From positions 1 to 42,079 of the IMG/VR virus record IMGVR_UViG_3300025518_000034: 42,079 bases of DNA; one strand, given 5' to 3'. Below, one piece after another: positions 1 through 42,079 of this stretch (its first letter is position 1; each line of letters starts with the position of its first letter). The notes beneath the pieces were generated by a model. That model was not told where the DNA came from. It made no database searches and saw only the letters and a list, made by a program, of their open reading frames with translations. Both the position numbers and the translations under genes were made by a program. The stretch comes from a virus (lineage: Duplodnaviria > Caudoviricetes).

Positions 1-123
1 TCATTTCCAGCCCACCCACATCACCAGTCCGAGGCCGAGACCAGCGGCCATGGCGCTTGCGACCAGAAAGACCGCCGCACCACCCAGGCCGATCAGAAGC
101 CAGATCGATTCACGCTCACCCAT
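1..123 (-). CDS. 40-aa membrane protein of the lysis region
   Basis: Hand translation MGERESIWLLIGLGGAAVFLVASAMAAGLGLGLVMWVGWK. ATG at 123 lies just after the upstream stop; TGA at 1-3; long hydrophobic run. Confidence 0.65.
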   Translation of the reverse strand: MGERESIWLLIGLGGAAVFLVASAMAAGLGLGLVMWVGWK

Positions 124-124
124 A

Positions 125-322
125 TCAGCCCCACCTTTCGTCTTTGGCCGGAATCACCGGCCGGGTTTCGGGTGGCAAGCCACCCATGGACAGGCAAACC
201 GTGCGCTCGAGCACATCGATCTCCTGCATGATCTCGTTGACGCTCACAGCCTCCCAGGCAACCGCCCGAAGCCTGTCGAAGGCTTCGCCGACGGCGGTAG
301 GGATCACTGCGCGGCCCGACAT
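125..322 (-). CDS. Hypothetical protein, 65 aa
   Basis: Overlaps the endolysin 3' end and abuts the next ORF, giving operon-like packing. Confidence 0.5.
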   Translation of the reverse strand: MSGRAVIPTAVGEAFDRLRAVAWEAVSVNEIMQEIDVLERTVCLSMGGLPPETRPVIPAKDERWG

Positions 323-867
323 TTCTCGGCTCTCTCTGTGCTACGTTTACCGACACCTGAGCAGATGCGATTGCCGGGCGTTGTGCAGTCGAAGCGCCAA
401 CGAATTGGGCGACCGGCTGCGTCAAATCTGAATGGCTCCCAGCCCGAACGAGCGACCGGACTCGTCATGAACCGCCACGCGAGGTAGGCTTCACACGCTT
501 CGGCGTAGCGACGCTCGTTGGTCAAGCGCACGATGCTGCTGCCGCACGTGGCCACCGTCCCGTACTGGTAGGCGTGATCGACAAGCAGGTCGTACTCGAT
601 CTGGCTGACCGGTGCGGTCACGCACTGGCGCAGACGGCTCTCGTCGCGCTGGATGTGCGCAAGGGTCCGGGCAACAGCCTGCGGCGGTGTGATCGTGTCG
701 CCCATGCGCACCGGGCTGCCGTCATCGCGGAAGGTGGACCCAAAGCCAACGGTCGGCCGGTCGCCCTGCACAGGAATGACAGCCCTGTCGGTGTAGCCCT
801 CATGGGCAATGAGCCCCACCAGAGCGGCAGCCGAGAGGGACAGTCCAGATGCCGCCCATCGGTTCAT
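304..867 (-). CDS. Endolysin, GH24 lysozyme with probable SAR N-terminus
   Basis: Ala/Gly/Leu/Ser-rich N-terminal helix, then EGY...GDRPTVGFGST, AYQYG and CSGVGKR motifs. Confidence 0.92.
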   Translation of the reverse strand: MNRWAASGLSLSAAALVGLIAHEGYTDRAVIPVQGDRPTVGFGSTFRDDGSPVRMGDTITPPQAVARTLAHIQRDESRLRQCVTAPVSQIEYDLLVDHAYQYGTVATCGSSIVRLTNERRYAEACEAYLAWRFMTSPVARSGWEPFRFDAAGRPIRWRFDCTTPGNRICSGVGKRSTERAEKCRAAQ

Positions 868-1046
868 GGCGTACCCCTCGCAGCCCAGGCCTCAACGCCG
901 GCCAGAGCGCCCACCGGCACCGCCATCGCCGCGAAGATGGACGCGGCGGACTCAGGGTGCACCAAGGCCACGGCCGTGCCGCAGACCACAAACAGCGCGA
1001 CCACCTTGCCACGCTGGCGCAGGATCCCAGCCAGGTTATCGGTCAT
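864..1046 (-). CDS. Small two-TM protein, holin/antiholin candidate (60 aa, MTDNLAG...)
   Basis: Two hydrophobic segments; ATGA overlap with the endolysin start. Confidence 0.65.
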   Translation of the reverse strand: MTDNLAGILRQRGKVVALFVVCGTAVALVHPESAASIFAAMAVPVGALAGVEAWAARGTP

Positions 1047-1308
1047 GCAGGTCTCCCGGCTTGGTCTGCATCTGCCGCATGCGCTTCTGGTGCTCGGCCT
1101 CGCGGCGTTCGTCTTCGCGGCGCTCCCGGGCATCGCGCCGGTGCTGGAAATACCAGTTGGTCAGCAGGCCCAGGACCGCAACGGCGGCGCCGATGATGGC
1201 CAACCATTCGTTGTGACTCAGGCCTCCTACCACGGCGGTGCCCGCCCCTGTCGTTGTCAATTTGCTTGCGTAGCTGCTCATGGTGGCGTCAGTGATTTCT
1301 CGCTTCAT
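1036..1308 (-). CDS. Holin
   Basis: 90 aa with TM segment WLAIIGAAVAVLGLLTNWYF and a highly charged C-terminal tail; first gene of the lysis cassette. Confidence 0.8.
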   Translation of the reverse strand: MKREITDATMSSYASKLTTTGAGTAVVGGLSHNEWLAIIGAAVAVLGLLTNWYFQHRRDARERREDERREAEHQKRMRQMQTKPGDLHDR

Positions 1309-1325
1309 GCTGTGCTTTGGTGGTT

Positions 1326-1553
1326 TCAGATTTCGATGGTGATTGGCGACAGCGCGGGTGCAGGGCCTTCGACCAGGCCACCGCGAACGAACACGCGGTC
1401 ATCGACATCGGCGACACCTCGAACGCGCTGCGTGCCGCCGCCTGGGAACTCGACGGTCACAGAGCCGTCGCCATGGTCCACGGTGACAACGCCCGACAGC
1501 AGCGGGGCCTGCGGCAGGAGGTCGAGCAGCGCCCGATAGACGTTGGTTTGCAT
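1326..1553 (-). CDS. Small tail-tip protein (75 aa, MQTNVY...)
   Basis: TGATG overlap with the upstream tail gene; beta-rich sequence. Confidence 0.7.
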   Translation of the reverse strand: MQTNVYRALLDLLPQAPLLSGVVTVDHGDGSVTVEFPGGGTQRVRGVADVDDRVFVRGGLVEGPAPALSPITIEI

Positions 1554-3400
1554 CACGCGACCTCCAGGTGACGTTCGATGGCAACGCTTTGCCGAACCGA
1601 CTGCCCCAGGGCCGCGCTGACGCTGACGCCACGCACGCGACCTCTCCAAGGCGATGAGGTGTTGATCTGGACCAGCTGTCCCACGTCGAGCACGCCAGGC
1701 TGGCCGACGCCTGTGAGGACCGGCAGGCTGACCTGCACCAGGTGCTTCGGGCCTGCAGCCCCGAGGACCGACAGCCCTCGCTGCAGGGCGACCTCCTGCG
1801 TCGTCATGAGCTGATCGGTCACCAGTTGGCCGAGCTTGTCGCCAGCACTGCCCGTGCGGCGCACCAACGCGAGCACTCCATGCGTGGTGCCGCTGACATA
1901 GACGGCATTGAGGTCGTCACCATCGCGGCGCTCGACTGCCGTGGTCACCAACGCGTCGGGCGCCAGCTCAACATCGGGTGTCACGTCCGGGTGGTACCAG
2001 TTCCATGGGCCGCCCACCATGCCACCAGCCAGCTCTGGGTAGGGGTGGCGGGTCATCAGTGTTTCGGCGCTTCGGTGGCTCTGCAGATAACCGCCAGCCG
2101 CCTCGGCTATGAGCTGCACAGCCGACAAGGGCGTGCCCAGATGGCTCCAGGCGCTGGCCGGCACGAGCCAGTCGGTCAGCCCCCAGTCAAGATCGACGCC
2201 TGTCGCATCCAGGGCCTGCAGGGCCAGCTGCTGCGCCGTGGCGGGCGCGCCTGGGTTGGCGTGGGTCTCTTCCCGCCGCCAGGGTCGGCCCAGCAATGCC
2301 GTTGCGCTACGACCACTGATGCGGACCACGCGACTGCCGAACTGGTGGTCCTCAGCAATGGACTCGATCAGGAAGACAAACGGGATGCCATCGAGCGTGA
2401 TGCGGATACGCGCCGGCAGGCCGGCCACAGGCGCAAGCTGGTCGAACAGCGTGCGTGGACCGGTGGCGCTGAACTTCCAGCAGAACGATCCAGCGTCCGC
2501 CGACAGATCGACGTTGAAGATGGGCACGCTGGACAGATCCGGCAGGCGCACCGCGGTGAGTGAGTGAACGATCATGTAATACCTCGCAGGGAGGATCTGC
2601 AGCGGCGCGCCCGGCTCCGGTGGCGGCAGCACGCACACCCGCCCAAAGACCAGATTGACGGGCCCACCAGTCCAGGGCGGGCAGGCGAACACCAGGTGCG
2701 TGCTGGGCACCCTGGGCGTCACCGTCCCAGGATCCACCGGTGGCCACACCTCGCGGCCGGGCGGGATGACGCGGGCCACATCCCACGGCCACAGCGACGT
2801 CAGGCCGGCAGCGGCTGCCACTTGGCGCCCGCCGCTTGCCAGCGCCTGCAAACGGGCGGCCAGCAGCCAGGGCACGACCCGATCGGTGTGCACCTGAAGG
2901 CCAACCTTGTGCGGCGCGCGTGAGGTGGCATGCAGGGCAGCCGCGACCTGCCAGGGCAGCAGCGCCTGTGCCCGCAGCATCTCAGCGGCCTGGTGCGCGA
3001 ACGCTGCCAGGGTGCCAGCCGGCACAGCCAGCACCCAGGGCACAGCGCGCTGGTCAACGATGCGGCCGGGGCGATTCCAGCCGGTGTCGGTCTCGCGCGC
3101 AGCGCGGCCAGCCTGCTGCCAGGTGGTGCGCTCCTCGCGCAGGTCCTGGCGACTGGTGCCCCAGCCGACGCGCGTCTCTGGCAGCGCCCTGGCGGCCACC
3201 TGGTGGGGCAGTCTGGCGATGGTGCTGGCGCGGCGCGGGTTGCGGTTGTCGTACGCGACCACCGCCTGGAACGTCATGGCCGAGAACGTAGCCGTGATCG
3301 TGACCGTTGAGTCACCACCTCCAGTTCCGCCTGAGTCGCCGAACACCAGGTCAACAGGGCCCCCGGTGTAGCGCGGCCGGCTGAATACCAAGTCGGCCAC
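1553..3400 (-). CDS. Tail/baseplate hub-like protein with a repetitive N-terminal half
   Basis: 615 aa in the tail module; 14-aa periodic repeats followed by a globular C-terminal half. Confidence 0.75.
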   Translation of the reverse strand: MADLVFSRPRYTGGPVDLVFGDSGGTGGGDSTVTITATFSAMTFQAVVAYDNRNPRRASTIARLPHQVAARALPETRVGWGTSRQDLREERTTWQQAGRAARETDTGWNRPGRIVDQRAVPWVLAVPAGTLAAFAHQAAEMLRAQALLPWQVAAALHATSRAPHKVGLQVHTDRVVPWLLAARLQALASGGRQVAAAAGLTSLWPWDVARVIPPGREVWPPVDPGTVTPRVPSTHLVFACPPWTGGPVNLVFGRVCVLPPPEPGAPLQILPARYYMIVHSLTAVRLPDLSSVPIFNVDLSADAGSFCWKFSATGPRTLFDQLAPVAGLPARIRITLDGIPFVFLIESIAEDHQFGSRVVRISGRSATALLGRPWRREETHANPGAPATAQQLALQALDATGVDLDWGLTDWLVPASAWSHLGTPLSAVQLIAEAAGGYLQSHRSAETLMTRHPYPELAGGMVGGPWNWYHPDVTPDVELAPDALVTTAVERRDGDDLNAVYVSGTTHGVLALVRRTGSAGDKLGQLVTDQLMTTQEVALQRGLSVLGAAGPKHLVQVSLPVLTGVGQPGVLDVGQLVQINTSSPWRGRVRGVSVSAALGQSVRQSVAIERHLEVA

Positions 3401-3401
3401 G

Positions 3402-3809
3402 TCAGGGCTCCGCGAACGTACCGGTGACGGTCAACTGCCCGCCGGTCCAGATCTGTGCAGACGTCGGGTTGTCATCATCGGACACAATCGCCTGCGCACC
3501 ACTCCCGGGCGGGCCGGCCGTCACGTCATAGACACCCACGCCATCGCCATCAACGAACCGACCCCAGGTCGGCTGGCCACTTGTGGCGGCGTTGCCGACC
3601 ACGCTCAGCAGCAGGATGGCCAACGTCTCATGCAGCGCAAACGACTCGACATCGAGCGCAATGATGGCCAGGGGCGAGCCCGCCGGCGCCTCACCCGGGT
3701 TGCTGGCCATGGGGCCGTCAAGCAGCAAAAGCGACCCGCCATCGCTGGCCAGTATCAGGTCCCGGACGGTCACAAGCCGGGCACGGCGAGCGGCGAGCGA
3801 AAGACTCAC
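3402..3809 (-). CDS. Minor tail protein
   Basis: 135 aa, tightly packed in the tail operon. Confidence 0.7.
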   Translation of the reverse strand: MSLSLAARRARLVTVRDLILASDGGSLLLLDGPMASNPGEAPAGSPLAIIALDVESFALHETLAILLLSVVGNAATSGQPTWGRFVDGDGVGVYDVTAGPPGSGAQAIVSDDDNPTSAQIWTGGQLTVTGTFAEP

Positions 3810-4108
3810 GGCATCGGCTCCGCGACCACGTCGGTCTCGATGACGCCACCGAAGAGCCCAGTGTGATCAAACGCCGTCACGTAGTAGGTGCCAGCCGCGA
3901 TCAGGCTGAAAACATACTCGCCGGTGGCGGCGTCCGACCACACCTCGGCCATCATCAGCCCGTCGGTCTGGCGGTGCAGGCGGACACGGCGACGCACAGG
4001 CGTCGGCGGTGTGCCTGTGTTCCGGGTCGTGCCGGCGACACGATGGAGACCAGCGCGACCGATCAGGTAGACCAGTGCGATGTTGTCCTGCGTCGTAACC
4101 GCTGGCAT
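3806..4108 (-). CDS. Tail-associated beta-sandwich protein (about 100 aa)
   Basis: WSDAATGEYVF...GTYYVTAFD pattern; TGATG overlap at 4108. Confidence 0.7.
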   Translation of the reverse strand: MPAVTTQDNIALVYLIGRAGLHRVAGTTRNTGTPPTPVRRRVRLHRQTDGLMMAEVWSDAATGEYVFSLIAAGTYYVTAFDHTGLFGGVIETDVVAEPMP

Positions 4109-5268
4109 CAGCGCCACCCATCCAGTCGAATGCAGTGGTGAGCGGTCTGCGCGGCAGTCCTTGTGGGCAAGTGCAGAAACTGCTTAGATCCAGCAGCAAC
4201 CACCTGTCGATCCCCAAAGCCAGTTGTGGTGCCGTTTGCGAGCAACCATGCGAGTCCGGGCAGACGACCGCGGATACACGGTCCCGTGCTTATCACATAG
4301 ACCAGGTCCTGAATGACCGGGTTTGCGTAAATGCCGGCGTTCTGGTACTGCGTCGATCCGGACTGGTTTGCATTTCCAGGGGCCCCGGTAATGCTCTGCA
4401 GCGCCGGGGCGGTCTCGGCGAGCAGCACGCCTCGTGGTGCATAGCATCCGACGTTGACGGTCGGGTTTGTCGCAATGTTTGTGCCGGTGGCCAGTCCCCA
4501 CGATGGCGAATTCGAGACTGCGGTTGTCGTCTGCGTGGCAAGCAGCGTGCCACCAGCATCGCCCTCGTAGAACGACTCGAAGTCGCCAAACCAGTTGATG
4601 AGGAACACCGGCCCGGTATTGCACTCCGCTGCGAAGTAAAACCCTCGGTCGTCACCAGCCACGACCCAGGCCTTCGGAGTCGCGTTGTTCGTCCCGCCAC
4701 GCTGCACGTAGGCACCGCCAGACACCTGGGCCGATGACGGGAATTCACCAGAGTAGGTGTTGAGGTCTGTGATGCTGGCCGTCGGAATACCAACCCAGCG
4801 AGACATGGAGGCCGACCCGGAGTCGTCGACCCGCAGACTGTTCGGCCTCGCCTCGGGCGCCGTGGACGCAAAGATGGCAATGTTCGTGCCGGTGTGCGTC
4901 TCGGCCCACCCCAGCGGCGCGCGCTTGGCGCTGATCGTACCGGTGTAGGTCCCGTCGGCCACGCCAGGGGCCGGGAACGTGAACGTGTTGGTCAGCACGT
5001 TGCCGATGCGCTTGCGCCCGTTGAGCTCGGACACCGGCGCCCCCTCGATGAGCACCAGCTTGCCATAGGCTGCCGAGAAGCCATGCGTAGCGGCCGTGAC
5101 TGTGGCCACGCCGCTGGCGACCACGATGCTGGTCACAGACACCGCGCCGAAGCCGTTGATCAGGCACGAGCGCAGCACCTCCAGCAGGCTGCCGGCCGCG
5201 TTGTTGAGCGTAGGCGCCCCCGCCTCCGACGAATCGAACCAGCAGGGGGTGGATGCGGGCAATGTCAC
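4108..5268 (-). CDS. Tail fibre / receptor-binding protein candidate
   Basis: 386 aa, Gly/Thr/Ser/Asn-rich, downstream of the large tail protein. Confidence 0.7.
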   Translation of the reverse strand: MTLPASTPCWFDSSEAGAPTLNNAAGSLLEVLRSCLINGFGAVSVTSIVVASGVATVTAATHGFSAAYGKLVLIEGAPVSELNGRKRIGNVLTNTFTFPAPGVADGTYTGTISAKRAPLGWAETHTGTNIAIFASTAPEARPNSLRVDDSGSASMSRWVGIPTASITDLNTYSGEFPSSAQVSGGAYVQRGGTNNATPKAWVVAGDDRGFYFAAECNTGPVFLINWFGDFESFYEGDAGGTLLATQTTTAVSNSPSWGLATGTNIATNPTVNVGCYAPRGVLLAETAPALQSITGAPGNANQSGSTQYQNAGIYANPVIQDLVYVISTGPCIRGRLPGLAWLLANGTTTGFGDRQVVAAGSKQFLHLPTRTAAQTAHHCIRLDGWR

Positions 5269-5280
5269 TCAGGTCTCCTG

Positions 5281-8200
5281 TCAGGGGGCGTCCACGTCAG
5301 TGCGGAACGCAATTTCTGCATAGTCGCTCTGCACGCTGGGCGGGCCCTGCAGCACAGTCAGGGCAGCCCAGGCTGGGGCACCGCATGCGGCCGTGTTGAA
5401 GCGCAGCACGTTGCCCACAGCCCAGCCACCGCCCCAGCCGAGCGGGTCAATCTCGAAGTAGGGTGCGCCGGTCTGCGGGTTGATCGCCTCGATCACGTCG
5501 TTGATCGACACGTTGGTCAGCACCTGACCGACGTTTTCACCCACAACGCGCACCTGGGTGGCCCCCGTGAAGATGACCGCCCAGCGCTCGGTGATCGCGC
5601 CCCGGTTGGTCACCTCGACCGGGAAGTCGATGTTGTTGAAGCTGGCCGTTGGCGCGCTACCGATCAGGCTGTCAGACCAGACACCGGTCCAGGTCGCCTG
5701 CTCCAGGTAGCCGAACGTCCGGGCGAACAGGTCACCCTTGCGCAGCTTGCTCGACACGTAGCTGGTCTCGGCCGGGTAGTCGTGCGTCAGCCCGGCCACC
5801 AGGTCCAGACGTCCGCTGATGTCGGCACGCAGCACCAGCAACTCGTCCTCGATGCGGTGCTCGACGCTGAAAGGCTGGTCGAAGCCGCTCAGGTCGGTGC
5901 CGATCGGGAACGTGATTGTCCCGGCGTTGAAATTGACTGTGTACCGGTCACCGGGCACCTTGATACCGGCCACGGTCCGCACCTTGACGGCCGCGATTCG
6001 CTCGCGCCCCAGGTCATAGGCCGTGCCCAGCGTCACAGGATTGGGCAGCACGGTGGTCAGCGTGTTGTGCACCAGCACCTGACCACCGGGCCGGAAGATC
6101 GGCACCCTGCCGTCCAGCGGCAAACGCGTGGTCTTGACCCCCAGCAGATCCTCGTCCAGCGGCACGTACTGCAGGTAGACCGCGTTGTAGGTGACCTCGT
6201 CGGCGCGCACCGGCACACCCGTGCTGGGGCCAAGGTCGTCCACCGCCCAGCGCACGATGCCGCGGACGAAGTCCACCAGGCCATCGAAGCCGCCCGAGAG
6301 CACACCGCCGCTGTTTGCCGAGCCGATGACCGCGCCGGCCTGCAACTGGAACGCTCCAGCCTTGATCGGCGCCACACCGACCCTGAACACGCCCTGGTAG
6401 ACGTTGAGCATGGACGCCGCGTCCAGCGCGGCGTTGGCCCAGATGACCGAGTTGCTCGATCCACCCGGCAGCGACTGGCCCATGCTGATCAGGCCTTCGC
6501 TGCTGACGCTGCCCACCGGGGTGGTGGCAGCTGTGCCCACATGCCAGCCGCGCGAGAGCGCGCCGTCGCGCGAGGCGTGCACCGCGCCGGCCCAGGTGAA
6601 CGCCAGGCCATTGGTGACCAGATTCAGGCCCACGGCCGGCGTGACCTCGATCAGCCAGGGCGGCGAGACCGCCACGCTCTGAACCGATGCGCCTGCGGCC
6701 GGCAGGTAGCCCATCTGCAGCACCCCGTCGACATTCAGCGTGTACGAAGTGTTTTCGGTGATGACCCGGTCGTAGTACCAGGGGTCAGACCCGCCCTGCC
6801 ACGAACTCGACGAGGTGCGCTCCACGCGTGTCGATGACAGCGTGACGCCACCTGCGGCCAGGCTCACTGCACCTGTGGTGTTGTTGATCGTGCCGATGAC
6901 CGTATTGCCGGCCGGCGTGCGGGCATAGACATCGGTGCCGCGCGAGAAGCAGTTGAAGACGTAGGTCAGCCCCGTCGACGCCGTGGCAAACAGCCGAAAG
7001 CGCAGGCTGCCGGCCGCGATGGGTGCACCGGTGAGCGTGTAGTTGCCGCCGCCGTCATTCGTGAACGCGGCGTTCTCGGCCTGGCTTTCGTAGCTGACCG
7101 TGATCAGACCGTCGGGCATGGTGTCCGGGCTGAACAGCACGCGGTAGCTGCCGCCGTCCAGGCGCTCGACCTCACGGATCTGGGCCGGGCCGGTGACGGT
7201 GCCGTTGGCCGCCAACGAGGCGTTGTACGTCGTGCCGCCGCGGCTCCATTCAAACGCCAGCGTGCCCGGTGCCGGCGGCTCAGCCAGCGGGATGGCCGCC
7301 CAGGCGCGCGTGGGCAGCCCTGTGGCCGCTTGAGCGGTCTCGGCATCGCCCCAAAGGAAGATGATGTCGCTGCCGACGTCTGGGATGGCCCCGAGGCTCA
7401 GCGCCAGCGAGCCGGTCTGGAAGGACAGCGTGCCCGACCCATAGCTGCTATCAGCGCCGGCCAGGCGCCCGGTTCCGTCCTCTTCGAGCGTGTACCAGCG
7501 ACCCTGTGCCATGTAGCTGACCACCAGGGTGCCCGGCGCTGGCGGCGGCTCGAAAGCGAAAACCCAGGCCAACCCCTGGTTGCCGGGCGTGATCTCCTGG
7601 CTGGCCGAGTGAGCCAGTGCCCCGACCACGGTGGCCGGCCGGTAGCTGAGCGTGAGCGACTGCGTGCCGTAGCTGGGCGCAGAGCCCGACATCGTCACCG
7701 CGCCGTTGCGGTAGTTGACAGTGCCGACGACGGTCGTGCCCTGCAGCACCTCGCCAGCGTTGTTCGTCGTGAACGCCGTCGCGCCATGCGTGAACGCGAC
7801 CGTGGTCGGCTCTGCAGCGGTGGGCATGCGCAGCACCGTGCCAGGACCCAGCGCCAGCGACTGCGCCGGCAGCGTGAGCACCGCAGCTGAGGTGCGCGAC
7901 AGACTGGGACGCGGCACCAGCGGATACACGTCCAGCACAGGCTCCTCGACCGTCGCGGCCGGAACGATCGGCGAGTAGATGCCGTCCTCGGTCGTCACTG
8001 ACCGGTCTCCGATCTCGGCAGCGATGCCCAGGCGCTTAACGCCATAGAACCGCGCACCCACGCTGGGCGTGGTCGAGTAGGCCACGGCCGTGTTGCTGGC
8101 CGACGGGTCGGTCAGCTGGATCGCCTTGCCCTGCAGATCGAATTCGAGCTCGTTGCTAAGCTCACACGAGCACAGGTTGATCTCGCGCTGGCCACCGTCC

Positions 8201-8727
8201 AGGAACACCAAGGCGGTGCTCAGCGTGGTCTTGAGCACCCGCACGTACTGCTCCTGGCCGCTGGGGTTGCGCACCACGATCGTGTCGCCCGGCTCCGGGA
8301 AGCTCGTGCCCGGGGCGATGTTGTACAGCTGCAGCAGCAGCGCGCCCTGGTAGTGCACATCCTGGATCCGGCTGAGCAGGCGGGCGCCTTTGACCAGATA
8401 GCGCTCGATCATGTCGGTGGCATCGGTCCGCTCGCTGAACCACCCATCCACCTCGACCAGGTTGACATGCACCAGCGGGTCCTCGGGCGGCGCCAGCACG
8501 GCAAAGCTGGCCCCCAGCAGCAGGTCGGTGTCGTCGGTGTGCGCCGCGCCGAACACCTTGCGCAGGCGGAATCGACCGCTGGCCCGGTCGTCGCTGGACG
8601 TATCCGGGAAAATGTTGTTCGACTGGCCGTCGACCACCTCGATACCGGTGGCCGCGCCGCCACCCTCGGGCACGTCGGCCATGACGGCGGACCGCAGCAG
8701 TTTGATGTCGTCAGATTGGATGGGCAT
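5281..8727 (-). CDS. Large tail-tip protein (1148 aa, start MPIQSDDIKLL)
   Basis: Long beta-rich ORF two genes after the tape measure. The track's upstream extension overlaps another gene, so the ATG at 8727 was chosen. Confidence 0.85.
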   Translation of the reverse strand: MPIQSDDIKLLRSAVMADVPEGGGAATGIEVVDGQSNNIFPDTSSDDRASGRFRLRKVFGAAHTDDTDLLLGASFAVLAPPEDPLVHVNLVEVDGWFSERTDATDMIERYLVKGARLLSRIQDVHYQGALLLQLYNIAPGTSFPEPGDTIVVRNPSGQEQYVRVLKTTLSTALVFLDGGQREINLCSCELSNELEFDLQGKAIQLTDPSASNTAVAYSTTPSVGARFYGVKRLGIAAEIGDRSVTTEDGIYSPIVPAATVEEPVLDVYPLVPRPSLSRTSAAVLTLPAQSLALGPGTVLRMPTAAEPTTVAFTHGATAFTTNNAGEVLQGTTVVGTVNYRNGAVTMSGSAPSYGTQSLTLSYRPATVVGALAHSASQEITPGNQGLAWVFAFEPPPAPGTLVVSYMAQGRWYTLEEDGTGRLAGADSSYGSGTLSFQTGSLALSLGAIPDVGSDIIFLWGDAETAQAATGLPTRAWAAIPLAEPPAPGTLAFEWSRGGTTYNASLAANGTVTGPAQIREVERLDGGSYRVLFSPDTMPDGLITVSYESQAENAAFTNDGGGNYTLTGAPIAAGSLRFRLFATASTGLTYVFNCFSRGTDVYARTPAGNTVIGTINNTTGAVSLAAGGVTLSSTRVERTSSSSWQGGSDPWYYDRVITENTSYTLNVDGVLQMGYLPAAGASVQSVAVSPPWLIEVTPAVGLNLVTNGLAFTWAGAVHASRDGALSRGWHVGTAATTPVGSVSSEGLISMGQSLPGGSSNSVIWANAALDAASMLNVYQGVFRVGVAPIKAGAFQLQAGAVIGSANSGGVLSGGFDGLVDFVRGIVRWAVDDLGPSTGVPVRADEVTYNAVYLQYVPLDEDLLGVKTTRLPLDGRVPIFRPGGQVLVHNTLTTVLPNPVTLGTAYDLGRERIAAVKVRTVAGIKVPGDRYTVNFNAGTITFPIGTDLSGFDQPFSVEHRIEDELLVLRADISGRLDLVAGLTHDYPAETSYVSSKLRKGDLFARTFGYLEQATWTGVWSDSLIGSAPTASFNNIDFPVEVTNRGAITERWAVIFTGATQVRVVGENVGQVLTNVSINDVIEAINPQTGAPYFEIDPLGWGGGWAVGNVLRFNTAACGAPAWAALTVLQGPPSVQSDYAEIAFRTDVDAP

Positions 8728-8741
8728 TTGCAGGTGTCCGA

Positions 8742-9155
8742 TCAGATTTCCAGGAAGCGCAGGACCAGGCTGTACCAGTCTTCGGGCTGGGGGTCGCTGT
8801 AGGGCACCACCGGTTCCGCAGTGATCGCGACCTCCTCGTGGTTCCAGGCCACGCTGTAGTTCGTACCGTTGATGGACAAGGTCATCTGCAGGCCTGCCTG
8901 CTGTGACCAGGCATTTAGGGTCTGCAGGGCCGGGCGCAGGCACCAGGCGTAGTCGACCGATCCGGTCAAGGTGATGGGGCGCCCAGCCTGGCGCACCCAC
9001 TCATCGATGAGCAGGGCACCCGTGGTGCTGTACTGTTTGGCCTGTTCCACCCGCTTCCACGCGAACTCATCCGTCCAGATCAGGTCTGGCGGCAGCGTCA
9101 GGGCCAGGGGCGTCCCACCAGCACCAGCTGTCGGGTGTGTGAGGGAGTAACCCAT
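8742..9155 (-). CDS. Distal-tail-like protein
   Basis: 137 aa directly after the tape measure gene. Confidence 0.7.
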   Translation of the reverse strand: MGYSLTHPTAGAGGTPLALTLPPDLIWTDEFAWKRVEQAKQYSTTGALLIDEWVRQAGRPITLTGSVDYAWCLRPALQTLNAWSQQAGLQMTLSINGTNYSVAWNHEEVAITAEPVVPYSDPQPEDWYSLVLRFLEI

Positions 9156-9158
9156 GCG

Positions 9159-12100
9159 TCAGGCTCCTGCCGCGCCCTTGGCGGCGTTCAGTGCATTCAC
9201 GATGGCTTCAGCCCCGGCAGCGTCGGTGTTGACGGTTCCGTAGGACTTGCCATTCACAGACAGGTTGACGTTCACTTCGCGTGCTGACGGCTTCGGGATA
9301 CCCGTGTCGATGCCAGGAACCTGTGCGCCGCCCACACCAGTGCCGGCGAATGTCACTCGCTCTGCCGCCTTGAGCAGCGCCATGCTGAGCGTGTCGCCGC
9401 CGTATCGCTTCTGCCCAGGGTTGTCGAAGTACGGGATCTCGCCCCGGCCGTTGGAGAACTCCAAAGCGATCCGCCGTGCAGTGGCGTCATCCTCAACACC
9501 CGCGGCCTTGAGAAACGCTGCAATGCCCGTAAGGGTGGTCAAGTCCCCACCGGCCACGATCCGGTTACCGGAGGCGTCGGCGGCAAAGCCATCGGCATCC
9601 GTCTTCATGGATGTCTTGACCCTGTTGTTTCGCTCGACCATGCGATCGAGCCAGCCGATGTGCTCCTGTACGGCCTGGGTGGCCGACTGGATGCTGCTGC
9701 GATACTTCTCGGTCGCCTGGGCAGCCTCACCCATGCGTCGGACCACAGTCCGCCCCGCGCTGTCCACGGCGACCTCGAACCCGTTGGCGGCGGCCTGGGA
9801 TCGCGCAAAGGCGATGGCCGTCGAGTCGCCGGAGCGAATGGCCGCATCGGCCATCTTCTGGAAGGCCTCAGCCTGCTCGCGAGCGCTGCCACCTCCCTCG
9901 CGCACGCGCTCGTACAGGTTCCGGGCTGCGTCAGCCGCTTTCTTCAAGTCAGCGTCACTGGTGATGCCCAACTGGCTGAGTGCGCTCTGGAGACCGCCGA
10001 CCTCTTTCGTGACACGCTTGGCCTGTTCGGCAAGCTGGTCCAGCAGGCCGTCGACCACCTGCTCCCCAAGCACCTTGCGCACCGACTCGATCTGATCGCG
10101 CACCGCCTGCAGGGCCGCCTGGCTGTCGGCCGTCTGAATGCCTTTGCCAAGGCTGGCCGTCAACGCTGCAGCAGTGTCTACCCCCTGGGCCGACAGCCGG
10201 TCCAGATTCTGAATGATCAGCTCGGTGTCGTTGACGGCACTGGCGGCCGCCCGACTCATACCGCCGCTGATGGACGCAAAGTCGGCACCGCTGCGGTTAA
10301 TGGCCTCGCGCAGCGAGGCGTCCAGCACGATCGCCAGCAGTTCCGCTTCGTCACGGGTGCCAGACAGTGCGGATCGGGCCAGCACCTCAAAGCGCGCCAG
10401 GTCTTCGCCCTTGAGCGCGTTGGCCATGGCCTCGCGGATCTGGTCGCCGCTGGCCTTGCCCTGCACAGCAAGGTCTCGCAGGGCGATGCTGTAGGCTTGG
10501 ATGCCTGTGGTGTCTTCGAGGTTGGCCTTCTTCGACAGCTCAGCCAGGGCGTCGCCGGCACTCTTGCCCGACGCCTGCATCTTCTCGAACTCGGTCGTCA
10601 GCGCGCGGGCCTCAGGCGTCAGACCACGTGCAGCCTCGATGGCCAGTTGTGTGGCCTGGGCCAGCGCTGCCTTTTGCCGGGCATTCTCGGCACTGATCTC
10701 GGCAGCGACACGCTCCTCGCGTGCCAGCTCCTCTGTCAGATCTTTGTAGCCTGCCAGCTTGGCTGCACTCTCGCCCAGCCAGACCCCGATGTCCTGGATG
10801 TTGGTGACCACCCCCAACAGGGAGAGCGTTTTGAGACCACCCAGGATGGATGCCAGGCGGCCGACGTTCGAACCAGCGGTCAGGGCCGACGCGCTGGCGG
10901 CATTGATGGCCGTCGTACTCGCAGCAACCTGCACGGCGGCTGCCTGGGCAGCCGCTCCGATGCCCAGGAACTGCTGCGCCAGCCGCAGCGCAACGAAGGC
11001 CGACACAGCCTGGCCAGCGTCGAGCAGCAGGCCGATGATGGTGTCCAGGTTCTCAGCAAGCGCATCGATCGCCTGGGCGGCCATTTGGCTGGCACCCGTG
11101 GCCTTGTCCGCGTTGCCGATGTAGATCTGCCAGGCCGTGCTCAGGTTCTGCAGCGCGCGGCTCGGCTTGTCGGACAGCTTGTCGAACTCGGCGTTGATGG
11201 CGGCAGCCTGCCCCTCCAGGGCTCCGATCACCACCTCACTGGTCAGCGCGCCCTGCTGCGCCAGGTTGCGCAACTCGCCGGTGGTCTTGCCAAGCCCTGC
11301 AGCCAACGCCTGCGCCAGGCGGGGGCTTTGCTCCATGACCGAGTTGAACTCGTCACCGCGCAGCACGCCGCTTTGCAGACCCTGGATCAGCTGGGTGATG
11401 GCCGCGTTGGCAGACTGGGCAGACCCCCCACTGAGCTGGATGGCCTGGTTGATGGTCCGGGTCAGGGCCAGGCTTTGCTCGTTCGTTCGACCCAGACTCT
11501 CGCCGGCCTGCTGCAGCCTGGCAAACAGGGTGCCGGTGGCTTCCAGCTCACTGTTGGTCTCGAGGGCCACCTGCTGCACGCCCTCAAACGCGGCCTCAAA
11601 GGCAGGACCCTCACCCGTCACCAGACGAATGCGATCGGCCACAGTGGTGAAAGATTCGGCCGTGTCGTTCAGGTCGCTGATCAGCCGTCCGGCGAACGTA
11701 CCGCCGATGGCCGCGATGGCCACGCGCTGGACGGCGCGCAACTGGTCACCCAGTTGGCTCAGGCTGCCCGAGACCTCCTGGTTCGCTGCCACCTGCTGGC
11801 GACCAGACGCTGCAGCTTGCTGGCCAGCCTGACGGTAGGCCGGTGCCATGGCCTGGATCTCGGCTCGGGCGGCCGCCGTCGCTGCCCGCAGGTTGCGCTC
11901 GGCCTGGGCGGCGTTGGTCGAGTCGATCCCGTAGTTGCGCAGGGCGGCCCGGGATCGGTCGAGGGCCGCCGTCTTGCTGACGACCTCACCCTTGGCGTCG
12001 CGCACCGTGTCGCGCAGCTTCTGCATCTGCCCAACCTGTGCCCGCGTCGGTGCATTGGTGGCAGCCAGCTCGCGGCCCAGCCTCTGAGCGGCGCCCTGGG

Positions 12101-12341
12101 CCTCGGTCAGGCGGGCCGACGCGTCGGATACCTCGCGCTTGAGCGCGGCGAAGTTCTCCACCGCCCCCTGCTTGGCACCCAGCTCGCGCAGGGCCTGCGC
12201 ACTGGCCTGGGCCTGGGTCTTCAGGTCACCTTCGAGCGTGTCGGCCAGGCCTTCGAGCTGGCGAGCGAGTGCCGCAACGTCCTGCTGGCCGCTGACGGCA
12301 GCCTCAAGATCGTAGCGGATACGCTGGTTGGTGGTGGCCAT
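9159..12341 (-). CDS. Tail tape measure protein
   Basis: 1060 aa, Ala/Gln-rich and helical, with the tape-measure motif QLIQGLQSGVLRGDEFNSVMEQ. Confidence 0.95.
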   Translation of the reverse strand: MATTNQRIRYDLEAAVSGQQDVAALARQLEGLADTLEGDLKTQAQASAQALRELGAKQGAVENFAALKREVSDASARLTEAQGAAQRLGRELAATNAPTRAQVGQMQKLRDTVRDAKGEVVSKTAALDRSRAALRNYGIDSTNAAQAERNLRAATAAARAEIQAMAPAYRQAGQQAAASGRQQVAANQEVSGSLSQLGDQLRAVQRVAIAAIGGTFAGRLISDLNDTAESFTTVADRIRLVTGEGPAFEAAFEGVQQVALETNSELEATGTLFARLQQAGESLGRTNEQSLALTRTINQAIQLSGGSAQSANAAITQLIQGLQSGVLRGDEFNSVMEQSPRLAQALAAGLGKTTGELRNLAQQGALTSEVVIGALEGQAAAINAEFDKLSDKPSRALQNLSTAWQIYIGNADKATGASQMAAQAIDALAENLDTIIGLLLDAGQAVSAFVALRLAQQFLGIGAAAQAAAVQVAASTTAINAASASALTAGSNVGRLASILGGLKTLSLLGVVTNIQDIGVWLGESAAKLAGYKDLTEELAREERVAAEISAENARQKAALAQATQLAIEAARGLTPEARALTTEFEKMQASGKSAGDALAELSKKANLEDTTGIQAYSIALRDLAVQGKASGDQIREAMANALKGEDLARFEVLARSALSGTRDEAELLAIVLDASLREAINRSGADFASISGGMSRAAASAVNDTELIIQNLDRLSAQGVDTAAALTASLGKGIQTADSQAALQAVRDQIESVRKVLGEQVVDGLLDQLAEQAKRVTKEVGGLQSALSQLGITSDADLKKAADAARNLYERVREGGGSAREQAEAFQKMADAAIRSGDSTAIAFARSQAAANGFEVAVDSAGRTVVRRMGEAAQATEKYRSSIQSATQAVQEHIGWLDRMVERNNRVKTSMKTDADGFAADASGNRIVAGGDLTTLTGIAAFLKAAGVEDDATARRIALEFSNGRGEIPYFDNPGQKRYGGDTLSMALLKAAERVTFAGTGVGGAQVPGIDTGIPKPSAREVNVNLSVNGKSYGTVNTDAAGAEAIVNALNAAKGAAGA

Positions 12342-12410
12342 GTGTGTGGGTTCGGATCAGTGGGCTTTTTCCATGAGGGCCTGCCTTCAACGTGGGCCAG
12401 GGCGCCTCAT

Positions 12411-12441
12411 GAAAAAAGCCCGCCAGGTGGCGGGCCTTTTT
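12411..12441 (-). terminator. Intrinsic terminator after the major tail gene (possibly bidirectional)
   Basis: Minus strand GCCCGCCA-CC-TGGCGGGC followed by TTTTTT; A-tract on the other side. Confidence 0.8.
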
Positions 12442-12457
12442 GGCGACGGTGATTGGC

Positions 12458-13240
12458 TTACTCGCCGCTGCGCTGCGGGAAGCGGATCTCGTAGCCTTCG
12501 GTGAAGCCGGCAGGCGTGACGATCTCGCCCTGCAGCTCGATGGCGGTGAAGTCGGCCGACAGGAAGTCGAAGCCAGTACCGGTGCCGAGCACACACTCGC
12601 GCACGTCCGCCTCGACCACCTCGCCATTGACCAGGTTCTGGCCGTCGAAGCGGGCCTGGGCGCGCACCTGAGTGACGCGGCCACCAAGAATGCGCTTGCC
12701 GTCGACCGCATTCCAGGTGCCGGTGATGTCGACCGTCGCGCCTTCAGCCGGGGCGCCGGCCACGCCCAGGAAGCGGATTTCTCCGCGTTGCCAGTTGACC
12801 TCGTAGTGCGTGCCGAGCACGTAGGCGGTGCCACCGCCGTCCGGCTCGACCGAGAAGCCGGCTTCGGCCACGTTGCGCTGGCCCAGGCTTTGCCAGACGC
12901 CATGGGTACCGACCACCAGGTTCTGGTCGGTCCAGGAACCAGATGACTGCGTCAGCGCCTGCACCAGACCCTGGAACTGCATGGCAAACGCAGCGACGGA
13001 CGACGCCGACAGCGCGATGTTGATCTGCGTGGGCTGGGGGATGACGACCGAGGCGCGGGCCTGGCCGTAGTCGAGGTGACTGCGCGACTGGCTGGTCTTC
13101 TTTTCCGACTGGGGAACGATCTCGAACTTGTCGGCGTCCAGCGGGGAGCCGAAGCCGGCATAGGCCTGAGCGACCGGGTCCCAGATGTTCAGGGAGACCA
13201 GGCCGCCGGCCAGAATTGCACGTGCGGAGTTGGAGGGCAT
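12458..13240 (-). CDS. Major tail tube protein
   Basis: 260 aa, beta-rich, between the tail completion gene and the tape measure, followed by a terminator. Confidence 0.8.
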   Translation of the reverse strand: MPSNSARAILAGGLVSLNIWDPVAQAYAGFGSPLDADKFEIVPQSEKKTSQSRSHLDYGQARASVVIPQPTQINIALSASSVAAFAMQFQGLVQALTQSSGSWTDQNLVVGTHGVWQSLGQRNVAEAGFSVEPDGGGTAYVLGTHYEVNWQRGEIRFLGVAGAPAEGATVDITGTWNAVDGKRILGGRVTQVRAQARFDGQNLVNGEVVEADVRECVLGTGTGFDFLSADFTAIELQGEIVTPAGFTEGYEIRFPQRSGE

Positions 13241-13265
13241 GATGATTTCCTTCGTGTGTGAGGGG

Positions 13266-13733
13266 TCAGGTGGACTGGAGCGCGAAAGCCGGCTGGCGGT
13301 AGGTCACCTCGAAGCCGCTGAGGACCAGCGCACCCTCAGCGGGCTGGAAGTCCTCGACGTATGAGGTGACGTCCGCCTCCTGTGCCGCCACCTCTTTGAC
13401 GCCGGTGATGGCGTTGAGGGTCGGCATGAGACGCCTGAGCAGCGTGCCCACGACGGCGTGCATAGCGTCCGCATCGCGGTCGCTTTGCTCGGTGTGGGCA
13501 AGGCTGGCCACGATCAAGGTGAAGCGGCGCTGCTCGTCGTTTCCGACGCGCCTGAGCTGGCTGTCACCGTTCCAGCGCACCGCCAGCACGTAGTCGCCAC
13601 GCTTGATGGCGATTGCACTGGTGGGGTTGCGCTTGACGGGCACGGCCTGCAGCTCGGGGGCGGTCTCCAGCGCGGTGGCAACCGCGTCGAAGATGCGCCA
13701 GCGTGCGCTGTTGCCTTGATTGAAGGTGGGCAT
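13266..13733 (-). CDS. Tail terminator/completion protein
   Basis: 155 aa directly upstream of the major tail gene; C-terminal FEVTY motif. Confidence 0.65.
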   Translation of the reverse strand: MPTFNQGNSARWRIFDAVATALETAPELQAVPVKRNPTSAIAIKRGDYVLAVRWNGDSQLRRVGNDEQRRFTLIVASLAHTEQSDRDADAMHAVVGTLLRRLMPTLNAITGVKEVAAQEADVTSYVEDFQPAEGALVLSGFEVTYRQPAFALQST

Positions 13734-13746
13734 GGTGCTGTGCTGC

Positions 13747-14046
13747 TCAGGCGGGCACGAGGTAGGTCTGGCTTTCGGCGCCGTCGTTGATCAGGCGCGG
13801 ATCGCGGAGCACCCGCCATGTCACGGTACCGTCGCTGACCTCGTCGCCCTCGGCCAGCTCGATGGCGGCTGTCGGGTACTGGATCAGGCGGACGGTTCCG
13901 ACGGCGTAGCCCTGCAGCATCTCCTCGTCCTCTTGGCCCATGTGGGCGCAAAAGGTCTGAGCCGGCTCAGAGCCGACGAGCGTGAGCTCGACGGCGCCAG
14001 CTTCGACCGAGTAGAAGACATCGGACAGGTCGTCGTCACCGAACAT
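13747..14046 (-). CDS. Head-tail joining protein
   Basis: 99 aa, acidic and beta-rich, two genes after the capsid gene. Confidence 0.7.
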   Translation of the reverse strand: MFGDDDLSDVFYSVEAGAVELTLVGSEPAQTFCAHMGQEDEEMLQGYAVGTVRLIQYPTAAIELAEGDEVSDGTVTWRVLRDPRLINDGAESQTYLVPA

Positions 14047-14063
14047 GGTGGGTGCCTCGGCGA

Positions 14064-14315
14064 TCAGGTGGGCTCACTGGCCGGAGCCGGAGCGGGTGCA
14101 GGCGGCTCTACCGGCGCGGGTGCCGGTGCCGGGGCTGGCGACGGAGCAGGCGCAGGAGCTGGGGCTTTGTCGGCCTTGGGCTCCTTGTGCGGCTCGATCG
14201 CGCCGGCAGCCAGCAACGGTTCGGCGGCTTTGGCGCTGAGTTCCAGCACTTCGCCAGCGAACACGCGCCGCTTCGCGTCGAGCTTGACGCGCATGGTGGT
14301 GATGAACTTGGGCAT
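14064..14315 (-). CDS. Small head-module protein with a Pro-Ala tail (83 aa, MPKFITT...)
   Basis: ATG 2 nt after the capsid stop; GEVLEL...AEPLLAAGAI motif; occupies the lambda FI position. Confidence 0.7.
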   Translation of the reverse strand: MPKFITTMRVKLDAKRRVFAGEVLELSAKAAEPLLAAGAIEPHKEPKADKAPAPAPAPSPAPAPAPAPVEPPAPAPAPASEPT

Positions 14316-14317
14316 GG

Positions 14318-15256
14318 TCAGGCCACCGCTGCCTTGAAGATGAAGCCGGCCGAGGCGCCGGCCAGCACCGCCTTGCGGGCATCGGCCACCGGGTTGACCC
14401 AGCTGTTGGCGTTGCGGTCGTCGTAGCCCTCTTCGACCACCGGGTAGTCCTGCAGCTGGTAGGTGTAGCCGTAGTTCGGGCTGCCCATTTCGGCCATGCT
14501 GGCCGGGGTGGTGTAGGCCAGGATGGCGTCTTTGCCCCACACATCCTGGAACTGGGTGCCGTCGTGATACACCGCTTCGCCTTCGACGATCTGCGGGATC
14601 TCGAACAACGCCGAGAGCTGGGCCATGCTGGCCGGCGGACGATCGGCGTTGGTACTCAGCCGGTCGAGGATCTTGGGATGGTTGCGCAGCGCGGTCAGCA
14701 CCTCGGGGCCCACGGTGAGCACATTCGGGCGCTCGCCGATCTGCTTGCGCACAGCCTCCTTGGCGGCCAGGATGTCCCCGATCGGGTCGCTGGTCGGGTC
14801 CGACCACTGACCGGAGCCGCTGAGCGTTTCCTTGTTGTTGGAACCGTACAGCGCATCGTTTCGAGCCAGGTCGGCGGCCTGCTTCTCGCGCTCCAGGGCC
14901 ATGACGTTCTGCACCTTGCGCACGCTCATGGCGATCAGGTCGATGCCGGGCCCGTTCATGCCTTCCTTCTGAATCTCCCAGGGAGTCAGGGCTTCGAGGC
15001 GGTAGTCGGCCAGGCCGTAGTCGGCGCCGGCGTAACCGAACTGCACCCGCTTGGTGTTGCTGCCGGGTGCACGTACGGTGCTGACCAGCTTGAAGTCGTC
15101 GGGGCCGAAGGTGATGATCTTGCCGGCACGCAGCGTGACACTGACGATCGGAAACAGGATGTTGGCGATGGCGGCCTTGGGGCTGCGATAGCCGCGGGCC
15201 ACTTCGGTGAGGATGGGGTCGACGACGCGGGCCTGACCGGGGGTCATTTGGTTCAT
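14318..15256 (-). CDS. Major capsid protein
   Basis: 312 aa after the decoration gene; VDPILT...GY and WSDPTSDPIGDI motifs; GGAG SD. Confidence 0.9.
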   Translation of the reverse strand: MNQMTPGQARVVDPILTEVARGYRSPKAAIANILFPIVSVTLRAGKIITFGPDDFKLVSTVRAPGSNTKRVQFGYAGADYGLADYRLEALTPWEIQKEGMNGPGIDLIAMSVRKVQNVMALEREKQAADLARNDALYGSNNKETLSGSGQWSDPTSDPIGDILAAKEAVRKQIGERPNVLTVGPEVLTALRNHPKILDRLSTNADRPPASMAQLSALFEIPQIVEGEAVYHDGTQFQDVWGKDAILAYTTPASMAEMGSPNYGYTYQLQDYPVVEEGYDDRNANSWVNPVADARKAVLAGASAGFIFKAAVA

Positions 15257-15289
15257 GTTGGGTTCTCCGTTTCAGTGAAGAGGGTTGGG

Positions 15290-15658
15290 TCAGGAGGCCG
15301 TGACGAGCAGGCCGGACGAGGGCACCAGCAGCACCTCGACCAGCTGGTCGACAGCGGTGGCCGCCTCCATGGAGCGGGCCACGGCGTGCTTGTCGCCGTC
15401 GCCGTCGTGGGCGATCAGCTTGCCGTCGGTGCCAACCATCAGGGGCACATCCTTCGAGAAGGTGGCGCCGGCCTGGACGATGGCCGTGCCCTGGACATCG
15501 ACTGGCACCGGATCACCGACGGCACCGTCGGTGCGGGTGATGCCGAAGGCCAGGCCACCGGCGGCCGGGTAGGCGCCAGCCTGGGTGACTGCGCGGGCGT
15601 TCTGCAGCGCAGCGGAAGCGATGACGGTGAGCGTCAGGATCGGGAGGGAGGGGTTCAT
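15290..15658 (-). CDS. Head decoration/cement protein (DUF2190-like)
   Basis: 122 aa, Ala/Gly-rich, between the protease and capsid genes. Confidence 0.75.
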   Translation of the reverse strand: MNPSLPILTLTVIASAALQNARAVTQAGAYPAAGGLAFGITRTDGAVGDPVPVDVQGTAIVQAGATFSKDVPLMVGTDGKLIAHDGDGDKHAVARSMEAATAVDQLVEVLLVPSSGLLVTAS

Positions 15659-15691
15659 GTCTTGGACTCCTGGAGGTGAACTGGTTGGTGG

Positions 15692-17062
15692 TCAGGCAAA
15701 GCCCAGCTTCTTCATCGCGGTGATGAAGTCGACGCCGTGCTCGGCGGCGTAGGCCTTGGATTCGGCAGCCTGCTGGGCCTTGGTCTTCGGCATGTCGCTG
15801 GGAGCAGCACCGTTCTTGGCGGGTGCCGGCGCGTCGTCGTCGACGAAGGCCTTGCCGCGGGCTGCGACGGCAGCGCGCTCGGCGGCCAGCACAGCCATGG
15901 CGGCTTCGGGGCCGGTGGTCTTGCCGTCGGCAGCCAGCTGCTCGATCAGCGCTTCGTGGCCGGGCATGCTTTGCGCGCGCACGGCGGCGACGCGCTCCTG
16001 TTCGGCCTTGGCACCGGCGGCGCGGGCTTCGGCCTGGATGTTGGCAAGCAGTTCGGGGTGCTGCTCCGCCAGGGTTTTCATGTCCATGGGGGTTTCCTTT
16101 TCGGGGGAGGTTTCGACGGGATCGAGCAGCACCGGCTCGGCGGGGGAACTGCCATCGGCCCGCGCACCGGCGGGCTTTCTGGCTGGGGGCACCAACGCCG
16201 CCACCCTGGCCTTGCGGCGGGTGGCGAACTGGGTAGGGTCGGCAGCCATTCGCTCGGCCACCTGGTCGACGGTCATGAAGCCGTCCAGCAGTCCGGCATC
16301 GACCGCCTGCTGACCGATGAAGATGCGGCCGTCAGCCATGTGCTGCAGCACTTCCTCGGCGGTCACGCCGCGGTTCTGGGCTACGGCGTCAACGAAGACG
16401 CTGTAGATGTGATCGACCATCTGCTGCAGGTAGGCGCTGGCCTCTTCGTCCAGCGGTTTGGCGCTGGTGGCCATGCGCTTGTATCGGCCCGCCGTGATTT
16501 CCGTGGTCTGGGCGCCGCTGGCGTTGGGCGTGTAGTTGTGGGTCATCACCACGCCAATCGATCCCACCTGCACCGTGGTACCGCTGCCGAACACGGCATT
16601 GGCCGCGCTGCCCAGCCAGTAGGCGCCCGAGGCCATGACGCCATCGGTGACGGTGACGATGGGCTTGATGGCGGCCAGCTCGCGGATGGTGTCGGACAGC
16701 TCGGGCACGCCCAGGGCACTGCCACCACCGCTGTCGACCTGCAGGATGAGGCTGCGCACGCGGGGGTCGGCGATCGCGCTTTCGACCTGCTTGCTCAGCA
16801 GCTGCGTGCTGGCCCCGCCGCTCACGCGCATGAACAGGTTGGCCTTGGGCGCCAGTACGCCTTCGATGGAGAGCACCGCCACACCGCCTTCGCGGATGCG
16901 GTACTCCTGCTGCTCGCTGGCCAGAGGCCGACCCAGGCGGGCTTCGATTGCAGGGATGTCGATCTTCTCGCCACGCAGGTGGGTGTCGTAGATCGACTGG
17001 ATTTCGAGCAGTCGCTCGGGCTGGATGGCCCAGGCGCTGCGCAGCAGGTCAAGCAGCGTCAT
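15692..17062 (-). CDS. S49 prohead protease with C-terminal scaffold (lambda C/Nu3-like)
   Basis: VDSGGG, MASGAYW, VGSIGV and AGRYK S49 motifs; start MTLLDLL at 17062. Confidence 0.93.
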   Translation of the reverse strand: MTLLDLLRSAWAIQPERLLEIQSIYDTHLRGEKIDIPAIEARLGRPLASEQQEYRIREGGVAVLSIEGVLAPKANLFMRVSGGASTQLLSKQVESAIADPRVRSLILQVDSGGGSALGVPELSDTIRELAAIKPIVTVTDGVMASGAYWLGSAANAVFGSGTTVQVGSIGVVMTHNYTPNASGAQTTEITAGRYKRMATSAKPLDEEASAYLQQMVDHIYSVFVDAVAQNRGVTAEEVLQHMADGRIFIGQQAVDAGLLDGFMTVDQVAERMAADPTQFATRRKARVAALVPPARKPAGARADGSSPAEPVLLDPVETSPEKETPMDMKTLAEQHPELLANIQAEARAAGAKAEQERVAAVRAQSMPGHEALIEQLAADGKTTGPEAAMAVLAAERAAVAARGKAFVDDDAPAPAKNGAAPSDMPKTKAQQAAESKAYAAEHGVDFITAMKKLGFA

Positions 17063-18671
17063 CGTTGTCCTCGGGTTCGGGTTGATTGCCACGGGTGGGC
17101 TGCGTCTGAGGTGCAGCGGCGCCCGCCTTGGGCACCGGCAGCAGTCCGGCCTTGGCCAGCCGCTGGTGTTCGGCCCACTTCTGGTCGAAAGTGGCGTTCC
17201 AGTCGGTGCCGCCCAGCTCCCACTCGGCACGCTCGCGCGTCATCAGGCGGGCGTCGATGGCGGCCGTGTAGGCCGCGACCTCGTCCTTGGGGTTGATCGA
17301 GCCCATGCTGTCACCCGGCCAGGCCGCGCGCGTGTAGGCCCAGCGCATCAACGGGTCGCTGAAAAAGCCGGGCGCCTTGACACGACCGAGGAACACGGCT
17401 TCGGCCAGCCAGGTCTCGATGATCGGTTGGCAGAACGAGAGGGCCGCCCAGGTTCGCTCGCAGCGGAAGTGGATCCAGGCGTCCAACAAAGCGGCCTTGC
17501 TCGCGCTGTAGCTGGCGTTGAACTGCTTGAGCAACACTTCGCGCGGGATGCTCAGGCCCATGCCGATCAGGCCGAGAAGGCCGTGGATGAACTCCACCGC
17601 GTTGACGTTCGGTCGCTTGGGGTCGGCGAACTTGGCTGTCTCGCCTTTGGCCAGGCCCACCACAGCGGCCGGGCCCATGGCAATCTCATCGGCAGGCTGT
17701 GGACCAGGCCCGGTCGCTGTGCTGTTCTGATTACCCCAGACCGGCGCCACATTGCCGGTCTCGGTCTCGATGATCATGGTGAAGAAGCTGTTGATCACAG
17801 CGGCTTCGATCTCGGCGTCGGTGAAGCGACCGATCTGCTTGATGAGATCGACCACCGGCGCAAGGTAGGGAACACCCCGAGGCTGGCCTGGGCGCAGCTT
17901 CTTGTAGTGGTGCAGCAGGCGAAGTCGACCGGTGGGCCCCTGGAAGTTGACCCACTCGCCGGCATAGATGCTGCTGCCCTTGGGCGCCATGCCGCTGCCA
18001 GGGTGGCGGTCGTAGATGTGGGCAGCCAGCGGGCGACCACCAGGCCCGAACCTGATGCCACCGGCAATCTCTTCGGTGTCCATCTGACCCAGCGGGTTGC
18101 CAATGCGGTCAGCCTCGATCAGCTGGAAGCGCAGACCATAGGGGCGCATGCGCGTGCGCTCGGCCATGGGCAGCATGGTGAACATGTCGCCGCTGCTCTT
18201 GGCGCCCCGAACCACAGAAGCCTGGGCCTGGTAGAAGGTCTCTTCGCCGGCGAAGTCACAGGCCTGGGCGTCGTCAGCCCACAGGCTGTACTCGGCCTGG
18301 ACGGTGGCCTTCCATGCCTCGGCCTGGTCGGCAGACCACCCAAGCACCTGCCTGGCCGGGCTGGCAACAAAGGCCAGACCCGTGCCGATGATGCGGTCAA
18401 CGCTGGTGTTGATGGCACCGGCGGCGATGGGGTTGGTGCTGATCAGCTCGCGCGAGGCAGCGCGCTGGGTGCCCAACTTGGGCAGGGTGTCGCGCGCAGC
18501 GCTGCGGGCAAACGGATTCCACCAGCGACCGCCTGCTCCGCTGCTGCTCGTGCTGCCTCCAGGTCCGGGCGCGCTGGCTTCGATGGCGTTGACCTGGGCG
18601 CGGGCCTTGAGGCGGCCTGCCACGCGCTCTGGGTCAAACGGCAGCAGGGCCTTGTCGATGAGATTCATCAT
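17049..18671 (-). CDS. Portal protein, lambda family
   Basis: RPGQPRGVP, SYSASKAAL and INPKDEV motifs; 540 aa. Confidence 0.95.
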   Translation of the reverse strand: MMNLIDKALLPFDPERVAGRLKARAQVNAIEASAPGPGGSTSSSGAGGRWWNPFARSAARDTLPKLGTQRAASRELISTNPIAAGAINTSVDRIIGTGLAFVASPARQVLGWSADQAEAWKATVQAEYSLWADDAQACDFAGEETFYQAQASVVRGAKSSGDMFTMLPMAERTRMRPYGLRFQLIEADRIGNPLGQMDTEEIAGGIRFGPGGRPLAAHIYDRHPGSGMAPKGSSIYAGEWVNFQGPTGRLRLLHHYKKLRPGQPRGVPYLAPVVDLIKQIGRFTDAEIEAAVINSFFTMIIETETGNVAPVWGNQNSTATGPGPQPADEIAMGPAAVVGLAKGETAKFADPKRPNVNAVEFIHGLLGLIGMGLSIPREVLLKQFNASYSASKAALLDAWIHFRCERTWAALSFCQPIIETWLAEAVFLGRVKAPGFFSDPLMRWAYTRAAWPGDSMGSINPKDEVAAYTAAIDARLMTRERAEWELGGTDWNATFDQKWAEHQRLAKAGLLPVPKAGAAAPQTQPTRGNQPEPEDNDDAA

Positions 18672-18681
18672 CGGTCAGTCC

Positions 18682-18921
18682 TCAGCCCATGGGCCGCAGG
18701 TAGCGGATACGACGGGCACCGCGGGCCGCCGGGTTGTCCGGGTGCTTGTCGATGTCCAGCTCCAGCGCCTTGATCTGAGCCTGCACATCAGCCAGCTCGG
18801 CCCGGCGGTTGCGGCGTGCGGCACCACCTTGGCCGACTGTGTACTCCTGGCTCCGCAGAATGCGAGTTTCGGCTGCGCGGTACTCTGCGAGACGCGTCTG
18901 GAGGTCGGCAAGGGAAGGCAT
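18682..18921 (-). CDS. gpW-like head completion protein
   Basis: 79 aa helix-hairpin-helix pattern directly upstream of the portal. Confidence 0.8.
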   Translation of the reverse strand: MPSLADLQTRLAEYRAAETRILRSQEYTVGQGGAARRNRRAELADVQAQIKALELDIDKHPDNPAARGARRIRYLRPMG

Positions 18922-18930
18922 GCGAGAGGG

Positions 18931-19713
18931 TCAGCGTGGACGGCTGAGGATGGCTTGGGCGGCCCGGTTGAACTCCACCGGGAAGGTCTCGACGGTGAAG
19001 CGCTCGGCCACGCCAACGAAATCAAGCCGCTGGCGATAGACCGGCTGGGTCCTGGTGAAGATCAGGACAGGCTTGATGGCACGACCCTCGCGCCGGTACA
19101 CACCGGGCTGCAGCCGGCTCTTGACTTGCTTGAACTCGCCGCCCACGAACTGGCCCACGAATGGCGCGACGGCAAAATACGGGGCCCGGCGCGCATTGCG
19201 CCGGCTGCGGGCGCTGTTCGTCTTGCGCTGGGCGGGGTCAAAGGCCGAACGGGTTGCAGTCAGGATCCGCTGCATCTCACCCCGGCGCAGGTTGCCGAAC
19301 TGGTCCAGAGGGGCGCCCTGCCCTGGCATCGCACGCCACCCGCTGGGCAGCAGTCCGGCGTAACGCATCGCGCGTTCGAAGCGCTTTTCGTTGCGGCCAC
19401 CGCCACCGACGTTCGGCAGCAGGTAGTCCTCGGGCTTGGTGCCGTTGTTCGGGGCATCGTCCTTGACCCAGACGCTGGCGGTCAGCGTGTTGCGGTTGGC
19501 ACCCCTGGCACGCAGGCTGTTGAGGGTGTACCGGTTCGGACGGTCGAACACCCGGATCATCTCGTTGGGCAGCTCGGTCTTGGCCAGCGCCTGGGCCGTC
19601 CTGGTCAACGCAGTCGCCGCCGCATAGGGCATCACGCGCGCAGGCACATCCTTGAAGCTCGCAACCATGTCGGCGATCCGTCCCGTGCGGGCGGTGATCT
19701 GCATATCGAGCAT
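18931..19713 (-). CDS. Basic virion morphogenesis (neck/tail completion-like) protein; start may be 19704
   Basis: YAAATALTRTA...VFDRP motif, Arg-rich; first gene of the structural operon. Confidence 0.65.
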   Translation of the reverse strand: MLDMQITARTGRIADMVASFKDVPARVMPYAAATALTRTAQALAKTELPNEMIRVFDRPNRYTLNSLRARGANRNTLTASVWVKDDAPNNGTKPEDYLLPNVGGGGRNEKRFERAMRYAGLLPSGWRAMPGQGAPLDQFGNLRRGEMQRILTATRSAFDPAQRKTNSARSRRNARRAPYFAVAPFVGQFVGGEFKQVKSRLQPGVYRREGRAIKPVLIFTRTQPVYRQRLDFVGVAERFTVETFPVEFNRAAQAILSRPR

Positions 19714-19744
19714 CAGGGGTGGTGTGCTGCAGTAAGGCCATGAA

Positions 19745-19778
19745 GAAGGCCCCAGAACCTTGCGGAACTGGGGCCTTC
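19745..19778 (-). terminator. Strong hairpin ahead of the late operon (possible tR'-like terminator)
   Basis: Perfect 11-bp stem GAAGGCCCCAG/CTGGGGCCTTC with a GCAA loop on the minus strand; the U-tract is weak. Confidence 0.55.
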
Positions 19779-19876
19779 GGGGCGGGCTGATGCCCTACGC
19801 GGCGCTGCAGCGAGTTATGCGTTACATGGCGGTGTTTCGGTTGACGGACTTTTTAGACGTATCCAAATTGATGCGA

Positions 19877-19939
19877 ATTTTCGGCCAAAGTGTCACCTGC
19901 TGTCACCGCCTTTTTTGTCACATCCAGAGGTGACACTTT
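19877..19939 (-). promoter_or_regulatory. Putative late promoter with TGTCAC boxes
   Basis: 12-bp inverted repeat AAAGTGTCACCT (19887-19898) / AGGTGACACTTT (19928-19939); more TGTCAC at 19901 and 19916; GTGACA-N18-GAAAAT on the minus strand. Confidence 0.55.
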
Positions 19940-19943
19940 CAGG

Positions 19944-20444
19944 TCACTCGGTCACCCACCCTTCGCGCTTGGCGTGGATCTTCGTCCAGGAGTCGTTGAG
20001 CTTTCCATTGTGAATCTCGCAGGAAGCCCGCCTGACCACGTATCCGCCGAACCCGTTGGTGGCGTGAATGTCTATGCTCAGCACTCGCTGGGCCTTGCTG
20101 ACGTTCGTATGGTAGGCACCTTGCGGGTCGCGCAACAAGGGCCGGTACCAAGCCAGACACATGTCAGCCTCGGCATCAAGCGGTGATCGAGCAGGTAGTG
20201 CCGACGGAGCAGGTGCGACTGGCTGTGGCGCCTCGGGAGCCGCTGACCCGGGTTCTGCCGCCTTTGGCGCTGCAGCTGGTGCACCGCCAAAGCTGGACGA
20301 AGGTCGAACATTCACGGTCGTTCCCTTTCCAGGACAAGCCGCGTCCTGGTAGAAGACCCGCCCATCAGGACCGGTGCACTTGTTCACCGCCCAGACTTGG
20401 CCACACACCGACAAAGCCAAAACGCCTACCCAGACTCGCATCAT
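19944..20444 (-). CDS. Secreted DUF4124-like protein (moron-like)
   Basis: Signal peptide, then VNKCTGPDGRVFYQDAAC, a Pro/Ala linker and a C-terminal domain; AT-rich upstream region with GGAGG SD. Confidence 0.8.
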   Translation of the reverse strand: MMRVWVGVLALSVCGQVWAVNKCTGPDGRVFYQDAACPGKGTTVNVRPSSSFGGAPAAAPKAAEPGSAAPEAPQPVAPAPSALPARSPLDAEADMCLAWYRPLLRDPQGAYHTNVSKAQRVLSIDIHATNGFGGYVVRRASCEIHNGKLNDSWTKIHAKREGWVTE

Positions 20445-20508
20445 GATGCCCTCCCTTCAAAATTCATTTTGTGATGGTACATCGTCGTGCGTAACTGAGA
20501 TTGCCGGT

Positions 20509-20545
20509 GTTATGCGACGGGTTCGTCGCCTAATTTGTGTTGTGC
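20509..20545 (+). other. attI-like recombination site
   Basis: GTTATGC...GGG..GTCGCCTAATTTGT-GTTGTGC resembles the attI1 layout, and its core pairs with the R'' of the next attC. Confidence 0.45.
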
Positions 20546-20546
20546 G

Positions 20547-20834
20547 TCAAAAAGGTATGCCGTCACAGTCTGGTTTGCACTTCCCGCGCGCGCCGCAGGC
20601 CGGGCATTTGTGCGGCAACCAGCGGACAAAGATGTGCCACCAGGCGCGATGCAGCGAGTCAATCGCCCGGTTGTGGCGCGTGTCGCCCACCATGTCTGAA
20701 TAGGGCACGTATTCGCTGCAGTGCATGCAGGTTGCCTCATCTGGCGGCGCTGAGTCCTGCGGGTGCTGTTCGTGACCGAACCACCAGCACCGAAGACGCA
20801 CAACTCTACGATCCATCGAACTCGCTTTGCTCAT
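20547..20834 (-). CDS. Cys/His-rich hypothetical protein (95 aa, MSKASS...), cassette 1 gene
   Basis: ATGA overlap with the upstream gene; CWWFGH, CMHC and CPAC motifs. Confidence 0.7.
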   Translation of the reverse strand: MSKASSMDRRVVRLRCWWFGHEQHPQDSAPPDEATCMHCSEYVPYSDMVGDTRHNRAIDSLHRAWWHIFVRWLPHKCPACGARGKCKPDCDGIPF

Positions 20835-20855
20835 CGCTGATCTCCGGTGTTCGGC
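20798..20855 (+). other. attC-like site (58 bp)
   Basis: R'' GCACAAC, 5 nt, L'' GATCCATC, loop, L' GCTGATC, 6 nt, R' GTTCGGC. Confidence 0.7.
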
Positions 20856-21400
20856 AATCCGGCTTCTGCCATCGCCTGCGCCAGTCCGACCCTGCGCCAC
20901 CTGACCGCGCATTCCGCCCACATCAACCGATCCGCTTGGGTAGGCGGGTAAACCTTGCTGTAGAAGGTGTATCCACCCATGCACTGGTGGCCGTGCCAGC
21001 CACCTGCGTGCGGCTCTCCGTGCAGTGCCAGGGCGGTCGATCCGTCCCCATAGCGCACAAGATCACCAGGCTTCGGGGAGAACGGGGCCTCGGGGTCTTG
21101 TGGGGCGAACATGGCTTCCCACTCGGCCATCTGGCGTTGCTTTTCGACCCCGCGCGTCCTGATTGCATGTTCATCCAGGCCGAGTGCATTGATCGTTGTG
21201 TAGCACTGCGCCACCACGTCGGCGATCTCTTTCGCCAGTGCTTCCCGGTTGCTCTCACCCGTTGCCGGGTCAACACCGTCCAGTCCTTGTATCGTGATTC
21301 GGCTGCACACCTTGGACAGCTCGGCGCACTCTTCGCCCGTCTTGCCAACTCGGCGCAATATTGCCGGGTCTGTTTCAGGCACCCATTTCGTCATAGCCAT
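20831..21400 (-). CDS. MazG-like nucleotide pyrophosphohydrolase domain protein, cassette 2 gene
   Basis: KTGEECAEL...LAKEIADV acidic motif, plus an extra C-terminal domain; SD AAAGGA. Confidence 0.75.
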   Translation of the reverse strand: MAMTKWVPETDPAILRRVGKTGEECAELSKVCSRITIQGLDGVDPATGESNREALAKEIADVVAQCYTTINALGLDEHAIRTRGVEKQRQMAEWEAMFAPQDPEAPFSPKPGDLVRYGDGSTALALHGEPHAGGWHGHQCMGGYTFYSKVYPPTQADRLMWAECAVRWRRVGLAQAMAEAGLPNTGDQR

Positions 21401-21422
21401 CTTGGTCCTTTCTGTCGGCGGT

Positions 21423-21475
21423 GCCGAACTCGTTGTTCAAGCGGACCTGTGGGCCGCTGAATGGTGGTGTTCAAT
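21423..21475 (+). other. attC-like site (53 bp)
   Basis: R'' GCCGAAC, 5 nt, L'' GTTCAAGC, GGACCTGTGGGCC, L' GCTGAAT, 6 nt, R' GTTCAAT. Confidence 0.75.
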
Positions 21476-21968
21476 CCTCAGCTTGCGAAGCCCGATGCGG
21501 CAATGCCTCGCCGGCCATTAGGTTGTCGGCCTCGATCTGCTTTGCGGCGATCAGCACCCGCTGGCTGAACGACCGCAGCAGGCGGTAGAAGTGCTGGCGG
21601 CTGATGCCCAGCACATAGGCCGCGTTCTTGATGTTGCTGGCCCGCTCGCCGTAGTAGAGCCAGAACACCTTGGTGTCCAGGGCGTCTTCCGGCTGGCCAC
21701 GGATGGCCAGGTGTAGCGCGGCCATGCTGGTGCTGCACTTGGCGTTCGGCGGTGGCCTGCTTGGCCGGCTGGCCCCTCGCAACTGGCCCAGGATGTTGCC
21801 CATGCTGGCCGGCGGAGCGAAATACCGACGCGTGCGAGACCAGGCTGACCACGCCTCGAACAGCTCCTGCATCTGGTCGTCACCCTCCTGGACATCGATG
21901 ACGTCCTCTTCGGGCTGTTCTCCAGCGGCGGCGGCAAAGCGCTTTGGGCGTTGTGTGGGGTGGTTCAT
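21471..21968 (-). CDS. Q-like late-gene regulator with C-terminal HTH
   Basis: LFEAWSAW N-terminal motif; IKNAAYVLGISRQHFYRLL HTH; ATGA-coupled to terL. Confidence 0.65.
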   Translation of the reverse strand: MNHPTQRPKRFAAAAGEQPEEDVIDVQEGDDQMQELFEAWSAWSRTRRYFAPPASMGNILGQLRGASRPSRPPPNAKCSTSMAALHLAIRGQPEDALDTKVFWLYYGERASNIKNAAYVLGISRQHFYRLLRSFSQRVLIAAKQIEADNLMAGEALPHRASQAED

Positions 21969-24055
21969 CGTTTGATCCCTCGGTTGATGATGCGGCGGCC
22001 CACAGCAGCCGGCTCCAGGAGTTGCTGCATGGGTACGGGTTGGGGGGCAGGTTGAGCTGCAGGCGCGGCAGGTGGATACGTATCCACCTCTGCAGGCGCT
22101 GCGTCAGACAGGATCTCGCCGGTCTCGGGCTCTACCAGCTCGATCGGCTTCGGCGGCGGTGGAGGTGGCGCGAACAGATCCAGGTTGGGTGGCACGAGCT
22201 TGGCGCGCAGATTCCGCCAGTCCAGCTCGCTCCACTTGTGCAGGCCGAGCTTATAGGCCATGGCCAAGTTGTAGACCGAGAGGTCGGTGGCCTCATTGCG
22301 GACGCCGGGCGGGTTGACCCACTTTCGCACGGCTCGGCCGTTGCGGTAGGTGACGACCATGCGCTCGGCCACGAGCTGGTCGAACCAGCTCGGGTCGATG
22401 TCCTTCGGGAAGTGCATGGCTCCAGGGCCGTCGGCCAACTTCATTCGGTCGAGCAGCAGATAGTCCTTGGCCACGTCGGTACCGACTTCCCACAGCTCAA
22501 CGCCGCCGGGGGTCTTGGTGCCCTGCCACTCGATGTCGACCTTCTTGGGCGCGGTGCTGATGATGGGCCGGTTGGGCCGTGTGGCGCCGTGGATGGCAAC
22601 GCAGTGCAGGCCACGACGGGCGCTGGTGTAGTTGTAGACGTCTTGGGTGTTGCTGCCGGCGGTGTCGACAGCGTAGGCGCTGATCATGATGGCGCTGCCG
22701 CTGGCGTGCAGCAGCGGGGTGCGGCGGATCTCGTCGATGCGGTTCCACGGGCTGCCGTGGCTGCCTGGCGGCAGGCTCGGAGCGCCGATGACCTTTTCGT
22801 AGTCGACGACCCAGTGCTCCATACCGGGCCCCCAGGCCTCGATCTGCACCTCCAGGCGATCGCCCTGGGTGTCGACGGCCATGGTGACCACCAGGGCGCG
22901 GTCTGGGATGACGCGCATCGGGTACGGCTCGGCGCGGGCGCTCAGCTGGTCGGCGGTGCTGGTGGCCTCGCTGTTGTCGTAGCTGAGGCCAAGACGCGTG
23001 TTGTAGAACACCTTCATGGCCTCGTGATCGCCGCGCATCTGGCGGTCTTTCGCGCGGGCGTACTGCCTGGCCAGCGACAGCCAGGTGATGGCGCCGATGG
23101 GCATGTAGAACGCCGACAGCGTGACGCTGATGGTCTCGCCGTCGCCCTGGGCGGTGGCCACCCATCGCGCCAGGCCGCCGGCTTCGACGTCCGGCAGCAT
23201 GGTGGTCTTGTGGTGCTCGTCGATCTCGAAACCGCACTCGGGGCACACGAACCAGGCTCGGTCCATGAATCCGGTGTCGGGATCGCGCGCGTAGTGGAAG
23301 TTCTCCAGCACCAGGGCGTGCAGGTGGCCACAGTGTGGGCACGGCACGTGGTATTCCTCCTGGGTTCCCATGCTGTGCAGCTCGTCGATCTTCGACATGC
23401 CCTTGACAGAAGGGCTGGAGGTGTAGAAGAACTTGGCGTCGTTGGCGTACTGGGTGGCGCGGGCCTCGGCCAGCTCAACCGGGTCGCCTTCCTCGTCGAC
23501 GTTCAGCTCCAGGCGGTCGATCTCATCGACGTAGATGTACGGCGCCGAGACCTCGGCCAGGTTGGCCGCCGAGCCAGCCGTGTTCATGTAGAGGGTGGCG
23601 TCGCCCAGGAAGTCCTTGGCCTGCACCGTGTTGCGGCTGTCGCGGCTCTTGGCAGCCGACACGCGCTCACGCAGTACGGGCACGTTGCGGATCATGGTCG
23701 ACACCCGGGCGCTGAACCGCTTGACCAGAGTGTCGGTGGGCTCCAGCGCCAGGATGTTGCGCGGCCGGCGGTGTATCAGGGCGCCGATCCAGTTGAGCGC
23801 GGTCTGCGTCTTGAACATCTGCGAGGCCACGCGGGCCACGACGCGCTTGCACGGGTGGCTGGGCGACAGCACCTGGTGCACTCGGCGTGCCGGGTATGAG
23901 CGGTCGAAGCGGAACTCACCAGGTGCCGGTCCGGACTTCGGCAGGATCATGAACTCCTCTGCCCACTCGTCGACCCGCAGCTCAGGATCCGGTCGCGCGC
24001 CTTCGATCGCGGCCGTGATGCCCAGCGCGTAACCGTCGGCAAAGTTGAACCTCAT
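21965..24055 (-). CDS. terL: Terminase large subunit, lambda gpA family
   Basis: Walker A variant ASQMFKT, Walker B YVDEID, YTSSP, VPCPHCG/CPECG, AVDTQ and RNEATD. Confidence 0.96.
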   Translation of the reverse strand: MRFNFADGYALGITAAIEGARPDPELRVDEWAEEFMILPKSGPAPGEFRFDRSYPARRVHQVLSPSHPCKRVVARVASQMFKTQTALNWIGALIHRRPRNILALEPTDTLVKRFSARVSTMIRNVPVLRERVSAAKSRDSRNTVQAKDFLGDATLYMNTAGSAANLAEVSAPYIYVDEIDRLELNVDEEGDPVELAEARATQYANDAKFFYTSSPSVKGMSKIDELHSMGTQEEYHVPCPHCGHLHALVLENFHYARDPDTGFMDRAWFVCPECGFEIDEHHKTTMLPDVEAGGLARWVATAQGDGETISVTLSAFYMPIGAITWLSLARQYARAKDRQMRGDHEAMKVFYNTRLGLSYDNSEATSTADQLSARAEPYPMRVIPDRALVVTMAVDTQGDRLEVQIEAWGPGMEHWVVDYEKVIGAPSLPPGSHGSPWNRIDEIRRTPLLHASGSAIMISAYAVDTAGSNTQDVYNYTSARRGLHCVAIHGATRPNRPIISTAPKKVDIEWQGTKTPGGVELWEVGTDVAKDYLLLDRMKLADGPGAMHFPKDIDPSWFDQLVAERMVVTYRNGRAVRKWVNPPGVRNEATDLSVYNLAMAYKLGLHKWSELDWRNLRAKLVPPNLDLFAPPPPPPKPIELVEPETGEILSDAAPAEVDTYPPAAPAAQPAPQPVPMQQLLEPAAVGRRIINRGIKR

Positions 24056-24273
24056 CGAGGCACCTCACCATGGAAGTACCGCATGGGCAACGGCTCCAGC
24101 TCGGCCAGGGTGGCGGCGAAGGGCTTACTTGGGAACGGCCACTCGCCGTCGTCGAAAATCAGGGAGACCAGGGGGCTGGCACCACCGCGCATGCACAGGA
24201 CGTCATAGCCCTTGAACACGCCTCCGCGCATCCGGTACCGGTGGCCCTGGGTGGCTCGCTCGACCAGGATCAC
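24052..24273 (-). CDS. Hypothetical protein between terS and terL
   Basis: 73 aa with 4-nt overlaps at both ends. Confidence 0.7.
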   Translation of the reverse strand: MILVERATQGHRYRMRGGVFKGYDVLCMRGGASPLVSLIFDDGEWPFPSKPFAATLAELEPLPMRYFHGEVPR

Positions 24274-24866
24274 AGCTGCTCCTCCTGCGGCTTCGGCAGC
24301 TTTTCGTGCATCTGCTGCTCCCAGTCGGCGAAGGCCCGGCGCTGCTCCTCGTCGATCACGCGCTCGATGTCGCGCGAGTCACTCAGCCCGATGCACCTGG
24401 GCGCCGCGCGCTGAGGCACAGCCATGGCGCGATCGCGCAGCAGTCGGAAGCCATCGAACACTGCCCGCCTCAGCTGCACCACGTCGGCCAGCATCTTCTC
24501 GGCTGTCATGTTCTCCCGGCGCTTTTGCCGCAGGGTCTCCAGCTCGGTCTGGGCCCTGTAGTCCGTGTAGGCGGACTTGCCGGCGGCGTCGCTTCCGCTA
24601 TCGGGCGCCGTGGGCGTTTCCGACGCGTCGGCGCCACCCTCCCCTTCACCAGGCGCCGAACCCGCACCAGGGCGCGCACTGTCGGCCCGCGCGCGGGTGT
24701 TCTTGGCCCACTGAATGTCGGCCACCTCGGGGTCGATGCACTTGCGGCCCTTGTCGTCCAGAATCACCGAGATCCGGCTCTCCGAGATGGCCTTCGCCAC
24801 AGCCGACACCGCACATCTACGGTGCCGCGCGTACTCCCGCAGGCCCATCAGCTGCACCTTAGCCAT
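24270..24866 (-). CDS. terS: Terminase small subunit
   Basis: N-terminal HTH (LREYARHRRCAVSAVAKAI) and C-terminal coiled coil; upstream of terL. Confidence 0.85.
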   Translation of the reverse strand: MAKVQLMGLREYARHRRCAVSAVAKAISESRISVILDDKGRKCIDPEVADIQWAKNTRARADSARPGAGSAPGEGEGGADASETPTAPDSGSDAAGKSAYTDYRAQTELETLRQKRRENMTAEKMLADVVQLRRAVFDGFRLLRDRAMAVPQRAAPRCIGLSDSRDIERVIDEEQRRAFADWEQQMHEKLPKPQEEQL

Positions 24867-24867
24867 G

Positions 24868-25006
24868 GTGAACACCCCCCAGCAGGGCGGCCACGTACAG
24901 TGAACAGCCCGTTTGTTCGCCTACCTGTTCACTTTTCTGCCACCCAGCCACTGGCGTGCGCGCGGGGGCCGAATTACCCCCGTGGCCTTCTGCTGTGGGA
25001 GTACCT
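24868..25006 (-). promoter_or_regulatory. Putative cos packaging site (cosQ/cosN/cosB-like)
   Basis: AGGTACT (25000-25006), 17 nt, dyad CGGGGG-N8-CCCCCG (24963-24982), then GTGAACA repeats at 24868, 24900 and 24926 (inverted). Confidence 0.6.
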
Positions 25007-25148
25007 ACTGGGGGGGGCGGGCCATCGATCGAAAACAGCGGCGCTACCACAGCCGCGTCCATTGGCGCCGACCTCGATCCCATCCTCATGGCCAGCAGAT
25101 CCTCGATCCTCTTCATTGCCTTTTCCTTTTCAATAGAAAGAAGATGGA

Positions 25149-25373
25149 GTTACGCGGTTACGCGCGCGCGTAACCGTGAGACCCGCGCCGCGCCTAGCGA
25201 GTTACGCGGTTTCGCGGTTACACCCACTCGCACGCACACATGCACGCCCGCATGCGCACGCGCCCGCACGCCCGCACACGCACACATGTGAGAGAGTCGC
25301 GTAACCGCGTAACCGCGTAACTCCCCGCGTCGTTGCTGGCTTTTGCAGTTACACCCCCGCGTAACCGCGTAAC
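25149..25373. repeat. Iteron array GTTACGCG, putative replication origin
   Basis: Nine perfect and three variant octamers in both orientations directly downstream of the helicase gene. Confidence 0.8.
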
Positions 25374-25385
25374 CGTTCAGGCGGC

Positions 25386-27056
25386 TCATTCATCACCCCC
25401 TTCGTCTGTCTTTGTCCCAGGGGAGCGGGGCTCCCCCTTCCACAGGTAGGCGCTGAGGGCCTTCTCGAAAGCCTCGACCGTATTGGTGGCCCACTCTCCC
25501 TGGGTGATGCCGTTGGGTATCTCAGGCTCACACACCAGGAACATCCGCTGGGCCTTCTTCGCCCCCTCGCTCTCCAGCTTCATCACCTTCACCCGGCACG
25601 GGTTGTCCGGGTTCAGGTGCTCACTGAACCGGGTCACGGTGGGCGTCCATTGCTCACGCTTGAACGGATACCGCTCCCCAGTCCGGACGCACCACTTGAG
25701 GTAGGCCCGATAGGCCTGCTCCACACTGCAGCTGTTGAATGGCAGGTCGATCTCGCCCTCAGACCACTCAGCCAGGAACTGCTCAGGGCTCTTGCGGTTG
25801 ATCGTGATCAGCGCCCGCTTCGCCTCCGTGTAGGGCGCAGGGGCAAAGGGCTCGAAGTCATCCAGCGGGTACTGCATCAGGTAGTGCATGAATGCGGCCA
25901 CGCCCCCGTTCGCTCGCCATTCACCAAGACGCCGGTAATAGTCCGGCTCACGCGCCCTGGGCGTGTAGACGACCAGATACCGTCGATCCGAGTTGTCCAG
26001 CGCCAGCGGCTGCAGCTCGTTGGACAGGAACACGATGTTGATGTGGTTGGCCTCTTCGCGCCTGGGCAGGTTCTTCGGGTTGATCTGCACCGTGGGCGAT
26101 GTGATCAGGGCCTTGAGGCGGTTCTTGTTGTGTACCAGCTCGGCCCGACTGGACACCTCATCGCCCACCACGAACAGCTTGCACGACCGCCAGTCGTTGA
26201 ACTTGTCTTCGAGCTCATCCTGGCCCACCAGAGCACCGTACTTGCCATAGATCGACACCATGGTGTCGAACAGGAAGTTCTTTCCGGCGCCCTCATCGCC
26301 ATGCATGATGACCGAGGTCCGCAGCTTCGCGCCTGGCTTCTGCAGCGGATACGCCAGCCAGCACAGCAGCCAGTGCATGATCTGGTCGCACTCATCGGCG
26401 TTGTCGCTTGACCGGCTGGTCAGGAACCTGATGAGATCGAGCATGAGGCTGACGTCGCCTTCGACCGGCTCCATGGCCAGACCGTCAAACAGGTTGACGG
26501 TGGTCTCCGGATCTGCCTTCATGGTCGGGTCGAAGACCACATCCTGCTGACGTACCGTTCGCCGACGCTCGCTGCCCTTCCACATCCGCACCATGTCGCT
26601 GCCGTGAGCGTGCCCCATGTTGGCGATCTTCATGATCAGGCGCTCGGATCCATCCCACACGGTGTCGGTGCCATAGATCAGGACGAAGTTTTCGCAGAGG
26701 TGGTTGAACTTGCCCCAGTCGATGGTCTTTTCGGCCTTGCGGGCCTTTTCCGCTGGCTTGCCGGCACCAGATTCGGGCGCCGGAGGCTCTCCCCTATCCC
26801 CCGATGACAGCGCATTCGCTTTTTCTGGGGGAGGGGGGGACCCGGCGTGATCGGGCGCAGATGCGCCCTCCTCGACCGCGCGCCGAAGCGCTGCAGCTTC
26901 TGACAGCTGCACCACGTTGCCCGAAGCGGGAGATTCATCCAGCGGCGCTAACGCGCCGTGGGCTGGTGGCGTCGACGACGATGCCGCACTGGCGGCATCG
27001 GGTGCCTTCGGCACTGGGTCGCCGCTCTCCTCCGGCGACCTGGTTGGTTCATCCAT
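25386..27056 (-). CDS. D5-like/SF3 helicase (DUF5906-like), start MDEPTRS
   Basis: Walker A GDEGAGKN, Walker B VVGDE, motif C FLSNE and DRRY. Confidence 0.9.
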   Translation of the reverse strand: MDEPTRSPEESGDPVPKAPDAASAASSSTPPAHGALAPLDESPASGNVVQLSEAAALRRAVEEGASAPDHAGSPPPPEKANALSSGDRGEPPAPESGAGKPAEKARKAEKTIDWGKFNHLCENFVLIYGTDTVWDGSERLIMKIANMGHAHGSDMVRMWKGSERRRTVRQQDVVFDPTMKADPETTVNLFDGLAMEPVEGDVSLMLDLIRFLTSRSSDNADECDQIMHWLLCWLAYPLQKPGAKLRTSVIMHGDEGAGKNFLFDTMVSIYGKYGALVGQDELEDKFNDWRSCKLFVVGDEVSSRAELVHNKNRLKALITSPTVQINPKNLPRREEANHINIVFLSNELQPLALDNSDRRYLVVYTPRAREPDYYRRLGEWRANGGVAAFMHYLMQYPLDDFEPFAPAPYTEAKRALITINRKSPEQFLAEWSEGEIDLPFNSCSVEQAYRAYLKWCVRTGERYPFKREQWTPTVTRFSEHLNPDNPCRVKVMKLESEGAKKAQRMFLVCEPEIPNGITQGEWATNTVEAFEKALSAYLWKGEPRSPGTKTDEGGDE

Positions 27057-28113
27057 AGATCCGTCCCATCTGCTGTATGACGCCCGACAACTGGCGGCGC
27101 ACCGTGTGCAGGCCCTGCCGCTGCCTGAGGTCGTCAAAGTCCGTGTCTTTTTCTTGTCGGCTCCCCGCGTCGAACACCGGCCACACGATGTCGCAGCCGG
27201 CCACGTCCCTGGCCACCTGCTTGGCCATCGTGCGGCCCGGGTTGTTCAGCCGGCCTGTGCGCCGGTCGAATGTCATCCAGTCGTCGTCGGCGCAGATGAG
27301 CAGCCGCTTATGGGGGTAGAGGCTGCGCACCAGCGGAACCACGTGGGCCAGGTTGCCGCAGTCCCAGGCCACGAACACCGGGAACTGCTGGCCAACCCCC
27401 AGGCGAATGGACAGGCCGGTCGCGTAGCCCTCGCACACCATCACCAGCGGTGTGTCGTCATTGATGGCGCCCAGGCGCAGTGCACAGCCCGGCTTCTCGA
27501 AGCCCTTGAGGTACACCTTCGCACCGTCAGGACGAATGAACTGCAGCGCCCTGAGTGCCTCGTGCTTGGGGTAGTCATACCTGATCAGAGGCAGCACCAG
27601 GGTGCCCTCGGGCAACACCACCACGGTGTCCTTCTGGCCAGGCTCACCCGGCCAGCGCAGCGTGATCGACTTGACCAGGTAGCGGCAGCTCTCGCCCTGC
27701 AGGCCCTTGCCCTCCAGGTAGGGTGAGCGGCCCTCTTGCGACGCCTTGCGCCATAGGTCGATGGCGCTGGATCTGGCGAGTTCAGCCTCTTCCTTCGCCT
27801 TGAGCCTGGCGGCTTCGATCTGCGCCTTGCGCTCGGCCCGCTGCCGCTCGCGCTCTTGTTCGCTCAGGGGCGCCCATTCGACCTCCACCTTCTGGTACGC
27901 ACCGCCGTGGCGGTACGTGCCGAAAGAGCCGGTCAGATAGGCCCTGTTGTCCCGGGTGTGCTCATAAAGGGTGTACCAGTCCTTGCCACCCTTGCCGCAC
28001 GTCACCCGCTTGCCCAGGCGCTTGGGAAACCCGCTGTCCTTTCGGTCCTGCAGCTCGATCCCGAACGCCTCCATCTGGCGGATCACGTCGTGGTAATTCT
28101 CCCACGACGACAT
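27049..28113 (-). CDS. TOPRIM-domain DNA primase
   Basis: CEGYATGLS, ICADDD and TDFDDL motifs. Confidence 0.92.
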   Translation of the reverse strand: MSSWENYHDVIRQMEAFGIELQDRKDSGFPKRLGKRVTCGKGGKDWYTLYEHTRDNRAYLTGSFGTYRHGGAYQKVEVEWAPLSEQERERQRAERKAQIEAARLKAKEEAELARSSAIDLWRKASQEGRSPYLEGKGLQGESCRYLVKSITLRWPGEPGQKDTVVVLPEGTLVLPLIRYDYPKHEALRALQFIRPDGAKVYLKGFEKPGCALRLGAINDDTPLVMVCEGYATGLSIRLGVGQQFPVFVAWDCGNLAHVVPLVRSLYPHKRLLICADDDWMTFDRRTGRLNNPGRTMAKQVARDVAGCDIVWPVFDAGSRQEKDTDFDDLRQRQGLHTVRRQLSGVIQQMGRIYG

Positions 28114-28481
28114 CAGGGCGCGCTCCCCACCAGCACCCGGCGAAGGGCTGCGTTCTCTTCCAGGGCCAACCGCAGCCGGCGCTCGGTCTCAGACTCGACC
28201 CGGCGCATGGCGTGCAGATCCCAGCCACGGGCGTGGTTCATCCACAGCAGGGGCGCATCGTTGCCGCAGCGGTCCATCACCGCGCACAGCCGGGGCCAGA
28301 CCACACCTTCCTGACCGCTGGACCACCTTGAGAACTGCGCCTTGTCCAGCTTGAGGTCGGCCTGCAGCTGCTTGGGCTCAAGGCCGGCCAGCTCCAGGCA
28401 CAGCTCGATGGAACTGCCCAGCGAGGTCTTGCGAACCACCTCGGACGGGTTGACTTCTACGGGGATCGCCACCTGGTGCAT
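28113..28481 (-). CDS. CII-like HTH regulator
   Basis: KQLQADLKLDKAQFSRW HTH and C-terminal coiled coil; SD GAGAGG; directly upstream of the replication genes. Confidence 0.7.
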   Translation of the reverse strand: MHQVAIPVEVNPSEVVRKTSLGSSIELCLELAGLEPKQLQADLKLDKAQFSRWSSGQEGVVWPRLCAVMDRCGNDAPLLWMNHARGWDLHAMRRVESETERRLRLALEENAALRRVLVGSAP

Positions 28482-28705
28482 GGGGAGCCTCTCAAATTTG
28501 TTGAGTGGTGTTGAGAGGCTTGATCGGGCAAAAATTTTTGCCATGGACCAGCACCAACACCACCCGCAAGAAAAAACCGCCGACAGCACCCCTCACTCGG
28601 ACAGACAGGGAGGTTGGGACAGAAGGGGTACGGTCACCGCTGCAAGCGGCCACCTGGCGGAAACCAGCCGGGAAAGTGGACGGAACCCAAGCTGGACGGA
28701 CAAAG

Positions 28706-28774
28706 GGGCGGGCCTGCCCAGCCCGGTAGCATTGACGCAACCACCCATCAACACCACCTGGAAAGGACAGACCC
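28706..28774. repeat. Cassette leader copy 1 (promoter plus hairpin)
   Basis: 27 nt GGGCGGGCCTGCCCAGCCCGGTAGCAT identical to 29184-29210; ends AGGACAGACCC-ATG. Confidence 0.85.
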
Positions 28775-29026
28775 ATGAACTTCGACAACACCAACAACCC
28801 GCAGGCCCGACTGCCGCTGGACGCCGACAGCCTCAACGCGGTGGTCAACGCACTGGGGGCGGTGGTGATGTGCATGGTCAGGCGCCTGGAGCCAGAGGCC
28901 CAGCAGGCGTTCATTCGCGACTTGGCGGGCTTCGCGGCCGCCTGCGAGAAACAGGGCGACACGGTTACCGAGACCCTGCTGATCGATCTGCACCAGGGCG
29001 CGCAGAAGTTTGCAAAGGACCGCTGA
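28775..29026 (+). CDS. Small helical protein antisense to the PR operon (83 aa)
   Basis: SD GAAAGGA and upstream TAGCAT -10; natural-looking amphipathic sequence. Confidence 0.8.
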   Translation: MNFDNTNNPQARLPLDADSLNAVVNALGAVVMCMVRRLEPEAQQAFIRDLAGFAAACEKQGDTVTETLLIDLHQGAQKFAKDR

Positions 29027-29183
29027 CCACAAACCGGCGCTGCTGGCACCAGGCGATGAAGTTCGCCTCCAGTTCGGTCAGGCCGCCCATCGAAGACACG
29101 AGCCGGCACTTGGCCAGGCGTTGGGGTGTGGTGCTTCGCATCTCAAACAACTTTCTGTGCACACGGCACACCATGGATCACAA

Positions 29184-29251
29184 GGGCGGGCCTGCCCAGC
29201 CCGGTAGCATGGAAGTTCCGCAACATCGCTATCACCAGGAAGGGCAGACCC
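29184..29251. repeat. Cassette leader copy 2 (promoter plus hairpin)
   Basis: Same 27-mer; ends AGGGCAGACCC-ATG. Confidence 0.85.
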
Positions 29252-29560
29252 ATGATCGATCCCGAAAAATTCCAGAAGGAAACCATCAAGGCCATCGAGG
29301 ACCTTCACCAGACATTTCGACAGACGATGAGCCGCCAGTTGGCGCTCTCGGCGGTGACCCGCGCCCTGCTGGCTCGGGTTCCGCTGGCGGCTCTGCCCCA
29401 CCTGCTGGAGGAGTACGAGGCCGAGGTGGACTCCATGGCGGCGCAACTGCACCCCAGGCACCAGGAGCCGGCTTACTGGCTCGAATGGTCAGCACTGATA
29501 GAAGCCCGCATAGCTCAGCTTCGGCGCGAGCAAAGTCCAGGAACACGCGGCGCAGACTGA
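29252..29560 (+). CDS. Small helical protein antisense to the PR operon (102 aa, MIDPEKF...)
   Basis: SD AGGAAGG; same leader as the 28775 gene. Confidence 0.8.
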   Translation: MIDPEKFQKETIKAIEDLHQTFRQTMSRQLALSAVTRALLARVPLAALPHLLEEYEAEVDSMAAQLHPRHQEPAYWLEWSALIEARIAQLRREQSPGTRGAD

Positions 29561-29598
29561 CGCGGCCCACAGCGCGATCGAAGCCGGCCAGACTGGCG

Positions 29599-29841
29599 TC
29601 AACCATGCGCGGCCCCCTGCTCTGCGCGCTGCTGCGCATTCGTATCTTGGGCTGCTGGCGTTTTGCTGACGAAGTAATCGGCCAGAGCCTGCACGTGCCG
29701 CACGCCCGGGTTGGGAGTGACGCCGTTCGCGATCTTCTTGAGGGTGTCGTAGGGCACACCAGTGGCCTTGGCCACCTCGACCCAGGACCTGTCGCGACGG
29801 CGCAGGTTCGTCAACACGAAATCAAGCAGGTTTGAGTTCAT
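29599..29841 (-). CDS. cro: Cro-like HTH repressor (80 aa, MNSNLLDF...)
   Basis: WVEVAKATGVPYDTLKKIANGVTPNPG XRE-type HTH; divergent from cI. Confidence 0.85.
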   Translation of the reverse strand: MNSNLLDFVLTNLRRRDRSWVEVAKATGVPYDTLKKIANGVTPNPGVRHVQALADYFVSKTPAAQDTNAQQRAEQGAAHG

Positions 29842-29847
29842 GCCGGC

Positions 29848-29911
29848 ATTAGACCGAATTCGGCTTGTTTGGTCAAGCCGAATTCGGTCCTGTTGGCGGA
29901 CCAAAATTGGA
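29848..29911. promoter_or_regulatory. PR/PRM switch with three operators
   Basis: PR (minus) TTGACC-N17-TCTAAT at 29876-29848. Palindromes CCGAATTCGG at 29854 and 29878; degenerate CCAAAATTGG at 29901 over the putative PRM -10 (CAAAAT). Confidence 0.85.
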
Positions 29912-29913
29912 TC

Positions 29914-30264
29914 ATGAGCATTGAGCAAGTACTCGCCGCCAACTTGGATGCACTCATGTCCGTGCATCCGGAGTTCAAATCCCAGATGAAGCTGAGCAAG
30001 GCATCGGGAGTTGGGCAGACAACCGTAGGCAGGATGAGGCGGGCCGAGGGGGCCGCAACCATCGACAACGTTCAAAAGGTGGCCAAGGTCTTCAACCTTC
30101 AAGCACCTGATTTGCTCAAGCCTGGTTTTGCTAAGCGACTACTTCAAAACTCGACGCACGCGATGCTGGCCACTTCTATCGCGTCTCAGATCGAGACGTT
30201 AGGTTTTACGGAAAAGCAGCTACAGATTGTCCAAAACACCTTAGACGCACTGAAATCTGGATGA
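29914..30264 (+). CDS. cI: CI-like XRE repressor without an S24 peptidase domain (116 aa)
   Basis: SQMKLSKASGVGQTTVGRMRRAE HTH; divergent from cro across the operators. Confidence 0.85.
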   Translation: MSIEQVLAANLDALMSVHPEFKSQMKLSKASGVGQTTVGRMRRAEGAATIDNVQKVAKVFNLQAPDLLKPGFAKRLLQNSTHAMLATSIASQIETLGFTEKQLQIVQNTLDALKSG

Positions 30265-31169
30265 CAAAGAACGCCACAGAGCGAACAGCATCAGGGAGAG
30301 CCAAGCAACCGCCGATCTACCATGTATCTGGGACCGCCCAGATGCGGGAGGGTGACCATACGCACGACACTTGGCATGTGCGTGTGGTGCACGCGGAAGC
30401 CGGCAACCAGTCGCTGCCGATGATCGTCAAGCGCATTCCGTCGCAGGTCACAGCGGCGGTAGAGATTGCTTGCGGGCTGGCCGCGCGTGAGCTTCGCTTC
30501 AACGTGCCCATGGCCGGCCTGGTGGTCGCTGAGCGCGACGACCTCCCGGGGCTGGACAACCAAGTTCTCGGCGAACGATTCTTGCTAGTGGGCAGCCACT
30601 ACCAGCACCCCGACGCACTGTTTGCCGAAGTGGTGAACGGGAACCCCGCCGCCGAATCACTGATCTGGGACAGTCTTTGTGCCACCAACGTGGGCAGACA
30701 AGGCGCGGCCTGGGATGAACTGATCGCCAACCCCGATCGCCATTGCGAAAACGTGCTGTTCGACGGCACCACCTGGTGGCTGTTCGACCACGACCAGGCG
30801 CTCGAACCTGCCGCCAGTTTCGCTAAGAACTCTGATAACCAGACCATCCGGCTGGATGCAATCGCCTTCAATGCAGCAGAGAACCAGCTGGCGGAGCACC
30901 TGATCCGCCGGTACTCCGGGCAGCTGCAGGCGATCATGGACCAGATCAAGCGGCTGGATACTGGGGGGAAACGGCTTCAGACCCTAGCCCACTACGCGCG
31001 GGATTGGTCACATCCGGACGCAGAGATCCACCACGTGCTACAGCTCATAGGGGTAATATTGGGATTGATCCACCTTCGGCTGCCGGCACAGGCTGAAAAG
31101 CTCCAGCAAAGGCTGGTGCCTGGAAAAGCCTCCTTTGCCACATGGACATCACCAAAGCGAAAGCTCTGA
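30261..31169 (+). CDS. HipA-like Ser/Thr kinase
   Basis: IVK lysine, AVEIAC glutamate, catalytic loop DELIANPDRHCENVL and LFDHD. Confidence 0.85.
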   Translation: MTKNATERTASGRAKQPPIYHVSGTAQMREGDHTHDTWHVRVVHAEAGNQSLPMIVKRIPSQVTAAVEIACGLAARELRFNVPMAGLVVAERDDLPGLDNQVLGERFLLVGSHYQHPDALFAEVVNGNPAAESLIWDSLCATNVGRQGAAWDELIANPDRHCENVLFDGTTWWLFDHDQALEPAASFAKNSDNQTIRLDAIAFNAAENQLAEHLIRRYSGQLQAIMDQIKRLDTGGKRLQTLAHYARDWSHPDAEIHHVLQLIGVILGLIHLRLPAQAEKLQQRLVPGKASFATWTSPKRKL

Positions 31170-32026
31170 CCACACCGGCTATCAAGGCCCGGTTTGCGCC
31201 AGTGCTCTGGGAACCGATGCCGGGCAGCGGCGAGCGCTTCTGCGGCATCGTGTTGTTGGTGCCCGAGCTGGACACAACGGTCATGTTGACGCCGGCAGCA
31301 CACGTCGTAGTTAACACGCGGCGGCTTAAAGCCATGCTGGGTGCCGAGCGGGGGGAGTCGGCCGCCGGCATTCTGCAACAGGCCGCCGAGTTCATGACGC
31401 GGCGCCTCCATGTGGACTCCGCCCTGGAAGCCTGCCTGCCGCCCTTCAAGGGCTTCAGCGTGGGGACCGTCCGCCGTGTCAAGGGCTTTACTCCTGAGCA
31501 GGTACTGGACACCGCTGTGCGCCTGGTGTCGGCTTTTGGCAACGCCGACGACCTGCTGGACGAAGGCCTGCTCGAAAACAACCACTCCACTGCCACCACC
31601 CGCGAGTTTCTGGCCCGGGTACAAACGGCCTTTGCCCCGCACGACGATGAGCGCCGCCAGCGCTTTCTACGGCGGGTGGACACCAATGCCGGCAGCGTGA
31701 CCATTGACTACGTACACAAAGCCCACCTGGTGCAGTTCGCCACGGCGCCAGTCACCGAGCGCCAGGCCCAGAACATGCGGCGCGAAGCGGAAGCAAAGAT
31801 GCTGGAGACCCTCACCGTTCGCGCAACGGTGATGGAAAACAACGCCCAATCCCGCCTGATCATCAACACCGCTCCCCTATTCGTAGGAGGCATTTCGTCG
31901 GAAGCTCAGGACACCGCAAGCGCAGCCATGGCACACTATTCAGCTATCGCACAAGTTCATGGGTTTGACACCACCGAAGTGTCCACACACGACGAGGCAG
32001 TGCACGCCTTGCTGTCCCTGGACTGA
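31142..32026 (+). CDS. DUF3037-like partner of the kinase
   Basis: N-terminal VLWEPMPGSGERFCGIVLL motif; overlaps the kinase 3' end by 28 nt. Confidence 0.6.
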   Translation: MDITKAKALTTPAIKARFAPVLWEPMPGSGERFCGIVLLVPELDTTVMLTPAAHVVVNTRRLKAMLGAERGESAAGILQQAAEFMTRRLHVDSALEACLPPFKGFSVGTVRRVKGFTPEQVLDTAVRLVSAFGNADDLLDEGLLENNHSTATTREFLARVQTAFAPHDDERRQRFLRRVDTNAGSVTIDYVHKAHLVQFATAPVTERQAQNMRREAEAKMLETLTVRATVMENNAQSRLIINTAPLFVGGISSEAQDTASAAMAHYSAIAQVHGFDTTEVSTHDEAVHALLSLD

Positions 32027-32042
32027 TCCACAGGAGAGAGGC

Positions 32043-32270
32043 ATGGCCACCACCAACACGCCAAAGGCGCCTTCGTCAGGAACTTGGGTCGTTCAAAGTG
32101 CAAGCGGCGGCCGTGTCGTGGCCGTGAGCCTGGCCGATCCCCAGTTTCGTGTCCTTGTATCAGCCCTGCAGGCCAGGGTGACCGAAGACAGCGCCAGCTC
32201 AAAGGCTTTCCTCAAGTCTGTGGGCATCATGAACAAGTCGGGTAAGACCGCAAGAAGCTTCGGCGGCTGA
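32043..32270 (+). CDS. Small protein (75 aa), antitoxin candidate
   Basis: SD AGGAGAGAGG; ends 9 nt before the ART-like gene. Confidence 0.7.
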   Translation: MATTNTPKAPSSGTWVVQSASGGRVVAVSLADPQFRVLVSALQARVTEDSASSKAFLKSVGIMNKSGKTARSFGG

Positions 32271-32279
32271 TCGCCGAGC

Positions 32280-32933
32280 ATGCCCGGGGCACCCACCTAC
32301 ACGCTGTACCAGCGGCTTCCCGGTCTGGTACTTGGCTTTCACGGTTGCGACGCCGAGATTGGCGAGCGACTACTACGTGGTGACATCACACACCTGGAGC
32401 CAAGCACCAACAAGCATGACTGGCTCGGCAACGGCATTTACTTCTGGGAGAACGACCCCCTTCGCGCATGGGAGTTCGCCGAAGACCAGAAGAAAAAGCC
32501 TTACACATCCAAGGGTCATGTCAAAAACCCCTTCGTGCTGGGCGCGGTGATCGACCTTGGCCTGTGCCTTAACCTGGCCGACCGCAAAGCACTGGACGAA
32601 CTCAAGGTTGCGCAACGCATCCTGCGGGCTACCTACCAGCAGACGGGCGAACCCATGCCCAAGAACGTCGGCCAGAACATGAGCGCACGGTTCCTGGACC
32701 GGGCCGCCATCGAAATGCTGCACGCCCTGCGCAAGTCACTTTCAGAAGACCTTCAAGGCGCCGGAGAACCCGGGCTACCGCAGTACGACAGCGTGCGCAG
32801 CCCCTTCCCGGAAGGGGGTCGGCTGTACACCGGGGCAGGCTTTCGGTCAAGGAATCACATCCAGATCGCGGTTCGAAACCCGGACTGCATCAAAGGCTAT
32901 TTCAGGCCGATTCCAAAAAACAGACCGTTTTAG
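32280..32933 (+). CDS. ADP-ribosyltransferase-fold protein (H-Y class)
   Basis: GFHGC, WLGNGIYFW and HIQIAVRN motifs. Confidence 0.65.
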   Translation: MPGAPTYTLYQRLPGLVLGFHGCDAEIGERLLRGDITHLEPSTNKHDWLGNGIYFWENDPLRAWEFAEDQKKKPYTSKGHVKNPFVLGAVIDLGLCLNLADRKALDELKVAQRILRATYQQTGEPMPKNVGQNMSARFLDRAAIEMLHALRKSLSEDLQGAGEPGLPQYDSVRSPFPEGGRLYTGAGFRSRNHIQIAVRNPDCIKGYFRPIPKNRPF

Positions 32934-32966
32934 GTCTTTACAAACAAACCGAATTCGGTCTAGTAT
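32924..32966 (+). promoter_or_regulatory. PL promoter with OL operators
   Basis: TTTACA (32937)-N18-TAGTAT (32961); perfect ACCGAATTCGGT at 32948-32959 and degenerate ACCGTTTTAGGT just upstream. Confidence 0.8.
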
Positions 32967-32996
32967 GCGGTCCACGTTCAACACGAGGACCGCAAA

Positions 32997-33458
32997 ATGC
33001 TCTCTTCCAGCACCCAGGCCGCGGGCAGCGGCCAAACTTCACGACACGTCGGTGAACGCCGAAACGTGCTGGCAAACCCGGCAGGTCATCAAAGCCTGCT
33101 TGATGCCGACCTCTCCGAACATCGGGTCGTCCCGGCTCCCTGTTCGAGCCAGGTCAACTGCCCCGCATGCGTCGCATCGCCATCCCTTCGGGTTGTCCTT
33201 GGCAAAGCGGTCAAGCCGGCTCTGACTGTCCTGCGCTTGCGCCTGGGTCTGTTGCAGCTTCATGCGCAGATCGCTGTTCTCTCGCTCCAGCGCCCCGATC
33301 CGCTCTCGCAGAAGGGCCAGGTGCTCGCGGAGCACCGTGGCCGAGCCGCGCTCGTTGATCAGCGCCTCGACCTTATTCAGCAGCGTCTCAAGCATTTCGT
33401 GTTCCTCCGTGGGGCTACGTGCTCCCATCGTACCCACGCCAAAGGCGGTGCAGCATGA
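32997..33458 (+). CDS. First PL ORF, covering an antisense gene (function doubtful)
   Basis: SD GAGGA; ends KGGAA* in an ATGA overlap with the next gene. Confidence 0.35.
   Translation: MLSSSTQAAGSGQTSRHVGERRNVLANPAGHQSLLDADLSEHRVVPAPCSSQVNCPACVASPSLRVVLGKAVKPALTVLRLRLGLLQLHAQIAVLSLQRPDPLSQKGQVLAEHRGRAALVDQRLDLIQQRLKHFVFLRGATCSHRTHAKGGAA
33039..33395 (-). CDS. Coiled-coil plus zinc-ribbon protein antisense to the PL operon (118 aa)
   Basis: SD GGAGGA and -10 TACGAT; CDAC...CRVC. Confidence 0.8.
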   Translation of the reverse strand: MLETLLNKVEALINERGSATVLREHLALLRERIGALERENSDLRMKLQQTQAQAQDSQSRLDRFAKDNPKGWRCDACGAVDLARTGSRDDPMFGEVGIKQALMTCRVCQHVSAFTDVS

Positions 33459-33667
33459 CCGCCGCTGTACGCAGCTACCGCTGCACCTACCACCCCAAGG
33501 ACACCAACGGTTTTCCGGTCGCGGCTGAGACGGGTGTGCTGCCCAGCATCCGCATTCGGGCCGCCAACGCCGAGCAAGCCGCCATGCTTGCCCACGCCAC
33601 CACCGGCTGCGTGATCGCTCTTACCGAGCGCATCGAGCCGGAGGACGAAACCGAGGGGGTGGCGTGA
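33455..33667 (+). CDS. Early hypothetical protein (70 aa, MTAAVRSY...)
   Basis: Coupled overlaps at both ends. Confidence 0.7.
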   Translation: MTAAVRSYRCTYHPKDTNGFPVAAETGVLPSIRIRAANAEQAAMLAHATTGCVIALTERIEPEDETEGVA

Positions 33668-33924
33668 TGGCTCCAAAGCACTCCCAAGCTACCGCGAGCA
33701 TTCAGCGCCGCCTGGAGCGGTGGGAGCTTGATCACCTGCGCGCTCTGTGCGCAGTGCAAGCCGAAGAAATCGACCGCCTGCAGCGTGAACTGATCTACGC
33801 CGAGGACTGCGCGGACATGTGGCAGCGCGGGCACGAGCGGATGGTCGAGCATCTCGGCGACCAGCACGCGGTCGGCCTGACTCAGGCTGGCGAGATCGTG
33901 GTGGTGGAAGGCGGTGCCCAATGA
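33664..33924 (+). CDS. Early coiled-coil hypothetical protein
   Basis: RRLERWELDHLR motif; coupled overlaps. Confidence 0.75.
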   Translation: MMAPKHSQATASIQRRLERWELDHLRALCAVQAEEIDRLQRELIYAEDCADMWQRGHERMVEHLGDQHAVGLTQAGEIVVVEGGAQ

Positions 33925-34451
33925 GCAGCCTTCTCAAACGCCTGCAGCGTGCCCTACTGGTGCTTCGCTGCAGCGGAGACCCGATATTCGTCCATGGCAC
34001 GGGCGCCGCCGACGAACTTCAAACCACACGCGGTGGTTGCATAGAAGCGTCGAACTCCCTGCCATCCATTGGCTGGCGCTTCTGTCATGGGCTGCATCAC
34101 TGTGACCGATGCCCGAGGTTCGAGGCGTACCGGCAAGGTCTCGCCGCGCATGAAGATGGGGATCGCAATCTGAGCGTGGCTATCGGTGCCAAGCAGATCC
34201 ATGCCGATGTGGGTGACCGTGACCGGGAAAGTGCTCAGGTTGACCAGGTCGATAAGAAAGACCCTGGCACCCTTTGTGGTCTGACCGAACGAGACCTTCA
34301 CTCGCAAACGAGCCCGGTCCTGTATCCAGTTTCTCCAGGCGTTGTAGATGCCCAGCACGGCACCCAGCAGCGCGATGGCAAAGGTGACGTACTCGAAAAC
34401 AACCTTGGTATCAGGAGCCATGGAGGCACTGTAACGGAGGCCGCAGCATGA
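33921..34451 (+). CDS. Sense ORF spanning an antisense gene (function doubtful)
   Basis: ATGA overlaps with real genes at both ends. Confidence 0.35.
   Translation: MSSLLKRLQRALLVLRCSGDPIFVHGTGAADELQTTRGGCIEASNSLPSIGWRFCHGLHHCDRCPRFEAYRQGLAAHEDGDRNLSVAIGAKQIHADVGDRDRESAQVDQVDKKDPGTLCGLTERDLHSQTSPVLYPVSPGVVDAQHGTQQRDGKGDVLENNLGIRSHGGTVTEAAA
33954..34421 (-). CDS. Membrane-anchored beta-rich protein antisense to the PL operon (155 aa, MAPDTKV...)
   Basis: N-terminal TM helix followed by a beta-rich domain; -10 TACAGT 6 nt before the ATG. Confidence 0.8.
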   Translation of the reverse strand: MAPDTKVVFEYVTFAIALLGAVLGIYNAWRNWIQDRARLRVKVSFGQTTKGARVFLIDLVNLSTFPVTVTHIGMDLLGTDSHAQIAIPIFMRGETLPVRLEPRASVTVMQPMTEAPANGWQGVRRFYATTACGLKFVGGARAMDEYRVSAAAKHQ

Positions 34452-34600
34452 CCCGTCCCGCCTTTGCTCCTGGCGTGATCGAACGCCACTCCCGCCAGCG
34501 CAGCACACGGCTCAAGTGGCTCAGGCGCACCGCCATCCTGGTGGCGCTGGTCTCCACCATCTACACGCTGGCATTCACTGCCGGCTACCACTGGGGGTGA
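34448..34600 (+). CDS. 50-aa single-TM protein
   Basis: Hand translation MTRPAFAPG...AILVALVSTIYTLAFTAGYHWG; SD GGAGG. Confidence 0.65.
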   Translation: MTRPAFAPGVIERHSRQRSTRLKWLRRTAILVALVSTIYTLAFTAGYHWG

Positions 34601-34603
34601 GCC

Positions 34604-34735
34604 ATGCGCGCGCACCGCCAGAACTTCACCCCTCCACCACAACCCAGTCGCACCGACTGGAGCGGCGTGTTCATCATCGTGGGCACCGCCGTTGCCGCCC
34701 TGGCAGCCATGCTGGCCCTGCACTGGAGTCGCTGA
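34604..34735 (+). CDS. 43-aa single-TM protein
   Basis: Hand translation MRAHRQNF...VFIIVGTAVAALAAMLALHWSR. Confidence 0.6.
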   Translation: MRAHRQNFTPPPQPSRTDWSGVFIIVGTAVAALAAMLALHWSR

Positions 34736-34736
34736 C

Positions 34737-35015
34737 ATGGCCATCACACACGACCCCTACCTGCTGCAGACGCACAGCCAGGCGCGCATCGACACCGGCC
34801 TGGCCAACCCCAACGGCGTGGCATGCACATCAAGCCTCATGCCGCTGCCTGACCGACTGAGCCAGCCCCACCAGCCAGCCAGCATCGAGCAGCGCCGGCG
34901 CCACCACGAGAAGAACAACGAGGCCGGTCGCTTGATCGGCCTGGTAGCCGGCACCGTGGTGCTGCTGGTGGCGTTTGCCAGCTTCGCCGTCTGGGTCTGG
35001 CAGGTGCTGCTGTGA
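34737..35015 (+). CDS. 92-aa protein with C-terminal TM helix
   Basis: Start MAITHD with GGAG SD; hydrophobic C-terminus. Confidence 0.65.
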   Translation: MAITHDPYLLQTHSQARIDTGLANPNGVACTSSLMPLPDRLSQPHQPASIEQRRRHHEKNNEAGRLIGLVAGTVVLLVAFASFAVWVWQVLL

Positions 35016-35302
35016 ACAACGGGTTCGACCGGGACCACCTGCAGCGAGCCTTTCGCCTGCTGGCGTTTCGCTCTGTGCAGACACTGGATGAAGCCCTGGC
35101 CGACCCTCTGCGGGCCCACCTGGTCTACACCTGCGCCACCTCACTGGCCAACCGTGACAAGGCCACGGCCGAAGCCGCCCAGCGCCGCCACGTGGTGCGA
35201 CCGGCCGAGCCCACACCCAGCCCCAGCCGCACCTGGTGGCAGCCACCACCCACCCATACCACCGACCTCAAGCGAGCCTCTGCCGGCGATCTGGACGACT
35301 GA
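35012..35302 (+). CDS. Early hypothetical protein
   Basis: GTGA overlap; C-terminal DLKRASAGDLDD. Confidence 0.7.
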   Translation: MNNGFDRDHLQRAFRLLAFRSVQTLDEALADPLRAHLVYTCATSLANRDKATAEAAQRRHVVRPAEPTPSPSRTWWQPPPTHTTDLKRASAGDLDD

Positions 35303-35323
35303 GGCATCCACCTGATCAAACCC

Positions 35324-36019
35324 ATGCCATCCAACACCATTGCACCCATCACGCTCGACGCTCTCCGGCATCTGCGCCTGCACGGCGTGTGCACCCTCAA
35401 GGCCATGCGCCAGGCGCTGCCGGCTCTACCCGCCCAGACCATGAACAACCTGGTCAGCCTGGGCCACGCTATCCGCACCGAGCAAGGGTTCGCCATCACC
35501 CCCAAGGGCCGCAAGCGACTCGACACGGTCGGTGACCCGAAAGCCATCAAGCAGATCAAGGCCTATTACACCGGCTCGGCGATGCTTTCACACGACCAAG
35601 TGCAACAGAAGATCGTCGAGGTGCTTGAGCGAGCCAGCAAGGCACTCTCGCTGACAGACATCGGCCGGCGTGCTGGTCTGAGCGACAACATCATCAGGCC
35701 CGTGCTGACCGCGCTGGTGCAGCGGGGCACCGTGGTGCCCTCAGGCGGTCGGCACATCACCTACCAACTGGCACATCGGTCTATCAGACCCAAGGCCGAT
35801 GCACGACGACCCGAGCTGCACCGCCAGAGCCACGCCTTCGGCGGGCCGCGCGAAGCCCTGACGAGCGATGACTACACCTGCCCGGAGCTGCAGCAAAACC
35901 CAGGCATCGCCGCTGACCGCTTCATCGCCTTTGCGCTACCCAGCCGCGTTGGCAGTCGCCTTCACTGGCCGGATGGCCGGGTTACCCCTTTCAGCGAAAA
36001 CCCGGGCCTGCCGGCCTGA
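35324..36019 (+). CDS. Winged-helix DNA-binding protein (two probable wHTH domains)
   Basis: FAITPKG and LSLTDIGRRAGLS...LTALVQRGTV patterns. Confidence 0.7.
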   Translation: MPSNTIAPITLDALRHLRLHGVCTLKAMRQALPALPAQTMNNLVSLGHAIRTEQGFAITPKGRKRLDTVGDPKAIKQIKAYYTGSAMLSHDQVQQKIVEVLERASKALSLTDIGRRAGLSDNIIRPVLTALVQRGTVVPSGGRHITYQLAHRSIRPKADARRPELHRQSHAFGGPREALTSDDYTCPELQQNPGIAADRFIAFALPSRVGSRLHWPDGRVTPFSENPGLPA

Positions 36020-36073
36020 TTTCACAGTTTCCCCAAACGGTCATTTGACCACTTCACTACCGAAAGAACCGCA

Positions 36074-36451
36074 ATGTCAACCATCAAATGGATCAATACC
36101 CCGACCAATCGTCAGAACGGCGCGTACATCACGGCGCGCGCTACCAGAGAGGCGTCCGGATACCAGCGCCTCAACATCTATTTCAGCAAACGCGCGGTTG
36201 AATCGCTAGGACTGCAGGGCGGCGAGCGAATGCTGGTCGGCATCGATCTACACAACCGACGCCTGTGCCTGAAGCCAGCCATGCTGGGAGGCAACCGGCT
36301 GAAAACCAAGCAACACGGTGACCATCTTGAGTTGCTGCTGACCATCCCATCGACCAAACCGCTGCCAGAGCCCGTTTTGGTAAATGAAGACCAAGTCGGC
36401 GTCTCTGATGACATGTTCACGTTGCCCTATCCAGTTGAATCGATGCTGTGA
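36074..36451 (+). CDS. Hypothetical protein, possibly AbrB-like fold
   Basis: LNIYFSKRAVESLGLQGGERMLV pattern. Confidence 0.6.
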   Translation: MSTIKWINTPTNRQNGAYITARATREASGYQRLNIYFSKRAVESLGLQGGERMLVGIDLHNRRLCLKPAMLGGNRLKTKQHGDHLELLLTIPSTKPLPEPVLVNEDQVGVSDDMFTLPYPVESML

Positions 36452-36458
36452 GGCCAGG

Positions 36459-38441
36459 ATGACCACCGCAACCACCAACGACCTCACCCTCGACGACATT
36501 GAGACCCTCAAGGGCGCCAGCGTCCAGATCAACCACGAATGCATCGACCCCATGAGTGGGGACCTGCACATGTGGGCTGGCCAGCACGGCACGCTGATCG
36601 GCACCACGCCGCTGGGCGGCATCACCATTGCCGTGGGCAAGCGCGAGAAAATCTTCGACCGCAAGGACTTCACCGTGACTGCGCCACCAGGTGCGGCGCC
36701 GGCCACCCCCATCGCGCCCAAGGTGGCGGCCAGCCATGGCGACGTGCCCGAGCTGGTCAACGTGGCCCCGCTGCAGGCCATCAACAGCCCGACCAACCCG
36801 CGCCGCCGGCGAGGGCTCGACCTGGACAGCCTGCGCGCCCTGGCCGACAGCATCACGGCCCACGGCCTGGGCAACCCCATCCTCGTGCGGCCGCTGCCAA
36901 GCAGCCGCCTGGAAGAGACCAGCGGCATGGATCCGCGCCCGGCGTATGAGGTGATCGCCGGCGAGCGCCGCTGGCGGGCCGCCCAGCTGGCCGAGCTGCC
37001 CACCATGCCCATGGTGGTGCGGCACATGGACGACCAGGCCGTGCTGGAAATGCAGCTGGTCGAGAACATCGAGCGCGAGGACCTGGACCCCATGGAGGAG
37101 GCCGAGGGCTTCGCGCTGCTGCGCGAGAAGCTGGGCTACACGGTCGAGCAGATCGCCGACAAGATGGGCAAGGGCCGTGGCCCGAGCTACGTGCGCAAGC
37201 GCATGAAGCTGCTGGATCTGACGCCCGAGAGTCGCGAGGCGATGTACGACGGCACCCTGCAGCTGTCCACCGGCCTGCTGGTGGCCCGCTACCCTGCCGA
37301 CAAACAGGCGGCTGCCGTCAAGCTGATTGCCAGCATGGCCACCAAGGGCGCCGACGGCAGCCCGGTGCCTGCGCCCTTCCGCGAGGTGTCACTGGCTCTC
37401 TACCGCAAGTTCGCCACCATCCTCAAGACCGCCGCATTCGACATCACCGACCACACGCTGGTGATGACAGCGGGCCCGTGCACCACCTGCACGAAACGAA
37501 CGCGGGCCAACGAGGACCTGTTCGCCGAGAGCACCGACGCCGGCGAGGACAGCTGCCTGGACAGCCAGTGCTGGGCCGACAAGAAGGCCGCCCACGTACA
37601 GCGCGTGCACGCAGACGCCCAGGCGCGCGGACTGCAGGTGATCGAGGGCTCCGACGCTGAGGCGATCGCGTACACGCCGCACAGCAAGTTCCGGATCGGC
37701 TACGTCTCGCTGGACCAGACCGCCTACACCGAGACCGGAGACGACGGCGAGGAGCGCGAGGTGACCTACGCCGACGCCCTGCGCGCCCAGGGACGCAAGG
37801 CACCCAAGCCTGTGGTGCTGATCAACCCCTACACCAGCCAGGCCGAGGAGCTGCTGGACCAGGACGCTGCCGAGAAGCTGCTGCCCAAACAAGTGCAGGA
37901 GAAGAAGGCGGCCGAAGTGGCAGAAACCGAGCAACGCCTGGAGCAGGCCCGCGCAGCCATGGACCCGTTGTCCGAAGAGGTCAGGGCCATGCGACGGCAG
38001 GAGGTGACCCGGGCTGTCCTTTTCCGGCTGTTCGACGGCGTGAGGGCCCGCGAGCGCACCACGGCCGACCTGCTGCTGATCGCCGAGCAGTTCCTGGCTC
38101 ACTCCACCGAGCAGTTCGGCCACCTGGAACAGTACATGGACTGGGACTCAGCCCAGCACGACGACCCGGCGGAGTACCTGCGCGAGAAGCTGGCCGCGAT
38201 GGACGCCAACCAGCTGGGGCAGATCATCACCATGCTCAGCATCGAAGCGGCCATAACGCTCTATGGCGGCCGGTACGACGATGAGGACCAGGCCGTGGCA
38301 TTCGTCCAGGCACAGGGCATCGACATCCTGGCCGTGCGCGACAAGGTCAACGACGACCTGGAGCGTCAACTCAGCGCGGAAGACGAAGAATCCGCCGCCA
38401 ACACCCAGGACGCCGATCAGGCCGAGGGAGAGACGGTATGA
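36459..38441 (+). CDS. ParB/RepB/Spo0J-family protein with long C-terminal extension
   Basis: YEVIAGERRWRAA and ENIEREDL motifs, HTH and a Cys cluster. Confidence 0.92.
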   Translation: MTTATTNDLTLDDIETLKGASVQINHECIDPMSGDLHMWAGQHGTLIGTTPLGGITIAVGKREKIFDRKDFTVTAPPGAAPATPIAPKVAASHGDVPELVNVAPLQAINSPTNPRRRRGLDLDSLRALADSITAHGLGNPILVRPLPSSRLEETSGMDPRPAYEVIAGERRWRAAQLAELPTMPMVVRHMDDQAVLEMQLVENIEREDLDPMEEAEGFALLREKLGYTVEQIADKMGKGRGPSYVRKRMKLLDLTPESREAMYDGTLQLSTGLLVARYPADKQAAAVKLIASMATKGADGSPVPAPFREVSLALYRKFATILKTAAFDITDHTLVMTAGPCTTCTKRTRANEDLFAESTDAGEDSCLDSQCWADKKAAHVQRVHADAQARGLQVIEGSDAEAIAYTPHSKFRIGYVSLDQTAYTETGDDGEEREVTYADALRAQGRKAPKPVVLINPYTSQAEELLDQDAAEKLLPKQVQEKKAAEVAETEQRLEQARAAMDPLSEEVRAMRRQEVTRAVLFRLFDGVRARERTTADLLLIAEQFLAHSTEQFGHLEQYMDWDSAQHDDPAEYLREKLAAMDANQLGQIITMLSIEAAITLYGGRYDDEDQAVAFVQAQGIDILAVRDKVNDDLERQLSAEDEESAANTQDADQAEGETV

Positions 38442-38794
38442 GCGGCCTGGTCGACCAGCTCATGGCCAAAGGCAAGGCCTACGGGGCCGCTGCGACGCTG
38501 TATGAGCACATCGGCACCGAGAAGAACTGTGCAGCCATGGAGGCAGCCGAGCAGGAGTTTCGCGCCGCCCTGCTGTCCGCCCTCATGCCGCTGCAAGTCT
38601 CAGCCACCGGCGTCCTGGTCAGCCAGGTGCTGACCATGGCCGTGATGATGGAGAAGGCCCTCGAAGTCCTCAAGAACGTGGAAGCCGAGGGCGGCCACGA
38701 CCAGGAGGACCTGCAGGAGCTTATCAACCGGCACGAGGAGGCCATTGCCACCGTGCTGAAACACCGTGCAGCTGAGGTTCCACAGCATGGCTGA
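38438..38794 (+). CDS. Hypothetical helical protein
   Basis: ATGA overlap with parB. Confidence 0.7.
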   Translation: MSGLVDQLMAKGKAYGAAATLYEHIGTEKNCAAMEAAEQEFRAALLSALMPLQVSATGVLVSQVLTMAVMMEKALEVLKNVEAEGGHDQEDLQELINRHEEAIATVLKHRAAEVPQHG

Positions 38795-39749
38795 GAACAC
38801 GAAGATCGAGTGGGCTCACCACACCTTCAACCCCTGGATCGGTTGCACCAAGGTGTCGCCGGGCTGTGATCACTGCTACGCCGAGGCGGACTTCGACAAG
38901 CGCCGACACATCGTGCAGTGGGGCGCCGGCCAGCCTCGCAAGCGCACAGCCCCCAGCACATGGTCCATGCCGATCAAGTGGAACGCCGAAGCCGAGCGCC
39001 TTGGCATTCGCTACCGCGTCTTCTGCGCCAGCCTGGCCGACGTGTTCGACAACGAGGTCGAGGAATCGTGGCGCCTCGACCTGATCTGGCTGATCCACAA
39101 GACACCGAACCTTGACTGGCTACTACTGACGAAGCGCATTGGGAACGCAAAGAGCATGCTGACTGAAGCAATTGTGCAACTCGACCCCGCCGGCGAATGG
39201 CCTGTGCCTCTGCCAAACGTCTGGGTCGGCGCCACCATCACCAACCAGGAAGAGGCCAACCGCGACATCCCGAAGCTGCTGGCTGTGCCGGCAGCAAAGC
39301 GCTTCCTGTCCATGGAGCCGCTGCTGGGCCCCGTGGATCTGGAGCGCCCGCGTCCAGGTCCCGACCTCGATCAAGGCGGTGGCCAGATGATCTGCCAGCC
39401 GTGGCTGATCCAGAGTGGGATCGACTGGGTAATCGTCGGCGGGGAGAGTGGCCATCAGGCGCGCCCCATGTACCCAGACTGGGCCCGCAGCCTTCGTGAC
39501 CAGTGTCAGCGGGCCGGCGTTCCGTTCCTGTTCAAACAGTGGGGGGAGTGGACCCCTGGAGAAAACGTAGAGCGCGAGAGGGGCACTGTGGACACAGCCT
39601 TTCTGTTTGAGGACGGCTGGCACATCTATCCACTCAACCTGGCCACCGACTACGGCCACATTGACGATCAGCCGGACTTGTACCGCATCGGCAAGAAGGC
39701 CGCTGGCCGTCACCTCGATGGCCGAACCTGGGATGAGGTGCCCGCATGA
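38787..39749 (+). CDS. Phage Gp37/Gp68 (DUF5131) family protein
   Basis: TKIEW, GCTKVSPGCDHCYA, LLTKR, SMEPLLG, VGGESG and FKQWG motifs. Confidence 0.93.
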   Translation: MAENTKIEWAHHTFNPWIGCTKVSPGCDHCYAEADFDKRRHIVQWGAGQPRKRTAPSTWSMPIKWNAEAERLGIRYRVFCASLADVFDNEVEESWRLDLIWLIHKTPNLDWLLLTKRIGNAKSMLTEAIVQLDPAGEWPVPLPNVWVGATITNQEEANRDIPKLLAVPAAKRFLSMEPLLGPVDLERPRPGPDLDQGGGQMICQPWLIQSGIDWVIVGGESGHQARPMYPDWARSLRDQCQRAGVPFLFKQWGEWTPGENVERERGTVDTAFLFEDGWHIYPLNLATDYGHIDDQPDLYRIGKKAAGRHLDGRTWDEVPA

Positions 39750-40294
39750 AGCGCACGCCGCCCCACCGCTTCACCTACAGCCTGTTCGACGAACTGGCGG
39801 CCAGCACGACGAAGCCGCTGGATCCAGAGAAGCAAGCCTGGCAGCTCGACCGCATGCGCTTTGCCCTCCAGACCATTGAGTCGGGCGACCAGCCCACAGC
39901 GACCGACTGGCGCATGTGCAGCGATGCCGTGAACATCCTGGAGGTGCTGATCACCGGCGGCGCCACTCTGCAGGCAGACGATGGCACCCTTTGCGCCGGC
40001 TGGTGGCCAGGCTGCGACGGCGAACCCGTGCGCGTCACGGACGCCAGCGGCATGCTCCAGGACGCGATCGAGGCCATGGCCATGGCTGGCCGGCGTTACT
40101 TCACCCACGGGACCATCCGTCTGGACGGTGCCGGCATCACCACCATGCGGGCCGTGCTCGATGACTATGCCGAGCTGATCGCCGCATTGCCAGCACGCAC
40201 CGTGATCCGTGCACACAGGCAGACCGAGAAGCGGATCCACGAGATCAACACCGGCAAGCGCCGGCCGCACGACGTGGAGATCGTCAAGCTATGA
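39746..40294 (+). CDS. Hypothetical protein
   Basis: 182 aa with ATGA overlaps at both ends. Confidence 0.75.
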   Translation: MKRTPPHRFTYSLFDELAASTTKPLDPEKQAWQLDRMRFALQTIESGDQPTATDWRMCSDAVNILEVLITGGATLQADDGTLCAGWWPGCDGEPVRVTDASGMLQDAIEAMAMAGRRYFTHGTIRLDGAGITTMRAVLDDYAELIAALPARTVIRAHRQTEKRIHEINTGKRRPHDVEIVKL

Positions 40295-40734
40295 GCACCC
40301 TGACCATCGAGATCTCGGCCGCGGCCTTCGGCGTGCTGGGCACCGTGCTGCTGGCCTTGAACGGCCCGAGGGCTGGCTGGGGCTTCGTGGCCTACCTGGT
40401 CAGCAACGCCGGCTGGATCGCCTTCGCGTGGATACATGCCCACTGGGCACTGCTGGCCCAGCAGCTGGCCTTCACCGCCAGCAGCACGCTGGGGGTGTGG
40501 GTGTGGCTGATCAAGCCACTACGCGAGAACTGGCCGATGGCGCTGTGTGGTCGGATCATGACGCTTGCCGATTGGGTGATGGATGCGGGGAGTGAACGGC
40601 AATCTGTAGCCGGACCGGCGCTCGCTGTGTCGAACGCACTGGATGAGATCGCCCTGCGTGTTTACCTGCGGTACAAGCCACCAGGCCAGACCTGGAATCC
40701 GGTCGACGGCCGCTGGGAGACCGAGAAGTCATGA
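40291..40734 (+). CDS. Three-TM membrane protein
   Basis: Three hydrophobic segments; GFVAYLVSN...W motif. Confidence 0.7.
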   Translation: MSTLTIEISAAAFGVLGTVLLALNGPRAGWGFVAYLVSNAGWIAFAWIHAHWALLAQQLAFTASSTLGVWVWLIKPLRENWPMALCGRIMTLADWVMDAGSERQSVAGPALAVSNALDEIALRVYLRYKPPGQTWNPVDGRWETEKS

Positions 40735-41177
40735 CTGCCGCGTTCCTGCCCCGCCTGATCCGTCACCGGGACGCGCCAGCTTACTGCGGGGTGGACCGCA
40801 ACAAGTTCGACGCCGAGATCAGGCCCCAGCTCACGGAGATCCCGCTGGGGCCAAAGTCCCTTGCCTTCGATCGTCTTGAGCTGGACCAGTGGGCAGACGC
40901 GTATATTGCGGCCCATGGACGCCCGGGCCGCACGAAGAGAAAGGACGGACAACAATGCGAACCCGGACAAGAGGCATCCAGCTCGACGAGGATGGGAGCA
41001 GGACCCTCAACCAGGTCTACAAGGGCCACCGCATCTTCCAGCGCCTCGGCAAAGTCAGCCAGGCCGAAGCTGAGGAGCGTCTCGCCAGGGAAAGAGCACG
41101 CGTCGAGGAGCAGCTCGCTCTCGAACTTCGAAGAGGCTCTGAACGCCTGTGGGCAGATGCAGCGCGCAAGTATCTGA
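40731..41177 (+). CDS. xis: Excisionase-like protein
   Basis: PRLIRHRDAPAYCGV...FDRLELDQWAD winged-helix pattern directly upstream of int. Confidence 0.75.
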   Translation: MTAAFLPRLIRHRDAPAYCGVDRNKFDAEIRPQLTEIPLGPKSLAFDRLELDQWADAYIAAHGRPGRTKRKDGQQCEPGQEASSSTRMGAGPSTRSTRATASSSASAKSARPKLRSVSPGKEHASRSSSLSNFEEALNACGQMQRASI

Positions 41178-42079
41178 TCGAGTGCCAGGCCAACAAGGTC
41201 CGCACGCTCGACCTGATCGGATACCACGTCAAGCTGCTGCTGCCCTACATAGGCGGTCAACCGCTGGCCGAGATCTGCAACGACAGCCTGGAAGACTTCA
41301 AGGCCGACCGGCAGGACGAGGGCGTCAAGAACGCCACGATCAACCGGTCTCTTGAAGTGGTGCGCACCACCCTCAACCGCGCCGCACGCGTGTGGCGCGA
41401 TGGAGGCAAGCCCTGGCTGTCGGCACCACCCCTGATCGAAATGCTGGACGAGAACGCACAGAAGCGACCGGCTTGCCCCATCTCGTGGGCCGAACAGGCG
41501 ATGCTGCTGCCCAAGCTGCCCGCCCACTTGGCTGACATGGTGGAGTTCGCCGTGAACACCGGCGCCCGCGACGAGAACGTCTGCGGCCTGCGGTGGGAGT
41601 GGGAAGTGCGCGTGCCTGAGCTGCAGCGAAGTGTGTTCGTCATCCCGCCCGAGTTCTACAAGACCAACCGCACCCACGTCCTGGTGCTCAACGACACCGC
41701 CTGGCGGATCGTGGAGCGCCAGCGGGGCAAGCACGACACATTCGTGTTTGTCTACCGGCGCGAGAGGGTCAAGAACCTGGACATGGAGCCTGCCATGGAA
41801 TACCACCGAGTGGGCACGATGAACAACACGGCATGGCAGTCGGCGCGCAAGGTTGCAGGCCTGGAAAAGGTCCGCATCCACGACCTGCGCCACACCTATG
41901 GCCAACGGCTGCGCGACGCAGGCGTGAGCGCCGAGGACAGGGCACTGCTGCTGGGGCACGCCACCGACGACATGCCATCGCACTACGCGGTGGCCGTGGT
42001 GGAGAACCTGGTGACAGCAGCCAACTCGGTGGCCAGGACCCGGGACAGAACCACCCTCTTGAAGGTGGTGAACGGGTGA
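40955..42079 (+). CDS. int: Phage tyrosine integrase
   Basis: Catalytic R (TGAR), K (YKT), HDLRH, LGH and HY; ATG at 40955 with AAGGA SD. Confidence 0.95.
   Translation: MRTRTRGIQLDEDGSRTLNQVYKGHRIFQRLGKVSQAEAEERLARERARVEEQLALELRRGSERLWADAARKYLIECQANKVRTLDLIGYHVKLLLPYIGGQPLAEICNDSLEDFKADRQDEGVKNATINRSLEVVRTTLNRAARVWRDGGKPWLSAPPLIEMLDENAQKRPACPISWAEQAMLLPKLPAHLADMVEFAVNTGARDENVCGLRWEWEVRVPELQRSVFVIPPEFYKTNRTHVLVLNDTAWRIVERQRGKHDTFVFVYRRERVKNLDMEPAMEYHRVGTMNNTAWQSARKVAGLEKVRIHDLRHTYGQRLRDAGVSAEDRALLLGHATDDMPSHYAVAVVENLVTAANSVARTRDRTTLLKVVNG

Follow-up and report, generated by a model that had tools for sequence, protein, structure and literature searches.

The array that we describe here is very likely an integron platform carried by a phage that lacks an integrase of its own; it consists of an attI-like docking site and two swappable attC cassettes, with IntI likely acting in trans and transcription likely provided by the phage operon. 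The window, by which we mean the whole 42,079-nucleotide stretch of DNA analyzed, is an entire virus record (G000) representing a provirus that is about 60% complete, and its terminase, portal, capsid, primase, and tyrosine integrase genes are those of a lambda-like temperate phage. Named homologs point to Burkholderiales as the hosts. The array sits in a run of minus-strand genes, between terL with the HTH gene that follows it and a minor tail gene, and the same array is present in two other assemblies (L057 and L061). Its features are as follows.

19944..20444, minus strand: small accessory gene, not a cassette
20484..20541, plus strand: attI-like docking site, core G/TT at 20539-20541, inverted box GCCTAAT before the core, direct GTTATGC repeat at 20509
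20540..20849: cassette 1, 310 bp
20547..20831, minus strand: gene 1, 94 amino acids, Cys-rich, ending in DGIPF, its stop abutting the attI core
20798..20855, plus strand: attC1, crossover 20849/20850
20831..21400, minus strand: gene 2, 189 amino acids, predicted MazG-like NTP pyrophosphohydrolase with a C-terminal domain
20850..21469: cassette 2, 620 bp
21423..21475, plus strand: attC2, crossover 21469/21470, its right half forming the upstream phage gene's stop codon
21471..21968, minus strand: upstream phage gene, following terL and encoding an HTH motif

The HTH gene has 81 homologs and a match to PF13551 that is below the cut-off (E of 1e-5), and its position suggests a role as a late regulator. 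TGTCACC/GGTGACA repeats and a promoter-like site at 19880-19945, conserved in many relatives of the HTH gene, mark a probable late-promoter region. Elsewhere in the record, the primase (25386-28113) is split over two overlapping open reading frames that correspond to the two halves of phrog_2249, while its homolog in L199 is a single 800-amino-acid frame. In the INPHARED phages, the search recovered one match, of 86 bp and lying within gene 2, whereas gene 1 had no homolog there.

The original prediction had proposed two sites of full attC geometry at 20798-20855 and 21423-21475, each with an R'' complementary to the core of the preceding site. Every coordinate holds, and the 10-bp and 8-bp complements are exact; complements of these lengths to any upstream GTT occur for 0.9% and 2%, respectively, of the 438 AAC triplets, both real sites being counted in. 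In attC1, R'' (GCACAAC) is followed by 5 nt, L'' (GATCCATC), an 18-nt loop, L' (GCTGATC), 6 nt, and R' (GTTCGGC), and in attC2, R'' (GCCGAAC) is followed by 5 nt, L'' (GTTCAAGC), a 13-nt loop, L' (GCTGAAT), 6 nt, and R' (GTTCAAT). Both sites have the R''-L''-L'-R' hairpin with extrahelical bases; the top strand carries C at position 16 and A at position 23 in each, equivalent to the bottom-strand G16 and T23 that are described as the extrahelical bases of attC in the available parts of PMC5027507. At 53 bp and with two L-box mismatches, attC2 falls below the 57 to 141 bp given there as the attC length range.

A loose hand-made geometry scan performed at chance level, with 3 sites in the window compared to 2.64 in 100 shuffles and with attC2 below its threshold. 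Folding of the bottom strands of the integrated sites, proposed earlier as a check, gave z scores of 0.94 and -1.75, no better and only modestly better than shuffles. The circle junctions are predicted to form long hairpins, folding to -12.4 and -14.8 kcal/mol compared to -5.0 and -8.5 kcal/mol for the integrated forms, the values for the circles being without a shuffle control. Given the chance-level geometry and the weak folding of the integrated sites, we turned to a covariance model of our own, for which 43 bacterial attC sites adjoining intI were taken from the genomes of Comamonas terrae and other members of its family. With this model, whose E values are rough, the attC assignment was upheld: attC1 ranked first (31.1 bits, E of 4.7e-5) and attC2 second (18 bits, E of 0.038) in the 42 kb, and the next match had an E of 1.7. 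An Rfam search gave no match. A ribosome-binding motif in the attC spacer was found in 4 of 16 sites of a noisy set and is therefore not general.

Comparison with relatives provides direct evidence for exchange. We compared eight public runs, all as contigs, with informative breakpoints from six studies (X2, X3, X4, X6, X8, and X11), while X12 and X13 yielded short pieces only and were uninformative. The search for other cassettes at this place in relatives was successful, in that contigs of other studies break at the three G/TT cores. The first contig set has 11 loose ends inside the stretch. Seven of them are no more than 3 nt away from a core, and the other 4 lie elsewhere and derive from matches of at most 33 nt; at attC1, the breakpoints of six contigs fall at most 3 nt from the core. 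Among 13 of 15 loose ends listed for the second set, 3 are at cores (X8 at 20541 and 20848, X11 at 20849), 1 is at the left end of the attI-like site, and 9 are elsewhere, mostly from short matches.

The individual contigs illustrate what is exchanged. X4 is a 35.8-kb contig of a sister phage that follows the window sequence to 20549, continues with 2,042 other letters, and rejoins at 20846 for cassette 2, which has a single difference; at attC2 it carries about 659 extra bp with the GTT of 21469-21471 on both sides. X2 leaves the window at 20542 and rejoins at 20846 behind a different attC arm, so that cassette 1 is replaced, as it is in X4. In X3, cassette 1 stands by itself in a foreign array: the shared stretch is exactly 20539-20851, with 1 difference, and the flanks on both sides are foreign. 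Cassette 2 stands behind other attC arms in X2 and X4 and directly behind an attI variant in X6 and X8; the X6 contigs, where it immediately follows a variant of the upstream attI-like site, break at 21467 and 21471. Unit boundaries in relatives thus fall at G/TT, and the predicted units of 20540-20849 and 20850-21469 are delimited at exactly the points where relatives break, from which we conclude that they are real mobile cassettes. Excised circles and empty junctions were not seen in the contigs of the eight runs, and contigs drop rare forms.

Gene sequences carry the same imprint. The gene 2 homolog P0107 agrees with gene 2 at every residue up to and including the crossover codon but has a different tail, and other homologs vary in the tail from the same point. 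We compared 12 gene 1 loci (the window and 11 of 14 others, leaving out one duplicate and two truncated loci) and found that complementarity between R'' and the core is kept with differing sequences in 4 of them, over 10 bp in the window, L004, and L017 and over 7 bp in L012; 3 of the 12 show one side or a mismatch, and 5 have no attC trace. These data bear on the possibility that the sites are chance hairpins at ordinary phage gene junctions and that the mosaicism reflects illegitimate or short-homology recombination. Gene boundaries attract phage mosaic breakpoints, the slot is hypervariable also in relatives without attC, and, as noted, the loose geometry is no better than chance. Against this, the breaks are located at GTT and are preceded by foreign attC arms, and the complementarity survives changes at positions about 250 bp apart. 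The kept complementarity and the breakpoints at cores largely refute the chance-hairpin explanation, to which we assign a negligible probability.

Other phage contigs contain inverted attC sites in related settings. One (G001:C1, about 25000-28876; L052, 10600-14330) has a long inverted array with seven model matches plus longer sites, which includes a gene 1 cassette and runs off the contig end. L026 (2349-4246) has three strong inverted attC sites (41 to 49 bits) after its HTH gene homolog, in the same slot as in the window, and in L055 (11209-13107), four inverted attC sites surround the gene 1 homolog of G002.

The site upstream of cassette 1 resembles attI, which makes the array more than a cluster of attC sites. 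With a 12-nt matrix derived from 17 viral attI sites, its core ranked first among 883 GTT cores, but with a 40-nt ungapped matrix it was only 5th of 882, so that the likeness is modest for the copy in the window; the copy in L050, one base longer, scores 22.5 with the 40-nt matrix compared to a maximum of 6.2 in the window. The best nhmmer match to attI is at 20504-20540 with an E of 0.4. In pairwise comparisons the site scores 15.0 with L237, 11.5, 9, and 9 with viral attI sites, and at most 6 with 19 bacterial attI sites, against a background maximum of 11. We take an attI to head the array, with modest statistical likeness. The hairpin of the site also scores as a plus-strand terminator (4 found compared to 2.2 in shuffles).

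The distribution of this site is consistent with a docking point. Positions 20484-20541 recur in L001, in the same slot and beside a different inverted cassette, and in the unrelated phage L050, where they follow the final early gene, adjoin the integrase, and show the 10-bp signature; the site is also kept beside other cassettes in runs X6 and X8, and in four contigs the break is at most 10 nt from its core. A close relative heads a normally oriented cassette array in L237 (4315-5030), with no intI in the 300 bp to its left. The attI pattern was present in 0 of 401 genomes of the probable host family, and of seven metagenome matches, two were the same prophage, one was L001, and four without flanks were set aside as chance. 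Record 14 of run X8, a soil contig of high depth, has the attI-like site followed by another cassette, and some 20 nt past the other end of the site there is an ATG; the gene starting there could be intI.

The prediction that both genes are inverted was likewise confirmed: they lie on the minus strand and the attC top strands on the plus strand, an arrangement antisense to the bacterial layout and in line with the phage operon. Gene 1 has 34 homologs and shows invariant Cys pairs in alignment, and its ribosome-binding GGAG and ATG lie inside attC1, where the ribosome-binding site is predicted to be paired. It has no confident family or fold match, and structure and fold searches gave no function. 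In its DGIPF end (20547-20565 in the window), P and F are invariant in 30 aligned sequences; we take this end to resemble the C-terminal tail of SSB, of which it may be a mimic. Gene 2 matches phrog_4856 (E of 3e-16), with weaker matches to PF01503 (E of 0.024, below the cut-off) and, in Foldseek, to MazG-like folds (best E of 0.15, none with an E of 0.001 or less), and it has no PDB sequence match. The MazG-like fold is all-alpha with acidic EExxE/ExxD motifs. A role of gene 2 in nucleotide-pool control or counter-defence is our guess. The full-length gene 2 loci of two viral contigs (L003 and L214) are not cassettes.

Gene 2 has no stop within cassette 2; it reads across the crossover and ends in an ATGA overlap with gene 1, and it takes its tail from the next site. 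The missing stop, together with a gene 1 start inside attC1 that overlaps the gene 2 stop and a ribosome-binding site predicted to be paired, suggests that gene 1 is translationally coupled to gene 2.

The absence of an IntI from the record was confirmed: there is no TIGR02249 match in G000, and the phage Int, which has no NCBIfam match, is its only recombinase. Nor is an IntI encoded in six related virus records (G001-G005 and G007; most of the records are fragments), and none exceeded the cut-off in G006-G009. In the probable host family, 79 of 201 genomes have an IntI above the cut-off, and 90 of 96 cassette units are forward and 6 are inverted. Viral contigs were searched with an IntI alignment, and of 80 loci listed out of 375, 58 had enough upstream DNA, 26 of these had no unit, and 32 were informative. 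Among the matches listed, 22 of the 32 informative loci are inverted, 9 normal, and 1 tied, counts that include near-duplicates and rest on a noisy longest-ORF rule. All seven viral IntI tested pass the TIGR02249 cut-off and lie among phage genes. In a quick tree leaving out four near-duplicates, 15 of 19 IntI of inverted arrays fall on one branch (SH-aLRT of 97) that also holds two normal-called loci and one tie and contains 0 of 25 host IntI. In five of the viral loci (L212, L198, L151, L141, and L166), open reading frames upstream of intI match DNA methyltransferases, PAPS reductases, and a Mom-like protein.

The existence of phage-encoded IntI with inverted arrays means that the borrowed enzyme need not be that of the host, and we consider a host chromosomal and a phage-borne source about equally probable. 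Together with the frequency of IntI in the host family, the predominance of inverted arrays among the viral loci makes it likely that the enzyme acts in trans. A different recombinase, such as the phage tyrosine integrase or a host Xer-type enzyme, might instead move the cassettes, and the phage Int is indeed the sole recombinase of the record; we regard this as very unlikely, as the sites match a model made from IntI-linked attC, the same site heads cassettes in the unrelated phage L050, and true IntI adjoins inverted arrays elsewhere.

The array might also be a frozen relic, shuffled while intI adjoined attI and, after loss of that gene, changing only by homologous exchange of whole blocks. 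Complete phage integrons of like layout do exist with intI just past attI, attC2 is degenerate, and the core in L001 is mutated. Yet the sister phages X2 and X4 share the flank without intI, with the same accessory gene adjoining attI in the slot that intI occupies in complete phage integrons, and differ in cassette content, and the single base difference in cassette 2 of X4, combined with this flank, points to recent shuffling without an adjacent intI. Furthermore, a tblastn search with 80 viral IntI recovered no remnant in the window, the best match (E of 7e-5, 27% identity over 108 amino acids) being inside the tail gene. Genes similar to the accessory gene come after the HTH gene without attC in L002 and L022. 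We judge the relic explanation improbable and favor a platform served in trans.

In the platform reading, IntI of host chromosomal or phage origin would recombine folded bottom-strand attC by way of circles, and the terminase operon would read the array from its far end toward attI, in which case a cassette that had just docked at attI would occupy the final place in the message. The polarity of attC relative to attI is normal and only the gene within the cassette is reversed, which sets the array apart from the top-strand mis-insertion described in the available parts of PMC5027507. In the window, L001, and L050, the far end of the array meets the upstream phage gene at its stop codon, and insertion therefore spares that gene. 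Tentatively, and with more doubt than conviction, we also consider a phage cassette commons in which ordinary phage genes were made into backwards cassettes, with attC serving as the translation start, and are shuffled by a phage-specific IntI clade; non-autonomous platforms such as this one, with attI only, would draw on that pool in trans. In other phages, each of the two genes is found both with attC and without it, and if this wider reading is true, the system could expose how integron cassettes arise; genes that exist as both cassette and non-cassette offer a handle on the question of cassette origin.

These findings have several implications. Cassette exchange would account for part of phage genome mosaicism through a site-specific mechanism, and its occurrence at a platform without an integrase bears on whether CALINs are active. 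The reversed genes run counter to a published statement according to which no cassettes that face the integron promoter are seen. Being short, the sites can be used directly in standard recombination assays.

As described in the available parts of PMC4889954 and PMC5027507, integrons share with the window the attC anatomy, the extrahelical positions, the G/TT crossover in R', a top-strand attI that lies upstream of the array, and one gene per unit. A complete integron has intI next to the array and genes oriented for Pc on the attI side, whereas the array in the window has no intI and reversed genes; it departs from a complete integron in these two respects and behaves like an integron array. 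It fits the definition of a CALIN (two or more attC sites with no nearby intI; PMC4889954, from the parts available), in a record that is about 60% complete, and possible mobilization of CALINs in trans has been published in the same source. Phage CALINs have been reported as well, with 5 of 6 phage attC sites tested recombining with IntI1 (Qi et al. 2023, PMC9892861); they are alike in having two or more attC sites without intI in a phage, and the attI-like site and the swaps in relatives are what the window adds. A term search of the available text of that paper returned no mention of inverted genes, and its TJE1 array, 1 of 17 CALINs compared, has normally oriented genes. The literature searched, which omitted most subscription papers, contained no account of phage arrays whose genes are inverted, and the available parts of PMC12901181 and PMC13366799 offered nothing about this layout. 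SALINs and attG insertion (bioRxiv 10.1101/2022.09.11.507474, available in part) are similar in that the far end joins a plain GTT at a phage stop codon, but the conserved attI-like site and repeated exchange indicate a standing platform rather than a one-off insertion. The phage-borne integrons of L141-L212 also have inverted genes reading toward attI and an attI that ends in AATTnnnG/TT, but they carry intI beside attI, where the window has an unrelated accessory gene. The present case adds direct evidence that cassettes are swapped at an attI platform without an adjacent integrase.
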